Made by a program: the position numbers and the translations under genes
Assembly: GCA_963736115.1 (NCBI GenBank)
Contig: CAVTNR010000009.1
Location: 96,001-160,000, forward strand
Direction: 5' to 3'
Length of the DNA stretch: 64,000 nt
Source: an uncultured bacterium
GTDB lineage: Bacteria > Zhuqueibacterota > QNDG01 > DTFT01
The notes under the pieces: model-generated
Told to the model about the DNA's origin: nothing
The model's input: only the letters and a program-made list of their open reading frames with translations
Databases searched by the model: none
In this document: positions 1-64,000 of the stretch, piece after piece
Position numbering within the stretch: the first letter of the stretch is position 1
Layout: each line of letters starts with the position of its first letter

Positions 1-1066
1 GCTGTACAAGGCCAGGGACGACAGCCCGCAGATGGTTTTTCATTTCATGTCGAACACCCCGGGCGTCTGGAGCCTGGTACGCGATCTGAATGATCCGAGC
101 ATGCTCGAAAACCTCGTGGACTGGGACATCCGGTACCACGAAGCGTCGAGCGGGCCGGACCTGAACCGGTATTCCATGCAGAACCGCCTGTCCGACGAAT
201 CCGCGAAAACGGTGGAAACGGCATTCCGCACCGACCGACAGTCCTGGTCGACCCGGATGAAAATCCTTTCGGTTATCCCGGGCCTGTACCGGTACCGGTC
301 CGGCCCATCGCGGGATTACTTCAACTGGGCCTACGGCATCCCCATACCGGAGCTGATGCGCCAGATCGGAGCCCACGACACCGTCCGCATCGAAACCGGC
401 ATTGAAATCTTCGACCCCAGGCTGAAGTCCGTCTGGAAGGACAGCCACCGTCTGACGCTGAAGGACACGACGGACGCGCGCCTTCGGAACGGCGCGCTGG
501 TGGATCATTTCGAGTTCGAATTGCCGCTCCGCCGGCACCTGCTCGCCTTCCATGCCCGCGTGGAGGGCACGGAAATCCTGAACGGCTGGAAATACGCCCT
601 CCCGGCGGACGACTCAGCCCGGAACGATCTCGCCCTCGGCGCGCTCCTGCCCGCATATGCCATCGAACCGAAGACCGAATCAGCCGGCCGGGACCGTTCC
701 CAACTCAGGATCAGCCCCAATCCCACCGGACGGGCGAGGATTTCCGAGCCCTTGTACCTGTACTATGAAATCTACAACCTGGGACTGGACTCCAAGGGGT
801 CCGCGGACTACACGGTACAACTCTCCCTTCGCCGGACCGGCGAGGGGAAAACCGTGTTCCAGCGCATCGGAGGGCTTTTCAGCGGCGGCGGAAGCCACCG
901 CATCTCCATCGAGAACAAACGGACGGGTAAAAACCGGAATGTGCAGGACTACATCGGCATGGACGTGCGCAGCGCGCCGCCCGGCCATTACGAGCTCTCG
1001 CTCAAGGTGACGGACCGTGCGGCCGACCGCCAGGTCTGGACGGTCGTGCCGATCACGCTGAACTGA
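1..1066 (+). CDS. C-terminal part of a probable GWxTD-domain-type secreted protein (5' end outside window)
   Basis: Frame is open from position 2 (LYKARDDSPQMVFHF...). C-terminal Ig-like region with PNPT...LYLYYEIYNL...PGHYELSLKVTD is typical of GWxTD-domain proteins; the GWxTD motif itself is not in the window. Confidence 0.55.
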   Translation, partial: LYKARDDSPQMVFHFMSNTPGVWSLVRDLNDPSMLENLVDWDIRYHEASSGPDLNRYSMQNRLSDESAKTVETAFRTDRQSWSTRMKILSVIPGLYRYRSGPSRDYFNWAYGIPIPELMRQIGAHDTVRIETGIEIFDPRLKSVWKDSHRLTLKDTTDARLRNGALVDHFEFELPLRRHLLAFHARVEGTEILNGWKYALPADDSARNDLALGALLPAYAIEPKTESAGRDRSQLRISPNPTGRARISEPLYLYYEIYNLGLDSKGSADYTVQLSLRRTGEGKTVFQRIGGLFSGGGSHRISIENKRTGKNRNVQDYIGMDVRSAPPGHYELSLKVTDRAADRQVWTVVPITLN

Positions 1067-1213
1067 AGGATTCCTCCGGACCGGACGCCTGAGGATAATT
1101 TGAACCGCAATCCCATTACAGGGGTGAGGCGGCTCACCCAGGCCCCCGGGGTCCTGAATCCATCATTCAACCACCCGATTGATCCGTTTTCAAGACTCCC
1201 GGGTCGCATCACT

Positions 1214-1252
1214 GTGCCGTAGGGGCGAGGCGCCGTCTCGCCCCTACGGCAC
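1214..1252. repeat. GTAG-type REP palindrome
   Basis: gtgccGTAGGGGCGAGgcgccgtCTCGCCCCTACggcac inverted repeat; a second copy is at 14175-14207. Confidence 0.75.
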
Positions 1253-1269
1253 CATGAGGTCAAGCACGT

Positions 1270-1869
1270 ATGCTCCACATCATCGAACTGCTCGGTGTCG
1301 CATTTTTCGCCATGGCCGGCGGCATCGAGGCCGAACGCAAGGGCATGGACCTGGTCGGCATTTACGCGGTGGCCTTTGTCACCGCGCTCGGCGGCGGCAC
1401 GCTCCGGGACGTTCTGCTCGACCGCCATCCGCTGTTCTGGGTGCAGAGCCCGGAGTACGCCCTGTGGATACTGGCCGCTTCCGTGGCCGCGGCCCTGATC
1501 CGGCGGTACAAGAAGAACCCGCTGACCGACCAGGCCGTGCTCCTGCCCGACGCCTTCGGCCTCGGTTTTTTCACTGCGGTCGGGACGGCCGTCGCCTTCG
1601 GGGAATCAGTCCCTCCTTTCATCGCGGTGCTCATGGGCGTTATCACCGCGACATTCGGCGGCGTTATACGGGACATCGTGTGCAACGAAGTCCCGATCAT
1701 TTTCAAACGCGGCCAGCTCTACGCCACCTGCTCGCTTTTCGCCGCCATAGCCTACTGGGCCTGCGAAACCGCCGGTACCGGGGCTGAAGTCGCAATGACC
1801 GTCTGCGTGCTTGTTGCCCTGATTCTCAGGCTCATTGCCGTGCGGTTCAACATCCAACTGCCGCTGTGA
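1270..1869 (+). CDS. Trimeric intracellular cation channel family (UPF0126/YadS) membrane protein
   Basis: Duplicated motifs TALGGGTLRDVLL and TATFGGVIRDIV, LPDAFGLG; about 7 TM helices. Confidence 0.9.
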   Translation: MLHIIELLGVAFFAMAGGIEAERKGMDLVGIYAVAFVTALGGGTLRDVLLDRHPLFWVQSPEYALWILAASVAAALIRRYKKNPLTDQAVLLPDAFGLGFFTAVGTAVAFGESVPPFIAVLMGVITATFGGVIRDIVCNEVPIIFKRGQLYATCSLFAAIAYWACETAGTGAEVAMTVCVLVALILRLIAVRFNIQLPL

Positions 1870-1916
1870 AGCCTCGGCCAACCATCTACCATCGAATTCC
1901 GACTCCGGGCACTGTC

Positions 1917-2624
1917 ATGAAACCCATGCGCATCCTTGAATCCCTCCTGTTCACCCTGATCCCGGCGCTCCTTCTTTTCATCGCCGTGCGCCTGGCCATC
2001 CCCGCGCTCAGAGCCTGGACCGGCTGGCGGCCTCTGCTCTGCTGGTACCTGTGCGGCGGCTTATTGGTTTTCCTCCCTCTTTTCGCGGCATCCTTCATCC
2101 TGATCCGCCGGGAAATCCGGGCCGGCGGACAGCCGGACCGGATCAGACGTCTCCGCCTGACGAGACCGTCGGCTGCCACTCTGGCCTGGAGCCTCGCGGG
2201 AACTGCGGCTGTCGGCATCATGACCTGGCTGTTCATGCAGGCCGGACAACGCTGGATTCCCGGATTTTCGGCATCTCCCGCGTTTCTCCGCGTCGAACCG
2301 CTCGGACCCGGCGAAACCTGGCTGGTCGCGGCCTGGGTTCCAATGTTCTTTTTCAATATCATCGGAGAGGGACTCTACTGGAGGGGATTCATGTTCCCCC
2401 GCCAGCAGGCCGCATACGGGAACCGGGCATGGATTCTGCACGGCATCTGCTGGACCCTTTTCCATTTCTCCTTCGGATTCTCCCTCGTTTTCATCCTGCT
2501 TCCCATCCTGTTCCTGACACCCTGGATCGTATCCAGAACCCGGAGCACCTGGCCGGACATCATCATACACGGACTGGTGAACGGATCGGGTTTTCTGCTC
2601 GTGGCTTTCGGAGCGGTGCGGTAG
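1917..2624 (+). CDS. CPBP/Abi family intramembrane glutamic endopeptidase
   Basis: Membrane protein with GEGLYWRG (degenerate EExxxR), FH and IIIHGLVN motifs. Confidence 0.75.
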   Translation: MKPMRILESLLFTLIPALLLFIAVRLAIPALRAWTGWRPLLCWYLCGGLLVFLPLFAASFILIRREIRAGGQPDRIRRLRLTRPSAATLAWSLAGTAAVGIMTWLFMQAGQRWIPGFSASPAFLRVEPLGPGETWLVAAWVPMFFFNIIGEGLYWRGFMFPRQQAAYGNRAWILHGICWTLFHFSFGFSLVFILLPILFLTPWIVSRTRSTWPDIIIHGLVNGSGFLLVAFGAVR

Positions 2625-2662
2625 CCGCCCGGAACGAAAAATCGACCGCGGACCGCGGATTT

Positions 2663-2712
2663 GGAGTTCCCCACCGCCCTGCTGCGCTGGAGAATGCGCT
2701 CGCTGACAGATT
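2663..2712 (+). mobile_element. Internally deleted copy of double-hairpin element (family A)
   Basis: Starts ggagttcccc (compare gaagctcccc) and ends gaatgcgctcgctgacagatt, matching 29459-29479 with one mismatch. Confidence 0.65.
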
Positions 2713-2804
2713 CAGGAAGTTTGTTGGCAATGCACTTTTCAGGTGCGTCGCAACTATCAAGAGTAAAATATTCCTCTCATTGAATGTTTTACCTATTATC
2801 TTTC

Positions 2805-2833
2805 TTGCTTTCCTTTGATTATTTGATTAACTT
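2805..2833 (+). promoter_or_regulatory. Putative sigma70 promoter of carB
   Basis: TTGCTT-N17-TAACTT in AT-rich intergenic DNA. Confidence 0.4.
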
Positions 2834-2855
2834 TTTCCGCTGAAAACCGCATATA

Positions 2856-2968
2856 GAAGCTTCCCCGCGGCCAGCCGCGGTGAAGCTTCTATATGTAGTG
2901 AAGAAAATATATTATATTCGCTCGCTTACCCCGCCGCAAGCGGCGGGGATTGCGCGAGCGATCAGATT
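2856..2968 (+). mobile_element. Double-hairpin non-autonomous element (family A), upstream of carB
   Basis: gaagcttcccc...hairpin 1...cttctatatgtag...tatattcgctcgcttaccccgccgcaagcggcgggga...cagatt; colinear with 29325-29479. Confidence 0.8.
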
Positions 2969-2994
2969 CATTCATTCGTGAGGGGAATTGTTCC

Positions 2995-5900
2995 ATGCCT
3001 AAACGCGACGATATCCACAAAGTGCTCATCATCGGATCCGGCCCCATCGTCATCGGCCAGGCCTGCGAATTCGATTATTCCGGCACCCAGGCCTGCAAGG
3101 CCCTGCGGAAACTGGGGTATGAAATCGTGCTGGTCAATTCCAATCCGGCCACCATCATGACCGATCCCGGCATGGCGGACGCCACCTATATCGAACCCCT
3201 GAACGTCGACTACCTCGAACAGATCATCGCCAAAGAGAAACCGGATGCCCTGCTGCCCAATCTGGGCGGCCAGACCGGCCTGAATCTCTCCTCCCAGCTC
3301 GCGAAAAGCGGCATTCTGGAAAAATACGGCGTGAAGGTCATCGGCGTGAACATCGACGCCATCGAACGCGGCGAAGACCGCACCGCTTTCAAGCAGACCA
3401 TGACCACGCTCGGCATCGACATGCCGCGAAAGCGAAGCCGTGAACACACTCGAGGACGCGGAGAAAGTCGCCGAAAAGCTCGGATATCCGGTGGTGATCC
3501 GGCCGGCCTACACCATGGGCGGCACGGGCGGCGGCCTGGTCTACAACGTCGAGGAGCTCCGGACCATCGCCGCGCCGGGGCCTGGCCGCGAGCATGGTGC
3601 ACCAGGTCCTGGTCGAGGAATCGGTGCTGGGCTGGGAGGAACTGGAACTGGAGGTGGTGCGCGACGCCAAGAACCAGATGATCACGGTCTGCTTCATCGA
3701 GAACGTCGACGCCATGGGCGTGCACACCGGCGACTCGTTCTGCACCGCGCCGATGCTGACCATCGACCCCGAGCTTGCAGAAGAAGCTCCAGAAATACTC
3801 CTACGACATCGTCGAGGCCATCGAGGTCATCGGCGGCACCAACGTCCAGTTCGCGCACGACCCGAAAACCGGCCGGGTGGTGGTCATCGAGATCAACCCG
3901 CGCACGTCGCGCTCGTCGGCCCTGGCCTCCAAGGCCACCGGTTTCCCGATCGCCTGCGTCTCGTCCCTGCTCGCCGGCGGCCTGACCCTGGACGAGATCC
4001 CGTACTGGCGCGACGGCACCCTGGACAAATACACCCCCTCCGGCGATTACGTGGTGGTGAAGTTCGCCCGCTGGGCCTTCGAGAAGTTCGAAGGCATCGA
4101 GGACAGGCTCGGCACCCAGATGCGCGCGGTCGGCGAGGTGATGAGCATCGGCAAGAACTACAAGGAGGCCCTGCAGAAGGCCATCCGCTCGCTGGAAATC
4201 GGCCGGTACGGGCTCGGATTCGCCAAGGACTTCAACGAGAAGCCGCTGGACGAGCTGATGAAGCTCCTGGCCGTGCCCACCAGCGAACGCCAGTTCCTGA
4301 TGTACGAAGCGCTGCGCAAGGGCGCGGACGTCGCCGAGCTCTCGGCCAGAACCTACATCAAGGCCTGGTTCATCCGGCAGATGAAGGAGCTGGTGGACCT
4401 GGAGGAGGAGATTCTCACGCACAAGGGCGGCCGCCTGCCGGACGACCTCCTGATCCGGGCCAAGAAGGACGGGTTCGCGGACAAGTACCTGGCCGTCCTG
4501 CTCGGCGTCCCCGAGCAGGACATCCGCGAACGCCGCATCGCGCTGGGCGTGAAGCACGCCTGGGAGCCGGTCCGGGTGAGCGGCGTGGAGAATGCCGCGT
4601 ATTACTATTCGACCTACAACGCTCCGGACGCGGTTCAGGTGAGCAACCGCAGAAAGATCATGGTGCTCGGCGGCGGTCCCAACCGCATCGGCCAGGGCAT
4701 CGAATTCGACTACTGCTGCGTGCACGCCGCGTTCGCCATACGCGACGCCGGGCTCGAATCCATCATGGTGAACTGCAACCCGGAGACCGTTTCCACCGAC
4801 TACGACACGTCTGACAAGCTGTACTTCGAGCCGCTGACCGTGGAGGACGTGCTGGCCATCTGGGAGAAGGAGAAGCCGGAGGGCGCCATCGTACAGTTCG
4901 GCGGCCAGACCCCCCTGAACATCGCCGCCGAACTCGAGAAGGCGGGCGTGAAGATACTGGGCACCTCGCCCGACACCATCGACCTCGCCGAGGACCGGGA
5001 CCGCTTCCGGAAGGTGATGCAGAAGCTCGGGATTCCCCAGCCGGACTCCGGCATGGCGAGCACCTGGAGGAGGCGCTGTCCATCGCCGAGCGCATCGGGT
5101 ACCCCCTCATGGTCCGGCCCTCGTACGTGCTGGGCGGCCGCGCCATGCAGATCGTGCTCGACGAGGCCATGCTCCGGCGCTATGTCGCCGCGGCCGTGGA
5201 CGTCTCGCCCGAACGGCCCATCCTCATCGACAAATTCCTCGAGAACGCGATCGAGGCCGAAGCCGATGCCCTGTGCGACGGCAGGGAAGCCTTTGTGCCT
5301 GCCGTGATGGAGCATATCGAGTACGCGGGCATCCACTCCGGCGATTCGGCCTGCGTGATCCCGCCCGTGGGCCTTCCCCACAAGCACGTGGAGACCATCG
5401 AGGAATACACGCGCCGCATCGCGCTGGAGCTCGGCGTGGTGGGTCTGATCAACATCCAGTACGCGATCGCGAACGGCACCGTGTATATTCTCGAGGCCAA
5501 CCCCCGCGCCTCCCGCACCGTGCCGCTGGTGTCCAAGGTGTGCAACATCCCGATGGCCAAGATCGCCACCCGGATCATGCTGGGCAAGAAGCTGGCCGAT
5601 CTCAAGCTGAAGCGCGTATCGTTCCGGCACTTCGGCGTGAAGGAGGCGGTGTTCCCCTTCAACATGTTCCCGGAGGTCGACCCGGTGCTCGGCCCGGAGA
5701 TGCGCTCCACCGGCGAGGTGCTCGGCCTGGCCGACAATTTCGGCCTTGCCTTCTACAAGTCACAGGAGGCAACCAAGCTCACGCTCCCGCTCGAAGGCAC
5801 GGTTCTCATCACGGTCGCGGACCGCGACAAGGGCGGCGTTCTGGAATCCGCCAAGCGCTTCCAGGACATGGGGTTCCGCATTCTCACCACCGAAGGCACG

Positions 5901-6197
5901 CGGCAGTTTCTGGTGCGGCACGGCGTCGAGTCGACCCGCATCAACAAGGTCAAGGAAGGCCGCCCCCACATCGTGGACGCGGTCAAGAACGGCGAGATCC
6001 AGCTCATCATCAACACGCCCAAGGGCAAACTGTCGGAAGTCGACGACTCCTACATCCGCAAGGCGGCCATCAAGTACAAGATTCCCTACATCACCACGAC
6101 CACCGCGGCCCTGGCCGCGGCCAAGGGCATCGCCGCGCGCCGCGAGGTGCAGACCTCCGTCAAGTCCCTGCAGGACTATCACGCGGAGATCCGTTAA
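2995..6197 (+). CDS. carB: Carbamoyl-phosphate synthase large subunit, split by four single-base indels (probable sequencing errors; pseudogene not excluded)
   Basis: [68 protein letters not shown] and the MGS domain are spread over consecutive frames. Frame changes at about 3430, 3575, 3776 and 5063. Confidence 0.95.
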
Positions 6198-6273
6198 CCC
6201 GCGGCTTTTGGAACCCCCGGCAGGTGCCGGGTGTTTCTCGAATCGCGAAAACATACTCAGCGCTTGAATGGAT

Positions 6274-6324
6274 GTCATTCCCGCGCAAGTGTCTTTTTCA
6301 TCCGCGCCAGCGGACGGGAATCCA
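6274..6324. repeat. CGTC-type REP hairpin (GTCATTCCCGCGCAAGCGGGAATCCA) interrupted by a 25-nt insert at 6290-6314
   Basis: Removing tgtctttttcatccgcgccagcgga restores the hairpin; a near-identical insert is at 60060-60083. Confidence 0.75.
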
Positions 6325-6478
6325 TTGTTTGAAAAAACGGGATGGCCGACGCGTCTGCGGGGTATCGCGACCCCGGATGCATGCGGCAGGCATTTCCCCG
6401 ATGCTTTGACACGCATGGAATTGTTTCTTCCGTCCGGTTTTCGCTTCTGACGAAGTCTCAGACCAAAGGATTGAAAAC

Positions 6479-7288
6479 ATGTCCCTATGGCAGGCGCTTC
6501 TCCTCGGCACGGTTCAGGGTTTGACTGAATTCCTTCCGGTCAGCAGTTCCGGCCATCTGGTCCTCTTCCAGCGTCTGCTCGGGCTGGAATCGAACGTCCT
6601 TACATTTGACATCATCGTCCATCTCGCCACATTGGCCGCGGTTCTCGCGGTTTACTGGAAAGATGTGGTCTCGATCCTGAAAAACCCGCTCGGCCGCATG
6701 ACCTGGCTTCTGGTATTGGGCACGATCCCGGCTGTCGCATTCGGCCTCGGCCTGAAGGACACCATCGAGTACCTGTTCCGCTCCGGAAAATCTCTTGGTT
6801 TTGAATTTATCTTCACTGGAATCATTCTCTGGCTCGCTGATTCCCTGAAAACACGGGACAAGGGCGTGCGGGAGACTACGGCCGGAGATGCTCTTCTGAT
6901 CGGATCGGCCCAGGCCCTGGCCATACTCCCGGCCGTATCCCGGTCCGGATTCACGATCGCGGGCGCGCTCTGGCGCGGGCTCGACCGGAAATTCGCGGCC
7001 AAGTTCTCCTTCCTTCTCTCCATACCCGCCATTCTCGGCGCCGCGGTTCTGGATGCGCCCGCGGCCGTACGCATGGTGCGTGAAACCGGAACACTCGGTG
7101 TCCCCACGGTTCCCCTCATTGCAGGATTCATCGCCGCGGCCGTGTTCGGCTGGCTGGCCGTCAAGTGGATGATCCGGATCATCACCACCGGCCGTCTGCG
7201 GCCGTTCGCGATCTACGTTTCAGTGCTGGGCCTGCTGGTCCTTCTTGAGCAGATTTTTTCGGGACATCTTTTCGGAAAACTTTTCTGA
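6479..7288 (+). CDS. uppP: Undecaprenyl-diphosphate phosphatase
   Basis: QGLTEFLPVSSSGH, PAVSRSGFTI and FSFLLSIPA motifs. Confidence 0.95.
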   Translation: MSLWQALLLGTVQGLTEFLPVSSSGHLVLFQRLLGLESNVLTFDIIVHLATLAAVLAVYWKDVVSILKNPLGRMTWLLVLGTIPAVAFGLGLKDTIEYLFRSGKSLGFEFIFTGIILWLADSLKTRDKGVRETTAGDALLIGSAQALAILPAVSRSGFTIAGALWRGLDRKFAAKFSFLLSIPAILGAAVLDAPAAVRMVRETGTLGVPTVPLIAGFIAAAVFGWLAVKWMIRIITTGRLRPFAIYVSVLGLLVLLEQIFSGHLFGKLF

Positions 7289-7641
7289 CCTGGTTAAACC
7301 GCCTGCGGTCCGTCCGATTGTTCCGCCGGACGGATCGCTTAATTTTAATTCGGATGTAGAGGTAAATTCATCCGAAATCGCTTTGACTTCAGCTCCCATC
7401 CTTATATATTTGATTTACTTCGTCCCCCTGTTCATGTAAATCGATTTTTCGGCTGATCCACAAATCAGCTCGATCCCGAGTTTTTTTATAAAATTGGATT
7501 TGCGGTGAAATCTCAATGCTTTATTAAACAATATCTTGAGAGTTTTATTCAAAGAATAAAAAATTTGTTCAAATCGATATATTCCCCTATAAAATTCTTT
7601 CAATTAAATAAAAATTTGTTTAAATTAAGGTTTATCCGGAA

Positions 7642-9000
7642 ATGGACATGAACTACATCAGCACAAATGAAAATTCTCCCAAGGTGGACTTTATAACCGC
7701 CCTGTTCCGCGGTCAGGCGCCGGACCGCGGTCTCTACATGCCGGAAACCATCCCCCTTCTGGAGCCGGATGAAATCCGCGCGATGAAATCCATGTCCTAC
7801 CCGGAAATCGCGGAGAGCATCCTGTCCCGTTATCTGTCCGGGCACATTGCCACGGAACGGCTTTCCGCGCTGTGCCGCGACGCGTACGATTTCGACGTGC
7901 CAGTCGAATCCGCGGGAGACCGGCTTTTCATCCTTAGGCTCGACCGGGGTCCGACCGCCTCATTCAAGGATTTCGCAGCCGCCATGATGGCCCGTCTGAT
8001 GTCCGAGTTCCGAGGCGCGGGCGCGAAGCGCCTCGTTGTGCTGACCGCCACCAGCGGAGACACGGGCGGCGCGGTCGCGCGCGCTTTCCACGGAATCCCC
8101 GGCATCGATGTCATTGTGCTGTTTCCTCCCGGCGAAGTGAGCGACCGACAGCGCCGCCAGATGACCACGCTGTCGGGCAACGTGACCGCGATCGCAGTGG
8201 ACGGGAAGTTCGACCACTGCCAGGCCCTGGTGAAAAAAACATTCGCGGATCCGGATCTGCGTTCGATCGACCTGACCTCGGCGAATTCGATCAACATCGG
8301 ACGCCTGCTGCCGCAGTCCGTGTATTACGCGTACGCCTACAGCCGCATCGCCGATCACCCGGAGCCGATGGTCGTCTCCGTCCCCTCCGGCAATTTCGGA
8401 GACATGATGGGCGCCCTGCTCGCCCGCCGCATGGGAGTTCCGATTTCGCGCGTGGTCGTGGCCACCAATTCAAACGACGAAGTGCCGCAATACCTGGCGA
8501 CCGGCGTTTACCGTAAAATCGACCCGTCCCGGGTCTGCATTTCGAACGCCATGAACGTGGGACACCCGAGCAACCTGGCGCGCGTCGTTTCCCTCTATGG
8601 CGGCCGCATGGACGAGACGGGCGCGGTCATCCGTCCGCCAGACATGGCCGCGATGCGGCGCGACCTGTTCGCGGTCAGCGTGAGCGACTCGGAAACGCGC
8701 GACGCCATCCGCGACACCTGGCGAGACAGTCGCATCCTGCTGGAACCGCACGGCGCCGTGGGCTGGGTCGGGCTGAGGCGGTACCTGGAACTCCGGAAGA
8801 CCGGCGGCCGTGAGCTGTGTCTCCCCGTGGAAACGGCCCATCCCGCGAAATTCCCGGAGGAGATCGGGCGTCTGCTCGGGTTCGAGCCCGAGATCCCGCC
8901 CAGTCTCGCCGGTCTCGATGCGGGAAGCGAATCCTGGCTGGACATGCCCGCGGATGATGGGGCGTTCCGGGCCTTCCTCTTGGAAAGGTACGCCGCATGA
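7642..9000 (+). CDS. thrC: Threonine synthase
   Basis: GQAPDRGLY, GPTASFKDF (PLP lysine), ATSGDTG, SANSINIGRL, VPSGNFG, ETAHPAKF. Confidence 0.95.
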   Translation: MDMNYISTNENSPKVDFITALFRGQAPDRGLYMPETIPLLEPDEIRAMKSMSYPEIAESILSRYLSGHIATERLSALCRDAYDFDVPVESAGDRLFILRLDRGPTASFKDFAAAMMARLMSEFRGAGAKRLVVLTATSGDTGGAVARAFHGIPGIDVIVLFPPGEVSDRQRRQMTTLSGNVTAIAVDGKFDHCQALVKKTFADPDLRSIDLTSANSINIGRLLPQSVYYAYAYSRIADHPEPMVVSVPSGNFGDMMGALLARRMGVPISRVVVATNSNDEVPQYLATGVYRKIDPSRVCISNAMNVGHPSNLARVVSLYGGRMDETGAVIRPPDMAAMRRDLFAVSVSDSETRDAIRDTWRDSRILLEPHGAVGWVGLRRYLELRKTGGRELCLPVETAHPAKFPEEIGRLLGFEPEIPPSLAGLDAGSESWLDMPADDGAFRAFLLERYAA

Positions 9001-10214
9001 AGACCGTGATCCTGCTCGGAGACGGCATGGCGGATTACCCAGTCCCGTCGCTCGGCGGCCGCACGCCGCTCATGGCGGCCCGCACGCCCGCCATGGACGA
9101 AGTGGCCGCGAAGGGACGCACGGGTCTGTTCCGCACGATCCGAGAAGGACAGCCCACGGGCTCGGCCGTGGCGAACCTCGCCGTGCTCGGATACGATCCG
9201 GACACGGATTTCAGCGGACGCGGCGTGCTCGAAGCCGCGAGCATCGGCCTTCCGTTTGACGGTAACGACCTGGTGTTCAGGGTCAACCTCATCCACGTCG
9301 CGAACGGCCTGATCGCAAGTCATTCCTCCGGCCACATCTCGAACGAGGAGGCGGGCACCCTCATCCGCGATCTGACCGAACCCGTGGCCGCGCTGGGAAT
9401 ACGCCTGCACCAGGGCCTGAGCTACCGCCACATCGGCATTCTTGCCGGCGGCGACACCCGTATCGCCTGCACCGAGCCGCACGACCACATCGGCGAACCC
9501 GCGGCCGATCGGCTGGTCCGCGCCCTGCATCCGGACGCGGAATCCACGGCCGCTACGCTGAACCGGATGATCGCCGAATCGGAGCGTCTTCTGGCCGATC
9601 ACCCCGTCAACCGCGCCCGCGCGGCGGGCGGAAAACCGACGGCCAACCGGCTGTGGCCCTGGTCGGCCGGCAAAAAACCGGCGATGCGTTCCTTCGAGTC
9701 CCTGCACGGCACCAAGGCCGTGGTCATTTCCGCCGTGGATCTGATCAAGGGCATCGCCGTGACCGCGGGAATGGAGGTCGTTTCCGTCGCGGGCGCGACG
9801 GGGCTGTACGACACCAACTACGAGGGCAAGGCGGAAACCTGCCTTCGCGCCCTCCGGGACCGCGACTTCGTGTATGTGCACGTCGAAGCCGCGGACGAGG
9901 CCGGTCATGACCGGAACGTGGAGTTGAAGATCCGCTGTATCGAGGACCTGGACCGCCGCTGTCTCCGCCGCATTCTGGACGGCCTGTCCAGGAGCGGCAT
10001 GGAAGCCGTCATCGCCGTGCTCCCCGACCACCCGACTCCGGTCACGCTCGGTTCGCACGTGCGCGATCCGGTGCCCGTCGCGATCTGGGACCCCCGCGTT
10101 CAGCCGGACGCAGTGACGCGATACGACGAGGAGAGCGTCCGGTCCGGAAGCCTCGGCATCCTGGAGGGATCGGAATTCATCCGTCTGCTGCTCGGATCCG
10201 GTCCGACGAAGTGA
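8997..10214 (+). CDS. apgM: ApgM-family cofactor-independent phosphoglycerate mutase-like protein (proposed homoserine kinase subfamily)
   Basis: LGDGMAD, GSAVANLAVLGY, HVEAADEAGH, PDHPTP; ATGA overlap with thrC. Confidence 0.85.
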   Translation: MKTVILLGDGMADYPVPSLGGRTPLMAARTPAMDEVAAKGRTGLFRTIREGQPTGSAVANLAVLGYDPDTDFSGRGVLEAASIGLPFDGNDLVFRVNLIHVANGLIASHSSGHISNEEAGTLIRDLTEPVAALGIRLHQGLSYRHIGILAGGDTRIACTEPHDHIGEPAADRLVRALHPDAESTAATLNRMIAESERLLADHPVNRARAAGGKPTANRLWPWSAGKKPAMRSFESLHGTKAVVISAVDLIKGIAVTAGMEVVSVAGATGLYDTNYEGKAETCLRALRDRDFVYVHVEAADEAGHDRNVELKIRCIEDLDRRCLRRILDGLSRSGMEAVIAVLPDHPTPVTLGSHVRDPVPVAIWDPRVQPDAVTRYDEESVRSGSLGILEGSEFIRLLLGSGPTK

Positions 10215-10292
10215 CCGGAGCCGGTTGTCGGTCCGAGCTTTCGGAATCCGCAACGCAAACGCAAATCAACCCGTATCAGAGGAGCTGACAGA

Positions 10293-11441
10293 ATGGCCAA
10301 CGGCAAACCCGCAGAAGACAAAACCTTTGTGAGGGGTCTCGAAGGCGTCATCGCCGCGGAAACCAACATCTCATGGGTGGACGGCACCCACGGAAAGCTG
10401 TACTACTGGGGATACGACATCCATGACATCGCCGAAAAGGTCACGTTCGAAGAGGTGATCTTCCTTCTCTGGAACGGCCGGTTTCCGAACCGGACCGAAT
10501 GGGAGACCCTGCGGCGGGAGCTGGCATCCGAGATGCGGCTCCCGAGCCAGGTGGTCGACCTCCTCAAGCTCATGCCGCCCAACGCCCATCCCATGCAGGT
10601 GCTCCAGACCGCGGTCGCCATGCTCGGCGTGTTCGATCCCGACTCCGGCATCAACGGCCCGGAAGCGAACCTCCGAAAAGCCAAACGGCTCGTGGCGCAG
10701 GTTCCGACTCTGATCGCCGATCTGCACCGCATCCGGAAAGGGCTTCCGCTCATCTCCGCGGATCCCCAGCTCGGCATTTCGGACAACTTCCTGTACATGC
10801 TGAGAGGCGCGCCGCCCGAGGAGATCGAGCACACAGTCATGGATCTGATCATGGTGCTCCACACCGACCACGGGCTCAACGCCTCGACTTTCGCGGGCCG
10901 AGTGATCGCCAGCACCCTCTCCGACATGCACGCCGCCCTGGCCGGCGCCATCGGCGCGCTGAAGGGCCCCTTGCACGGCGGCGCCAATCAGAAGGTCATG
11001 GAAATGATCCTCCAGATCGGCAAGGTCGACATGGTCCAGGATTACATCGCCGGCATGCTGGATAACCGGCGGAAAATCATGGGATTCGGCCACCGGGTCT
11101 ACCGGACCGAGGACCCGCGCGCCCGGCACCTGCGCAAGTACTCTGAGATGCTGTGCGAAATGCGCGGATTCAAGGAGCTCTACGACATATCCCACAAGGT
11201 CGAGACACTGGTCCGCGAGCAGAAGGGGATTTACCCCAACGTCGACTTCTATTCCGCCACGGTCCAGCACGCCATGGGCATTCCGGCCGACTTCTTCACT
11301 GCCGTGTTCGCCGCGGCCCGAACCGCCGGCTGGGTCGCCCACATCATGGAGCAGTACGCCGACAACCGGCTCATCCGGCCGACCTCGAAATACACGGCCG
11401 AACTCGGCATCCCGTTCACGCCCATGGACCAGCGGTCGTGA
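10293..11441 (+). CDS. Citrate synthase (short, dimeric type)
   Basis: GLEGVIA, DHGLNAST, GPLHGGAN, GFGHRVY, PNVDFYS, RLIRP. Confidence 0.95.
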   Translation: MANGKPAEDKTFVRGLEGVIAAETNISWVDGTHGKLYYWGYDIHDIAEKVTFEEVIFLLWNGRFPNRTEWETLRRELASEMRLPSQVVDLLKLMPPNAHPMQVLQTAVAMLGVFDPDSGINGPEANLRKAKRLVAQVPTLIADLHRIRKGLPLISADPQLGISDNFLYMLRGAPPEEIEHTVMDLIMVLHTDHGLNASTFAGRVIASTLSDMHAALAGAIGALKGPLHGGANQKVMEMILQIGKVDMVQDYIAGMLDNRRKIMGFGHRVYRTEDPRARHLRKYSEMLCEMRGFKELYDISHKVETLVREQKGIYPNVDFYSATVQHAMGIPADFFTAVFAAARTAGWVAHIMEQYADNRLIRPTSKYTAELGIPFTPMDQRS

Positions 11442-12703
11442 CCGACCTCGACCTGCTCGGCCGTTTCGCCGTCGCCCTGGGCGTCGGTCTCCTGATCGGC
11501 CTCCAGCGTCAGGTCGCGCTGGCCAAGCCCCGCCAAGAGCTCGCTCTCGGTGTCCGGACCTTCGCCCTGTGCGCGGTTTCGGGTTTCGCGTCCGCCCTGC
11601 TGTCAAACGCGGAGGGGTCGCCCGCCGTGTTCGCCGCCGTGACCGCCATTCTGGGCCTTATGATCGCGATCGGGTACTTCCGTGAAACATCTTCCGGCAG
11701 ACCGGGATTGACCACGCGGGTCGCCGCGATGCTCACCCTCCTGCTCGGCGCGCTGGCCGCGCACGGCAGTCTGACGCTGGTGTCCGCGGTCGGCGTTTCA
11801 ACGACGGCTCTGCTCTCGTTCAAAGGCGAGATGCACCGATTCGCGCGTCTCCTCACGCGGGAGGATCTGTTTGCCGTCCTGAAATTCGCGCTCGTGTCGG
11901 TCGTCGTTCTCCCCGTTCTTCCGGACCGGCCCGTCGGGAGCTACCCGTTCGACGCGCTGAATCCGTACCGGATCTGGCTTTTCGTGGTGCTCATATCCGC
12001 AATCGGTTTTGTGGGCTATGCGCTTGTCAAATGGAAACGCGCGGATCGGGGTATCGCCCTCACCGGCCTGGTCGGCGGACTCGCGTCCAGTACCGCGGTG
12101 ACCTTCAGTTTCTCCGGCCGGAGTCGGACGAGCCCCGCCCTTTCCCGCCTGTTCGCATCCGGCGTGCTTTTGGCCTGGGCCGTCATGTTCGTCCGGATCG
12201 GCGCGGTGCTGGCGGTCGTCAACCCGGGCCTGCTGGGACAATGCTGGCCGTTTCTGGCCGCTTGCACCGCCGCGGGACTGCTCGTTTCCAGCCTGCTGTG
12301 GCGACAGCCATGCAAAAACGCATCCGGCCGCGGCGTGGCGTTCCACAATCCCTTCGAACTGGGGATGTCCCTGAAATTCGGGGCCGTTTATGCCGCGGTC
12401 CTGCTGGTGATGCGCGTCGCCCAGTTCCGTTTCGGAAATTCCGGACTTTACGCGACATCCGTCCTGTCCGGGCTTCTGGACGTGGACGCGATCGTTCTCT
12501 CGACCGCGCGCATGCAGCAGACGGCCGCCGGGCTGACCGCCTCGTCGGCCGCGGTCGCCGTGGCCCTGGCCGCATTCGCGAACACCCTCTTCAAGATGGG
12601 CGTTTGCTGGTTTTCCGGATCGCCGGAGTTCCGCCGCGCGATGCTCCCGGGATTCCTGCTCATCACAGCCGCCTGTCTCGGGCAGGTCTTCCTACTCTTA
12701 TAG
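11438..12703 (+). CDS. MgtC/SapB family membrane protein with DUF4010
   Basis: GLLIGLQR, GVRTF, GLTT, GGLASSTAVT, NPFEL, GLLDVDAI; GTGA overlap with citrate synthase. Confidence 0.85.
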   Translation: MTDLDLLGRFAVALGVGLLIGLQRQVALAKPRQELALGVRTFALCAVSGFASALLSNAEGSPAVFAAVTAILGLMIAIGYFRETSSGRPGLTTRVAAMLTLLLGALAAHGSLTLVSAVGVSTTALLSFKGEMHRFARLLTREDLFAVLKFALVSVVVLPVLPDRPVGSYPFDALNPYRIWLFVVLISAIGFVGYALVKWKRADRGIALTGLVGGLASSTAVTFSFSGRSRTSPALSRLFASGVLLAWAVMFVRIGAVLAVVNPGLLGQCWPFLAACTAAGLLVSSLLWRQPCKNASGRGVAFHNPFELGMSLKFGAVYAAVLLVMRVAQFRFGNSGLYATSVLSGLLDVDAIVLSTARMQQTAAGLTASSAAVAVALAAFANTLFKMGVCWFSGSPEFRRAMLPGFLLITAACLGQVFLLL

Positions 12704-12787
12704 GACCCGCGGCGCGGTCCTGCCGGATGCAGGCCGGGCGGGCCACCGGGTCGCAAGCTTTTTCAGTCCGTTCAGGAGAATCGTCTC

Positions 12788-14080
12788 ATGAAATCGTTGA
12801 ATCCGCAGGCGGAATCGCTCAACAACCGGATCCGCAATGATAACCCGGCCGTTTACGACCTTCTCTCCGCGAAGGGAAAGGCCGTCTATTTTCCCCATCT
12901 CGGAATCGTGAAGCAGTCCGCGGACGCTCGCGGCAAAGCCATCGACGCCACGATCGGCATCGCCGTTGAGGACGACGGCTCGCCCATGCGGTTCCACGCG
13001 ATCGCCGACCGCCTGCGGGTCGATCCGAAACAGTCCTTCACCTATGCCTCCAGCTACGGCAAACCGGAACTTCGAAAGAAATGGCGGGAAATGATTCTGG
13101 CGAAGAATCCGTCCCTGAAAGGAACGGTCAGCCTGCCGGTCGTCTCCCATGCGCTCACCCACGGGCTCAGCATGGCCGGCTACCTGTTCGTGGACCCCGG
13201 AGACGCCATCCTGCTCCCGGACAAGTACTGGGAGAATTACGAACTGCTCTTCGATCTGGCGTACGGCGCGAATCTCTCCTTCTTCAACACATTCAAAGGG
13301 CAGGGCCTCGACCTGGACGCGTTCGAAAAGGGCCTGAAGGCCCTCGGCCCCAAGAAAATCGTCCTGCTTACCTTCCCCAACAATCCAACGGGTTATACCC
13401 CCACCGAGGCGGAGCAGGAACGCATGGTCCGTCTGCTGACGGCCGAAGCGGAAGCCGGGAACCGAGTGCTCGTACTCGCGGATGACGCTTATTTCGGCCT
13501 GGTATACGAACCCGGCGTGGCCAAAGAATCCATTTTCGCGCGGCTGGCGGACGCCCACGAGAACCTGCTCGCGGTCAAGATCGACGGGGCGACCAAGGAG
13601 GATTACGTGTGGGGTTTCCGGGTGGGTTTCCTGACATACGGCTCGAAGGGGATCACGGCCGAAACCTGCGCGGCGCTGGAGGACAAGACCGCTGGCGCCT
13701 TGCGGGGGAACATCTCCAACGCCTCGCACCTGTCGCAGACCCTCGTGTTCGACGGATTTTCTTCGCCGGATTACGACGCGGTGAAGAAGGAAAAGTTTGA
13801 GATCCTGAAGAATCGGTACCAGCGGGTCAAGGCCGTTCTGGCGGCGAACGGGAAACGGTACGCTGACGCGTTCACGCCGCTTCCGTTCAATTCCGGGTAT
13901 TTCATGTGCGTGGAACTGCGGGAGGGGCTGTCCGCCGAAGCCGTGCGCCAGACCCTGCTCGCGAAGTACGACACGGGCGTCATCGCCCTGGGCCGCCTGA
14001 TCCGCGTCGCCTTCTCAGCCATACCCGCGGAGAAGATCGAGCCGTTGTTCGAGAATATCTACGCGGCATGTAAAGAATAG
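12788..14080 (+). CDS. Class I/II PLP-dependent aminotransferase (aspartate aminotransferase-like)
   Basis: ATIGIA, FPNNPTGY, DDAYFGL, KIDGATKE...WGFRVG. Confidence 0.9.
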   Translation: MKSLNPQAESLNNRIRNDNPAVYDLLSAKGKAVYFPHLGIVKQSADARGKAIDATIGIAVEDDGSPMRFHAIADRLRVDPKQSFTYASSYGKPELRKKWREMILAKNPSLKGTVSLPVVSHALTHGLSMAGYLFVDPGDAILLPDKYWENYELLFDLAYGANLSFFNTFKGQGLDLDAFEKGLKALGPKKIVLLTFPNNPTGYTPTEAEQERMVRLLTAEAEAGNRVLVLADDAYFGLVYEPGVAKESIFARLADAHENLLAVKIDGATKEDYVWGFRVGFLTYGSKGITAETCAALEDKTAGALRGNISNASHLSQTLVFDGFSSPDYDAVKKEKFEILKNRYQRVKAVLAANGKRYADAFTPLPFNSGYFMCVELREGLSAEAVRQTLLAKYDTGVIALGRLIRVAFSAIPAEKIEPLFENIYAACKE

Positions 14081-14108
14081 ATACGATCCCTGTAACCGGA
14101 GAAATTCT

Positions 14109-14153
14109 TACGGCCCGTTCGTCCTGAGCCTGTCGAAGGACGAACGGGCCGTA
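14109..14153. repeat. 17-bp perfect inverted repeat with CCTGAGCCTGTCGAAGG core (REP-like; may act as terminator between convergent genes)
   Basis: tacggcccgttcgtcct-gagcctgtcga-aggacgaacgggccgta. Confidence 0.7.
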
Positions 14154-14174
14154 TCTATAACAGGCATCTCTGAT

Positions 14175-14207
14175 TCGTAGCGGCGAAGCGCCGCCTCGCC
14201 CCTACGA
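14175..14207. repeat. GTAG-type REP palindrome
   Basis: tcGTAGcggcgaagcgccgcctcgcccCTACga; similar to 1219-1247. Confidence 0.7.
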
Positions 14208-14215
14208 TAACTTAC

Positions 14216-14533
14216 CTATCCGATCCCGATCAACATTTTATACTTCTTCGTCCCCCTGATCCGTTTCAGCTCCTTCTCCCGACGCATCGCCTGCTTACGC
14301 GTCCGGAATTCCTCCCGGTAAATCTCTTTCCATCCGGAAAACCGCTTCGTCCACCCCCGGTTCCCGGCTGCATTGTGCTGACGGATACGCTTTTCCACAT
14401 CCTGCGAATACCCGATGTACATTCGGCTTTCGGCGGAGCGGAGAACATAGACTGTGAATGTCCTCCGCTTCCTGCGGACGCCAACAGTCTTAGCTGTTTT
14501 CCGCTTGATAGTGCTCGTTTTCTTCCTGTCCAT
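14216..14533 (-). CDS. Small GIY-YIG nuclease family protein
   Basis: VYVLRS...YIGYS.DVEKRIRQHN...AMRREKELK; basic N-terminal extension. Confidence 0.9.
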   Translation of the reverse strand: MDRKKTSTIKRKTAKTVGVRRKRRTFTVYVLRSAESRMYIGYSQDVEKRIRQHNAAGNRGWTKRFSGWKEIYREEFRTRKQAMRREKELKRIRGTKKYKMLIGIG

Positions 14534-14737
14534 GATGCTCCCGCGATTCCGTTCCTGAAAGATAGGACGAACCCGGCAAACAGTCAAGAAATGGAATGAA
14601 GGATCCCGCATCCGGCCTCCGAGTCGAGGGCTACTTAACTTAACATGTTCAGCCGCCTTGCGCGTGAATTTTCGGATTGCTAAATTGTTTGTCGGATTGT
14701 ATCCACCCGGTCCGGCCGCGGCCGTAAAAATGGCATT

Positions 14738-14870
14738 GAAACTCCCCGCCGCCCGCTTTGCGGGATCAAGCTATTAATATTTATGAATTTTTGAAGACAT
14801 GCAGCGGGCCTTCAAAAAAAATCGAATTGCTTGGTCCGGCGAAGCCGGGTCATGCGCGCGAGATCAGATT
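14738..14870 (+). mobile_element. Degenerate family A element carrying a nested 46-nt insert (14752-14797)
   Basis: att|gaaactccccgccg[cccgctttgcgggatcaagctatta...ttgaaga]catgcagcggg...gcgcgcgagatcagatt. Confidence 0.65.
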
Positions 14871-15111
14871 GAACAAACCCGGCTTCAAGCCAATTCCAGG
14901 GCCCGGGTAAAAACGTTGAGAAAGTGGAGTGCTTGATACTGTCGTCCATTTCCGGGTAAATCACCCGACTCATTCGGCTTGCAGCGCGAACCCGAATAGA
15001 AACTCAGGCAAGCAGATAAAAAACATCTTGTTTCTTTGATGTTTTTACGATATCTTATATTAATCATAGAGTTTTATATTGGTGACCGGGAAAAAATTCA
15101 GCGGGAAGTGC

Positions 15112-16098
15112 ATGATGAAATTCCATCCTGTTGTTCCGGCTGCAATCATGATGGTTTTCCTCGCTTGCAGTAAAATTGTCGCCCCTGAAGACATCCAGCC
15201 TCCCGAAACGCCCGCAAATTTCTCGCTTCTGGGCGGAGGGGATGGCGAGGCGCGTTTTCGATGGGCAAAAAACGTCGAGCCTGATTTTGACCAGTTCCGT
15301 CTTTATCGAGCTGTTCATGCCGCAGCCCTTTTCCGCATGGTCGCTTCCATCTCGGAAAATGAATATGCAGACCGCTTCCTGTCGTATGATTCAACTTATT
15401 ACTACTATCTGACGGCGGTCGATTTCGCGGGGAACGAAAGCAAACCGACCAACGTGATCGACATTAGACCCATCAATATTTCGTCTCCGCCAAGCCCCGA
15501 AAACATCGTTGTCAACGGACACAACTACCCGAATCTGAAAATAACGGAATGCGTGGTCAGCTGGATTCCCCCCGGGATCAGCGATCTTTTCAAGTTTAAA
15601 ATTTATCGCGGCAATTCGGATGAGTTCCCGGCAGACAACTCGACTTTCCTGGACACCTCGCTTGTCAGTATCTACTACGACCGGCGAGTCAGCCCCGGAA
15701 CACGCTATTATTACCGAATTGTCTGCGTCGACCGCGGCGGTTTGGAAAGCATTCCGAGTCTGCCGGGGAATGACCGCATTCTTGAAACCGTGGAGCAGAA
15801 CGGGCCTGCGAATCGGGTAGTGGTTTCGCCTCCTTTCAGCTTCTCGTGGTCCCCCGTTGACAGTGCGGCCGGATACCGGGTTTTTGTGGCCCTTGCGCCG
15901 CTTTCGAACGTGATCTGGAGCTCGTCATTTACCAAAACCGGAACCGTCGAATTCAATAACAGAAACCTCGCATCCAATCGAATTTATTACTGGTGGGTGG
16001 GCGCCTACAGCAAGAACCCGGAACCCATCGCCCCGGGCGCGGACACGACCGTTGAATTAAATTCCCGAAGCGAAGTCTGGTCCTTTTTTGTCCAGTAA
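15112..16098 (+). CDS. Lipoprotein with fibronectin type III-like domains
   Basis: Lipobox FLAC; two YYY.(T/V).VD..G.ES FN3-type repeats and a third Ig-like domain. Confidence 0.8.
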   Translation: MMKFHPVVPAAIMMVFLACSKIVAPEDIQPPETPANFSLLGGGDGEARFRWAKNVEPDFDQFRLYRAVHAAALFRMVASISENEYADRFLSYDSTYYYYLTAVDFAGNESKPTNVIDIRPINISSPPSPENIVVNGHNYPNLKITECVVSWIPPGISDLFKFKIYRGNSDEFPADNSTFLDTSLVSIYYDRRVSPGTRYYYRIVCVDRGGLESIPSLPGNDRILETVEQNGPANRVVVSPPFSFSWSPVDSAAGYRVFVALAPLSNVIWSSSFTKTGTVEFNNRNLASNRIYYWWVGAYSKNPEPIAPGADTTVELNSRSEVWSFFVQ

Positions 16099-16133
16099 TA
16101 CAGCCTTCATTCCGAACAGGGGAGAGGCGGAAT

Positions 16134-17351
16134 ATGCATAACCACAATTGTCATTCCAGTCTACGCATTACTTTATTCTTTCTCCTGTTGTTGATTCCGG
16201 TTTCTCTCTGGTCGATCGACGTCAAAGTCGCCTTGAAAAACGGAAACGAAATCTGCGGGCAGGTCAAGGAAGAAACCGCTGAATACATCGTTGTCGACAA
16301 CGAGATCGGCCAGATCAAAATTTGGAAAAACCAGATTCGACAGCTCGTTTATTCCGACACTCCGTCGATATCTTCCACCGGCGAACAATCGCCGGATGCG
16401 ATGGATATGCTGAATGACCTGGTCATTGTCCACCTGAACAATGAGAGCGTCATTAACGGCCAACTCATCGCCAAGAGTCTCGGTTCGATCCTGATCCGGA
16501 CCGAACTGGGACGCCTCTCAATTGCCAAATCCGATGTCCGTTTGATCGAATATATCAACTCTCAGTTCGCTGAGCGCGGCGAAAAAGTGCTCGTTCAACT
16601 CGTTTCGGGCGCAACAATCCAGGGCTTTCTCCATCATGAAGACCGCGGTTCACTGACCGTGGACAGCGAAATGGGCCGATTGACGATTCCGAAGCCGAAC
16701 CTGCGGAGCATCCAGTATTTCGAAATGGAAGACCGACAGCGCGAATTTCTTCCCGAAACAAAACAATCATTTTCCCGGCCGTCCGAGACCGGCGGCGAAA
16801 TCAAAGCGCCTTCAACCCAAAGGCAGGACATTCTCGCGTTGGGGTATTCAACCCGATTTGGAAATGATTATGGTCTGGGAGGGGTTTTCGCGTATCAAAG
16901 CCGGTTTCACGTTAAAACATTTTCATCTTTTAGCCTATATACCGAGTGTTTTCTGGATCTGGCGATTTTCTCTTTGAAAAAAGATGCGGTTCTGGATCAG
17001 GCGATTCCCGGATCCATCAACGCCACGGGGACAGCCATCGTCTCTTCGTTCGGCGTGGGCGCGCCCTTTCACTTTTATTCCTCCGACGGCTCGCCTTATG
17101 AATTTTTCATCCAGCCCAACCTTGAAATGAACCTGGTTTACACCAGCCTGAAAAAGGAGTATCCTTCCTATCCCAGCCTTAATTCCGAGCTGCGTTCCTC
17201 CGATTTTCTTTTTGGCTTCGGGCTGAACGCCGGAATCGACTATACGCTGAAACCCGAATTGCGTCTCGGATTGTGCTACACCATGCATTTTATTCTGGGC
17301 GAAACGGATTATTCCGGCCTCTGTCTGCGTCTCACCACAAAATTCTTCTAA
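16134..17351 (+). CDS. Secreted/outer-membrane protein with three tandem small beta (Sm/SH3-like) repeats and a C-terminal beta-barrel
   Basis: Signal peptide; three repeats V.L..G..I.G.L......I.V..E.G.L.I.K..IR.I.Y; amphipathic strands; terminal Phe. Confidence 0.7.
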   Translation: MHNHNCHSSLRITLFFLLLLIPVSLWSIDVKVALKNGNEICGQVKEETAEYIVVDNEIGQIKIWKNQIRQLVYSDTPSISSTGEQSPDAMDMLNDLVIVHLNNESVINGQLIAKSLGSILIRTELGRLSIAKSDVRLIEYINSQFAERGEKVLVQLVSGATIQGFLHHEDRGSLTVDSEMGRLTIPKPNLRSIQYFEMEDRQREFLPETKQSFSRPSETGGEIKAPSTQRQDILALGYSTRFGNDYGLGGVFAYQSRFHVKTFSSFSLYTECFLDLAIFSLKKDAVLDQAIPGSINATGTAIVSSFGVGAPFHFYSSDGSPYEFFIQPNLEMNLVYTSLKKEYPSYPSLNSELRSSDFLFGFGLNAGIDYTLKPELRLGLCYTMHFILGETDYSGLCLRLTTKFF

Positions 17352-17354
17352 GCG

Positions 17355-18188
17355 ATGTCCAACCGAATACTGCTGGCCTGCCTGTGTCTCTCTTTCGGCC
17401 CGGGACGGGCCGCTGAAATTACCCCGTGCCTCTCCAGCAGTTCGAATCAATGGTTCATCTCGGAAGTCTGGGGAGGCACGGCAACGCTTATCAACCCGGC
17501 GGCGCTCGCGACTTCAGCCCGCGATGACGGGCTGTGGCTGTCTTACGCATTCATCGGCGACGAGATGGGCTCTGGCGACAAAGAATTCGGCTTCAGCATC
17601 GGCAATCTCGGATTCGGTTTTCAGAACTACGACATGCGCTCCGGAAACGACACCCTGCCCTGCTATATCTATCGAATCGGCTTGTCCGTGGGCGGCAGGC
17701 TGTTTTCGCTGGGCACGAGCCAGAATTTGACGGAAATTCGTTTCCCGAGCCGTTACCCCCGCCTGTTTACGCTCGATGCGGGATTTGTTTGTAATCCCCT
17801 GTCCGTCGTGAGAATTGCCGGTCTTGTCCGCAATGTCGACGACAATCAGCATCGGGAATTCCGCATCAAACGCGAGTATATCGCGGGTTTCATGCTCCGT
17901 TTCGTCGATGCGGGATTCCGTCTTCTGGCGCAGGCAGCAGCCCATGACCGAATTCGAGGCCTGGATGAAGTCTCCTATCGTTATGGAATCAGCGCATATC
18001 CCCTGAAACGCCTGGGATTGACGCTGATGTCGCTCAGGGAGCCTCATGCCGAAGATCATTTTGCGGCCTTGCTGTCCACGCCTCTGATCGGGGGAGTTTC
18101 CGCCCGATTGGGCCTGTATGCGAAATCCCGACTCCACATCGATGCCTTTTCCATTTCATGCCAGCTACCGCTTCAAACCGGAAATTAA
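17355..18188 (+). CDS. Hypothetical outer-membrane beta-barrel protein (PorV/FadL-like N-terminus)
   Basis: Signal peptide, LINPAALA motif, alternating beta-strand pattern (LDAGFV, YRYGIS). Confidence 0.55.
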   Translation: MSNRILLACLCLSFGPGRAAEITPCLSSSSNQWFISEVWGGTATLINPAALATSARDDGLWLSYAFIGDEMGSGDKEFGFSIGNLGFGFQNYDMRSGNDTLPCYIYRIGLSVGGRLFSLGTSQNLTEIRFPSRYPRLFTLDAGFVCNPLSVVRIAGLVRNVDDNQHREFRIKREYIAGFMLRFVDAGFRLLAQAAAHDRIRGLDEVSYRYGISAYPLKRLGLTLMSLREPHAEDHFAALLSTPLIGGVSARLGLYAKSRLHIDAFSISCQLPLQTGN

Positions 18189-18216
18189 CGCTGTCTTGTC
18201 TGGAGTTGAAATATAT

Positions 18217-18244
18217 GCGGGTTTCAACCCGGCTTGAAACCCGC
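18217..18244. terminator. Hairpin downstream of the three-gene operon
   Basis: gcgggtttcaa-cccggc-ttgaaacccgc, 11-bp stem, no clear U-tract. Confidence 0.35.
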
Positions 18245-18655
18245 GCGGGCGGAAAGTGGCCATCGATCCTTAACGCCGCGTGAGAACACCCGCCGAACCG
18301 CTCATTTCTTTTGGGGATTCATGAAACGGTCCGGATTGCGCTCGAGTTTCATCCCCAGTTGCGGTTTCAGGAGGACAGGATCCTTCCCCGCACGCGTCCC
18401 GAGGCGCCTGCCCTGGATTTCCGATCCGCTTTTCATCGGGTTTTGATTCGCACCGGAATCTCCGGCCCCGCACAAAGCGGTGGACCTTTCTTGTTTTGAT
18501 AATGAATACCGTATCCGCGTACACGCAATATCCCATGATCACGGCGAATGCAGCCTGCGGATGACCGCATCCCGCGAAACCGGGACCGAACCGTCTTCGC
18601 CGGAATCCGGGATCGTTTTTTCCCGCCCGAAAAAAAGCAATCCCCGGAGTTCACC

Positions 18656-21043
18656 ATGAAAAACAAATTGGGAACCGTCCTTCTCGTGTTGTCCGTGCTT
18701 GGGCTTGTCGCCATCCCCGGGAAAGCCCATGACCGGATCGAGAACGGCGTTTCCGTTCAGCCCGTCAATTTTTCGGAAACCGGCGTGAAAAAACTGATCA
18801 TTCGAGCCCTGGCAGACGACATCATTCAGATTATCCGGACCCCTTCGGATTCCGATCCGGTTCCGACAAGCCTCGTCACGGACAGCTTCAAGCCATCCGG
18901 AAACCGGATCACCGTCGAGGAACAAGGCCCCGAAATCCGTTTCAACACCGGAAAACTCATGATCCTCGTCGATTCCCGGAACGGAGAAATCACCATCCGC
19001 GATTCAAACGACGGAATCATTCTCCGGGAAGGATCCGGACGGATCATCCCCGCGGTTGTCTCAGGAGAAAAAGTCAACCATATTCAGCAGTCGTTTCAAT
19101 GGCTGGAGGGCGAGGCATTGTACGGCCTGGGCCAGCACCAGGAGGGGATATACAACTGGCGGGGTCATTACGTCGAAATGTTCCAATACAACATGAGGGC
19201 CGTGGTTCCGTTCCTGCTGTCCACGAACGGATACGGCATACTCTGGGACAATTGTTCCTATACCAAATTCAACGACACGTCCGCGGGTTCTTTCCTCTGG
19301 TCCGAAGTAGGAGGCGCGATCAGCTACTGCTTCATCTACGGGCCTGAACCGGATGCGGTCATCCGGAATTACCGGAAACTGACCGGTGACGCGCCGATGT
19401 TCCCCAGATGGGCCTACGGGTATATTCAATCGAAGGAGCGGTATCAGTCACAGCAGGAGATTCTGGACATCGCCCGGGAATACCGTGAACGCCGCATCCC
19501 GATGGACGCGGTCGTGCTGGACTGGCAGTACTGGGACGACGGACAATGGGGCCAGAAAAGCTTCAACAAGGAACGCTTCCCCGATCCTACATCCATGATC
19601 CGGACCCTCCATTCCGATTATCACACGCATTTCATGATTTCCATATGGCCGAAGATGTCGAATCGATCATCCGATTATAAAGAAATGATCAAGCATCCGG
19701 GCTTTTTGTATCCAGACAATCAGGATCCGTTTTACGACGCCTTCAATCCAAAAGCCAGGACGCTGTACTGGAAACAGGCGGAGCAGGGCCTGTTCTCGAA
19801 GGGTGTCGACGCCTGGTGGTGCGACGCCTCGGAACCCGAGCTGGACGGGTGGGATCTCAACTGCGACGCTTTCCGGACGAAAATGAAACCCTCGATAGGA
19901 TCAGGCAGCCGCTACATGAACGCTTATTCGCTGGTGCACGCGAAGGGGATTTACGAAAATCAGCGGCAAGTCACAAGCGACAAGCGCGTCGTCAATCTGA
20001 CGCGATCGGCTTTTACGGGTCAGCAGAAATACGCGGCCATCACCTGGTCCGGCGACATCACTGCGGACTGGGACGTTTTCAAGAACCAGATACCCGCGGG
20101 ATTGAATTTCTGCATGTCAGGCATACCGTACTGGACAACGGATATCGGCGCCTTTTTCATCCAATCCGCCCGCGCGGGCGGTCTCGGTACGGGCGGCTGG
20201 TTCAGGAACGGCCGTTTCGACGGGGGTACGAATGACAATGCCTACAAGGAATTGTACGTCCGGTGGTTCCAGTTCGGCGCTTTCTGTCCGATATTCAGAG
20301 CCCATGGCACGGATTTCCCGAGGGAGATATGGCGGTTCGGCGAGCCGGGAACCTGGGCCTATGACGCACTTCTGAAATTCGACAATTTAAGGTACCGGCT
20401 GATGCCCTATATTTATTCGACGGCCTGGAAGGTGACCGACGAAGGATATACGATGATGCGGGGCCTTGCCATGGATTTCGGACAGGACCCGCATGTGTTC
20501 AGTATAGACGACCAATTCATGTTCGGCCCGTCCATTCTAGTGAATCCGGTCACGCAGCCAGGCGTCACTTTTCGTCCGGTCTACCTGCCATTGGATGCGG
20601 ACTGGTATAATTTCTGGACGGGCAAGAAATATTCCGGAGGACAGACCTTTCCGGTTCCTGTTCCTGCGGACGAAATGCCGCTGTTCGTGAGAGCCGGATC
20701 CATAGTGCCGATGGGGCCCTTCATCCAGTACGCTGCTGAATCCGCGGATCCCATCGAACTGAGAATTTATCCGGGCGCGGACGGAGACTTCATCCTGTAC
20801 GAGGATGAGAACGACAATTACAACTATGAAAAGGGAGTCCGCTCCACGATACGCATGAAGTGGGACGATCAAGCCCGAAGGTTGACGATAGGGGGAAGGA
20901 AGGGAGATTTCCCGGGCATGCTCAAGAACCGGACGTTTCATGTCGTACTGGTCGGAGAAAGACGGGGAACCGGCGTCGGGATCACGCCCAATGCTGACAG
21001 GACAGTCTCCTATTCCGGGAACGAACAAACCGTAACATTTTGA
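18656..21043 (+). CDS. Glycoside hydrolase family 31 (alpha-xylosidase/glucosidase-like) with DUF5110
   Basis: Signal peptide; YGLGQHQ, LDWQYW, WWCDASEP (nucleophile), WSGD, YWTTDIGAF, RAHG. Confidence 0.92.
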   Translation: MKNKLGTVLLVLSVLGLVAIPGKAHDRIENGVSVQPVNFSETGVKKLIIRALADDIIQIIRTPSDSDPVPTSLVTDSFKPSGNRITVEEQGPEIRFNTGKLMILVDSRNGEITIRDSNDGIILREGSGRIIPAVVSGEKVNHIQQSFQWLEGEALYGLGQHQEGIYNWRGHYVEMFQYNMRAVVPFLLSTNGYGILWDNCSYTKFNDTSAGSFLWSEVGGAISYCFIYGPEPDAVIRNYRKLTGDAPMFPRWAYGYIQSKERYQSQQEILDIAREYRERRIPMDAVVLDWQYWDDGQWGQKSFNKERFPDPTSMIRTLHSDYHTHFMISIWPKMSNRSSDYKEMIKHPGFLYPDNQDPFYDAFNPKARTLYWKQAEQGLFSKGVDAWWCDASEPELDGWDLNCDAFRTKMKPSIGSGSRYMNAYSLVHAKGIYENQRQVTSDKRVVNLTRSAFTGQQKYAAITWSGDITADWDVFKNQIPAGLNFCMSGIPYWTTDIGAFFIQSARAGGLGTGGWFRNGRFDGGTNDNAYKELYVRWFQFGAFCPIFRAHGTDFPREIWRFGEPGTWAYDALLKFDNLRYRLMPYIYSTAWKVTDEGYTMMRGLAMDFGQDPHVFSIDDQFMFGPSILVNPVTQPGVTFRPVYLPLDADWYNFWTGKKYSGGQTFPVPVPADEMPLFVRAGSIVPMGPFIQYAAESADPIELRIYPGADGDFILYEDENDNYNYEKGVRSTIRMKWDDQARRLTIGGRKGDFPGMLKNRTFHVVLVGERRGTGVGITPNADRTVSYSGNEQTVTF

Positions 21044-21051
21044 CATTCACC

Positions 21052-21133
21052 GCCCACGGTTTCAATGGTGGGCTGCCGGCTCCTTGTGGTCGCATAAAGC
21101 CTCCCGCGGGTTTTGAAAATCCGCGGGAGGCTT
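21052..21133. repeat. Composite palindromic repeat (GCCCACG..GTGGGC + AAGCCTCC..GGAGGCTT); second hairpin is a likely terminator
   Basis: Same two-hairpin order recurs at 22306-22400; U-rich tail follows 21133. Confidence 0.65.
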
Positions 21134-21193
21134 CTTTTTGACAACATCGGACTTTGGATTCGTTGGACGCGTGCGCGTCGCTACAGCCCGGTC

Positions 21194-22210
21194 TCAGAGC
21201 GGCTTCACGGGCACGCAGATGTCGATGATGTGCTTGTGCTCCGGATGCTCGGACGGGTCATTGTGGCACCACTCATAACACGGTCCGTCCGCGGGCTGAT
21301 AACCGCTCTTCGGCAGCCAGTCGCCGCACACAAAATCCCAGGCCTGCTGGAACTGGTCCTGGGAAATCTCGAAATGCGCCAGAGCATACCGGCCGGCGGG
21401 GATGTTCATCTTTCCGATCTCCCCCCCGACCGCGGTGTCCGGAGGAACGGTGATGCAGACGCTGGTCCTCAGGTTCTCCTCGTCCGTAATTTCGGGATCG
21501 TCGTGGTACACGCTGAGGCACTTCAAGTCCGGCTGAGCCATCAGACCTCTCGGCCCGGCCCATGTCATGAGTTTCGACCACAGCGATTGGAACAGTTTGG
21601 AGTTCCCCTTGTACGGCCCGATGTGCCGCACGTACGCCAACGTCATCACGGGCATGTCGCGAACCTCGACCTTCACATTTTTCGCGTTCAGCATGTTTCG
21701 TCTCCTTTTATTCTGCGGGTGGATGGGATCGTCCGGCCCGCGGGCGCCTGCGCCGGCCGTGTCGAAACCAATATACCCGCTTGAGACGAAACGATCTTTC
21801 CGGTTCTTGCGATCCGTTTTTCCGTTCTTGCTTTTCGCTTGACCGATCTTGCGAAGGCCGCGATATCCCCCAGCCCGCCAGGCGCTCGCGCTCATTCCGA
21901 AATATCCCCGGAACAGCCTCGCGAAAGGCGCGGATCCGGAAAAACCGCAATCCAGGGCTATTTCCGTGACGGACTTTTTCGGATTCGCGACCAGTATAGC
22001 TGCCGCCTTCTCGACCCGGAGCCGCTGGATGAACCGGCTCAGGGTCTCTCCCACCATGGCCCGAAAGATGCGGTGGAAGTGGAAGGGGGAGAAGTTCGCG
22101 ACTTCGGCGAGTTCGTTCAGCCGCAGGGGCCTGTCGAGGTGAATCTGGATGTAATCCATGACGCGGTTGATCCGCGCCCGGTAATCCTCTTCATGGATGG
22201 AAAGGTTCAT
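21194..22210 (-). CDS. AraC family transcriptional regulator with GyrI-like ligand-binding domain
   Basis: RINRVMDYI...FSPFHFHRIF...EIALDCGFS HTH; C-terminal YVRHIGPY, YHDDPEIT, WLPKSGY. Confidence 0.92.
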   Translation of the reverse strand: MNLSIHEEDYRARINRVMDYIQIHLDRPLRLNELAEVANFSPFHFHRIFRAMVGETLSRFIQRLRVEKAAAILVANPKKSVTEIALDCGFSGSAPFARLFRGYFGMSASAWRAGGYRGLRKIGQAKSKNGKTDRKNRKDRFVSSGYIGFDTAGAGARGPDDPIHPQNKRRRNMLNAKNVKVEVRDMPVMTLAYVRHIGPYKGNSKLFQSLWSKLMTWAGPRGLMAQPDLKCLSVYHDDPEITDEENLRTSVCITVPPDTAVGGEIGKMNIPAGRYALAHFEISQDQFQQAWDFVCGDWLPKSGYQPADGPCYEWCHNDPSEHPEHKHIIDICVPVKPL

Positions 22211-22262
22211 GCGTTGATTCCCTTGGGCTTGTCGAGTATACTGATGCGGGACGGTTAATATT

Positions 22263-22400
22263 TATTGAAACCGATGAATCGGTTTCAATACATTCCCAAT
22301 CCTTCGCCCACGACTGAAGTCGTGGGCTGCAATCATGACGACCGACCGCAAGCTCAGAAGAGAAGCCTCCCAAGGATTTTCCAAACCAATAGGAGGCTTC
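22263..22400. repeat. Cluster of three palindromes (TTGAAACCGAT/ATCGGTTTCAA; GCCCACGACTGAAGTCGTGGGC; AAGCCTCC/GGAGGCTT)
   Basis: Direct inspection; the last two mirror 21052-21133. Confidence 0.65.
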
Positions 22401-22417
22401 GTGTATTTACATAAACG

Positions 22418-22450
22418 AAAAAAGGATCAATGACTGATTGATCCTTTTTT
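22418..22450 (-). terminator. Intrinsic (bidirectional-type) terminator after tRNA
   Basis: aaaaaaggatcaat-gact-gattgatcctttttt. Confidence 0.8.
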
Positions 22451-22455
22451 CTTCG

Positions 22456-22528
<73 letters not shown>

Positions 22529-22547
22529 ATCGTTGTAAAGCCTATAC

Positions 22548-22575
22548 AGTATAACGTTTTTTGCCCAAAAGTCAA
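22548..22575 (-). promoter_or_regulatory. sigma70 promoter of tRNA-fMet
   Basis: TTGACT-N16-TATACT on the minus strand. Confidence 0.65.
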
Positions 22576-22648
22576 GCCCTAATTTGCATTTTCCCGGTTT
22601 TTACCCCCATAACGGGCTTTCCGGACGGGAAAACCGGACGCAGGCGGT

Positions 22649-25600
22649 TCAGGCGGCCGCAACCTGGGCCGGTCTGGGCATTTCCTCATCCTCCCATTTC
22701 ACGGACACGAGTTTCGACACGCCCTCCTCCTCCATGGTCACTCCGTACATCGCCTGGGCGCACCGCATGGTCCGCTTGTTGTGCGTGACTATGACGAACT
22801 GGGTTTTTTTCGCGTACTCCGCAAGCGCGCTGGTGAACCTTTCCACATTGGCGTCGTCAAGCGGGGCGTCGATTTCGTCCAGGATGCAGAAGGGGCTGGG
22901 CTTGACCTCATACATGGCGAACAGAAGGGAGATCGCGGTCAGCGCCTTTTCGCCTCCGGACAACAGGTCAAGCGCGCGCAGTTGTTTTCCAGCCGGCCGG
23001 GCCAGGATCTCGATCTGGGCATCGAGTACGTCCTCGCCTTCCGCCATCCGCAGATCCGCCTCCCCGCCCTGGAAGAAACGGGAGAACGTCTGCCTGAAAT
23101 TGACGCGGACCTGGTCGAAGACCTCCTGGAACCGCTGGCGCGCCGTCTCATTGATCTTGGTGATGGTTTCCTTGAGCGTCCCCTCCGCGGAGAGCAGGTC
23201 CTCCCGCTGTTGAAGCAGAAAATCGAGCCGAGCCTTCTGCTGCTCGTACTCCTGGAGCGCGGCGATGTTCACCGGACCCAGGTTCTTGATCCGCCGCTTC
23301 ATGTCCTCAATGCCCTTTTCGGCCTCTTCCAGCACGAATGGATCGGGACACGACAGCTTTTCAAGCTCGACGCCGAAGTTCTCCCACAGATGGTTCCGCA
23401 GCGTCAGCACCTGGTGCTCGATCTCTGAAATTTCCATCTGCAGACCGTGTATCTTCTCCGACACTTCCTCCCGGTCGCGCCGGACCTGCCGCACTTCCTT
23501 TTCCTTGGTTTCGAGGGCTTCCCTCAACGCCTGGAATTCCTCCTCGCGCCGCCGCTTCTCGGCCTCCTTGTCTTCCTTCTCCTGAAGCTGTTCGAGCAGG
23601 CGCTGTTCGATGCCGGCCGTCTCTTCCGTGAGCCGCCGGATGTCGGCATCGGCCTGGGCGGTCTCGACGCCCCGCTGGGTGATGGTGGCCTCGATTTCGG
23701 CGAGCAGTTTCTTCGAGCGCTCGATGTCGTAATCGAGATTCTGGGCCTCTCCGTTGTGCCGGACCACCGCGATGTTGAGCCGGTGGACCTCCTCCTCCAT
23801 TTTCTTGCCATCGCCCTCCAGCCGCTCCACCTCGGTCTGGATGTGGGCCGCCAGCGTCTCGTTGCGCTCCCGGTCCTCGAGCAGAGACTGAACGCGGGGC
23901 CGCAGGCCCTCGAGCAGATCGCGTCCCTTCTCGAGCTCCTTCAGCAGTTTGCCGCGCTCCTCCGAATTCCGCTGTAATCCGTCCTGGGCCTTTTCGCCTT
24001 CGACCTGGGTTTTGGTGCGCTGTTTTTCCACAGTGAGAATGCGCGTCTCGAGCTCCCGGACGGACTGCTCGGCGTGTTCGCGCTCCTTCTGGAGTTCGCC
24101 GATACGCGATTCCATCTCCCCCATGCGCTTCTCCGCCTCGGCGTTCTGCCGGACGATGCCGGCGATCCGCTCCTCCAGCTCGGCAATACGCTGCCTGCGG
24201 CCGACGAGGCTCGTGTCCTGCGTGGTGGTCGGATTGTTCTCCAGCACGCCCCAGTCGCTGACCAGCTCGCCCTCGAGCGTGGCCGCGCGGATGCCCAGCC
24301 CGGCCATGGCTTCAATGGACTGTTTCGCGGAATCGAGGTCCCGGACGATGAGCAGGTCGGACAGGAGCAACTGGGCCAGGCTTCGGACCGCGGGATCGAA
24401 ACGCACGAGTTCATCCGCCCAGCCGATGGCTGATGCGCCTTCCGGAAGTTCCGGATGGGGCCTGGGCGCGGGCGCTTTGGAAATACGGTCCAGGGACACC
24501 AGGGCCGCGCGTCCGCCGCCGCCCCGCTTCAGCCGCTCAAGCGCTGAAACCGCCCTGCCGAAATCACTGAACACCACGTAACGGGCCGCCTCACCTAAAC
24601 CGATTTCCACCGCGGGCCTGTATTCCGGGGCCGTTTCGATGAGGTCCGCGAGGACGCCCACCAGGCCTTCGGGATTCTGCTCGAGCAGGCGCTTGGACCC
24701 GTCGCTCATGCCCTCCCGGCTCTCGATGATGTGCTGAATGAAGTTCTTCCGACCCTGAAGATTGTCGAGTTCGCCCTGGTCGCGGAAATACTGCTCCTTG
24801 GCCGCCTCGAGCGACTTGCGGCCGCGTTCAATCTCCTCCGCAGCGCGTTCCATCGCCGCCCGGACCTGGCCGCGCTGATCGGACAAGGCGCTGAAGTCGG
24901 TTTCAACCACCGTGTGGCTTTCGTGAACCCGGGACTGGTCGTTCCGGAAGGCGGCATCCTCCTCGTCCAGCCGCTCAAGCCGTCCCCGGTTGTTGTCCAT
25001 GCGCGCCCGGTGCTGAGTCTCCTCATTGTTGAGGCGGCTCACTTCCTCCAGGCAGCCGATGATCTCCTGCTTCTTCTTGTTGAGATCCAGCCGCTTGAGG
25101 TTCAGGCCCTGCTGGAACACATCGAGTTCCATTTTCTTGTTGTTGAAGAGGCGGCCGGTGCTCGTGATCCTGACCTGCAGGGCCTCTCGTTCGGCCGCGG
25201 CCCTTTCGAGGTGGGTTTTCTGCTCCTCGCGTCGCTGGACGAGGCTCTCCACTTCCTGGCCGTACCGGGTGATGCGGTCCTTCAGTCCTTCGATGCGCTC
25301 GCGGCCCACGCGAAGATCCGTCTCTCCGCGGTGGAGGGTTTCGGTCAGGGCGGTCAAAATTTCCTGCGCGGCGACAAACGCCTTCTCCCGCGCGGTCAGT
25401 TCGAGCCGCACGCTCTCGAGATCCGCCTCCTCCCGGGATATTTCGGTCGTGCTGCCCTCCTTGCGGCGCTGGCAGTCGTCGATCGCCGCGCGAAGCGGCT
25501 CCTCCCGGTTCCGGAACTGGCGGAGCAGGTATCCGCCGCGGTCCAGCTCGAACGCCTTCAGCCGCTCCTCGAGCACCTGATAATGCCGTGCCTTCTGCAC

Positions 25601-26224
25601 CTGTCGGCCCAGCGATCGCACCGTCCGGTCGATTTCGCCGATGATGTCGTTCACCCGGAGCAGGTCCTGCTGGGTGGCTTCGAGCTTGCGTATGGCCGCC
25701 TTGAGGCGGTGCTTGTATTTCGTGACTCCGGCGGCCTCCTCGATGAGTTTACGCCGGTCCTCCGCCTTCTCGCTGATGATGTCCTCGACCATCTTGAGCT
25801 CGATCACGGAGTACATGCCCGTTCCGATACCCGTGTCCATGATCAGGTCATGCACGTCCTTGAGACGGACCTGGGACTTGTTCAGCAGGTATTCACTCTC
25901 GCCGGACCGGTACAGCCGGCGGGTGATGATCACTTCCTTGTAGTCGATGGGGAGCAGGTGCGCCGAATTGTCGAAGGTGAGAGAAACCTCGGCCATACCG
26001 AGCGGCCGGGAAGACTGGGCGCCTCCGAAAATGACGTTCTCCATCCGGTCGGCGCGGAGTACGGAATAGCGCTGTTCGCCGAGCCCCCAACGGAGAGCAT
26101 CCACGATATTGGTTTTACCACAGCCGTTCGGTCCCACCACGGCGGTGATGCGGCCGTCGAAACGCAGTTCCGTCTTGCGGGCAAACGATTTGAATCCGAG
26201 GATGTCGATCTTCGATAATATCAT
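22649..26224 (-). CDS. smc: Chromosome segregation protein SMC
   Basis: [15 protein letters not shown], long coiled coils, hinge, [27 protein letters not shown]. Confidence 0.97.
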
Positions 26225-26315
26225 GACGAACGGCCGATTCCTTATTGAGAATAAAAATCCCCCTGCGGGAATGATTGGGAGGGGGTATGAGATGGTCCGG
26301 TCGGAAAATCTGTTA

Positions 26316-26344
26316 AATATACCCATTCGTCAAAACGTTGTCAA
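26316..26344 (-). promoter_or_regulatory. sigma70 promoter of smc
   Basis: TTGACA-N17-TATATT on the minus strand. Confidence 0.65.
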
Positions 26345-26874
26345 GGGAAATGTTCCCATGAAAAACAGGGTTTTCAAAGGATTTACGTTCACGAAATCGA
26401 TTTCGAAACTTCGCTGCACCCTTCTCTCAGGTTATGTTAAATAATCAGCATAAAATCAGCCTGATCGGCCCGATTTTACTGCTTTCACGATTCTCCAGGC
26501 TTCTATCAAGGGCCGCCGGATTATACAAAAAGGGTTGCTTTTGTGACGGGAATTCTCTAAGTTAATCCCAATAGGGACAATAATTTGTTGTTGAAGGATG
26601 GAAAATAAGAATATATCTTTAATTCTATTCGCTTTGCAGGATTCGCCGGTCATAATCCCGGGACCCTGTCCGGACTGTTTTAACCCCCATTCCTGCGACA
26701 GCACCATTTCCGGCAACCGGAAGTCCCGCTTCACCTCCTTCAATAACCCTGTTTTTCATGATCCTATATACGCAATGACTGTCGATGAAATCAATCCGCT
26801 TCCGACACCGCGATCACTTAAGCTCGGCATCCGACTCAGCCTGAAAACGCCGGCAGAAAGGGCGGAAACCCGGC

Positions 26875-28095
26875 ATGGACGCTGAGGCGCTGGCCGCCAT
26901 GCGCGACGCGGTTCGCCGGGAACTGCTCGGCAATATCCTGCCGTTCTGGATGCGGCACGCGCCGGATCCCGTGCGGGACGGTTTCCGCGGCCGCGTTTCG
27001 AACGATCTTGTGCCGGACGACGCGGCGCCGCGAGGACTGATTGTCAATGCGCGCATTCTGTGGACCTTCTCCGCCGCGCACCGCGTCCACCCCGATCCCG
27101 CCTTCCTGGACATGGCCGATCGAGCGGCCGACGCGCTGATGACCGGTTTCTGGGATACCGACAAAGGCGGCGCATTCTGGATGCTGAACCCGGACGGTTC
27201 GCCTTTCGATCCAAAGAAGAAAATATACGGCCAGGCCTTTTTCATTTACGCCCTGGCCGAATATGTCCGGACCACCGGTGACGCAGCTGCCCTGGAACGC
27301 GGACGGGAGGCATTCGGCCTGGTCGAGCGGCACGGTTATGACCATGCGAACACCGGATATTTCGAGACGTACGAGCGGGACTGGACACTCGCCGCGGACC
27401 TTCGGCTGAGCGCCAAGGACCTCAACGAGGCCAAATCCATGAACACCCACCTCCATCTGATGGAGGCGTACGCCAACCTCTACCGGGTCTGGAAGGACGG
27501 CTTCCTGGCCGGTCGTCTGAGGCAGCTCATCCTCAATTTCAGGGACCGGATCATCGACCGCGAAAAGAACCGGATGATCTGTTTCTTCAACGAAACCTGG
27601 GAGCCCCGCTCCGGTTTGATCTCATTCGGTCACGACATCGAGGCGAGCTGGCTTCTGTGCGAAGCCGCCGACACCCTGGACGACCCGGCTCTATCCGGAG
27701 AGATCCGCGCCATCGCGATTCGGATGGCCGAAGCGGTATACAACCATGGCCGCGACCTGGACGGCAGCCTTTGGTACGAGGCGGACCCCTCCGGCATCGT
27801 CGATTTCGACAAGCACTTCTGGGTGCAGGCCGAGGCTGTCGTGGGTTTTCTCAACGCCTTTCTGCTGTCCGGCGACGGCCGGTACCTCGAAGCTTCGCGC
27901 CTGGCCTGGATTTTCATCGACCGGCACCTGGTCGACCGCACCTACGGAGACTGGGTCTATAGGGTGGACCGGAACGGGAATCCGGCCGGAGACGAGCCCA
28001 AAATATCGGAATGGAAATGTCCCTATCATTCCGGCCGCATGTGCCTCGAAGCAGAGGAGCGCCTGGGCCGGATACTGGAAGGAATCCGCGGGTGA
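26875..28095 (+). CDS. Cellobiose 2-epimerase (AGE superfamily)
   Basis: NARILWTFS, KSMNTHLHLMEAY, SFGHDIEASWL, WVQAEA, WKCPYH. Confidence 0.9.
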   Translation: MDAEALAAMRDAVRRELLGNILPFWMRHAPDPVRDGFRGRVSNDLVPDDAAPRGLIVNARILWTFSAAHRVHPDPAFLDMADRAADALMTGFWDTDKGGAFWMLNPDGSPFDPKKKIYGQAFFIYALAEYVRTTGDAAALERGREAFGLVERHGYDHANTGYFETYERDWTLAADLRLSAKDLNEAKSMNTHLHLMEAYANLYRVWKDGFLAGRLRQLILNFRDRIIDREKNRMICFFNETWEPRSGLISFGHDIEASWLLCEAADTLDDPALSGEIRAIAIRMAEAVYNHGRDLDGSLWYEADPSGIVDFDKHFWVQAEAVVGFLNAFLLSGDGRYLEASRLAWIFIDRHLVDRTYGDWVYRVDRNGNPAGDEPKISEWKCPYHSGRMCLEAEERLGRILEGIRG

Positions 28096-28216
28096 AGCGC
28101 ATCAGAAGGAGAACGCTTCAGCGGACTGGGAATTGAACCATTAACCGTTGTCCCGGGCGGCCTTCAGGCACCCCGTGGACGAAACGATTCAATACAAAAT
28201 AGGAGTTATACGCATC

Positions 28217-29152
28217 ATGGCTTCAGAATTTCCCGGCACCCGCCGGACCGAATCCGCGGGCTACACCGACTGTCTGGTTCTCGAAAATGCCGAAGCGCGC
28301 GTGGTTCTCGGGCATCAGTCGGGAGGCCGCGTCCTGGAATACGCCCTCAACGGGCAGAACGTGATTTATCTGGATCCGGAGCAGAACGGAAAGACCTGGA
28401 AAACAGGCGATCCGCCGTACCACCCGAGGGGCGGCCGGTTCGACATCGGGCCGGAGAAACTCATGCCCCCGCATCCCGCGCTGTGGATCGGGGAATGGTC
28501 GTCCGCTGCCACCGGGCCCCGGACCGGCCGGATGATGAGCGTCGTGGATCCGGACACGGGCATTCAGATCATCCGCGACTTCAAGCTGGACGAAGACTCT
28601 TCCCGGCTGTCCTGCCGCCAGACTATGATGAACAAATCAAAGACCGCCGTGGCCCGTCTCTGCCATTGGGGAAGAACCCTGGTGACGGGCGGCGGCATCG
28701 TCGTCATGCCCCTCGGCGAATACAGCCGGTTCCCGAAAAAGTACGTGCTGTACGGCCCGGACGATTCCATTCTGTTCAATCCGTCCGATCCCAACGTGCG
28801 CGAACGCGACGGATACCTGGAAATCCTCGGACCGCCGAAGCATCCCAAAACCGGCATGGATTCGGCCGAGGGCTGGCTCGCCTGCCTGATGCCCCAGAAC
28901 CTGATGTTCCTGAAAAGCTACGCGACCTACCCGGAGCGCGGCTACAATGAAATCGCGGGGCTCACCGTGTCGGTCTGGATGCCCGCGGACGGAAACATGA
29001 TCGAACTCGAGCCCATCGGACCGATGGAAACGCTGAAACCCGGCCAGTCCGCCGTATTCGAGGAGGAATGGTGGCTGGTTCCGTTCGAGTTCCCGCAGGA
29101 CCGGAACGTCGACCTCGCATCCCTTGAAGAGGCCGTGCAGAACGAACTCTGA
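28217..29152 (+). CDS. Hypothetical protein, probable galactose-mutarotase-like beta-sandwich
   Basis: AGGAG RBS; GGRVLEY, GGRFDIGPE, ELEPIGP...L.PG pattern; follows a sugar epimerase. Confidence 0.6.
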   Translation: MASEFPGTRRTESAGYTDCLVLENAEARVVLGHQSGGRVLEYALNGQNVIYLDPEQNGKTWKTGDPPYHPRGGRFDIGPEKLMPPHPALWIGEWSSAATGPRTGRMMSVVDPDTGIQIIRDFKLDEDSSRLSCRQTMMNKSKTAVARLCHWGRTLVTGGGIVVMPLGEYSRFPKKYVLYGPDDSILFNPSDPNVRERDGYLEILGPPKHPKTGMDSAEGWLACLMPQNLMFLKSYATYPERGYNEIAGLTVSVWMPADGNMIELEPIGPMETLKPGQSAVFEEEWWLVPFEFPQDRNVDLASLEEAVQNEL

Positions 29153-29324
29153 CCGGTTCAGCCCGGCTCCGTTCGGAAGGGGCCGTCCGCAGGCCGCCGG
29201 TTCAGCAACCGGTCCTGGGGACGGCCCCGCACGTCCGGATCTTCTGCGCTTTTCCCCGATTGCGCCACCTCCCGCCTACCCTCTGAGAGTCACCATGACC
29301 GACGGAATCCTCATCCGGCCGATT

Positions 29325-29479
29325 GAAGCTCCCCGCCGCAAGCGGCGGGGATTCTTCTATCTGTAAAGAAAAGACATTTTATATTCGCTCGCTAACCCCG
29401 GGGCCCGCTACGCGGGATCAAGCTATTATATGTCTTTTTGTTGAAGACAAACCCCGGGGAATGCGCTCGCTGTCAGATT
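29325..29479 (+). mobile_element. Full-length family A double-hairpin element (155 bp) with nested 44-nt insert at 29404-29447
   Basis: Bounded by GATT at 29321-29324 and 29476-29479; removal restores the GNAT reading frame. Confidence 0.85.
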
Positions 29480-29688
29480 CGCAGAACGGACGTGCCTTCC
29501 TTCAGGGAACTGCTGGACGCCGTATGCCGCGAAAGACGGCATCTCGCCTTTACGGAGGCGCCGCCGCTGGCTGATGGGTACCGGTATGTGACAGACGGGA
29601 TGCGGAAAAAGGACGTACAGATTGTGGCCCTGGCCGGGGTCGAGATTGCGGGATGGTGCGATGTGACGCGGATGGACTTGCCCGGGTT

Positions 29689-29801
29689 GAAGCTCCCCGC
29701 GGCCCCGCTGTGCGGGACCAAGCTATTATATGCCTTCTGGTTGAAGGTAAGCCGCGGGGAGCTTCTATCTGTAGAGAAGAACATATATTATATTCGCTTG
29801 C
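29689..29801 (+). mobile_element. 3'-truncated family A element with nested 45-nt insert at 29704-29748
   Basis: tt|gaagctccccgcggc[cccgctgtgcgggaccaagctattatatgccttctggttgaaggt]aagccgcggggagcttctatctgtag...tatattcgcttgc. Confidence 0.8.
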
Positions 29802-30029
29802 GCATTCTCCGCCGTGCCCGGGAAAACGGCTTGAGCCGCGTCGAACTGGAGGTGTTCGCGTCCAACGAGATCGCGATCCGGCTTTACCTGGAAGCGGAAT
29901 TTGTCATGGAGGGCAGAAAAATCGGAGCGAGAATACTGGACGGGAGGACCGACGACGTGTGCCTGATGGCGCTGAACCTGCCTGAAAAACCCGGCCCGGA
30001 CTGAGCACCGGATCAGACCCGCATCCGGC

Positions 30030-30581
30030 TCATTCCCATGCAACGTCAAATTCGGTGCAAACGTCCCCTTTCACCATGGACCGGACGATATCGACCCGGA
30101 GAGGCTTGCGTCCGCAGATCTCGACCGCACGTTCGATCCATCCGGCCACGCGGTGCTCCACGAAGGGGTGGATGCCTTCGAACTTCAGGATCTCGATGCG
30201 GCATGCGTTCTTCCCGACCTCGGACACGCGGATCTGGGAATCCTTGTAGTACTGACTGAAGATATGCAGACCGCGCGACAGGCTGAACTGCGGCGATCCG
30301 ATGCGCATGAATATCCTCAGGAATCCCTTCAAGGCGAAGTCCGCGCTGAACCGGCCGATTTCCCAGGCGCCTCTCTCCCGGCCCGCGAAAAACAGGTTCA
30401 CGATGTGCCGGGTCGGCTCCAGGTAGGCGGAGTCGATGGGGTACCAATCGCTGGCCAGGCACCATTCCATGATCTTCTGCGACTCGGGAGGAAGTGAACC
30501 AAGCCATTCATCGTAGCGGTCCGCGAACCGCTCCCGGACGAAGGCCCTGAGTGGCAGAACGGTGGTGCCTTTGACTTCCAT
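30030..30581 (-). CDS. Hypothetical protein resembling DUF2378 / V4R-H-NOX-like ligand-binding domain
   Basis: MEVKG start, WYP, GRFSA, AGWIERA, terminal C.F.V.W pattern; GGAGG RBS. Confidence 0.6.
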   Translation of the reverse strand: MEVKGTTVLPLRAFVRERFADRYDEWLGSLPPESQKIMEWCLASDWYPIDSAYLEPTRHIVNLFFAGRERGAWEIGRFSADFALKGFLRIFMRIGSPQFSLSRGLHIFSQYYKDSQIRVSEVGKNACRIEILKFEGIHPFVEHRVAGWIERAVEICGRKPLRVDIVRSMVKGDVCTEFDVAWE

Positions 30582-30619
30582 GAACGGGTATTCCTCCGGA
30601 TGGGTTGGGTGGGAACGGT

Positions 30620-31015
30620 TTAGTGGACTCGGGGGGAGAGGCCTTCGAGCACCCGCCGGACGACGGGCCCCAGGGTTGCGTTGAGGTCCACGGGTTTGGT
30701 GAAGAAGGGATATCCATACGACTTCTGCTTTTCGAGCGCTTCGATGTCGTTGGTGAACCCGGACATGAGTATGATTTTCTGGCCGGGATTCCGTTTCCGG
30801 ACGGCGTCGGCCAGCGCGAATCCGTCCATGCCCGGCATCCGGATGTCGCTGATGAGCAGGTCCGGCCTCGCGGACTCCCATTTCGCGAGTCCCTCGATGC
30901 CGTCCATCGCGGTCAGGACCCGGTACCCCTCCTTCTGGAGATACCGCTCGAACACGTACAGAATGGGTTCCACGTCGTCCACGACGAGTATAGTATAAGC
31001 GTTTTCCGGTTTCAT
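30620..31015 (-). CDS. Single-domain response regulator (receiver)
   Basis: ILVVDD, DLLISDIRMPGMDG, MSG, KP. Confidence 0.92.
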   Translation of the reverse strand: MKPENAYTILVVDDVEPILYVFERYLQKEGYRVLTAMDGIEGLAKWESARPDLLISDIRMPGMDGFALADAVRKRNPGQKIILMSGFTNDIEALEKQKSYGYPFFTKPVDLNATLGPVVRRVLEGLSPRVH

Positions 31016-31142
31016 CGCGCTCTCATAATAATACAATATTGGTTAAAATTCAAGCGGAAAAACAGGGGGAACCGCTTTGAAAAATGTGCGGGTTTTGCTA
31101 TATTCCGGAGAACGCATCCATTATTATCGACAGGAGGATTCC

Positions 31143-32054
31143 ATGAACGGTTCGATTTTTTCGCATCCGATGTTCTGGCCCGTCGTCATCTTTCTGGTGT
31201 TCTATTTTCTGATCGGCATCCGTATCGTCCGGCCCACGCACCGGGGGCTGATCGAACGGCTCGGCAAATACCGGCGCTTCGCGAACCCCGGTTTTCACTG
31301 GATTATCCCCGTCATCGAAAAAATGTACCGCGTGAACGTCACCGAGCAGATGGTCGACGCCGAGCCCCAGGAAATCATCACCAATGACAACCTGAACGCC
31401 GCGGTGGACGCGCAGGTCTATTTCAAGGTCAAGCAGGACGAGGAGAGCGTCAAGAATTCACAGTACAACGTCAACCACGTCAATTACCAGATCGTCAACC
31501 TCGCCCGGACCACACTGCGCAACATCATCGGCACACTCACCCTCAAGTCCGCGAACAGCGAGCGCGGCCGCATCAACGACGAACTGCACAAGGTTTTGAT
31601 GAACGAAACCACGAACTGGGGCATCGAGATCGTCCGCACCGAGCTGAAGCAGATCGATCCGCCGAAGGACGTGCAGGAAACCATGAACAAGATCGTCAAG
31701 GCCGAAAACGAGAAGATCGCGGCCATCGATTACGCCACGGCCGCGGAAACCGTGGCCGACGGCCAGAAGCGGGCCTCCATCAAGCAGGCGGAGGGCATCC
31801 GGCAGGCCCGCATCCTCCAGGCCGGGGGCGAAGCCGAGGCCATCCGGCTCGTCAACGAGGCGGCGGACAAGTATTTCGTGGGCAACGCCCAGCTCCTGAG
31901 ACGGCTGGAGATGGTCGAAAAATCGCTCCAGGCCAACGCGAAAATCGTGGTCCCGTCCGGCACGGAACTGGTGAATGTCATCGGTGAAATGGCCGGCGTC
32001 CTGCCCCTGAAGAGGGACATGGAATCCGATCCGGCGCGGAAGCCGTCGAAATGA
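31143..32054 (+). CDS. SPFH/Band 7 (stomatin-like) protein
   Basis: N-terminal TM, ERLGKY, QEIITNDN, TTLRNIIG, WGIEI; AGGAGG RBS. Confidence 0.92.
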   Translation: MNGSIFSHPMFWPVVIFLVFYFLIGIRIVRPTHRGLIERLGKYRRFANPGFHWIIPVIEKMYRVNVTEQMVDAEPQEIITNDNLNAAVDAQVYFKVKQDEESVKNSQYNVNHVNYQIVNLARTTLRNIIGTLTLKSANSERGRINDELHKVLMNETTNWGIEIVRTELKQIDPPKDVQETMNKIVKAENEKIAAIDYATAAETVADGQKRASIKQAEGIRQARILQAGGEAEAIRLVNEAADKYFVGNAQLLRRLEMVEKSLQANAKIVVPSGTELVNVIGEMAGVLPLKRDMESDPARKPSK

Positions 32055-32947
32055 CCGGCGCCTCCGGAAAGAACGGGAACCGGCCGTCCCGGTGCCTCCG
32101 GGCGGCCGGGACGGCAGTGATACTCACCGCGCTTTTCGCCTGCTCCTGCGCCACGCTCCAGCAGATGGCCAATCTGCAGGCGCCGACGCTCTCGGTCAAG
32201 GGAGTCCGGATGTCGGACCTGTCGTTCGATGCCGCCGATCTTGTGCTCGACGTGGCGGTCGCCAATCCGAATCCGGTCGCGGTCCCGCTTTCCGGCTTCG
32301 ACTACGACCTCCAGGTCGAAACCCATTCGCTGTTCAAGGGGAACCAGGCCTCGAAGCAGACCATCGCCTCCGGCGGAACAAGCGTGGTTCAGATTCCCGT
32401 GACTCTGAATTTCCGCGACCTCTACAACGCGGTCGCGGCGATGAAATCGAGGGACAGCGCATCCTATAAAATCGACTGCGGCCTGTCCTTCAACGTCCCG
32501 ATTCTCGGCCTGGTCCGTGTTCCAGCCTCCTTTTCCGGCAGGCTGCCGGCGGTAAAGGTCCCGTCCGTGAAGATCCAGTCGCTGAAGGTGAAAAAGACGG
32601 GATTGACCGGCGCGGACCTGGAACTCAGTCTGAACGTCTCCAATCCGAACGTTTTCTCGTTCGGCCTTCAGAAATTGGCGTATGATTTCAAGGTGAACGG
32701 GCTGTCCTGGGCCGCGGGAACCGCGTCGGAAACCGCGTCCGTTTCGGCCAAGGGAAAGCAGACCGTCCGCATCCCGGTATCCCTGAATTTTCTGCAGATG
32801 GGGCAGACGGTCGCGGGCCTGCTCTCCGGGAACAGCACGCTGGACTGCGGTCTGACCGGATCGCTGGACGTGGCTACGTCCATCCCGGAATTCGGAAAGG
32901 CGTCCGTGCCGCTGGAGCTGGCGGAGAGGATCAAGCTGACGAGGTGA
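32051..32947 (+). CDS. LEA type 2 / WHy tandem-domain lipoprotein
   Basis: Lipobox-like CSC; two NPN...YD domains. Confidence 0.8.
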   Translation: MTGASGKNGNRPSRCLRAAGTAVILTALFACSCATLQQMANLQAPTLSVKGVRMSDLSFDAADLVLDVAVANPNPVAVPLSGFDYDLQVETHSLFKGNQASKQTIASGGTSVVQIPVTLNFRDLYNAVAAMKSRDSASYKIDCGLSFNVPILGLVRVPASFSGRLPAVKVPSVKIQSLKVKKTGLTGADLELSLNVSNPNVFSFGLQKLAYDFKVNGLSWAAGTASETASVSAKGKQTVRIPVSLNFLQMGQTVAGLLSGNSTLDCGLTGSLDVATSIPEFGKASVPLELAERIKLTR

Positions 32948-32957
32948 GAAGCGAAGA

Positions 32958-33054
32958 AGTTCATGGTTCATAGTTCATGGTTCATAGCAAAAAGAGAATC
33001 GAAAAATCGATTCTCTTTTTCTTTCTTTGAACTATGAACCATGAACTATGAACT
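32958..33054. repeat. Inverted 7-bp tandem arrays (RGTTCAT)4 ... (ATGAACY)3-4 enclosing a bidirectional terminator hairpin (32989-33020)
   Basis: agttcat ggttcat agttcat ggttcat ... aaaaagagaatcga-aaaa-tcgattctcttttt ... atgaacc atgaact atgaact. Confidence 0.85.
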
Positions 33055-33059
33055 TGTTT

Positions 33060-34100
33060 TCACTTCCCCACATTGAACCTGAACTCCACGACATCGCCGT
33101 CCTGCATCACGTACTCCTTGCCCTCCAGCCGCACCTGGCCCTTTTTCCTCGCCTCGGCGTGCGAACCGGCCGCGGTCAAATCCGTATAAGAAACGACTTC
33201 GGCGCGGATGAATCCCTTCTTGATGTCCGAATGAATGGCCTCGGCCGCATCCACGGCTTTGGTGCCGATCCGGATGGTCCAGGCCCGCACCTCGTCCTCG
33301 CCCACGGTGAAGAAAGACATGAGGCCCAGGAGGGAATAGGATTCGCGGATCACCACGGTCATGGCCGATTCCATGATCCCGTACTCCGCCAGAAATTCCT
33401 TCGCATCCGCCTCGGGCATCTGGATCAGCTCCCGCTCCACCTTCCCCCGGATGACCAGGCCGCGCTCGCCTGTCGCGGACTCGAAATCAGCGGCTGAGCA
33501 ATCCCCCTGATCGGCCGAGTTCAGAATCGCCAGAACCGGTTTTGCCGAAAGGAAGGTGAATCCGCGGAGGAGCGGCGCGGAAGCCAGATGCGGATGCTTC
33601 CGGAGGGGTTGTCCCGCGTCCAATATGGCCTTGCATTCCTTCACCAGGTCATACTCGGACGTATCGATCTTCCGGTTCTTCTTCAGGTCCGCATCGAGCC
33701 GCTCCAGCCGCTTGTCCGCCACGACCAGGTCGGCGAAAATCAGCTCCTCATCGAGCTTCCGGAAGTCGGCGGCCGGATCAGGCGGGCCGAAACCGCCGCT
33801 CTCGAAATTCCGCGCCACGTGGATCAGCGCATCGGAATCGCGCACCTTGTTCCACACGGACTGCTCGCGGTTCTTTTCGTCCTGTGACACGCCGCGGCCG
33901 GGGAGAAAGTAGTCGATGACGGCATAGGTGGTTTTCTTCGGCTGGTACATGCCGCTCAGCGTGTCGATTCGGCCGTCCGGAACGCGCACCGAGGCCATGC
34001 GGTTCTCCATTCTGGATTCCGCGGCGGACGCTGTTTTCGTCAGCGCTTCGAAGAGCGTGTTCTTCCCGCACATCGACAGGCCGATGATGCCAAGCTTCAC
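33060..34100 (-). CDS. YchF-like (DUF933/TGS) P-loop protein with degenerate G motifs
   Basis: C-terminal FFTVGEDEVRAWT, IHSDIKKGFIRAEV, RLEGKEYVMQDGD; G1 GLSMCGKNT; no DxxG at the canonical DIAG position. Confidence 0.85.
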   Translation of the reverse strand: MKLGIIGLSMCGKNTLFEALTKTASAAESRMENRMASVRVPDGRIDTLSGMYQPKKTTYAVIDYFLPGRGVSQDEKNREQSVWNKVRDSDALIHVARNFESGGFGPPDPAADFRKLDEELIFADLVVADKRLERLDADLKKNRKIDTSEYDLVKECKAILDAGQPLRKHPHLASAPLLRGFTFLSAKPVLAILNSADQGDCSAADFESATGERGLVIRGKVERELIQMPEADAKEFLAEYGIMESAMTVVIRESYSLLGLMSFFTVGEDEVRAWTIRIGTKAVDAAEAIHSDIKKGFIRAEVVSYTDLTAAGSHAEARKKGQVRLEGKEYVMQDGDVVEFRFNVGK

Positions 34101-34114
34101 AATGCCTCCTTAGA

Positions 34115-34170
34115 AGTTCCGAGTTCCGGGTTCCGGGTTCCGAGTTCCAAATTCCGAATTCCGTGTTCCG
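34115..34170. repeat. 7-bp tandem array, 8 units (RRTTCCG)
   Basis: agttccg agttccg ggttccg ggttccg agttcca aattccg aattccg tgttccg. Confidence 0.85.
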
Positions 34171-34183
34171 GGTTGGGACGATT

Positions 34184-35191
34184 TTATAACCCGGAACCGT
34201 TTCCTTTCGGGAAAGCCGCTTCGTATGCCGCGATCATGCGGTCCAGCGTCCGCTCGTAAACAGGATCCGTTTCCCGGCGTTTCGGGTCCGCGTCGTACCA
34301 GGCGAGAATCTCCTCCGCGCCCCGGGAGAAGGGGATCGACGGCCTGAAATCGGGAACGATACGCCGTATCTTCGAATTGTCGAAAATCATGCTGTGCGTT
34401 TTGTCCCCGAGCAGGCTGTCGCCCCAGTCCGGAAAGTATGCGGCAATGAGTTCCGAGGGAATGTGCGTGATTTTCGGCTCAGCGCCGGCCGCGCGCCCGA
34501 GAATGCCCATGATCTGGTTCCAGGTCAGGGATTCGTCCGAAGTGATGTGAAACGCCTCGCCCAGGGACTGCGGGTTCCCCAGCAGGCCGATCAGGCCGAC
34601 CGCGAAATCCGCGTGGTGCGTGAGCGTCCAGAGAGAGGAACCGTCGCCGTGCACCACGACCTTTTTACCCCGGCGCATGCGGTCGATATCCGCGTAACGG
34701 CCGTGCGTAGGCAGAAGGGTTCGATCATAGGTGTGGGACGGCCGCACGAGGGTGACCGGGAACCGCTCGTCCCGGTGCGCTTTATTGAAGATCTCCTCGC
34801 ACGCGATCTTGTCCCGCGAATAGGCCCAGACCGGATTGACCAGGGGCGTGGATTCCGTCACCGGCAGATGCGACGGCGGCGTCTGGTACGCGGAAGCGGA
34901 GCTGATGAACACGAACTGTCCGGTCTTTCCGGCGAACAGCCGCAGGTCGGTTTCTGCGTGGCCGGGCGTAAAGCAGACCCAGTCCACCACGGCATCGAAA
35001 GTCCGGCCGTTGATCGCGGATTCGACGGACGCGGGATCCCGGATGTCCGCCCGCACCGTCTCCACTCCGGCCGGGACCGGGCGGCCGGCCTGACCCCGGG
35101 TGAGAAGGGTCAGACGCATGCCGCGTTCCGCAGCCAGTGCCGTGCTGGCCGAGCTGATAATGCCCGTTCCGCCGATGAACAGGACCTTCAT
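34184..35191 (-). CDS. NAD-dependent epimerase/dehydratase (atypical SDR)
   Basis: FIGGTGIIS, FISSASAY, YSRDK, VRPSHTY; upstream TTGACA-N16-TATATT at 35249-35222. Confidence 0.9.
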   Translation of the reverse strand: MKVLFIGGTGIISSASTALAAERGMRLTLLTRGQAGRPVPAGVETVRADIRDPASVESAINGRTFDAVVDWVCFTPGHAETDLRLFAGKTGQFVFISSASAYQTPPSHLPVTESTPLVNPVWAYSRDKIACEEIFNKAHRDERFPVTLVRPSHTYDRTLLPTHGRYADIDRMRRGKKVVVHGDGSSLWTLTHHADFAVGLIGLLGNPQSLGEAFHITSDESLTWNQIMGILGRAAGAEPKITHIPSELIAAYFPDWGDSLLGDKTHSMIFDNSKIRRIVPDFRPSIPFSRGAEEILAWYDADPKRRETDPVYERTLDRMIAAYEAAFPKGNGSGL

Positions 35192-35364
35192 GGCATTCCC
35201 TTTCGGATGAAAGCAAGGATTAATATAAGAACTTTTACAGGTTTGTCAACCTAAAAGACCGAACGGAGAAAAACGACCGCCGCAATAAAGGGGATCCCAA
35301 CTCGGGAAAGCATTCCCGGGTCCGGATCCCCCATAACCGACCGGATGAAACCAAATCCGCGGAA

Positions 35365-35616
35365 TTAGAAAATCATGCGGATCACGATGAGCAGAATCAC
35401 CGCGCCGAGCACCATGAATCCGAAACTTTTCCAGTCCAGCTTGCCCTGGGTAACCGGCTTTCCGACTTTTTTACTGATCCATCCACCCAGCAGGGATCCG
35501 AGTATGCCCACAATCAAAGTGCCGAACCATCCGATGGGGTCCACTCCGGGAAGGAGAATGCGGGCGACCACTCCGACCAGCAGACCGATGCCGATGATGT
35601 ACAGCGCGTTTTTCAT
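35365..35616 (-). CDS. GlsB/YeaQ/YmgE family small membrane protein
   Basis: IGLLVGVVARILLPG...GILGSLLGG...GAVILL; GAGGA RBS. Confidence 0.88.
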   Translation of the reverse strand: MKNALYIIGIGLLVGVVARILLPGVDPIGWFGTLIVGILGSLLGGWISKKVGKPVTQGKLDWKSFGFMVLGAVILLIVIRMIF

Positions 35617-35838
35617 CTCTTCCTCCTCTTGGATCAGGGTTCATCCGTCATGATGGGAGCCACGCGGACAGGGACCGCGGCTTGCGTGACCCCAATCCTT
35701 CTGAAATATAGCCTTTGCGGGTCCGTGAATCAAGTTGGTTTTAAAATCCCCGGATGCTGGAACGAATGCCGGTTCAGTCAGGAGACACGCTCCATCCACC
35801 GGAAACCAGGCGCACGGGGGACGGCTTCTTTATTCCCC

Positions 35839-36579
35839 TCATCCTTCCCCGGTCAGTGCAAAGGTCTGGGCGAGCAGGGCCAGGGCCGCGGTCTCGGCCC
35901 GCAGGCGCCTCGGGCCCAGGGACACGATCGCGAATCCCGCGCGCCTGAACGCTTCGATTTCGCCCGGAAAAAATCCGCCCTCAGGCCCCGTGACCAGAAA
36001 GCTCCGCCGGACAGGAGACGGAACGACGCGGACCGCGTCCCGCAGGGATACGCAATCCGGACCCGCGTGCGCGGCGATGCGAAGCTCGTGGTTCGCCGCC
36101 CAACGGACAACCGCTTCCAGCTGAACCGCTTCCTCGATCTCCGGCCTCACACAGCGTCCGCTCTGTTTCATCGCGGCGAGCGCGATTTTGCGCCAGCGCT
36201 CCGTTTTGGCCGCGGACGGGCTTCCGACAGCCGACCCCTGGGAGAGAAAGGGAACGATGCGGGAAACACCGAGTTCCACCGCTTTTTCCACGAGCCAGTC
36301 GAACCGGTCGCCTTTCAGGACCCCGGCCGCGAGCGTGACGGCCGACACAGGCTCGCCTGCTCCCCGTTCGGACCGGAGTACGCGGCCCGTCACTTCGCGG
36401 CGGCCCACGGAAACGAGCGCGACTTCATATGCCGTTCCTGCGCCGTCCGCGGCCCATACCGTGTCCCCCGTCCGATGCCTCAGGACCACGGCGATGTGCT
36501 TCGACTCGTCCGGCGGAAAGCGGATCTCATCCCCTGCGATTCCCTCAGGGGGGACATAGAAGAACTCGATATGCGGCAT
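35839..36579 (-). CDS. rsmE: 16S rRNA m3U1498 methyltransferase
   Basis: HIAVVLR, EKAVELGV, AMKQSGR, GPEGGF, LGPRRLRAETA. Confidence 0.95.
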   Translation of the reverse strand: MPHIEFFYVPPEGIAGDEIRFPPDESKHIAVVLRHRTGDTVWAADGAGTAYEVALVSVGRREVTGRVLRSERGAGEPVSAVTLAAGVLKGDRFDWLVEKAVELGVSRIVPFLSQGSAVGSPSAAKTERWRKIALAAMKQSGRCVRPEIEEAVQLEAVVRWAANHELRIAAHAGPDCVSLRDAVRVVPSPVRRSFLVTGPEGGFFPGEIEAFRRAGFAIVSLGPRRLRAETAALALLAQTFALTGEG

Positions 36580-36634
36580 ATGGTTTTTCCCCGACCCTTC
36601 AGTCAGCCTGAAAGAGACAGCGATGATCGGTTTC

Positions 36635-37933
36635 TTAAAACTTCACACCGGACGAAGACGTCGCGAAAACGCCTCCGTCCGCGCGCACGCCCCACTCGGC
36701 CCGAAGAACAATGGTATCCCAGATGAAGTGAAAGCCGGCTCCGGCCGCGCCCGCGTTCGGCGCGAGACTGCGGGATTTTTCCGAGAAACGGATCGAGGCG
36801 CAGTCCGCGAAAAAAACGCCGAAAACGCCCGCGCTCCGTGCGCCGAGCACGTCGGGCTCCAACAGAACGGGGAATCGCAGTTCCGTCCCGAACGCCAGCA
36901 GCCGGTCGCCCGCGAGAATACCGCTGTCGTACCCGCGAAGCGTGCTCGATCCGCCCCAGTGGAGACGCTTGACCACGGGTACGCATCCGTCCAGAAACTG
37001 ACCCGCGGCCTGCACGGCAAAACGCGCTCCCGCGGCCGCGGGCGCATAGGCCCGGCAGTCGAAATACGAGCGGCCGAAATGCCTGCCGGATCCGGACTCC
37101 TCCGTCCATTGCCTTCCCGCTTCCACGAACAGGCCGGACAGGGGATACTCGGGTTTGTCCCGGTCATCCCAGCGGAAGAAACATTCGTCTGAAACGAACC
37201 GGTCCTTCCTGCCTCCGGAAATAAGGGCTGACGGATCGCCGGCTTCCGCGATTTCCCAGGTCCTGCGGACGCCGATGCGAAAAGCGCGTCCGAAACCGCG
37301 GCCCAGCGCGGCAGAGGCCGCGTTCGAGACCACGCGGAAAACCGGCCTGTAATCCGGATACCGGTAGGGGAAGGAGGCATGCGTTGCTTCGATCTCCGCG
37401 AACAGCCGGAGAGGGCCGCCGAACCAGGGATCGGCCCAGGAAATCCCGGCTTTGTCCAGACCGCCCGTCCTGAAACCGGCCCTGAGCCTCTGATTCCGCC
37501 CGAACAGATTGGACCGGACCATGGACAGACCCGCGGTCCACCCGAAAAGACCGTCGTAGGATAAAGACGGATCGAGCGACCACCGTCCCTTCTCCTTCAG
37601 CAGGACGGCCAGGCGCGGGACCGGCCCGGTTGAATCCCGGACCGATACCACCACCGCGGTCCGAAAGGGACCGATGCGTTCCAGCCGGTCCGCCATTTTT
37701 TTAAGCCAGGTGTCGGAGGGAATACCGGAAGGGATATCCGTCATTTCACGGAGCACGATGAAACCGGCCGTGTGGCTGTTTCCATACAGAAAAACAGCCG
37801 GTCCGGATGGATCGGCTCCGCCTGCATCCCCGGCCCATGAACCGCCCGAAGCCGCAAGCATGCAAACCAGCACGAAAACCGACCCCGAACAGAACGGGTC
37901 GAAACGACGAACATCAAAACCGGCGCGGGTCAC
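36635..37933 (-). CDS. Omp85 (BamA/TamA-like) outer-membrane protein with a single POTRA-like domain
   Basis: GNSHT...VLREM, NLFGRNQ, WDDRD..YP.SG, GGSSTLRGY, ELRFP, terminal F; GTGA overlap with the upstream gene. Confidence 0.8.
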   Translation of the reverse strand: MTRAGFDVRRFDPFCSGSVFVLVCMLAASGGSWAGDAGGADPSGPAVFLYGNSHTAGFIVLREMTDIPSGIPSDTWLKKMADRLERIGPFRTAVVVSVRDSTGPVPRLAVLLKEKGRWSLDPSLSYDGLFGWTAGLSMVRSNLFGRNQRLRAGFRTGGLDKAGISWADPWFGGPLRLFAEIEATHASFPYRYPDYRPVFRVVSNAASAALGRGFGRAFRIGVRRTWEIAEAGDPSALISGGRKDRFVSDECFFRWDDRDKPEYPLSGLFVEAGRQWTEESGSGRHFGRSYFDCRAYAPAAAGARFAVQAAGQFLDGCVPVVKRLHWGGSSTLRGYDSGILAGDRLLAFGTELRFPVLLEPDVLGARSAGVFGVFFADCASIRFSEKSRSLAPNAGAAGAGFHFIWDTIVLRAEWGVRADGGVFATSSSGVKF

Positions 37934-39402
37934 CTGTCCCCGCCCCCGCTGACGAGCAGAACACAGGATGGCTCCGGAGGCCCATCCGGATAGCACAGCA
38001 CGAGATCGGAACAGCCGTCACAGTTCAGGTCCGCAATCCGGACATGATCCGTTTTCGGAAACCGGAGGCGCACGGTCCGTCGGACATCCATCGGCCCCTT
38101 GGATCCGGCCGGTATGAGCCGCAATTCGTCTTCAGAAGCCCACAGCCCCACATCATCCTTTCCGTCCCCGTCGAAATCTCCGGCAAACGGGCGGGTGACC
38201 AGAGGCTCCGCGAAAAGAGCGGACAGGGTCCTGTTGAACGCAACGGTCACGGATCGGTCGGGTTTCGGAAGAAACCGGCCGTCCGGCGGGCAGTAGTGGA
38301 AATCAAAACGGTTCCGCACGCGCCGCGTCATGCCGTACCGGATAATGTCCGCCGTGCTTGATTCGAGGGAGACGAGGCACAGATCCGGACGTCCGTCCCC
38401 GTTGAAATCCGCGACCGCCCGGTCCCCGAAGAAACGGTTCCGCACCAGCACCTGATCCGGCGCGGAGTCCCAACCGGATTTCCGGTTGAGGTGCAGGCGC
38501 GCCCATCCCGGAGGCGTCAGCAGCCCGGCGGCCGGGGCTTCGATGACCAGCACGTCCGTGAGTCCGTCCGCGTCGAAGTCCCTGAATTCATAATCCCTGT
38601 TGCGAGAACGAGGGGCCGGATCTCCGCCCCATCCGGATTCGAATGCGGGCGCGGGGTCGCTTCGGACAAAGGCGCCGTCACGGAAGAGCAGCACAGCGTC
38701 GCCGTCGAGCGCCAGGGCCGCGTCTCCGGTCCCGTCCGCGTCCCAATCGCAGGGAACGGGGACCGGAAGGCTGAAAGAAAAAGCAGGCGCTCCGGATCGG
38801 ATCGTGGAGCGGAAAAGGTGGAAACCGCCCGGGATCCCGCCGGAGTCCGCGGATCCGGGCCGCATGGGACTGAATAGACGGATACCGTTTTCCGCGGGGA
38901 TCAGGAAAACCGGGTCTTCGGGTCCGGAAAGCGTGGAGGCAAAGGGCCATGCCTCGGGTCTGTCCGCCGCGGTTCCGGGAAATACGGTGCGCACCGAAAA
39001 AACGGGTTCCGCAGAAAACCCGGACCGTTCCGGTTCCGGAAAACGCATGGAACGGACTTCGGACGGAGTCAGTATCCAGACCGATGACCCGCGGCCTCCC
39101 GGCCCGGATACCCGATCGAACAAAACCGCGTCCGCGGGTAAAAACATGGATGAATCCGGAATGGAAGCGAAAGAACCGTGCCGATTCCGGAAAAACACCA
39201 GAGTTCCGGCCGGGTCACCGGGGCCGCGCCATGCCGCGGTCAGGTCGGTCCATCCGTCCCCGTCCGCGTCCGCCAGAACCGGAAGGGACGCGGGGCCGCC
39301 GAACCGGAGCACGAGGGAGCGGAAGGACATCGGTGACCGGCCGGCCGAAGGAGCGGCAAGCAGAAAAAGCAGGAAAGCGACGCCATGCCGCAAGCTTTTC
39401 AT
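37930..39402 (-). CDS. Secreted FG-GAP/VCBS repeat protein
   Basis: Signal peptide; six D.DGDG..D motifs (DADGDGWTD, DWDADGTGD, DFDADGLTD, DFNGDGRPD, DFDGDGKDD, DLNCDGCSD). Confidence 0.85.
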   Translation of the reverse strand: MKSLRHGVAFLLFLLAAPSAGRSPMSFRSLVLRFGGPASLPVLADADGDGWTDLTAAWRGPGDPAGTLVFFRNRHGSFASIPDSSMFLPADAVLFDRVSGPGGRGSSVWILTPSEVRSMRFPEPERSGFSAEPVFSVRTVFPGTAADRPEAWPFASTLSGPEDPVFLIPAENGIRLFSPMRPGSADSGGIPGGFHLFRSTIRSGAPAFSFSLPVPVPCDWDADGTGDAALALDGDAVLLFRDGAFVRSDPAPAFESGWGGDPAPRSRNRDYEFRDFDADGLTDVLVIEAPAAGLLTPPGWARLHLNRKSGWDSAPDQVLVRNRFFGDRAVADFNGDGRPDLCLVSLESSTADIIRYGMTRRVRNRFDFHYCPPDGRFLPKPDRSVTVAFNRTLSALFAEPLVTRPFAGDFDGDGKDDVGLWASEDELRLIPAGSKGPMDVRRTVRLRFPKTDHVRIADLNCDGCSDLVLCYPDGPPEPSCVLLVSGGGDR

Positions 39403-40266
39403 GAACGATGCCGCGGTTGGAATGGACCGTAAAGTGTGTGTGTCATGGATCCCGCCGGATCGGAAGGATCGAACCACACCGCGGACAACCGGCCGCCGGT
39501 CTGTCCCGGATTGACGGACAGGGTTTTACCGATGGTTTGCGCCCACGCGCCTGAGGCATCCGCGGATTCATGGATGTGGCCGTGCAGGGACAGCAGGGGA
39601 TTCTCCCGCATCAGAAAATCACGCACCGCGCGGCTTCCGGCCGGCCTTCCGTCCGCCAGCCGGTCCAGAACCGTTCCGAAAGGCGGCCCGTGCATGACGC
39701 AAACCGTTTTTCCGCTTTCCTCCCCCAGAGTCCAGGCCGCAAGGTCGTCTTCGATTGCCGGCCGTCCCGCGAAGAAGGAAGCTGAGTCGGTTTCCCCGAC
39801 GCGTCCGTCCACAGTCGTCACAATGCGGCCCGGGGAAGAAGGCGGCGCATCCCGCGAAAGATCGCGTTTTTCAAAATCCTTGAGCAGAAAAGGCGTCGGG
39901 GGAACGAAGGAATAACCGCGCAGAAGGAACCCGCCGGACGCGGGAACAGTCCGGTCCCGCGGTATCAGAATCAGGCCGTCGGGCTCCAATCCGATGAGGG
40001 ACGGCAATGCGCCCATCCAGTCGTCATTACCCGGAATGGCGTACAGACGGGCGCCGGCTTTGTCGCGAATCCGGACCGCGAAATCCCGCAGAAATGATTG
40101 CGCAAATCCGGCCTGCATGTTCAAGACCGGTCGGCCCGCGACCTTTCCTCGGGAGCAGGTCGCCCCCCAGTATCACGGTGTCGCAATGCCTCGATTCGGC
40201 CAGACCGGCCAGCTCCAGGAACAGGGTCTCGTGACCGTGCAGGTCCGAGGCATAGCACCAGGTCAT
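39399..40266 (-). CDS. Calcineurin-like metallophosphoesterase with one frameshift near 40120-40150
   Basis: SDLHG and GGD in one frame; PGNDD, HGPP, HGHIHE and VNPG in the next; ATGA overlaps at both ends. Confidence 0.8.
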
Positions 40267-42131
40267 AGGGCCGTGGCCCCCAGCAGATCGTCGATTTCAA
40301 CGGCCAGAATGGAATTGATGTCCCTGCGGAAACCCATGTGCGAAAAATGAATCCGGCCGTCCCGGTCGATCAGGAAAAGGGCCGGCACGCCGGACAGGCG
40401 GTACGTCTGCTCCACGCCGCTGTTCAGCAGAACCGGAAGAACGATATTGTCCTTCCGGACGGCGCTCCGGACATCGGTTTTATTGCGGTCCATGGCCACG
40501 GTCAGAAAGAGTATGCTGCGGCCGTACTGGCCTGCCAGCGCATCGAGTTCTTCCATGAGCTTCATGGACGACTGACTCCAGGACGCCCAGAAGCAGAGCA
40601 GGACCACATTACCCTGCTGGTCCGAGAGCCGGACGCGTCCGCCCCGCGCGTCCTCGAGCAGAAAGTCCGGCGCGAGCCGCACCGAGCGCCTGCCGAGTAT
40701 GCGATCCCGGCTGGCGGTTTCGATCCACCGGGCCTGTTCGTCCAGGGACGCATCCGCCAGGAGCGTGTCGCGGCCCGTTTTTTTCCACAGGGAGCGGAAT
40801 GCCGCGTAAGCCGCGTCGCCGACCTCCCCGGAGAAAGCGGCCGCGCGGCCGTACTGGACCAACGCGTCCTCCCGCCGGCCGGCTTTTTCCAGCGCAATGC
40901 CCAGATGATAGAATGCCTTGCCCTGCAGAGGACCCTTCACGGCCTCCTGCAGTTCGGAGACGGCCGGAACGATTTCCCCCCTCTGGACATGCACCCAGCC
41001 GAGCACGGCGCGGAATCTGGACTCGGCCTCTTCGCGCTCCTCAACCGCTTCCGCCGATCCTCCTGCCGCGGCTTGTTCCGCGGCCAGAATTTCCATGGCC
41101 CGGCCCGCATAGGACAGGGACCGGTCCGGCTCGATTCCGAGGTCCGCGAACACGCCGGCCAGGCCGGCGAGCCCGTGGGCGCCGGTCAGCGTTGCCGCAC
41201 CGCGGAGCAGGCGGTCACCCGCGGCCGCCATGACCCGGCTGTCCCCGGTCTCGATGACCGCGGAAACGATCTGGCTCAGGGCCGGCTCCACGAATGAGGA
41301 CCCGGGAAAATCGGCGACAAACTGCTCCAGGCTCCGGATTCTCGCGTCCGCGTCCTCGATTCCGAGTATTTGCGTAAATCGCTTCCGGGCCGCGAGATCG
41401 CCTTTCGGGTCGCGGTCGATCTGGGACTTTTCCAGGGCTTCCGCCTTTTCCGTCCGGCCCATCATCCGGTAGGCGCTGACCGCGAACCGGACCGCGGACT
41501 CGCGGTCCTTTCCGGCGGCCAGAACGGAATCGATTTCCGCCTCGACACTGCGGCGTGTCGCTTCGTCGAAACCGCTGGTTTTCAGGCGGGCGGACGCGAG
41601 CAGCAGCCGGCCGGAATAATTTTTCGGATGGAACCGAAGTTCCCTGCGAAACGCCTCGATGGCCAGGGTCAGTTTTTCAGGCCTCAGTTCCGAAATGCCG
41701 GTGTAGGAAATGCCGATGGCCTCATAGGCGCCGAAAACAGGACGGCCCGCCGCGTCGACGACCGGCGCGTCGAACAGGTCCTGCCCGAGGTCGGGTCGGG
41801 TCCGCTCTCCGGCTGAATCAACGGTTTCGAAAGTGAAGAAGAGCGCCTTGATGCTGGTGTCCTTCAAGCTGTACCAAGCCCTCCAGACTCCGGTGGTCCG
41901 GGTCATTGGAATTTCGAAAGGGGGATCCGGCAGGCGCGGGAAAACCTGGAGCACAGGCGTTTCGCCCTCAACCAAACCTTCGGGAATCAGGGCCGGATCC
42001 AGCCGGAAGGAGATGTTTTCCCCATACCGGGGAGGAGCGTCGATTCCCGCGGCCTCGCGGCCGGAATCGGCCCCGATGCAGGCGGGGACAACAGCCGCGA
42101 AAACCAGTACAAACCGGATGATCCTTTTCAT
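40263..42131 (-). CDS. Secreted TPR-repeat protein with C-terminal TlpA/redoxin-like domain lacking CxxC
   Basis: Signal peptide, helical TPR-like repeats, APDF.L...VRLSD..G.VVLL.FWASWSQSS, GVP..FLIDRDG. Confidence 0.8.
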   Translation of the reverse strand: MKRIIRFVLVFAAVVPACIGADSGREAAGIDAPPRYGENISFRLDPALIPEGLVEGETPVLQVFPRLPDPPFEIPMTRTTGVWRAWYSLKDTSIKALFFTFETVDSAGERTRPDLGQDLFDAPVVDAAGRPVFGAYEAIGISYTGISELRPEKLTLAIEAFRRELRFHPKNYSGRLLLASARLKTSGFDEATRRSVEAEIDSVLAAGKDRESAVRFAVSAYRMMGRTEKAEALEKSQIDRDPKGDLAARKRFTQILGIEDADARIRSLEQFVADFPGSSFVEPALSQIVSAVIETGDSRVMAAAGDRLLRGAATLTGAHGLAGLAGVFADLGIEPDRSLSYAGRAMEILAAEQAAAGGSAEAVEEREEAESRFRAVLGWVHVQRGEIVPAVSELQEAVKGPLQGKAFYHLGIALEKAGRREDALVQYGRAAAFSGEVGDAAYAAFRSLWKKTGRDTLLADASLDEQARWIETASRDRILGRRSVRLAPDFLLEDARGGRVRLSDQQGNVVLLCFWASWSQSSMKLMEELDALAGQYGRSILFLTVAMDRNKTDVRSAVRKDNIVLPVLLNSGVEQTYRLSGVPALFLIDRDGRIHFSHMGFRRDINSILAVEIDDLLGATAL

Positions 42132-42203
42132 GTAAACCTCCCAATGACGGGGGAATGACGTTAAAACTGCTGCGTGTCCGCCCGGCGGCACAGCTGAATG
42201 AAA

Positions 42204-43190
42204 TCAGGCGTTCTGAAGAGATAGGGCGGCCGGCTGCGCCAGGCCCAGTTCCCTGGCCGCGATTCCGAAACGCAGACCCCGGTCGCTCACCTTCACGGAC
42301 GGGATTCCGGCTGATTCCATCCAGATCCGGAGAATGAAAAGGCCGGCCGTCAGAATATCGGCCCGGTCCGGACCGAAGGTTTTTACAGTCTCACGGCGGA
42401 CGGATCGCGGCTGGCCGGCCAGTTTTTCCGCCCAGGTCCGCACGATCCGTACCCCCAGTTCCGTTCCGTCCACAACCGCGGCGTCGTACCGGTCAAGACC
42501 GAGTTCCAGGCCGGCCAGGGTTGTGGCCGTTCCTCCCACGCAGATGAAGGGAACGGACGGATCCTGAAGCGGGATGTCCGCCGCGAACGCGGAACGGATT
42601 GCATCCGTCATCATCGCCAGTTCAGCCGCTGAAGGCGGATCGCTCTTCAGATGCTTTTCCGTCAAAGTCACGGCGCCGATGGGCACACTGCGGGTTTGGT
42701 TGAGCACGGGGCCGTCTCCCGCGGCCCATTCCGTGCTCCCGCCCCCGATATCCATCACCACCGAGCGACCGGTTCCGGCAAGGCCGTGTACCACACCCAT
42801 GTAACTCCAGGCCGCCTCATCCTGTTCCTGAAGGACCTCTATTTTCAGGCCCGTTTCCCGGAGCAGCGCGGCCAGGGCCTCCTGACGGTTCGCGGCGGCC
42901 CTGAAAACCTGGGTGCCCGTGCACACGGGCGTTCCCGCTCCTGCCGCCCGGGCCAGCTCCTTCCACTCGGACAGAACCGCCGCTGTCCGCTCGATTTCTT
43001 CCTTGCCGATACGGCCCGAAGAAGCCAGACCGCGGCCGAGCCGCGTGGTCCGGATTTCCTGACGGATCGGCCGGACAACGGTTCCGTCGCTTTCCGCGAG
43101 CAGGAAGAGAACGGAATTCGTTCCGATGTCGATGACTGCAACCGGTCCGTTTTGCGGCAGGGAGCCGGGGCCCGCGGTTTGCGGGATCAC
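42204..43190 (-). CDS. Ppx/GppA phosphatase family protein
   Basis: IDIGTNS, TRLG, DIGGGSTE, GGTATTL, RADIL, GLRFG. Confidence 0.92.
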   Translation of the reverse strand: MIPQTAGPGSLPQNGPVAVIDIGTNSVLFLLAESDGTVVRPIRQEIRTTRLGRGLASSGRIGKEEIERTAAVLSEWKELARAAGAGTPVCTGTQVFRAAANRQEALAALLRETGLKIEVLQEQDEAAWSYMGVVHGLAGTGRSVVMDIGGGSTEWAAGDGPVLNQTRSVPIGAVTLTEKHLKSDPPSAAELAMMTDAIRSAFAADIPLQDPSVPFICVGGTATTLAGLELGLDRYDAAVVDGTELGVRIVRTWAEKLAGQPRSVRRETVKTFGPDRADILTAGLFILRIWMESAGIPSVKVSDRGLRFGIAARELGLAQPAALSLQNA

Positions 43191-43194
43191 GGGA

Positions 43195-43953
43195 TCACTC
43201 CCCGGTCCTGAAACGGACCGTCCCGTTTTCCACCTCCAGCGGCGGGCTTTCGGCCGTGAATTCTCGGTCCCCGAATCCCGATATGTTCACCACGAATCCC
43301 AGTAGCCAGTCCCCGGCGGATTTGACCGGCGATCGCTTGCGACTGATGGACTTGGCGTTCAGGTCGTCCACTTCTCCGGAAAGCCAGCGGCCGATCTCGT
43401 GAAGGCTCTCCACGGACATGGGCTCGAACACCGCGCGGACCAGGATGTGATAGGTACGCCCCGGTTTCAGCCTGTCACGCCGCACAAGGCCGACGCCGCG
43501 GATGCGGCAGCAGTCGCGCTCCGCGGCCGTGTCCTCCTGAAACCGGGCCGTTCCGCCTGGACGCATCACCGTATAGCATCTTTCCCAGTTGTCGTATCCG
43601 AGCTTCATCCGCAGGACCGTCTCGTCGACGACCGCGTCGAACCATCCTTCGCGTTCGCCCCAGACCTGGATTTGGTATTCCAGGCCGGCGGTCATGCCCT
43701 TCTTGAGCGAGCGGAAAGTCTCACGGTCGAACAGACCGGACATTTCGAATCCGACGACCACCGTGTCCCCTGATACGCGGACGCTGTCGAACCGGCACTG
43801 GCCGGCGACGGTCCGGCCGGACAGAAGGAGCAAAGCGGATAGAACCGCCGGCCGCAGACCGCGAACCGGACCGCGGGAAAATCGGGACCGCGCCCGACGC
43901 TGCGGAATCGGCCCCGATCGGACCTCAACTATTTCTCCTGCGGAACTGGGCAA
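43195..43953 (-). CDS. DUF4390-like exported protein
   Basis: Hydrophobic signal segment; SLKKG....LEYQI...WFD...LGYDNW pattern; start uncertain. Confidence 0.6.
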   Translation of the reverse strand: MPSSAGEIVEVRSGPIPQRRARSRFSRGPVRGLRPAVLSALLLLSGRTVAGQCRFDSVRVSGDTVVVGFEMSGLFDRETFRSLKKGMTAGLEYQIQVWGEREGWFDAVVDETVLRMKLGYDNWERCYTVMRPGGTARFQEDTAAERDCCRIRGVGLVRRDRLKPGRTYHILVRAVFEPMSVESLHEIGRWLSGEVDDLNAKSISRKRSPVKSAGDWLLGFVVNISGFGDREFTAESPPLEVENGTVRFRTGE

Positions 43954-43955
43954 GG

Positions 43956-45155
43956 TCAGTAGGTCATTATCATTTTCCGGGTCCGGGTGAACGTCCCGTC
44001 CGCGGATCGGACTTCAAGCCTGTAGAAATAAACGCCGCTGGGCATGCGTCTGCCGGCCTTGTCCGTGCCGTTCCAGACGACGCGGTGGTTGCCCGGGGAG
44101 CGGAATCCGGATTCCAGAACAGTCACCGGCTTTCCGAGAATGTCGAGCACCGTCAGGGTCACATCCCCTGCCGCGGTCAGCCGGTAATGCATGGCCGTGG
44201 CGGGATTGAACGGGTTCGGGTGGTTCTGGCCCAGTTCGCAACGCTCCGGCAGTACAGCGGTCGGACCGCATCCGGGGTCGCATTCCACCGCGCTCGGCAC
44301 ATTGGTCGAGGCAAGCCTCATGAGAAATCCCGCGTCCGTGAACTGGGAATTTTTTTCACTCGAGTGGCTGGCCGCTTCGAGAACCAGTCCGACATCCTTC
44401 GCGTACCAGTCATACACAATGAGCGTGTCCACGCTCAGCGTCAGGTAAGTGCCGAACAGCAACGCCTTGAGCGTCAGATGCCGCGTGGCCTTCACCCGCA
44501 CGCAGTCAAAAGCGCCGAGCGGAATCGTCAGGCGGCCTGCGGCGTCGACTTCCATGACGGAGCTGTCCTTCGTGACCAGCGTGGTCGACAGTGCCCCGAT
44601 CGAGGCGGGCGCGGAAAACTCGTACTTCTTGAGCCATGTCTTCCCGATGGCCATGGGGAAGGCCAGTTCGGCGCACGGCTGGGTGAAGGCGAACCCGCCC
44701 GCATAAATGGGGGACACGGCGCCCATTCCGTTCCCCTGAAGAATGCCGTCCGCCGGAAGCATCTTCTGATAATAATACACTTCAAAGAAGCCTTCCAGTC
44801 CGGAGGGGAAAACGATGGGGATGGGATCAACGGACAGCCATTGCCAGGTTTTGATTGCCCGCTCCGCTCCGGGCACGGATGCGCCGTAAAGCGTCTCGGA
44901 AGGGAGGACATAGTCCATTCCGATCTGCCTGCCGTGAATGGCCTGGGTAAAATCCCATGTCTGGTTCTCTCCGGCCGGGCCGATGACCACGGCCGCGTGA
45001 CCCGTGGTGTCCGTATCCAGGCGGTTGCGTGTTCCGACGTCCGGGTAATCCTCAAGCTGGAGCGTGACTGTCGCGGCCGTGAAGCTGGACGCGCCGAAGA
45101 CTGCCAGAGCGAGAAGCCACCTGCGGATTCCGAAAGAATGCGTTTTGGGTTTCAT
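43956..45155 (-). CDS. Secreted protein with C-terminal T9SS type A / FlgD-Ig sorting-like domain
   Basis: Signal peptide; GPAGENQTWDF, G.LTIP.G.FD; C-terminal QNHPNPFNP...WNGTD..G...SGVYFYRL...RKM. Confidence 0.8.
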   Translation of the reverse strand: MKPKTHSFGIRRWLLALAVFGASSFTAATVTLQLEDYPDVGTRNRLDTDTTGHAAVVIGPAGENQTWDFTQAIHGRQIGMDYVLPSETLYGASVPGAERAIKTWQWLSVDPIPIVFPSGLEGFFEVYYYQKMLPADGILQGNGMGAVSPIYAGGFAFTQPCAELAFPMAIGKTWLKKYEFSAPASIGALSTTLVTKDSSVMEVDAAGRLTIPLGAFDCVRVKATRHLTLKALLFGTYLTLSVDTLIVYDWYAKDVGLVLEAASHSSEKNSQFTDAGFLMRLASTNVPSAVECDPGCGPTAVLPERCELGQNHPNPFNPATAMHYRLTAAGDVTLTVLDILGKPVTVLESGFRSPGNHRVVWNGTDKAGRRMPSGVYFYRLEVRSADGTFTRTRKMIMTY

Positions 45156-45328
45156 ATGGAAAAACCTCCCCTTTCCTGCTATGTGCATTCGAAAAGACGG
45201 CCGGGCACGCCTTCTGACTTCCGGGTCGCCACGGCCGCGTTTCCCCCGGCCTGTCCGGGGTGGAAACCGGGCTCAGGCCTGAAACCGGCTTGCGGCTGGA
45301 CCGCCCTGATGCCGGTCCCGGCCGGCCG

Positions 45329-46696
45329 CTATCCGCGTCCTCCGGCCAATGCTTCCACCTCACGGACGAAACCGTCCGCCAGACGGCCCGCTTCCTCCGC
45401 GGTTTTCGCTTCAGTCATGATGCGGATGATGGGTTCGGTGTTCGATTTGCGTATCTGAATCCAGGAGTCCGGCCTCTCGATCTTGAGGCCGTCCATCCAG
45501 TTACACGTCTCGGAAGCGTACTTTTCTCCCAATTTTTTCAATAAATTGTCCGGATCCGCGCTTCCGATTTCCAGCTTCTTCTTGGCCATGAAATAACGCG
45601 GCAGTTCTTCGCGCAGGCCGGACACGGTTTTTCCCGACTCGGCCATGGCCTGCAGGGTCAGGGCCACGGCCACGGGCGCGTCCCGGCCGAGGTGCACTTC
45701 GGGCAGGATCACGCCGCCGTTCCCCTCGCCGCCCACGGCCGCCCCGATCTCCTTCATTTTCTTGGCCACGTGGATCTCGCCGACCTTGGTCCGCACCACG
45801 GGAACACCCGCCCGTGCCGCCACGTCGTCCACGGCCCGCGTGGTGGACACATTCACCACCACGGTTCCCCTCTTCTTCGTGAGCACGAACCGGGAGGCGA
45901 GCGTCACCGTGTATTCCTCTCCGATGAACTCGCCTCTTTCGGATACGATGGCGCACCGATCCACGTCCGGATCCACGGCGAAACCCACGTCCGATTTTGT
46001 CGAGCGGACGAAATCGGAAAGGCCTGTGAGGTTCTGGGCGAGCGGCTCGGGCGTGTGGCTGAACCGTCCATGCGGCTCCGCGTTCAGGGCCGCGATCTCG
46101 CACCCGAAAGCCGAGAGCAGGTCCGGCAGGATGACCCCGCCCGCGCCGTTGACGGAATCGAAGGCCGCCTTGAATTTCCGCTTCCGGATGAGGCCGACAT
46201 CGATGAACGGGATGGCCAGCACGGCTTCGATGTGATCCTGCACCGCGTCCGTCCTGGACGAGGCCTGTCCGACCTTGTCCCAGGGTTTATAGGCGAACGC
46301 GCCCGATTCCGCGATCCGTTTGATTTCCAGGCCCTGCTCCTCGTCGAGGAACATGCCGGTCTTGTCGAGAAGCTTGAGCGCGTTCCATTCCGCGGGATTG
46401 TGGCTGGCCGTGATGACGATGCCGCCGGCCGCGCCGTGGCGCTCCGTGGCGAGCTGAACCGTGGGCGTGGGCACGATGCCCAGGTCCACGGGATCGCACC
46501 CCACGGACATGAGCGCCGAGAACACCGCGCCCCGGACCATTTCGCCCGTGACGCGCGAATCCCTGCCGACCATCACCTTCCCGGGGCCGTACAACGTGCC
46601 TGCCGCGGCCGTGTAACGGACGAGCAGTTCGGGCGTGAGACCGTCTCCGACAATGCCGCGGATTCCGGAGACGCTGATCATGACGGGTTTGGGCAT
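45329..46696 (-). CDS. glmM: Phosphoglucosamine mutase / phosphohexomutase
   Basis: SVSGIRG, GRDSR, TASHNP, DPDVDR, GGEGNGG, RKSNTEP. Confidence 0.85.
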   Translation of the reverse strand: MPKPVMISVSGIRGIVGDGLTPELLVRYTAAAGTLYGPGKVMVGRDSRVTGEMVRGAVFSALMSVGCDPVDLGIVPTPTVQLATERHGAAGGIVITASHNPAEWNALKLLDKTGMFLDEEQGLEIKRIAESGAFAYKPWDKVGQASSRTDAVQDHIEAVLAIPFIDVGLIRKRKFKAAFDSVNGAGGVILPDLLSAFGCEIAALNAEPHGRFSHTPEPLAQNLTGLSDFVRSTKSDVGFAVDPDVDRCAIVSERGEFIGEEYTVTLASRFVLTKKRGTVVVNVSTTRAVDDVAARAGVPVVRTKVGEIHVAKKMKEIGAAVGGEGNGGVILPEVHLGRDAPVAVALTLQAMAESGKTVSGLREELPRYFMAKKKLEIGSADPDNLLKKLGEKYASETCNWMDGLKIERPDSWIQIRKSNTEPIIRIMTEAKTAEEAGRLADGFVREVEALAGGRG

Positions 46697-46837
46697 GCAG
46701 TCCATTCCTGAATGGTTGGTTTTCGGTCTTAATGTAATATTAATTTTGGACTTTGGCAATAAGGATGTAAAAAGGAACGATCCTATCGCCGCTGGGGGGA
46801 TTTCGTTTCAGGCGAGCGGTTCGGCGATGGATGCCGG

Positions 46838-48028
46838 TCAATCCGTAAACTTTTTCAACAACCGCGAAAGAAGAAAAGCGCACCCCGCCCCGAAACCCGC
46901 GAGCCCCACAATGTGCGGCAGAACGGCCTCGAAGCCCCTGCCGTACGAGATCAGGAGGTGCAGGCCGCGGAGCGCGATGCCGGACGGCAGAACCAGGGCC
47001 ACCTTCTGCATCCAGGCCGGCGCGATCTCGAGGGGCCACCAGCATCCCGAAACGGCCGCCATGAACAGGCCGGAGACGATGGCGATGCCGATCAGCTTGT
47101 CATGCTCTTTAACCGCGAACCCGAGACAAAGCCCCATGGCGGCGACGCAGACGCAATAGGCCGCGACGAGCAGAAGAAGGCCGGGGAGCGAAGAGCCGTA
47201 ATACACACCGAAAGCGAACCGGCCGATCAGGAGCAGAAGCCCGGCCTGAAACAGGCCGAGAGTCGACGCGCCGGCGAGCTTGGAAAGGAAGAGCTGACGG
47301 AATCCGACGGGTGCGGTCCGTATCCGCTTCAGCACGCCTTTCCTGCGCTCCTCGTAGATGAAGGATCCGGCGTACACAAACAGAAAAATCATCCCGAACT
47401 GGACTATGTTGGCTGGCACCTGCTGGGAGAACCCGGACGGTATAACACGGTGGCGTCCCGCGTAGGACGTCTGAACCGTGACCCGCGGGCTCCGGCCGTC
47501 CAGTCCGGACAGTGATTTTTGCGTGATCCTTTTTCCGGACGCCGAGGTTTCGGCCGCGTCCGCGAGCAGGCGGAAGGACGCCTTGCGCACGGCCATGATC
47601 GCCGTCTGCTCGGCTTCGATGTTGGAATCCGGGCATTTGCGGAGCACCAGATGGACCTTTTCCCCGCGGAGCAGGCTGTCCGTGAACCCGGCGGGAATGA
47701 TCAGGGCGCGGACCAGCTCCGACCCGGGCCGGCCTGAAGCGGAATCCGTCACCACGGCTCCGGAAGCCGGCCGGAACACGCTGTTCAGGGAATCGAGGAT
47801 GACGTTTTCAGAACCGATGGACGCGATCAGTCTCTGCGAGAGGAATCCTGCGTCCCGGTTCTCCACCGCGAGGCTGGCCCAGGACCGGCTCGGATCGTTA
47901 CCGCCGCGGAACGCGCTGCCGAAAATGAAGATATAGACAACCGGCATGATGAACATCCAGAAAAGCGTGGCCTTATCCCTGAAGCAGACGACCCAGAACT
48001 GCCGGATCAGATGTCCCGTCACGCCCAT
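46838..48028 (-). CDS. ABC-2 family exporter permease
   Basis: TM, large extracytoplasmic loop, EERRKGVLKR, GCWWPLE..P.W. Confidence 0.88.
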   Translation of the reverse strand: MGVTGHLIRQFWVVCFRDKATLFWMFIMPVVYIFIFGSAFRGGNDPSRSWASLAVENRDAGFLSQRLIASIGSENVILDSLNSVFRPASGAVVTDSASGRPGSELVRALIIPAGFTDSLLRGEKVHLVLRKCPDSNIEAEQTAIMAVRKASFRLLADAAETSASGKRITQKSLSGLDGRSPRVTVQTSYAGRHRVIPSGFSQQVPANIVQFGMIFLFVYAGSFIYEERRKGVLKRIRTAPVGFRQLFLSKLAGASTLGLFQAGLLLLIGRFAFGVYYGSSLPGLLLLVAAYCVCVAAMGLCLGFAVKEHDKLIGIAIVSGLFMAAVSGCWWPLEIAPAWMQKVALVLPSGIALRGLHLLISYGRGFEAVLPHIVGLAGFGAGCAFLLSRLLKKFTD

Positions 48029-49268
48029 GCCGCCGCCTTTCTCCTGAGCAGGAAGAAAGACAGGACCAGGAAAAACCATGCGATCAGGGAGAGAAAAAGG
48101 AAGGGATGGAAGAGGGCCACCGGACCCGAATGCTGCAGAAGGATTCCCTGCAGGCCTTTGACGCCCCAATAAACCGGAGACACGAACGCCGCCTTCTGCA
48201 GGAATTCTGGAAGATTCCGAATCGGGAGCATGGATCCGCCCAGCATGCTGAAGGTGATGATGACAGCCGGAGAGAAAGCCTGGGCTTGCGACAGGGTCCG
48301 GGTCAGGCCCTGTATCATGAAAACCACTCCCGTGAGCGCGGCCACCATCACCACGGAGAACGGGAGGAACAGAAGGAGCTGGCCGGCATCCATCCGGACG
48401 CCGAACAGGACGGCGGCCCCGGTCCACACCAGAGCATGGGCCACAAGCCCGCTGAGAAAAACAAACAGGATCTTGGCCCCGACCAGCGACGAGAGAGAAG
48501 CCGGACCGGCGCGGAGCCGGAGCAGGGTTTTCTTCTGACGCTCCTCATGGATGTCCCGGGACAGCACGTCGAGTATGAACAAAAGACACATGACCGACAG
48601 ACCGGACAGAATGTCCGCGTAGATGTCGTAGGAATCGGACCCGGTTTTTCGCGGCGCCGCGGATCGGAAATTCAGTCCGATTTTCGGAGGGATGAGGTAA
48701 TCCGAAACCCGGTCCACGAGCCGGCTGAACTGCACAGCCACGGCCGCAACCTCCCAGTCCGAAGGACTTTCCTTCCGCTCCGACTGGACGCGGATGTTCT
48801 CCAGGGGAGCCCCGGCGATCCGAACGAATCGGTCCCCGGCCTCGGCGAACAGGCGGACCGTCTCCTCCGCGATCTTTGGGCCGAACGATTCGGACGGGTT
48901 CTTGACCAGAAGCAGTTCGGTCGGCCGCCGGTTCAACAGGGAGTCGCCGAATCCGGCCGGGACGATCAGCAGCGCGGACGCTTTCCCCTGATCCATGAGG
49001 GCGCGTCCGGTGTCACCCTGCACGGGCCGGACATCGAACAGGTTGGCCAGCTCGCCCTGACTGAAGGCGGTTTTCAGCATTTTCGACGCGATGCTCCCGT
49101 CCCTGTCATCGAACAGAAGCCCGATTCGGATCTGCCTTTCCTCGCCTCCGGACGGCCCGAACGCGAGACCGATCAGCAGGGCGAATAGAAGCGGCATGAC
49201 GAGCAGCAGTACGAATCCGCCCGGATTCCGCATCCGCCGGAGCATGTCCTTATGAAGCAGCCGGCCGA

Positions 49269-49272
<4 letters not shown>
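48019..49272 (-). CDS. ABC-2 family exporter permease
   Basis: Same architecture; EERQKKTLLRL, LGGSMLP..LP. Confidence 0.88.
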
Positions 49273-50195
<923 letters not shown>

Positions 50196-50351
50196 GCGGA
50201 CCCCGGGAGAATGCGTTCGAATGTTCAAGCGTGTCAACGTGTTAACGCGCCAATGTGTATGTATACGTCCCCCCGGCCATGGGGTTGCCTGAAAATGGAC
50301 CAGGCGCCCCGGTCCGGGACGCCTGGCAGGCTTAAGCGGATAACCGGCTGT

Positions 50352-50885
50352 TCAGTTGCCGTGCCGCACGGACCGGGCCAGGCCGGTCAGCATGCGGGCC
50401 ACCTCGTCCACGGCCATCAGAATCTCCTCGGGTTCCTTCAGGAAGCCGAGATCCCGGGACAGAATCAGGTAGTATTTCAGCTCCTCGATGGCGTCCTGGC
50501 TCATGCGGTACGAGACTTCCTTGTCACGGGGATGCCGGCGCATGAAACCCTCGGCGATTTTCGCGGGGATGACCGTTGCGGTCCCGCGGATATTGCGCGC
50601 CATTTCCTCCCGCTCTTCCTTGGGGAATTTCCGTGTGAGCGCGAACACCTCCAGCGCGAGCTTGTGCGCCTTCTGCCAGACGTTCAATTGCTGGAAATCG
50701 GTAAGCTTCTCGGCTGGCACCGAGGATTCGTTCCGGTGATCGTTCCGATGATCGTCCCGGCGGTCGTTCCGATGCTCTTGCCTGCGATCATTCCGATGTT
50801 CGTTCCTGTGTTCGTTCCTGTGTTCGTTCCTGTTTTCATTCCTGTCCGGTACCGGGGCCTGGGACTCTTTGGTGAATATGGACAT
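50352..50885 (-). CDS. Four helix bundle protein (TIGR02436 / 23S rRNA IVP / Avd-like) with N-terminal repeat extension
   Basis: F..L.VWQKAH.L...VF.LT.KFP.EE, IAEGF.R, YYLILSRDLGFL; AAGGA RBS. Confidence 0.9.
   Translation of the reverse strand: MSIFTKESQAPVPDRNENRNEHRNEHRNEHRNDRRQEHRNDRRDDHRNDHRNESSVPAEKLTDFQQLNVWQKAHKLALEVFALTRKFPKEEREEMARNIRGTATVIPAKIAEGFMRRHPRDKEVSYRMSQDAIEELKYYLILSRDLGFLKEPEEILMAVDEVARMLTGLARSVRHGN
50728..50847 (-). repeat. Ten 12-bp tandem units encoding (H/R/N/D)R(N/D/Q)(E/D)
   Basis: Plus-strand units tcgttccggtga, tcgttccgatga, ... tcgttcctgtgt x2, tcattcctgtcc. Confidence 0.85.
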
Positions 50886-51014
50886 TGCATTTCCTTTCGT
50901 TCGTTTTAAACGGCTTCAGTTGCGGCGGCCTGGAACGGCCCGCGTAAAGACCGCGGATCAGAACCAGCCCGCACGGCGCCGGGACTCCGCCGGAAGAGCC
51001 CGGGATTCCGTTTT

Positions 51015-52196
51015 TCACTCGTACTGTTTTCCCACCCTTTGGTACGCCTCGCGGAAAGGCACGCCCTGCTTCACGAGCGCGTACACCCGCTCCGTGGCGA
51101 AGACCTCCTCCGTGAGCGCTTTCGCGCAGGCCGCTTCGTCCACCTCCAGGCCGGACACCAGTTTCGCCAGAATGGCCAGCGACGCGGCCGCCGCGTCCAG
51201 CGCCTCCATGAGCGGCTTCTTGGTGAGCTGGAGGTCGCGGTGGTAGCCGGAGATCAGGCCGGCCGTGGTCGTCTGAAGCTGGATCTCGCAGGCGAGAACG
51301 GCATGGTACTTCGCGCGCACCAGCTCCAGAACGTCCGGGTTTTTCTTCTGCGGCATGATGGAACTGCCGGTGCAGAAGGCCTCGGGCAGACGGACAAATC
51401 CCGCGTCCGGCATGGAGAAAAAGATGAGGTCGGACGACAGGCGGTTCGCGTCCAGCATGAAGAGCGCCGATGCGTGGACGAGCGTCGATTCGAATTTGCC
51501 TCGGCTCAGTTGAACGGCGATCGGATTCTCCTGCACGGCCGAAAATCCCGCCTCCTTCGCCGCGAAGGACCGGTCCACGTCGAGCGGCACGCCGTATCCC
51601 GCGCCCGTACCGAGCGGCGACTGGTCCATGCGGCCCTGGATGAAATCGAGAAGCCGGGCGTCCTCCTCCAGCGCCTCGGCATATCCGCCGGCCCACAGCC
51701 CGATCGAAGAGGGCATGGCCTTGCGCGTGTGTGTGTAACCGGGAATGCGCACCGCGCCGGAGCGGCCGGACAGGTCCTTCAGCGCCGCGGTCAGGGCGTC
51801 CGCGGCCTTTCGGATCCGGCCGGCCTCATCGATACAGAACAGGCGCAGGGCCGCCAGCACCTGGTCGTTCCGCGACCGGCCGGTGTGGATTTTCTTCCCG
51901 AGCTCGCCGAGCTTTTCCGTGAGCCGGTTCTCGATGGCGGTGTGGCAGTCCTCCATCTCCCTCGGAATCTCGAATCGGCCCTCCTTCGCCAGACGGGCAA
52001 TGGCTTCCAGCTCCTCCGTGAGACGGCGCGCCTCTTCGGCCTGGAGCACGCCGATGCGGCCGAGCATTTTCGCGTGGCCCGCCGAAGCCGCGCAGTCGTA
52101 CGGGACCAGCCGCAGGTCCAGCACGGGATCATCGCCCGCCGTGAAGGCTTCGACGTCCGGGTCCGTTTTCGTCTTTTTCTGCCAGAGTTTCACCAT
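51015..52196 (-). CDS. argH: Argininosuccinate lyase (short form, 393 aa)
   Basis: MVKLW, EDCH, HTGRSRNDQ, PGYTH, TGSSIMPQKKNPD, GYHRDLQ, GVPFREAY. Confidence 0.95.
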   Translation of the reverse strand: MVKLWQKKTKTDPDVEAFTAGDDPVLDLRLVPYDCAASAGHAKMLGRIGVLQAEEARRLTEELEAIARLAKEGRFEIPREMEDCHTAIENRLTEKLGELGKKIHTGRSRNDQVLAALRLFCIDEAGRIRKAADALTAALKDLSGRSGAVRIPGYTHTRKAMPSSIGLWAGGYAEALEEDARLLDFIQGRMDQSPLGTGAGYGVPLDVDRSFAAKEAGFSAVQENPIAVQLSRGKFESTLVHASALFMLDANRLSSDLIFFSMPDAGFVRLPEAFCTGSSIMPQKKNPDVLELVRAKYHAVLACEIQLQTTTAGLISGYHRDLQLTKKPLMEALDAAAASLAILAKLVSGLEVDEAACAKALTEEVFATERVYALVKQGVPFREAYQRVGKQYE

Positions 52197-54439
52197 GCGG
52201 TCCTCAGGGTCAGGGAGAAGGCGCGGATCGGTTCCAGCATCCGCTCGCGAAGCGTATACATGTAATTGCCCATGTTGGTGCACTCGATCACGAGGTCGGT
52301 CCGGCCCAAGTCGAGCCCGACACGGCCGTCCACGACCCTCACCGGCACGCGTTCGTCCGCGTTGTAGAGCAGGGTCTCCTCGATCCGGCTCGCAAGGCGG
52401 GCGTCCAGGCCGAAAGTCAGCCTGCCGGTCCTCCATTCCGCGCCCGCGTTCAATCGGTGTTTCGAGCGGTACCGCAGTGGACGTCCTGTCCCGCGATCCC
52501 GGGAGTCGACAAAGGTGTATCCCGCCTGCCCGGACAGCCGGCCGTTCCACAGCGACGCCCGGCCGCGCGCTTCGAATCCCTGCGTGAACGCGCTTCCGAT
52601 GTTGAGAAACTGGATGTCCTGACTGCCGGGCTTCAGCCCGACTTCGATCATGTCCCGGTAATCGCTCCTGAATACCGCGGCATCGAGCAGGAGCACGGGA
52701 TGCGGCCCGTCCAGTGCCTGAAACAAGCGGCTCAGGTCCACCGTACGGCCCGCGCCGATCTCGGCGCTCCAGGCCCGCTCGGCTTTGCGCAGATCGAGAT
52801 TCGGGCTCACGTGAAAGCCCGACACCGTGATGTCCGCGAACACCTCGGCAATGGACGGCGCCCGGAACCCCCGGCCGAATGACGCGCGCAGGGCCGTTTC
52901 CCCGGTGGGCCTGAAGACCAGTCCGAGCCGCGGGCTGAGCTGGCCGTCCGAATACACACCCCGGACACGGTGAAAATCGTAACGCAGACCGGCCGTCAGT
53001 GTCGCACGCTCCGCGAATCGCAGGCCGTCCTCGCCGTACACCGCGAGATCGAGCGTCTCCGGACTCCCGTAAATGTCCGATTCCGCCCGGTTGTGCGCCG
53101 CTTCGGCGCCGAAGGTGGCCGCGTGCCTGCCCCACAACGCGTCGAACTGCGCCTCCGCGCCGGTCTTGTCCGTCCGGGCTTCGTCCTGGTTGTCCTGGTA
53201 ATCGTTCTTCCAGTGCGTGCGGTACCAGTTCGCCTTCAGGGTATAGGCCAGAGACGGGTTCAGGATGTGCCGGTACGTGGCGGTCGCGTTCGACTTTTTG
53301 TAACGGATGGAGTTGCCGGTCTCGGACGGGGGCACTTCGAGAGGCCGGCTCTGGCTCAGCCACTGGGTCACCTCGCCGTGGTCGTTGTCCGTATAGCCGG
53401 CTGAAAAGTTCAGCGTGCCCCGCTCCGAGGTGCGCGCCTTGACTTTCGCGCCCGCGTTCCACCGTTCAACCCATCCGTTCCGGCCGAAGCCGGTTCCGCC
53501 CTTGCGGCCGGCCGTGACCGACAGGCCCACCGGGCCGACGGTGCGGCTGTGCGAAACGTCCAGGCCGGCAAAACCCAGCGGGTTCCTGAGATCGAGCTCC
53601 CCCCGGTCGAAGATGCGGTAGGTCAGAAACCGGTCCGTCCAGCGCCAGGCGTCATAGGCCGGCATGTCATGGAACCCGGCCGTCATCCGGACGCGCGTTT
53701 CGGGCCCGGCCGACGGGTCGCGCGTGATGACATTCACCATGCCGGCCAGCGCGTTCGAACCGTACAGCGCGGACCCGGCGCCCTTCACCACCTCCACGCG
53801 CTCCACTTCCTCGATCGGTATCGCGTCCCAGTTGATGCCGCCGGTGTCGCCGTTGATCAGGGGATGTCCATCGACCAGCAGGAGCACGCGGCTGCCGGCC
53901 GCGTAATTGAATCCCGTGGATCCGCGCAGGTCGATCTGGCCGTCCGTCACGCCCATGCCGGCCGTGTTCTCCAGTACCTTGTCCAGCGTGACCGCGTTCC
54001 GCGACCGGATTTCCGTTTCTCCGACCACGTCCACGGTCACGGGCGCGTCCTCGATGGCCTGCTTCCGCTTTGAGGCCGTGACGATCTCAGTCGGTCTGCG
54101 GATCATCGTCTGCTTCAGCCGGAGCGTCACCTCCGTCGTCGCGCCCGCGGCGACCTCCAGTCCGGCCGCGGTCCGCTTCTCGTATCCCATAAGCGAGGCT
54201 TCGACGTCGCGGCGGCCGGAGGGTACGGCCGTCACTTCAAATCGACCCGCCTCGTCCGTCACAGCGCCGAGCCAGGTTCCCTTCACCATGACGTTGACGC
54301 CCCACAGCGGCCGGCCGGTCGCTTCGTCCACAACGCGTCCCTCCAGCCGGCCGCGGTCCTGGCCGGCTCCGGTTCCGCAGAGGGAAAGCAGGAACACGCA
54401 TGCGGCCGCAGTCGCCGCCCAGGCGGGGCGGCGCCTCAT
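52190..54439 (-). CDS. TonB-dependent receptor with CarboxypepD-reg-like N-domain
   Basis: GRVVDEATG.PL.GVNV, VTASK, plug ERVEVVKGAGSALYG, GLRYD, SPRLG, GFRAPS, terminal W. Confidence 0.92.
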   Translation of the reverse strand: MRRRPAWAATAAACVFLLSLCGTGAGQDRGRLEGRVVDEATGRPLWGVNVMVKGTWLGAVTDEAGRFEVTAVPSGRRDVEASLMGYEKRTAAGLEVAAGATTEVTLRLKQTMIRRPTEIVTASKRKQAIEDAPVTVDVVGETEIRSRNAVTLDKVLENTAGMGVTDGQIDLRGSTGFNYAAGSRVLLLVDGHPLINGDTGGINWDAIPIEEVERVEVVKGAGSALYGSNALAGMVNVITRDPSAGPETRVRMTAGFHDMPAYDAWRWTDRFLTYRIFDRGELDLRNPLGFAGLDVSHSRTVGPVGLSVTAGRKGGTGFGRNGWVERWNAGAKVKARTSERGTLNFSAGYTDNDHGEVTQWLSQSRPLEVPPSETGNSIRYKKSNATATYRHILNPSLAYTLKANWYRTHWKNDYQDNQDEARTDKTGAEAQFDALWGRHAATFGAEAAHNRAESDIYGSPETLDLAVYGEDGLRFAERATLTAGLRYDFHRVRGVYSDGQLSPRLGLVFRPTGETALRASFGRGFRAPSIAEVFADITVSGFHVSPNLDLRKAERAWSAEIGAGRTVDLSRLFQALDGPHPVLLLDAAVFRSDYRDMIEVGLKPGSQDIQFLNIGSAFTQGFEARGRASLWNGRLSGQAGYTFVDSRDRGTGRPLRYRSKHRLNAGAEWRTGRLTFGLDARLASRIEETLLYNADERVPVRVVDGRVGLDLGRTDLVIECTNMGNYMYTLRERMLEPIRAFSLTLRTAW

Positions 54440-54969
54440 CTCTTCCTCCCCCGCCTGAAGAACGGCAGCTCCCTGCCGACATTGGCGAAATCGGCCGAGA
54501 TGTTGATGCGGTCATAGGTTACGCCGTCGATGATCTCCACGGGGGAGGGCCGGGTCTGCAGATCCGGGTTCCGGTAATAGGCGCCCAGTTCCTTGACGCC
54601 GTAGAGATAATCAGGCGTGTCCGGGAACCAGATGACGAACACCCATTCGTAAGTGCCGGGTTCGAGCCGGACATGATAATCATACGAATCGGCATTCCGG
54701 GGTATGGTGTCGCAGAGCTGGATGCCGCCGCTGAGAAAATTCTGCAGAACGAAAGCGATCAGGCCGTCGCGGTCCGTGATGCCTTCCGGGTACGTCTTGG
54801 AAACGACGAGCACGACGTCCCGCGTCGAGTCGGGCCATGCGCCCGTGAAGGTGATGCGGCCCCGCAGACCCGAACCCGGCTCCGAGGCGGCCGGAGACAG
54901 GCCGTGATCCGCGCAGGAAAGCGCGGCCAGGCCTGCAAGAAGGAACAAAAACCGGGGAACGGATCTCAA
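54436..54969 (-). CDS. Hypothetical lipoprotein
   Basis: Lipobox ALSC, DHGL.P, G.ITF.G.WP; overlaps both neighbours. Confidence 0.7.
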   Translation of the reverse strand: MRSVPRFLFLLAGLAALSCADHGLSPAASEPGSGLRGRITFTGAWPDSTRDVVLVVSKTYPEGITDRDGLIAFVLQNFLSGGIQLCDTIPRNADSYDYHVRLEPGTYEWVFVIWFPDTPDYLYGVKELGAYYRNPDLQTRPSPVEIIDGVTYDRINISADFANVGRELPFFRRGRKR

Positions 54970-55472
54970 CGCTTCCTCCGGCCGGAGGGAGCGGGTTGTT
55001 TTTTCAGGATGGACGCGGCGATCAGGCCGCCGCTTGTGGCGAAAATGGAATTGATGATAAAGCTCGAAATCAAGCCGAGCACGACCATAAAGGGACTGAA
55101 TTCCCCGGCGGAGCGGATCATTTCCATGGAATCCGTGAGTTCCTCCGGCATGTCCTTCATATTGTTCAGCAGCTCATCCAGCATGTGCGTGGAGAAATCG
55201 AGGCCGATCAGAGCGAAGAAATACTGCAGGAATCCGCCGAACAGGGCGCCGAAAGCGCCGGCCAGAAAACCGGTCAAAGCGCCTTCCGACGAGGTCAGGT
55301 TCCCTCCGGGGGGAAGCGACCGCCGGAACATCCAGGCCGCGAGAAACCCGCCGAGTACGACCCAAAGACAGCACAGGCAATTGCCGAGATTCAGCAGGGG
55401 CGTGCGGGAAAAGAAAGCGATGAATGCGCCGCCGGCCAGGGCCGGAATCAGTTTGCCGGGCTTTTCTTGCAT
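54966..55472 (-). CDS. Hypothetical 4-TM membrane protein (DUF4199-like)
   Basis: PALAGG, NCLCCLW, GALTGFLAG, GGLIA. Confidence 0.7.
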   Translation of the reverse strand: MQEKPGKLIPALAGGAFIAFFSRTPLLNLGNCLCCLWVVLGGFLAAWMFRRSLPPGGNLTSSEGALTGFLAGAFGALFGGFLQYFFALIGLDFSTHMLDELLNNMKDMPEELTDSMEMIRSAGEFSPFMVVLGLISSFIINSIFATSGGLIAASILKKQPAPSGRRKR

Positions 55473-55954
55473 GTCACTCCTCTCAGGTGCGGGCCGCCGG
55501 TGACGAGATCAAACACAGCAGGCAGAAGATAAAAGGGAACCGCCGCCCCGGCCGCGAATCCGGTGAGCATTCTCAGGCTGTTGGACGATTCGAAGAGCCC
55601 CAGGTGGGACAGGATAAAATCCAGAGCCGCGGGCGCCAGGCAGGCCGCGAACAGGGCCGGTTTGGGCGTCCCCGGGTTCAGACGCTTCCGAAGGAGAAAC
55701 CAGGCGGTCGTGCCTGCCGCGTATCCGGCGTAAACCCCGTAGCACCTGGCGCATACGGCCATGGGTTCGCCGAACAGGAAGAAGGACCGTTCCGGGATCT
55801 GGTGGCAGGCATTCGCGTATCCGAACCGGACGCAGGCCGGGATGAAATCCGAACCCAGTCCGAGACCGTTCCATACGGCCGGGACCAGGGGAAACAGCAA
55901 ACCGGCCAGAGCCGCGGCCCACGCGAGAACCGCGAAAAGTCCTCTTTTCTCCAT
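55448..55954 (-). CDS. DUF2085 family membrane protein
   Basis: CHQIPERSF, VCARCYGVY, N.LR.LTG. Confidence 0.85.
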   Translation of the reverse strand: MEKRGLFAVLAWAAALAGLLFPLVPAVWNGLGLGSDFIPACVRFGYANACHQIPERSFFLFGEPMAVCARCYGVYAGYAAGTTAWFLLRKRLNPGTPKPALFAACLAPAALDFILSHLGLFESSNSLRMLTGFAAGAAVPFYLLPAVFDLVTGGPHLRGVTCKKSPAN

Positions 55955-55961
55955 GGTTTGT

Positions 55962-55990
55962 AATATGTCAACAATCCGGAAAAAAGTCAA
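55962..55990 (-). promoter_or_regulatory. sigma70 promoter positioned for a leaderless DUF2085 mRNA
   Basis: TTGACT-N17-CATATT, then 7 nt to the ATG at 55954; no SD. Confidence 0.55.
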
Positions 55991-56307
55991 ATGGTTTATC
56001 TGAGGGCCGGCATTCCCGTGGTAAATCCGGGGAGCCGGGAACCATCCGGTTTTCCGAAAGCACAGCCTGCAAACACGCATGGCGGGGTTGGATAATGGGC
56101 CTTAAAAAATACTCAAATCGCGGATGAAAGCATGAACCTCCAGATCAAAAAAAAATAGCTAATCCAATAAATATATATATTTGTACGCCAACGCGCCATG
56201 AAACATGATACTTCATATTTTTCTCTACTGCTATGGATAAATTGGCTCAATAATTCGCTGAAAATCCTCGTTTTTGTGTAAAACTAGTGTAAAAACCCAC
56301 CTTTTCA

Positions 56308-56336
56308 TTGACATTTTACCGTTTATCCTTTATATT
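56308..56336 (+). promoter_or_regulatory. sigma70 promoter of efp operon
   Basis: TTGACA-N17-TATATT. Confidence 0.7.
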
Positions 56337-56381
56337 GGCTGGTCTATTCCCTGAAGCAACCTTCTCTGACGAAAGGAAATT

Positions 56382-56942
56382 ATGGTTTCCACCTCTGAAT
56401 TCCGCAACGGTCTGGTGATGCTTCTGGAAGGCGATCTGTACACCATGGTCGAATTCCAGCATGTTAAACCCGGCAAGGGCGGGGCCTTTGTCCGGACGCG
56501 CATTAAAAACATCAAGACCGGCCGGGTGCTCGACAAGACTTTCCGCTCGGGCGACAAGGTTGAGGACGTACGGCTTGAAACGAAGACATTCCAGTTCCTC
56601 TATAAAAGCGACCAGGACTACGCGTTCATGGATACCAGCTCCTATGACCAGATCACGCTGAGCGCGGAAGTGGTCGGAGACGGGCACGTGTACATGAAGG
56701 AAAACCTCGAGGTTGAAGTCGTGTACCATGGCGACACGGCCATCGGCGTGAATATCCCCAATTTCGTGGATCTCAAGATCGTGACAACCGATCCCGGCCT
56801 CAAGGGCGACACGGTTTCGGGCGCCACAAAGCCGGCAACCGTCGAATCGGGCGCCGTCGTTCAGGTTCCGCTCTTCCTTTCGGAAGGGACGGTCATCAAA
56901 GTCGACACCCGCACCGGCATTTACGTGGAGCGGGTGAAATAA
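56382..56942 (+). CDS. efp: Elongation factor P
   Basis: [32 protein letters not shown]. Confidence 0.97.
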
Positions 56943-56965
56943 CCCTGACTTTCGGGGGACCGATC

Positions 56966-57457
<492 letters not shown>

Positions 57458-57468
57458 GGCCCCCGGCC

Positions 57469-58833
57469 ATGCGCAAGATTCTGATCGCCAACCGCGGCGA
57501 GATCGCCCTGCGGATCATCCGCACCTGCAAGGAACTCGGCATCTCGACCGTGGCCGTGTATTCCGAAGCGGACCGCGACTGCCTCCACACCCGGTTCGCG
57601 GACGAGGCCGTGTGCATCGGCCCGCCCGCGCCCAGCCAGAGCTACCTGAAAATTCCCGGCATCATCAGCGCGGCCGAAATCACCAGCGCCGACGCCATCC
57701 ATCCCGGCTACGGCTTTCTCGCCGAGAACGCCGAATTCGCCGAGATCTGCGAATCCTCCGGATTCCGGTTCATCGGCCCGACCGCGGACATGATCATGCG
57801 CATGGGCGATAAGATCTACGCCAAGAACATGATGCGAAAAGCGGGCGTGCCCGTGATTCCCGGAAGCGACGGCGACGTATCGGACGAGCGGGAGGCCGTC
57901 GGGCTGGCGAAGGAAATCGGGTATCCGGTCATTCTCAAGGCGGCGGCCGGCGGCGGCGGCCGCGGCATGCGCATCGTGCGGGAGGAGAAGGAAATCGCCG
58001 CGGCTTTCGCGACTGCGTCCGCCGAAGCCCAGGCCGGATTCGGCAACCCGACCCTGTACATGGAAAAGTATTTCGAGAGCCCACGCCACGTCGAGGTCCA
58101 GCTGATCGGCGACGGCAAAGGCGAAGTCATCGCGCTGGGCGAGCGGGAATGCTCCATCCAGCGGAAGCACCAGAAACTCATCGAGGAATCGCCCTCCCCG
58201 GCCGTGGACGCGGCTTTGCGGAAGCGCATGACGGCCGCCGCGGTGAAAGGCGCCCGCGCGGTCAACTACCGCAGCGCGGGCACCATCGAATTTCTCCTGG
58301 ACGCGGACGGCAAATTCTACTTCATGGAAATGAACACCCGCATCCAGGTGGAGCACCCGGTCACGGAGATGGTCTACGGCGTGGACCTCGTGAAGGAGCA
58401 GATTCTCATCGCGTCGGGGGAGGATTTCAAGCATATCCATCCGGAGATCGAACCCCGCGGCCACGCCATCGAGTGCCGGATCAACGCGGAAGACCCGTAC
58501 AAAGCCTTCAGGCCCTCGCCCGGAAAAATCACCAGTTTCCACGTGCCCGGCGGTATGGGCGTCCGCGTCGACACGCACGCCTATGCCGGATATGTCATCC
58601 CCCCCTATTACGACTCGCTCATCGCCAAGCTCATCGCCCACGGCCACGACCGGCCGGAAGCCCTCCGCCGCATGATGCGGGCCCTGGATGAATTCATCGT
58701 GGAGGGCGTGCCCACCACCATCCCGTTCCAAAAGCAAGTCATGACGGACGACCGGTTCAACCGGGGGGACTTCAACACGCATTTTCTCGAACACTTCAAG
58801 CTGGTCGAAGACACGCACGAAAAACCCCGCTGA
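57469..58833 (+). CDS. accC: Biotin carboxylase
   Basis: [48 protein letters not shown]. Confidence 0.97.
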
Positions 58834-58885
58834 AGACGCGGCAGCCGCCCGTCCAGCCTGTCTGACCCTATTGAAGGATGATCGC

Positions 58886-59263
58886 ATGAACATACCCGAA
58901 AACCTCCGCTACACCAAGGAACACGAGTGGGCCCGCCTCGAAGGCGGCGACGCGGTGGTCGGCATCACCGACTACGCCCAGTCCGAGCTTGGGGACATTG
59001 TCTTCGTCGAACTGCCGGCCCCCGGCAAAAAAACCGAACCGGGGAAATCGTGCGCCTCGATCGAGGCGGTCAAGGCGGTCTCGGACCTGTTCGCCCCGCT
59101 TTCAGGGGAAGTGATCGAAGTGAACAAGGATCTCGAAACCGCACCTCAACTGGTGAACCAGGATCCGTACGGAAAGGGCTGGATCCTGAAAATCCGGTTG
59201 TCCGACAAGGCCGAATGGGATGGCCTGATGCAGGCCGTTGAATACCAAAAACTGATCGGCTGA
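58886..59263 (+). CDS. gcvH: Glycine cleavage system H protein
   Basis: YTKEHEW, GITDYAQ.ELGDIVFV, EAVKAVSD (lipoyl Lys), NQDPYGKGW. Confidence 0.95.
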   Translation: MNIPENLRYTKEHEWARLEGGDAVVGITDYAQSELGDIVFVELPAPGKKTEPGKSCASIEAVKAVSDLFAPLSGEVIEVNKDLETAPQLVNQDPYGKGWILKIRLSDKAEWDGLMQAVEYQKLIG

Positions 59264-59426
59264 CCGGCCCGTCCGGACGGCTGGCGCGGGCCGTCTCGAG
59301 TCCGGTCCCCGGCCCGTGCGGGAGACCGCGGAGCGCCTACCAGGCGCCGGCCGCAGGCCGCCGCAGGCTCCGCTCCGGAGTCTCACTGGAAGCGACGTGC
59401 CGGAAACGGCGTTTTTCCCTGGAACC

Positions 59427-60047
59427 ATGACCGACGTCATCCAAATTCATCCGGACAATCCCCAGAATCGGCTGATCGTCCGATGCGTTGACGTGATCCG
59501 CGAGGGCGGCGTCGTTGCGTATCCAACGGACTCGGGTTATGCGCTGGGCTGTCACCTCGGGGACAAATCGGCCCATGACCGGATCTGCCAGATCCGCCAG
59601 GTGGACGCCCATCACAACTTCACGCTTCTGTGCCGCGATCTGTCCGAGGTCTCATTATATGCGGTGTTTGACACGCCCGTGTACCGCCTGCTCAAGGCCC
59701 ATACGCCGGGACAGTACACGTTCATCCTCCAGGCCACCCGCGAAGTGCCCCGCAGGTGCATCCACCCCAAGCGGAAAACCATCGGACTTCGCGTGCCCAC
59801 CCACCGCATCGCACGGGACATTCTCGGGACGCTCAACGAACCCATGCTGACGACCACGCTCATTCTGCCCCCGGACGAGGATCCGCTCGCGGATCCGGAC
59901 GAAATCCTCCGCCGTCTCGACGGCCGGGTGGACCTGATCGTCGACGGCGGATGGACCGGATCGAGGCCCACCACTGTCGTGAACCTCATGGAATTTCCCT
60001 ATCGCGTCCTCCGCCGCGGAGAGGGCGACCCAACGGATTTCGAATAA
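59427..60047 (+). CDS. Sua5/YciO/YrdC family protein (YciO-like)
   Basis: IHPDNPQ.RLI, YPTDSGYALGC, HNFTL.C, KRKTIGLRVP. Confidence 0.9.
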   Translation: MTDVIQIHPDNPQNRLIVRCVDVIREGGVVAYPTDSGYALGCHLGDKSAHDRICQIRQVDAHHNFTLLCRDLSEVSLYAVFDTPVYRLLKAHTPGQYTFILQATREVPRRCIHPKRKTIGLRVPTHRIARDILGTLNEPMLTTTLILPPDEDPLADPDEILRRLDGRVDLIVDGGWTGSRPTTVVNLMEFPYRVLRRGEGDPTDFE

Positions 60048-60089
60048 TCCCCGCGCACGTGTTTTTTCATCCGCGCCAGCGGACGGGGG
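60048..60089. repeat. CCCCGCGCACGCGGGG-type hairpin interrupted by a 24-nt insert (60060-60083)
   Basis: tccccgcgcacg[tgttttttcatccgcgccagcgga]cggggg; insert matches 6290-6314 except for one base. Confidence 0.7.
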
Positions 60090-60162
60090 CCGGCCGACCC
60101 GGAGGGGGGGGCGGTTGGAAACGCGGTCAGGCACCGCCGGACCGGAAAGAGAGGAGACTCCT

Positions 60163-61884
60163 TTGACGCCAATTGAAAAGAAAACGCTCCCGGCCATGCT
60201 CCGGCGGACCATCGAGACTCACGGTGACAGACCCGCCGTATCGTGGGTTGGGGGCGAGCCGGTGACCTACCGTGAATTCGGCCGGCGTGTCGGGGCTTTG
60301 TCGGCCGGGCTCTCGGCCCTGGGCGTGTCCGCCGGGGACCGCGTCGCCATCCTTTCGGAGAACAGGCCCGAATGGGGCATCGCCCATTTTGCCGTCACCT
60401 CGCTCGGCGCGATTGCGGTTCCCATCCTTCCCGACTTCCATACTGAAGAAATTCGGACCATCCTGGCGCATTCCGAGGCCAAAATCCTGATCGTCTCCCA
60501 GCGCCAGTACGCCAAAGCCGAGGGCGACGGCGGCATATCATGCCCGATCCGCATCCGGATGGAGGGATTTGTGCGCATTCCGGACGGATCGACCGCGGAG
60601 GCGATTTCGAATCTGCCCGATTCGGGAGGGCTGGACCGGACGCCGGACGGCGCTCCTGACGACTGGGCCTGGGCTTCCCGGCCGGTCCGGGAGGAGGACA
60701 CGGCCGCCATCATCTACACGTCCGGCACCACCGGGCATTCCAAGGGCGTGGTGCTGACGCACCGGAACTTCGTCTTCGACACCTTGGCCACGCTCGAGAT
60801 CCAGCGCGTCACGGAGGTCGACCGGTTTATCTCCATCCTGCCCCTCTCCCACTGCTACGAATTCACCATCGGATTTCTGATCCCCGTGGCCAAGGGCGCC
60901 TGCGTGTACTACCTGGACAAGCCTCCGGTGGCGCGCGTGCTGATGCCGGCCCTCGAAGCCGTCCGGCCCACGGTCATGCTCACCGTTCCCCTGATCATGG
61001 AGAAGGTGTACAAGAACAGCGTTCTGCCCAAGCTTTCGGCCAACGGCTTGATGCGAGGCCTGATGAAGGTGCCGTTCATGCGGCGCCTCCTCCACCGCGC
61101 GGCCGCCCGCAAAGTGTACCGGACGTTCGGCGGAAAACTTCATTTCTACGGCATCGGCGGCGCCAAGGTGTCCGCGGACACGGAACGGTTCCTGCGTGAG
61201 GGGCGCTTCCCCTACGCGATCGGTTACGGCCTCACCGAGACGTCGCCCATGATCGCGGGGTGCACGCCTCGGCTGACCCGTTTCCGCTCCACCGGCCCCG
61301 TCATACCCGGCGTGGAAATCCGCCTCGAGCATCAGGACCCCGAAACCGGGGAGGGGGAGATCTATGCTCGCGGGCCCAATGTCATGACCGGCTATTACCG
61401 CGACCCGGAGCGTACGGCCGAAGTGCTGTCTCCGGACGGCTGGTTCCGGACGGGCGATCTGGGCAAGCTGGACAAGGACGGCTACCTCTACATCATGGGC
61501 CGCGCGAAAAACACCATCATCGGGCCCAACGGCGAGAACATCTACCCCGAGGAAATCGAATCCGTCCTGAACCGGTCGGAGGAAGTGACCGAATCCCTGG
61601 TCTACGAGGACGAAGGGAAGCTGGTCGCGGCCGTGCATCCGAACTACGAATTCCTGCACCGCGAGCTCGAGGCCCTCGGCCTGACGAAAGAGCAGATCAG
61701 CCATGCCGTTCGCGAGAGGCTGGAGGCGATGCGCCACCGGGTCAACGCGAGCATCTCCCGTTTCTCCCGCATCACGCGCATCATCGAACAACCCGAGCCT
61801 TTCGAAAAGACGCCGACCCAGAAAATCAAGCGGTTCCTGTACACGGGGAAGCGCGGCTCGAAGGAAAAGTCGGGCAAATCCTGA
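60163..61884 (+). CDS. Long-chain fatty acid--CoA ligase (AMP-binding)
   Basis: YTSGTTGHSKG, GYGLTETSP, GWFRTGDLG, GENIYPEEIE; TTG start after GAGGAG. Confidence 0.93.
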   Translation: MTPIEKKTLPAMLRRTIETHGDRPAVSWVGGEPVTYREFGRRVGALSAGLSALGVSAGDRVAILSENRPEWGIAHFAVTSLGAIAVPILPDFHTEEIRTILAHSEAKILIVSQRQYAKAEGDGGISCPIRIRMEGFVRIPDGSTAEAISNLPDSGGLDRTPDGAPDDWAWASRPVREEDTAAIIYTSGTTGHSKGVVLTHRNFVFDTLATLEIQRVTEVDRFISILPLSHCYEFTIGFLIPVAKGACVYYLDKPPVARVLMPALEAVRPTVMLTVPLIMEKVYKNSVLPKLSANGLMRGLMKVPFMRRLLHRAAARKVYRTFGGKLHFYGIGGAKVSADTERFLREGRFPYAIGYGLTETSPMIAGCTPRLTRFRSTGPVIPGVEIRLEHQDPETGEGEIYARGPNVMTGYYRDPERTAEVLSPDGWFRTGDLGKLDKDGYLYIMGRAKNTIIGPNGENIYPEEIESVLNRSEEVTESLVYEDEGKLVAAVHPNYEFLHRELEALGLTKEQISHAVRERLEAMRHRVNASISRFSRITRIIEQPEPFEKTPTQKIKRFLYTGKRGSKEKSGKS

Positions 61885-62054
61885 CGAGGCATCTCGCAAA
61901 GCCCGCAGCGAAACGGTCAGGACCGTCTCTCTGAGCCCCGCTTCCCCGCTTCCCTGCGGGGTCGTGAGGGTCGGGGGAAGGGCTTGTCGCCCGAAGGGCG
62001 ATTCGCTCCCGAAGAGCCTTGCCGCGGAACACCGGGATGATGAAAGGGATCGTC

Positions 62055-64000
62055 ATGAAAAGGATTCTGCTCTTCACGCTGATTCTCACCGCAGCCTCGG
62101 CTCCCGGCCGCGATCTTCCCTTCCACAGGGGCGTGAATCTCGCGGACTGGTTCCAGCGGTCCTCGGCAAGGGAAATCCACATCAACCGCTTCACGCAGGA
62201 CGACTTCCATGCCATCCGGAGCCTGGGATGCGACCATGTGCGCCTGCCGGTTGATCTGCTGAACATGGCGGGACCGGCGCCCGGGTATGAACTGGATCCC
62301 CTGTTCCTGCAATTTCTCGGACTCGCGCTGGACCGGGCCGAAGCGGCCGGACTCTGCCTCATCATCGACAATCACACCTTCGACCCGGCCGTGGCAACGG
62401 ATCCCGCCATTGAACCGGTTCTCCTCGCGTCCTGGACGCAGGTCGCCAGGCATTTCCGGAACCGGTCCGGACTCGTGTTCTACGAGGTGCAGAACGAGCC
62501 GCACGGGATTACGGACTCGGCGTGGAACGCCATCCAGGGGCGGATCATCACAGCCATCCGGCTGGAGGATACGTTCCACACCATCGTGGTCGGCGGAGCG
62601 GGATGGAACAGTTACAACAACCTGGCCTTGATGCCCGTTTATCCGGACACCAATCTCATCTACACCTTCCACTTCTATGATCCTTTCCTGTTCACGCACC
62701 AGGGCGCATCCTGGACGGATCCGTCTGGCGCGGACCTCGCCGGCATTCCCTATCCCTATGACGCGGCCCGCATGCCGGCCCTTCCCTTATCCCTGAAGGG
62801 GACATGGTGGCAGGGCACCTACAACGACTATCCGGGCCAGGGGAACGCGTCCTATATCCGGTCCCTGCTGAATATCGCAGTCCGCTTCAAGAATCAGCGG
62901 AACGTGCCGCTTTGGTGCGGCGAACTGGGGGCCTACCAGATCCATTCGACCTCCGCGGACCGCGCCGCCTGGTTGTCGGATGTACGCACCTGCCTGGAGG
63001 AAAACGGCATCGCATGGTCGCTCTGGGATTACGCCGGCAGTTTCGGGCTGTTCGAGCCCGGAACGGTTGGAAACGTGGAGACGGATGTGGATACGGCAGC
63101 GGCCGCGGCGCTCGGGCTCACGCCTCCGGTTCAGCGGGAACCGGTTTCGGAGCCGATCACCCGGGGATTCACGCTGTACGACGACTTTATCGCGGCCGGC
63201 ATTCTGAACGCGGGCTGGCACAACGAGGGGACCGCGAACTGGTACCATGAAACCGATCCCCGAGAGGGATCCTATTGCCTTCTAATCTCGGATTTCGAGC
63301 AGTACGGAAACGTGTCCCTGCGTTTTTCCGCGCCGACGGACCTGTCGTTGCTTGTGGAACAGGGTTTCGAACTGGACTTTTGGGCTAGATGCGTTGGTCC
63401 GGAGGCGCGTCTCGACATTCGTTTCGAGGATACGAAAACACAGGATCCCGAGGACCACCCCTGGCGGATCCGGACCACGCTCGACCCGTCCGTTACGGAC
63501 TGGGACGGGGAATGGCATCGCATCCGCATTCCGCTCGATGACTTCGCGGAGCACGGCTCATGGGACAACAATCAATGGTACAATCCGGAGGGGCTTTTCG
63601 ACTGGACTGCGGTGGACAGGATTTCCATTGTCGCGGAATACGGACCGCTGGAGGGGGTTGAACTCTATCTGGACGACATACGAATTTCGGATCCGAACGC
63701 GGAAGCCGTGGACGGCGCACCGGTCATTCCGGAACGCTTCGGACTGCTTCCGAATTACCCCAATCCCTTCAATCCTTCCACCATTCTGCGCTTCGAAGTC
63801 GGTAATCCGGGCCGTGCGGTCATCTCCGTATTCGACCTGAAAGGGACTGAGCTGTTCCGGATGGAACGGATGATTGCGGCGCCCGGAGTTCAGAAGGCGG
63901 AATGGAACGCCTGCGATCGCAATGGCAGGCCTCTTCCTTCCGGAATTTACATCTGCCGCCTCGAAAGTTCCGGCCGCACCGCCAGCCGAAGAATGGTGTT
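62055..64000 (+). CDS. Glycoside hydrolase family 5 with CBM-like domain and C-terminal T9SS type A/FlgD-Ig domain (runs off the window end; absent from the ORF track)
   Basis: Own translation: MKRILLF signal, RGVNLADWF, DHVRLP, YEVQNEP (acid/base), YTFHFY, WCGELG (nucleophile), NYPNPFNP...SGIY in the same frame. Confidence 0.9.
   Translation, partial: MKRILLFTLILTAASAPGRDLPFHRGVNLADWFQRSSAREIHINRFTQDDFHAIRSLGCDHVRLPVDLLNMAGPAPGYELDPLFLQFLGLALDRAEAAGLCLIIDNHTFDPAVATDPAIEPVLLASWTQVARHFRNRSGLVFYEVQNEPHGITDSAWNAIQGRIITAIRLEDTFHTIVVGGAGWNSYNNLALMPVYPDTNLIYTFHFYDPFLFTHQGASWTDPSGADLAGIPYPYDAARMPALPLSLKGTWWQGTYNDYPGQGNASYIRSLLNIAVRFKNQRNVPLWCGELGAYQIHSTSADRAAWLSDVRTCLEENGIAWSLWDYAGSFGLFEPGTVGNVETDVDTAAAAALGLTPPVQREPVSEPITRGFTLYDDFIAAGILNAGWHNEGTANWYHETDPREGSYCLLISDFEQYGNVSLRFSAPTDLSLLVEQGFELDFWARCVGPEARLDIRFEDTKTQDPEDHPWRIRTTLDPSVTDWDGEWHRIRIPLDDFAEHGSWDNNQWYNPEGLFDWTAVDRISIVAEYGPLEGVELYLDDIRISDPNAEAVDGAPVIPERFGLLPNYPNPFNPSTILRFEVGNPGRAVISVFDLKGTELFRMERMIAAPGVQKAEWNACDRNGRPLPSGIYICRLESSGRTASRRMV

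What the first reader, a model, noticed from the sequence alone, without database searches (positions are those of the whole stretch)
6274..6324. Second nested micro-insert (24-25 nt) at the same position of a different REP family, twice, 54 kb apart
Seen: TGT(C)TTTTTCATCCGCGCCAGCGGA interrupts a hairpin at GCGCA(A/C)G^CGGG at 6290-6314 and 60060-60083. The host hairpins differ (TTCCCGCGCAAG/CGGGAA vs CCCCGCGCACG/CGGGG) but the inserts are nearly identical. Removal gives GTCATTCCCGCGCAAGCGGGAATCCA, a known CGTC-type REP pattern. The reverse complement of the 44-nt insert region (TGTCTT...GATCCCGCGTAGCGGG) shares the same layout: TGTCTT start, terminal CCGC..GCGG mini-hairpin, G^C junction at the loop-proximal stem. 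Inference: both inserts may be made by one class of enzyme that writes a short hairpin cassette into cruciform or ssDNA hairpins.
Basis: partly seen in the sequence, partly recalled or inferred. Interest (0 to 1): 0.72.

Follow-up and report, generated by a model that had tools for sequence, protein, structure and literature searches.

The report
Tiny hairpin insert inside NTS repeats
A 24-26-base piece of DNA that folds into a small hairpin sits at one exact spot inside a known kind of bacterial hairpin repeat (the NTS/Ssn type) and comes and goes between related genomes, so it looks like a very small site-specific mobile DNA piece whose enzyme is unknown.

Summary
A 25-nt piece (window 6290-6314) and a 24-nt near-copy (60060-60083) each interrupt a hairpin at the same place, just after the loop-closing G and before the CGGG 3' arm. 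The two hosts are variants of one family, not two families. That family is the NTS / Ssn-related motif (CGTC-1 REP, dRS3) described by Chenal et al. 2025. Two small GIY-YIG (Ssn-like) genes in this genome are flanked by it.

I found 39 nested copies: 14 in this genome, 22 in three same-genus genomes, 3 on metagenome contigs. All lie at that same position, behind five kinds of left neighbour. Three clean filled/empty pairs differ by exactly the module. One variant with a private 1-nt deletion occurs only twice, 90 nt apart, in different flanks, inside a genome-specific insertion in nadK.

The best reading (about 0.5) is a discrete, gene-less, site-specific micro-element. Gene conversion or template switching among NTS copies is a serious rival, and is clearly at work at one or more loci. 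No enzyme or full-length parent element was found. The module is restricted to one genus.

This scan has noted similar nested hairpin micro-inserts in other genomes, but none with this sequence. This is a new variant of a known kind.

The parts
6273..6289 (+). Copy 1, left half of the host NTS hairpin: tag TGTCAT, 5' arm ATTCCCGC, loop GCAA, loop-closing G
   Evidence: With 6315-6325 it fits the NTS consensus of PMC11893778 at 26 of 28 positions.
6290..6314 (+). Copy 1, nested 25-nt module: T-rich spacer TGTCTTTTTCA (6290-6300) and inner hairpin TCCGC-GCCA-GCGGA (6301-6314)
6315..6324 (+). Copy 1, rest of the host 3' arm CGGGAAT and tail CCA
   Evidence: pairs with 6277-6283.
60047..60059 (+). 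Copy 2, decayed left half of the host hairpin (arm ATCCCCGC, loop GCAC, closing G). There is no GTCAT tag, and the upstream gene's stop codon at 60045-60047 overlaps it.
   Evidence: It fits the NTS consensus at 19 of 28 positions.
60060..60083 (+). Copy 2, nested 24-nt module (TGTTTTTTCA plus TCCGC-GCCA-GCGGA)
   Evidence: The ortholog in G003 (L026) is also filled, with one substitution.
60084..60089 (+). Copy 2, remnant of the host 3' arm (CGGGGG)

Best explanation
The 24-26-nt piece is a discrete, gene-less micro-element: a T-rich spacer of 10-13 nt starting with T, followed by a 5-bp hairpin TCCGC-GYCA-GCGGA. It is nested in NTS / Ssn-related-motif hairpins at one structural position, between the G that closes the loop and the rest of the 3' arm (CGGGG/CGGGA). 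There is no target duplication.

Inferred mechanism: it is copied or moved as a unit while the host repeat is single-stranded and folded. An enzyme acting in trans would recognise the foot of a hairpin. On the opposite strand the element lies directly 3' of the conserved arm. Candidates are an HUH/Y1-type strand transferase, or an Ssn-type nuclease working with host repair.

The host tolerates it because Ssn recognition needs the tag and stem but not the loop (published in vitro result). Once present, filled repeats also spread and are reshuffled by recombination between NTS copies and as parts of longer composite repeats.

Shown: fixed ends, fixed position, several host contexts, exact presence/absence. 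Inferred: single-strand stage, enzyme, and direction (gain versus loss).
For: (1) Position. All 39 nested copies have G|T at the left junction. This count covers 36 copies, the C30 copy and two copies in nadK. In all 39 the hairpin foot abuts the 3' arm.

(2) Left neighbours. The 39 copies sit behind five kinds of left neighbour: a 6-nt loop (32), an 11-nt T-rich loop (4: L057, L024, L025, L033), the 44-nt module plus an 11-nt loop (L061), the 44-nt module plus a 6-nt loop (L059), and the 23-nt D hairpin module (L087).

(3) Clean filled/empty pairs that differ by exactly the module:
- G000 C12:262855 is filled, while G003:C301 is empty with the same loop CGGAAG and the same flanks.
- G002 L061 is filled, while G000 C8:91589 and G003:C179 are both empty.
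- Inside the nadK insertion, one of two tandem paralogous units is empty and the other filled, with the same loop CGTACG.

(4) Private variant. A module variant with a 1-nt deletion occurs exactly twice in all the DNA held. The two copies are 90 nt apart, in flanks that are only about 60% alike. They lie in an insertion that the three relatives lack.

(5) It is not part of the repeat consensus. Strict-pattern census: 142 matches in four genomes, with 35 six-nt loops, 82 eleven-nt loops, 20 filled and 5 with the D module. Reversed-pattern controls gave 0 (counted by hand).

(6) The loop triplets beside the module show the same spectrum as loops of empty copies.

(7) The host loop is dispensable and extendable for Ssn cleavage in vitro (PMC11893778, section 11 passages).
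Against: - No enzyme is linked to the module. The three Y1-transposase genes are each flanked by their own, different REP families. The published Ssn cut lies 5' of the tag, not at either module junction.
- No parent element with an ORF was found.
- The module is never found free of a host hairpin, so mobility independent of NTS copies is not shown.
- The direction of the three indels (gain or loss) is not polarised; the four genomes are about equally distant.
- At one locus the four genomes show four states. The filled allele also carries a different loop and left-arm variant while keeping the local right arm. That looks like a conversion tract, not a simple insertion.
- Arms that do not match each other are commoner in filled copies (3 of 20) than in empty ones (1 of 117), Fisher p = 0.0098. 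This fits chimeras.
- The spacer resembles the usual 3' flank of some NTS copies (GTCTTTTT). Tandem forms exist (C26:18024, L013/L056). The module could therefore have arisen from a rearranged NTS dimer.
- No strand bias relative to GC skew: 5 of 9 filled copies.
- All genomes are MAG-grade assemblies.
Confidence: 0.5

Rival explanations
1. There is no dedicated insertion. The module arose once, for example from a rearranged tandem pair of NTS repeats. It is now passed among NTS copies by gene conversion, template switching at stalled forks, or unequal recombination, using the conserved arms (7-15 nt) as homology. The interior of the repeat is simply a recombination mosaic, like BIME or NIME arrays.
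For: - Locus C10:45498 shows four alleles in four genomes. The filled allele (G003 L062) brings its own loop and left-arm variant but keeps the resident right arm.
- At C2:102842 versus L024, both are filled but with different loop and spacer subtypes.
- Mismatched arms are enriched in filled copies, 3 of 20 versus 1 of 117.
- Tandem forms exist in which a whole right arm plus module is repeated.
- The spacer resembles the NTS 3' flank.
- NTS copies also travel inside a composite repeat of about 190 nt that is present in G000 and absent in G001.
- No enzyme was found.
Against: - Conversion needs homology on both sides. Yet the same module start abuts five unrelated left neighbours, and in L061 the resident 11-nt loop is kept.
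- In nadK the identical private variant lies in two contexts with weak flank similarity, next to an empty paralog.
- Each new junction would need an illegitimate event at exactly the same base.
Confidence: 0.3
2. The module is a selected functional extension of the hairpin and is mostly inherited vertically with its repeat. It could be a second protein-binding hairpin, for instance for another of the genome's small GIY-YIG paralogs, or an RNA or terminator-like element. Presence/absence would then reflect loss.
For: - Orthologous filled copies are kept across species with few changes: window copy 2 and L026, C2:107486 and L027, C12:381471 and L013.
- Compensatory arm changes keep the outer stem in a filled copy (L040, ATGCCTG/CAGGCAT).
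- Another Ssn homolog (G003:C67) is flanked by a motif family whose conserved outer stem encloses variable inner hairpins.
- Both window copies lie just behind the stop codons of co-directional genes.
Against: - No Rfam family matches here at gathering thresholds.
- Neither strand has a U-run after the hairpin.
- Copy 2 is not more stable than its shuffles.
- The module is restricted to one genus.
- Most copies are not at orthologous sites.
- Two copies lie in frame inside a coding region.
- Function would not explain exact indels.
Confidence: 0.12
3. The two copies are a chance resemblance or an assembly artefact.
For: None beyond the fact that all the genomes are metagenome-assembled.
Against: - 0 matches in 100 shuffles.
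- Reversed-pattern controls gave 0.
- The same element occurs in four independently assembled genomes and on two metagenome contigs.
Confidence: 0.01

Closest known systems
NTS / Ssn-related motifs (SRM) with Ssn single-domain GIY-YIG ssDNA nucleases (Chenal et al. 2025, Nat Commun 16:2388, PMC11893778). I read the abstract, sections 7, 10 and 17, and passages of sections 4, 6, 8, 11, 12 and 14.
   Same: The host hairpin fits the NTS consensus at 26 of 28 positions once the module is left out. All 10 six-nt-loop copies match the authors' SRM search pattern. Two small GIY-YIG genes (C8:41063, C26:17760) are flanked on both sides by the motif. The paper shows that the loop can be removed or extended without loss of cutting, which explains why inserts are tolerated there.
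   Different: The main text has 0 occurrences of 'nested' and no natural loop insert among the passages matching insertion/inserted. I could not see its supplements. Here the loop holds discrete modules that come and go. The organism is an uncultured bacterium far from Neisseria. No nuclease activity was tested.
CGTC-1 REP family (= dRS3) and REPs with long structured loops (Di Nocera et al. 2013, BMC Genomics 14:522, PMC3733652; passages read)
   Same: A TGTC variant of the tag, an 8-bp stem beginning with AT, a 4-nt loop and a CCA tail, as described for CGTC-1. The paper notes that this family has no dedicated transposase. It also reports self-complementary inner loop regions of up to 27 bp in GTAG-3 and GTAG-14 REPs.
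   Different: Those long loops are described as family variants, not as units with exact presence/absence at orthologous sites or in several host contexts. The word 'nested' occurs 0 times.
Small dispersed repeats SDR1-8 of heterocystous cyanobacteria (Elhai et al. 2008, Genome Res 18:1484). The paper is not held. I saw only the citation and this scan's notes; the content is recalled.
   Same: As recalled: 21-27-nt repeats, some palindromic, found nested in other repeats, present or absent between relatives, with no enzyme known.
   Different: Different phylum and sequences. Here the target is one defined structural position in an Ssn-type hairpin. Not compared letter by letter.
IS200/IS605 'peel and paste' elements and RAYT-mobilised REP/REPIN (named in the PMC11893778 discussion; mechanism details recalled)
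   Same: Hairpin-ended DNA, no target duplication, exact presence/absence, and an insertion point directly 3' of a conserved short sequence when read on the opposite strand. Three Y1 genes are present in the genome.
   Different: There is only one hairpin and 24-26 nt in all. No Y1 gene is flanked by this hairpin or by NTS; each has its own REP family. No strand bias was seen.
Mosaic repeat arrays (BIME of enterobacteria; NIME of Neisseria, where CGTC-1/dRS3 units are interleaved with other repeats; mentioned in PMC3733652)
   Same: Palindromic units combined with other short repeat modules; recombination is thought to shuffle them.
   Different: In those arrays the modules lie between complete palindromes. 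Here they lie inside one palindrome, splitting the loop from the 3' arm.

Membership tests
NTS / SRM repeats (host hairpin) | Sequence fits the NTS consensus or SRM search pattern (tag GTC, AT-started stem, short loop, CYRG-type tail) | tested here: met
   Copy 1 without the module fits at 26 of 28 positions and copy 2 at 19 of 28. The SRM pattern hits all 10 six-nt-loop copies. The whole genome gives 53 hits against 33-42 in 5 first-order Markov simulations, so the pattern itself is loose.
NTS / SRM repeats (host hairpin) | Many dispersed copies, mostly intergenic | tested here: met
   42 strict matches in G000 and 100 in three relatives; reversed controls gave 0. Both window copies are intergenic. 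Two copies lie inside nadK.
NTS / SRM repeats (host hairpin) | A small single-domain GIY-YIG (Ssn) gene flanked by the motif | tested here: met
   C8:41063 (96 aa) lies between arrays of the motif. C26:17760 has one copy upstream and one inverted copy downstream. The G001 ortholog has the same layout. Pfam reports PF01541 only.
NTS / SRM repeats (host hairpin) | The protein belongs to CDD cd10448 and cuts single-stranded DNA near the motif | not testable with these tools
   No CDD search is available. NCBIfam gave no family. The only PDB sequence hit is weak: 1zg2, E = 0.0039.
IS200/IS605 or RAYT-REP type element (the module) | A Y1 (HUH) transposase gene flanked by the same hairpin | tested here: not met
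   There are three PF01797 genes, each flanked by a different REP family, none by this hairpin or by NTS.
IS200/IS605 or RAYT-REP type element (the module) | No target duplication; exact gain or loss | tested here: met
   Junctions are G|T and A|C with no repeat; there are three clean pairs.
IS200/IS605 or RAYT-REP type element (the module) | Hairpins near both ends (feature recalled) | tested here: not met
   There is one hairpin only, at the 3' end.
MITE | Terminal inverted repeats and target-site duplication | tested here: not met
   Neither is present.
SDR-like very small mobile repeats (Elhai 2008, recalled) | 21-27 nt, nested in other repeats, variable between relatives | tested here: inconclusive
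   The size and behaviour fit. The paper and its sequences could not be read, so there is no sequence or target comparison.

The most novel reading that the evidence does not exclude
The module is one of a set of sub-30-nt 'micro-REPs' (with the 23-nt D module and perhaps the 44-nt double-hairpin module). An as yet unassigned single-strand DNA enzyme would insert and excise them exactly at the loop/stem junction of Ssn-recognised hairpins. They would then be natural footprints of how NTS/SRM-type repeats are built and multiply, which is an open question since CGTC REPs were found to lack a transposase. They would also be among the smallest site-specific mobile DNAs known, small enough to sit in frame inside an essential gene.
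Probability: 0.3. Interest if true: 0.75.

Novelty: new variant of a known kind. Interest (0 to 1): 0.5.

Why it matters
How REP-like and NTS-type hairpins spread is unsettled. The 2013 survey found no transposase for CGTC REPs. The 2025 Ssn paper shows a nuclease that cuts beside them but no way of copying them. Here a 25-nt unit with fixed ends, one exact target position and clean filled/empty alleles gives a concrete substrate and target pair. It can be tested with the handful of candidate enzymes in the same genome. The finding also shows in nature what the Ssn paper showed in vitro: the loop is a free site. Finally, hairpin repeats plus module can expand inside a housekeeping gene.

Tried and rejected
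- Rfam at gathering thresholds over the window found only a tRNA.
- The search for a parent element found nothing. Of 19 hits to the 16-nt core with up to 2 mismatches in the genome, 12 are in NTS context and 7 are unrelated GC-rich sequence. The genome-contig scan gave 10 loci, all in three MAGs of what appears to be the same genus. The metagenome scan gave 2 contigs. The viral scan gave 0.
- Public runs: no run held more than 0.12 of the sampled words, and all were contigs. Laying four of them showed no indel at the module. One related contig had the whole spacer replaced. Nothing can be concluded from this.
- Strand bias against GC skew: 5 of 10 six-nt-loop copies, 5 of 9 filled copies and 17 of 22 eleven-nt-loop copies (p = 0.017, uncorrected). 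There is no signal for the module.
- Orthologous locus of window copy 1: G002 has an inverted empty palindrome in an otherwise unalignable spacer, G001 has Ns there, and G003's contig ends. This is uninformative.
- I considered and dropped a link between the module and one ssn ortholog. NTS copies flank ssn genes anyway, and about half of the six-nt-loop type are filled.
- The published Ssn cut position, mapped onto the module's inner tag-like letters, does not fall on either junction (reasoned).
- NCBIfam gave no name for the small GIY-YIG proteins.
- Earlier-notes look-ups by sequence found nothing alike.
- Literature searches for nested inserts in REP/NTS repeats found no such paper.
- Elhai 2008 could not be read.
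- Supplements of the Ssn paper were not available and may list loop variants.

Full report
**What is there.** At window 6273-6324 a hairpin repeat is split by 25 extra bases at 6290-6314. At 60047-60089 a decayed copy of the same kind of hairpin is split by a 24-base near-copy at 60060-60083. The two lie 53,770 nt apart. A 21-nt core occurs twice in the window and never in 100 shuffles. Each extra piece consists of a T-rich spacer beginning TGT and a 5-bp hairpin TCCGC-GCCA-GCGGA. The 3' foot of that hairpin abuts the CGGG of the host's 3' arm. As single-stranded DNA, copy 1 folds into the outer 7-bp stem stacked on the inner hairpin (-10.7 kcal/mol, z = -2.06). Copy 2 is not better than its shuffles. 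Copy 1 lies between a carbamoyl-phosphate-synthase-type gene and a BacA/UppP gene. Copy 2 starts right at the stop codon of a Sua5/YrdC-type gene and lies upstream of an AMP-binding enzyme gene.

**What the host hairpin is.** A lead from this scan's earlier notes took me to Chenal et al. 2025 (PMC11893778). That paper defines the 28-nt Neisseria Transformation Sequence (NTS) and a looser 'Ssn-related motif' (SRM). Small GIY-YIG nucleases (Ssn) bind these in single-stranded DNA and cut a few bases 5' of the motif. With the module left out, copy 1 fits the NTS consensus at 26 of 28 positions and copy 2 at 19 of 28. The description of the CGTC-1 REP family (= dRS3) in Di Nocera et al. 2013 also fits: TGTC tag variant, 8-bp stem starting AT, 4-nt loop, CCA tail. 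So the two hosts are arm variants of one known family, not two families.

**Associated genes.** The genome has seven GIY-YIG (PF01541) matches. Two small genes are flanked by the motif on both sides. C8:41063 (96 aa) lies between tandem arrays of it. C26:17760 has a copy upstream and an inverted copy downstream, as does its 70%-identical ortholog in G001. I could not test cd10448 membership or activity. The three Y1-transposase genes of the genome are each flanked by their own, different REP families and not by this one.

**Census.** A strict pattern (both arms exact, interior 4-34 nt) gives 42 matches in this genome: 10 with a 6-nt loop, 22 with an 11-nt T-rich loop, 9 with the module and 1 with another 23-nt hairpin module (D). 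The control gave 0. The three same-genus genomes give 100 matches. By hand count these are 25, 60, 11 and 4 in the same four classes, and the control gave 0. So 20 of 142 strict matches carry the module, and it is not part of the consensus.

With looser criteria I count 14 nested copies in this genome. Eleven come, one with a 2-nt deletion is at C30:95423, and two are inside nadK. There is also one tandem form at C26:18024. Relatives hold 22 nested copies and two metagenome contigs hold 3, for 39 in all. The assembly is 87% complete, so these counts are lower bounds.

**Fixed ends, several hosts.** In all 39 copies the base before the module is the loop-closing G, the module starts with T, and the inner hairpin abuts the 3' arm. 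The left neighbours are of five kinds:
- a 6-nt loop (32 copies);
- an 11-nt loop (4 copies);
- the 44-nt module plus an 11-nt loop (L061);
- the 44-nt module plus a 6-nt loop (L059);
- the D module (L087), where two modules are stacked.

Spacers vary in sequence (10-13 nt) and form subtypes; the hairpin hardly varies. The loop triplets beside the module show the same spectrum as loops of empty copies.

**Exact presence/absence.**
- (i) G000 C12:262855 is filled and its ortholog in G003 (contig C301) is empty. They share the same flanks and the same loop CGGAAG.
- (ii) G002 L061 carries the module, and also the 44-nt module, where G000 C8:91589 and G003:C179 both have the plain 11-nt-loop repeat. 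G001 has no repeat there.
- (iii) The NAD kinase gene of this genome (C12, minus strand) has an insertion of hairpin repeats that is about 260 nt longer than the stretch found there in the three relatives. In it, two tandem units with identical 35-nt left flanks and the same loop CGTACG differ by the module. A third hairpin 90 nt on, with quite different arms, carries the identical 24-nt module. This module variant has a private 1-nt deletion and occurs nowhere else in the DNA I hold.

Three orthologous pairs are filled in both species with few changes: window copy 2 and L026, C2:107486 and L027, C12:381471 and L013. The family is therefore older than these species.

**Signs of recombination.** Behind one gene (C10:45498) the four genomes have four states at the orthologous repeat: two different 11-nt loops, a 6-nt loop, and a 6-nt loop plus module. 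The filled allele has the C variant of the left arm but the resident A variant of the right arm, like a conversion tract. At C2:102842 versus L024, both are filled but with different loop and spacer subtypes. Non-matching arms occur in 3 of 20 filled and 1 of 117 empty strict matches (Fisher p = 0.0098). Tandem forms repeat a right arm plus module (C26:18024, L013). The spacer resembles the GTCTTTTT that follows some NTS copies. One filled copy lies in a composite repeat of about 190 nt that G001 lacks. Recombination among copies therefore certainly reshuffles these repeats.

**Distribution.** An exact-pattern scan of one genome per species (185,579 species) found the module only in three MAGs, which appear to be the three same-genus genomes. 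The metagenome collection gave two contigs and the viral collection none. There is no ORF-bearing element ending in this hairpin.

**Mechanism.** I favour, at about 0.5, a discrete gene-less micro-element that enters (or leaves) folded single-stranded NTS hairpins at the loop/3'-arm junction without target duplication, moved in trans. The same end abuts five unrelated neighbours. Three pairs differ by exactly the unit. A private variant sits in two unlike contexts 90 nt apart. These points are hard to get from homology-driven exchange alone. The published finding that Ssn cutting does not need the loop and tolerates extensions there explains why the site is permissive.

The enzyme is unknown. 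The Ssn cut site is elsewhere, and the Y1 genes have other partners. The main rival, at about 0.3, is that the module arose once and is spread only by conversion or template switching between NTS copies. A functional extension (about 0.12) is not excluded and is compatible with either. I saw no strand bias against GC skew. Public runs gave no population evidence.

**Comparison and novelty.** The host is a member of a known family (NTS/SRM, CGTC-1 REP). The nested module is not mentioned in the parts of the two papers I read. 'Nested' occurs 0 times in each main text, and the supplements were not seen. Three literature searches found no account of it. Long self-complementary loops in other REP families are described. 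Very small nested mobile repeats are known from cyanobacteria (Elhai 2008; recalled, not read). This scan has noted nested hairpin micro-inserts in other genomes, but none with these letters. I therefore rate this a new variant of a known kind, of moderate interest.

**Limits.** All genomes are metagenome-assembled. The direction of the indels is not known. The class counts for the relatives are hand counts. The placement of the organism among Bacteroidota-related phyla comes from earlier notes and was not checked.

Noticed in passing
G000:C12:298962-300143 (minus strand; locus L122): The NAD kinase gene carries an in-frame insertion of hairpin repeats about 260 nt longer than the corresponding stretch in the three same-genus genomes. 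It includes one empty and two module-filled hairpins; the module is translated twice as VSFSSAQRT. Just downstream, after IDRG, the reading frame shifts, so the C-terminal domain lies in another frame. Either the gene is broken or this is an assembly error.
   Followed up: partly
It occurs inside NTS repeats just behind the tag, and also inside other palindromes (CCCCGGGG type). It is present or absent at orthologous NTS sites (L061, L059 versus G000).
   Followed up: partly
G000 C8:222575, C9:71832; G001-G003 (4 strict matches); L087: A third nested module (D) of 23 nt forms a 7-bp hairpin TCCCGGA...TCCGGGA within the NTS loop. On metagenome contig L087 it is stacked directly before the 25-nt module.
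   Followed up: partly
G000 C17:75072, C2:71517, C19:57621 (loci L043-L045): There are three single-copy Y1 (IS200-like/RAYT-type) transposase genes. Each is bracketed by its own REP family, two of them GTAG-tagged. These REPs often lie beside NTS copies and runs of 7-nt repeats (GGTTCCG type).
   Followed up: partly
G000 C8:40900-41950 (locus L093): A 96-aa Ssn-like gene lies between long head-to-tail arrays of overlapping NTS units (period about 27 nt). The G001 homolog (L094) has a similar array.
   Followed up: no
window 14237-14455 (minus strand): A small GIY-YIG gene of another subfamily lies here. In G001 its ortholog has an inverted filled NTS about 70 nt downstream (L096), while this genome has none there.
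   Followed up: partly
G000 C15:2041-2250: An 84-aa GIY-YIG gene lies between two tRNA-like sequences. This resembles the tRNA-associated GIY-YIG cassettes noted elsewhere by this scan.
   Followed up: no
G003:C67 (locus L091): An Ssn homolog (48% identity) is flanked by a different motif family (GTCATTGCGAG...GCAATC). Its conserved outer stem encloses inner hairpins of unrelated sequence.
   Followed up: no
G000 C27:151200-151500 (locus L102): A composite repeat of about 190 nt carrying a filled NTS is bounded by short direct repeats. It is absent from the orthologous spacer of G001. The 11-nt-loop NTS copies are usually flanked by G-rich runs on the tag strand.
   Followed up: no
G000 C9:202947 (minus strand): A possible free-standing relative: a GTCAT tag, an 8-nt spacer, an inner hairpin with a different loop (GTTG), then CGGGGATC. 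It has no 5' arm or loop of a host.
   Followed up: no

Follow-up and report, generated by a model that had tools for sequence, protein, structure and literature searches.

Why should the hairpins of one repeat be interrupted, next to their loops, by a second and smaller structured sequence? The question is raised by a gene for a GNAT acetyltransferase that is disrupted by two copies of a repeat, here called family A, in the genome of an uncultured bacterium (G000; 3.34 Mb in 31 contigs, 87% complete). The window is the whole 64-kb stretch that we analysed, G000:C9:96001-160000, and positions without a contig name refer to it. It contains the following copies of family A and of the smaller sequence, which we call the unit:

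2661-2713 (+): short degenerate family A variant, with 5' TTGGAGTT, one nested hairpin and 3' ...GCTGACAGATTC
2854-2969 (+): family A copy without a unit, two plain hairpins
14736-14871 (C9:110736-110871) (+): family A variant of 136 nt with two units, one on each strand (+ and -)
14752-14798 (+): unit in hairpin 1 of this 136-nt variant; P1 loop TTT, ATCAAG ... TTGAAGAC
14808-14848 (-): fourth unit, P1 CCGGC-TTC-GCCGG, head-to-head with the unit at 14752
29295-30004 (+): GNAT acetyltransferase gene, disrupted by two family A copies
29323-29480 (+): family A element of 158 nt in the GNAT gene; plain hairpin 1, linker, hairpin 2 with a unit
29404-29448 (+): unit in hairpin 2 of this copy; P1 CCCGC-TAC-GCGGG, ATCAAG, tail, TTGAAGAC
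29686-29803 (+): truncated family A element in the GNAT gene; hairpin 1 with a unit, plus linker
29704-29748 (+): unit in hairpin 1 of this truncated copy; P1 loop TGT, ACCAAG ... TTGAAGGT

The original prediction had described three inserts, and these were confirmed on the plus strand at 29404-29448, 29704-29748 and 14752-14798. After the first hairpin (P1), each has A-Y-CAAGCTATTA ... TTGAAGR, and the P1 loop varies (TAC, TGT, TTT) around a constant CCCGC/GCGGG stem. They occupy hairpin 2 in copy 29323-29480 and hairpin 1 in copies 29686-29803 and 14736-14871, as had been reported, and the uninterrupted 20-nt family A hairpin at 2929-2948 is indeed identical to that at 29331-29350. A covariance model run unfiltered finds exactly four units in the window at E<=1, all of them members of its training set. 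The unit at 29404-29448 scores 63.5 bits (E 4.9e-11) and has T/A at the two variable positions Y and R discussed below, the one at 29704-29748 scores 55.6 bits and has C/G, and the one at 14752-14798 scores 56.7 bits. The fourth, on the minus strand at 14808-14848 (48 bits, E 6.6e-8), was absent from the earlier description. A further REP-like GC-rich palindromic repeat, family D20, has two copies in the window, at 1206-1248 and 14164-14206, with the hairpin GTAGGGGCGAGGCGCC...CTCGCCCCTAC.

The unit is not a peculiarity of this locus, and around 150 copies are present in the 3.3 Mb of G000. A profile built from 29 copies gives 213 matches at E<=10. A regular expression of hairpin, AYCAA, 14-32 nt and TGAAGR gives 217 matches, compared with 25 in a base-shuffled genome, and the exact pattern GGGAYCAA-N16-28-TTGAAGRC gives 105 matches, compared with 0 for a reversed control. 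For the counts below we used a strict regular-expression set of 151 units, of which about five look like false positives (one, for example, lies in a tRNA-like stretch). Model matches are similarly abundant in the congeners (at least 146 in G000, 114 in G001, 95 in G002 and 82 in G003) and sparser elsewhere in the order (G004 6, G026 21, G028 15, G023 7, G019 5, G005 5, G030 4, G027 2). The distribution is patchy, covering 12 of the 31 genomes of the order, and none of the 120 other genomes of the phylum has a unit, so that the 12 positives among the 151 genomes of the phylum sample all belong to one order. The end motifs are conserved in at least three families of this order, while the tail varies. 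Among public runs, all of them contigs, none contained over 14% of the sampled words, and the parts that they leave uncovered carry no weight as evidence.

The unit follows a plan of 44-46 nt: P1, which is a GC hairpin of 5-6 bp mostly closed by a triloop, then A-Y-CAAG, a variable, AT-rich tail of about 20 nt, and ATTGAAG-R-C. We aligned 59 distinct copies from six genomes, and their consensus comprises the P1 hairpin together with invariant GGA-CAA and TGAAG. P1 is paired in 91.5% of the alignment cells, with one pair taking CG, GC and AU. In the same 59 rows, the Y of A-Y-CAAG covaries with the R of GAAG-R-C (UA 34, CG 24, other 1), next to a C-G that is invariant. The covariation score of this pair is 0.214, against 0.109 in shuffles (0/500 reach it) and at most 0.08 in slid controls. 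Among the 151 units of G000, the two positions read C-G in 100 cases, T-A in 45, and are mismatched in 6. This covariation does not merely reflect two lineages, because double switches dominate among near-identical tails: when such tails differ in Y and/or R, both have switched in 196 pairs, Y alone in 26 and R alone in 16. Both states are even found among units with identical tails and identical P1. The unit carries its own compensatory base pair, and Y and R behave as a pair.

The original prediction had seen compensatory changes in a second stem (GYCTTC/GAAGRC) and proposed a covariance check. The changes are real, and the check over 59 copies returned covariation both in P1 and in Y-R. What is general is the pair between Y and R; the second stem itself belongs to one subtype of units only, because the tails share no common helix in the 59-row alignment. 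In the linear unit, the Y-R helix amounts to two closing base pairs beside purine-rich strands. Were the ends joined, GRC and AYC would flank P1 and extend its stem.

Covariation of P1 and Y-R could also be a sign of RNA folding, in which case the unit would function as a structured RNA or as an RNA motif that binds protein, e.g., a processing or stability signal, that the repeats carry along. The conservation of the end motifs across at least three families of the order, with a tail that varies, would suit such a function, and so would the genomes of family f6, where the unit is a fixed part of a non-coding repeat of 360-450 nt. Contigs from one metatranscriptome library hold pieces of family A, for which DNA carry-over is possible. 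On the other hand, units are found on both strands of one composite, nested in one another and inside a coding gene, their tail has no conserved helix, and their presence varies among sister species. The wobble pairs of P1 show no clear strand preference (T.G 10 vs A.C 4) and are too few to fix the active strand. Known ribozymes and RNAs were set aside given that Rfam 15 has no relevant match at E<=10 in the 1.1 kb of positions 29000-30100, and within the 64 kb only a tRNA reaches the gathering score; a comparison by eye with the cores of the hammerhead, twister and pistol ribozymes gave nothing. We thus regard an RNA function as improbable, and the unit is probably a dispersed mobile DNA module.

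Where does this module reside? A preference for the hairpins of palindromic repeats, as originally proposed, is supported: an outer stem of at least 6 bp encloses 68 of the 151, compared with 7.7% of 2000 sites drawn at random and 24% when the partners are shuffled. The remaining 83 have no clear outer stem, although many of them sit at the foot of a hairpin, and to these the proposal does not extend. The placement of the enclosed units is precise. In 43 of the 68, the unit begins 0 nt after the 5' arm and ends 3 nt before the 3' arm, and this 3-nt remainder is AAG in 33 of the 43. The insert has precise ends and forms a discrete module, and its hosts are many and unrelated; both points are in line with the original prediction. 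Sorted by host, 24 units are in hairpin 1 of family A, 17 in its hairpin 2, 22 at the feet of family A hairpins, 18 in a second composite family, B, 15 in two RAYT-type REP families (8 in C19-type REPs, 7 in C2-type REPs) and 13 inside or after another unit, with 42 left unclassified. Counted from the side of the REPs, units are held by 4 of 26 of the C2 type, 13 of 106 of the C19 type and 0 of 4 of the C17 type. Family C-like hairpins and solitary GC hairpins are also occupied, a single composite element can have units on both strands, and units lodge in the P1 loop of other units, with nesting up to three deep (C9:80394-80531).

Near-identical whole units (edit distance <=3) form 63 pairs across different host classes, which speaks for recent spread between hosts; another 86 such pairs fall within the same class or include an unclassified unit. 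IS608 recognises a simple target word on its left. No such word precedes the unit, whose left flank is variable. At C2-type REPs, the unit follows TGAAG and itself terminates in TTGAAGG, leaving an ambiguity of up to 6 nt. We also considered a CRISPR-like mini-array, with TTGAAGRC-hairpin-AYC as the repeat and 20-nt "spacers," and rejected it: the apparent tandems are nested units, and their tails fall into few families.

The nature of the main host changes how the nesting should be understood. Family A starts with TTGAAGCT and a hairpin and ends with ...CAGATTC. It has a hairpin at a distance of 6-8 nt from one end and of about 20 nt from the opposite end, and these ends do not form inverted repeats. 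Its copies measure 45, 57, 94, 114-115, 136-140, 156-159, 202-206, 247-251 or 291-295 nt, and these size classes step by about 45 nt, i.e., by one unit. The minimal form of 45 nt, made of TTGAAGCT, a hairpin and an 18-nt tail, is a circular permutation of the unit plan, and the two differ in where they are cut with respect to ATT^GAAGRC^hairpin. Some family A backbones that are nearly identical lack a unit, whereas others are occupied in hairpin 1 only, in hairpin 2 only or in both hairpins, and the same loop can hold different unit subtypes. A start of (A/T)TGAAGNN and a hairpin is common to family A, family B and others. The idea of a hyperparasite was thus right about a discrete module associated with hairpins and wrong about its relation to the host: since modules of this very kind also make up family A, this is a self-nesting modular family and not a parasite on a foreign host. 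We consider, with a probability of roughly 0.55, that the best explanation of the insert is a 44-46 nt non-coding module within a family of protein-less mobile hairpin repeats, of which it would be the smallest member in a superfamily spread across the lineage.

Two features of these composites can be noted in passing. In the 57-nt class of family A and at 2661-2713, a bare P1-like hairpin without a tail is nested in the outer hairpin, and the short family A forms could be deletion remnants of a unit. A family B composite at G000 C9:39542-39776 starts with (A/T)TGAAGGAC and a hairpin; its other end is the long palindrome GGCCAGAAGCC...GGCTTCTGGCC.

The carriers themselves move. The element at 29323-29480 is a clean insertion of 158 nt that the orthologues in G001, G002 and G003 lack, with a junction ambiguity of 3-4 nt. 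The second one, at 29686-29803, takes the place of about 82 nt of the GNAT gene in the region of the acetyl-CoA-binding motif. All three of these congeners have the gene intact, and so does a relative represented by a contig of a public bioreactor metagenome; the contig skips both elements and joins 29685 to 29807 with 85 other letters between. In its disrupted form, it keeps an open frame (ORF 29438-30004, 188 aa). Beyond the two GNAT-gene copies, four more composites of G000 have no counterpart at the congener sites; five composites of G000 are missing at the same site in congeners with a junction overlap of 0-7 nt. At one site (locus e, G001:C13 / G003:C219), it is G000 that is empty, and the inner modules of the family B element found there differ between G001 and G003. 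Where family A insertions could be resolved, at three sites, the 5' flank is ATT or ATTG and the junction ambiguities are 0, 3 and 4 nt. Composite elements insert as blocks next to ATT.

Changes are also seen at the level of single units. At locus h (G000 C17:~99730-99830), one C2-type REP has a minus-strand unit in G000, G001 and G003. The same REP has a plus-strand unit in G000 and G001, and G003 is shorter by exactly 44 nt, with an ambiguity of 1 nt; the loop of this REP has no homology to family A stems. The neighbouring REP is filled in G001 and empty in G003. Pairwise identities over 1.1 kb of this locus are 89.9-94.4%, which do not fix the tree and hence the direction, gain or loss, of these differences. 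At locus f, a composite is common to G000 and G002 and absent from G001 and G003. Its middle unit is of another subtype in G000 than in G002, with compensatory differences in P1 and conserved flanks, a replacement that conversion fits equally well. Whole units are gained, lost and replaced between sister species, and their presence differs at orthologous sites (loci h and f). The original prediction had named three outcomes that would speak against it, namely random sites, a single ancestral insertion and no covariation, and none of them arose.

These changes bring forward the question of what moves. The unit itself may transpose, or it may be exchanged among repeats by recombination or conversion. 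It could be that only the composites move, and that units are added, lost and swapped, as in a mosaic like the pneumococcal BOX elements or enterobacterial BIMEs, when hairpins with similar stems undergo homologous recombination, gene conversion, slippage or template switching. Several observations agree with such a modular mosaic. Most loop-borne units are flanked by CCCCGCCG / CGGCGGGG or close variants, as found in family A hairpins 1 and 2 and in family B, and the shared flanking stems (CGCCG/CGGCG) let conversion mimic insertion. In addition, composites insert as blocks whose size classes step by one unit, and the subtype that replaces a unit in an orthologous element exists in the same context elsewhere. 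Yet units also occupy hosts with unrelated stems (two REP families, family C-like and solitary GC hairpins, the P1 of units), 43 of the 68 enclosed units share an entry point that is constant to the nucleotide, and the filled and empty states at locus h differ by precisely 44 nt in a REP loop without homology to the family A stem. The Y-R double changes in otherwise identical units also point to selection on the unit. On balance, we hold it unlikely that composites alone are mobile.

If the mobile-module reading is correct, the unit would move, or be copied, as folded single-stranded DNA. An HUH-type single-strand mechanism is a possibility that we put forward tentatively: a RAYT or an IS200/IS605-like protein, as an HUH/Y1 enzyme that nicks and joins DNA, would act on the unit in trans. 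We propose this type of enzyme because there are no inverted terminal repeats and no clear duplications, because placement depends on hairpins, and because the permutation between the unit and minimal family A matches the recutting of a single-stranded BIME circle outlined in PMC3333891. Of 67 family A copies, on short contigs, 45 have their top strand on the strand that is locally richer in C (p 0.007). This orientation fits such movement; the bias is modest and may have its source in gene orientation. The intermediate might have joined ends, as a circle or a tandem, in which GRC and AYC would flank P1 and lengthen its stem. A joined-ends form would explain both the Y-R pair and the circular permutation of the unit relative to the 45-nt family A. 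The boldest version of this scheme, and a rather doubtful one, is that the unit is a complete substrate of single-strand transposition, with exit at GAAGRC^P1, passage through the joined-ends form and structure-guided entry at the 5' loop edge of any extruded GC hairpin, its own included. Structure-guided entry would give rise to the nesting of repeats and would reshape REPs that belong to unrelated RAYT systems.

A circular duplex offers another route, in which a site-specific recombinase (IS110-type with bridge RNA, tyrosine or serine) would act at a short core, ATT in family A and TGAAG(G) in the unit. A duplex DNA circle of 44-46 bp is too stiff to form easily. In favour of such an enzyme are the ATT/GATT (3-4 nt) at both junctions of family A insertions, the C2-type REPs with TGAAG before the unit and TTGAAGG ending it, and the known targeting of REPs by IS110, IS3 and other IS families (PMC1525189). 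Against it, the insertion at locus f has no junction ambiguity, most unit insertions lack TGAAG on the left, and the only IS110-type gene of G000 has unrelated ends, without TTGAAG-hairpin or unit-like sequences, for which an IS110 link was rejected. All in all, a recombinase of this kind seems a poor candidate. The IS110-family gene in question (G000 C14:88161-88577, a 355 aa ORF) is located in a low-GC stretch, and its ends are unrelated to the repeats.

For the single-strand mechanism that we propose tentatively, G000 has three candidate genes:

G000 C17:75006-75746: RAYT-type Y1 gene flanked by its own REP family
G000 C2:71370-71915: RAYT-type Y1 gene flanked by its own REP family
G000 C19:57393-57902: RAYT-type Y1 gene flanked by its own REP family

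These three Y1 genes score as RAYT (90, 88 and 134 bits, with a cut-off of 80) and fall under the IS200 cut-off. The heads of the flanking REPs are GGGAGT (GAGT), GGTA and GTAG. RAYT-type matches number 11-15 each in G001, G026 and G028. The possibility that the unit is itself the REP of a RAYT was rejected, given that a single one of 33 RAYT loci, inspected over about 1.5 kb on each side in six genomes, has a unit, at 1.4 kb from the gene; family A ends were found at none of these 33 loci. In G000, which is 87% complete, we found no TnpB domain, no IS200-type TnpA and no full-length IS sharing its ends with the unit or family A. A search for IS91/Y2 genes gave zero matches, controls included, and is hence uninformative. 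It had been suggested that longer versions with the same ends might enclose an ORF for a nuclease, transposase or recombinase. None was identified among the family A copies of G000 in which the 3' end follows the 5' end within 295 nt; every other 5' end has its next 3' end at a distance of over 2.7 kb. In G026, a pair of units separated by 4.7 kb turned out to be two copies of the 360-450 nt non-coding repeat.

How does the unit compare with known systems? The BOX elements of Streptococcus pneumoniae are built as A-B(n)-C, in which a module of about 45 nt is repeated a variable number of times. They resemble the present repeats in being modular and in varying the number of modules, but their sequence is unrelated, and boxB is arranged in tandem and not nested in loops. 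Classical MITEs differ as well: neither the unit nor family A has terminal inverted repeats, and the junction ambiguity of the unit is 1 nt. The closest likeness is with the REP, BIME and REPIN-RAYT repeats (PMC3333891, PMC2817692, PMC3116915 and bioRxiv REPIN papers). It includes short GC-rich hairpins with conserved flanks, hundreds of copies, mosaics in both orientations, composites with variable linkers and the presence of RAYT genes in G000. Copy number is high and kept vertically in the lineage (at least 82 to 146 copies in four congeners). The RAYT model given in PMC3333891, in which a single-stranded BIME circle is recut at alternative sites to give variants, would yield permuted forms like the unit and minimal family A. 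The differences are equally clear. The unit lacks a GTAG-type head and has the flanks GRC ... AYC (on the other strand, TTGRT and the hairpin), units flank none of the 33 RAYT loci examined, and a unit has a long variable tail with a distant compensatory pair and sits in the loops of REPs and of itself. As to the extragenic location of REPs, at least two carrier elements are inside a GNAT gene.

PATEs, the ORF-less derivatives of IS200/IS605 (PMC3119063 and PMC7290912), share with these repeats the lack of terminal inverted repeats, the subterminal hairpins (in family A) and the precise presence/absence; the lack of clear target duplications, the insertion beside ATT and the orientation bias may be further points in common. 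They differ in that G000 has yielded no parent IS with matching ends, IS200-type TnpA or TnpB, and in that the unit is one hairpin of 44-46 nt, far below PATE sizes, with a variable left flank. Some IS elements target REPs, among them IS1397, ISKpn1, IS621 and ISPpu9/10 (PMC1525189 and PMC12288879), and the shared trait is a mobile element landing in palindromic repeats. Those are protein-coding DDE/DEDD elements of 1-2 kb, whereas here the guest is a non-coding 45-mer akin to its host. In a limited search of the literature, we came across no report of a repeat unit that resides in the loops of REPs or of its own kind, nor of an ATTGAA-linked relative of IS605. The unit works like REP/BIME/REPIN-RAYT and PATE elements, and we do not file it as a member of either because the GTAG head, the adjacency to RAYT genes and the parent IS are all missing.

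These features have implications for how bacterial hairpin repeats are viewed. REPs, BIMEs and PATEs are usually seen as single-layer systems, each dependent on one enzyme. The 45-nt module described here is found in the loops of various repeat families that are unrelated to each other, as well as in its own, and varies among sister species. If entry is guided by hairpin structure, this would be an unusual choice of target and would also explain the mosaic assembly of repeats. If the unit is a complete single-strand substrate of 44-46 nt, it would be among the smallest mobile DNAs. The system is a simple test bed, with short oligonucleotides, three candidate Y1 enzymes and a compensatory mutant of two letters. 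The repeats also have practical consequences, since they break genes, such as the GNAT gene here, and fragment the assemblies of an uncultured lineage.

A last observation concerns G026 and G028, which belong to another family of the order. In these genomes, an AT-rich hairpin, GTTCTTTTC...GAAAAGAAC, precedes the unit, and a direct copy of the 3' arm of this hairpin (AAAAGAAC) follows it. The arrangement resembles a duplication of 8 nt or else an alternative pairing.
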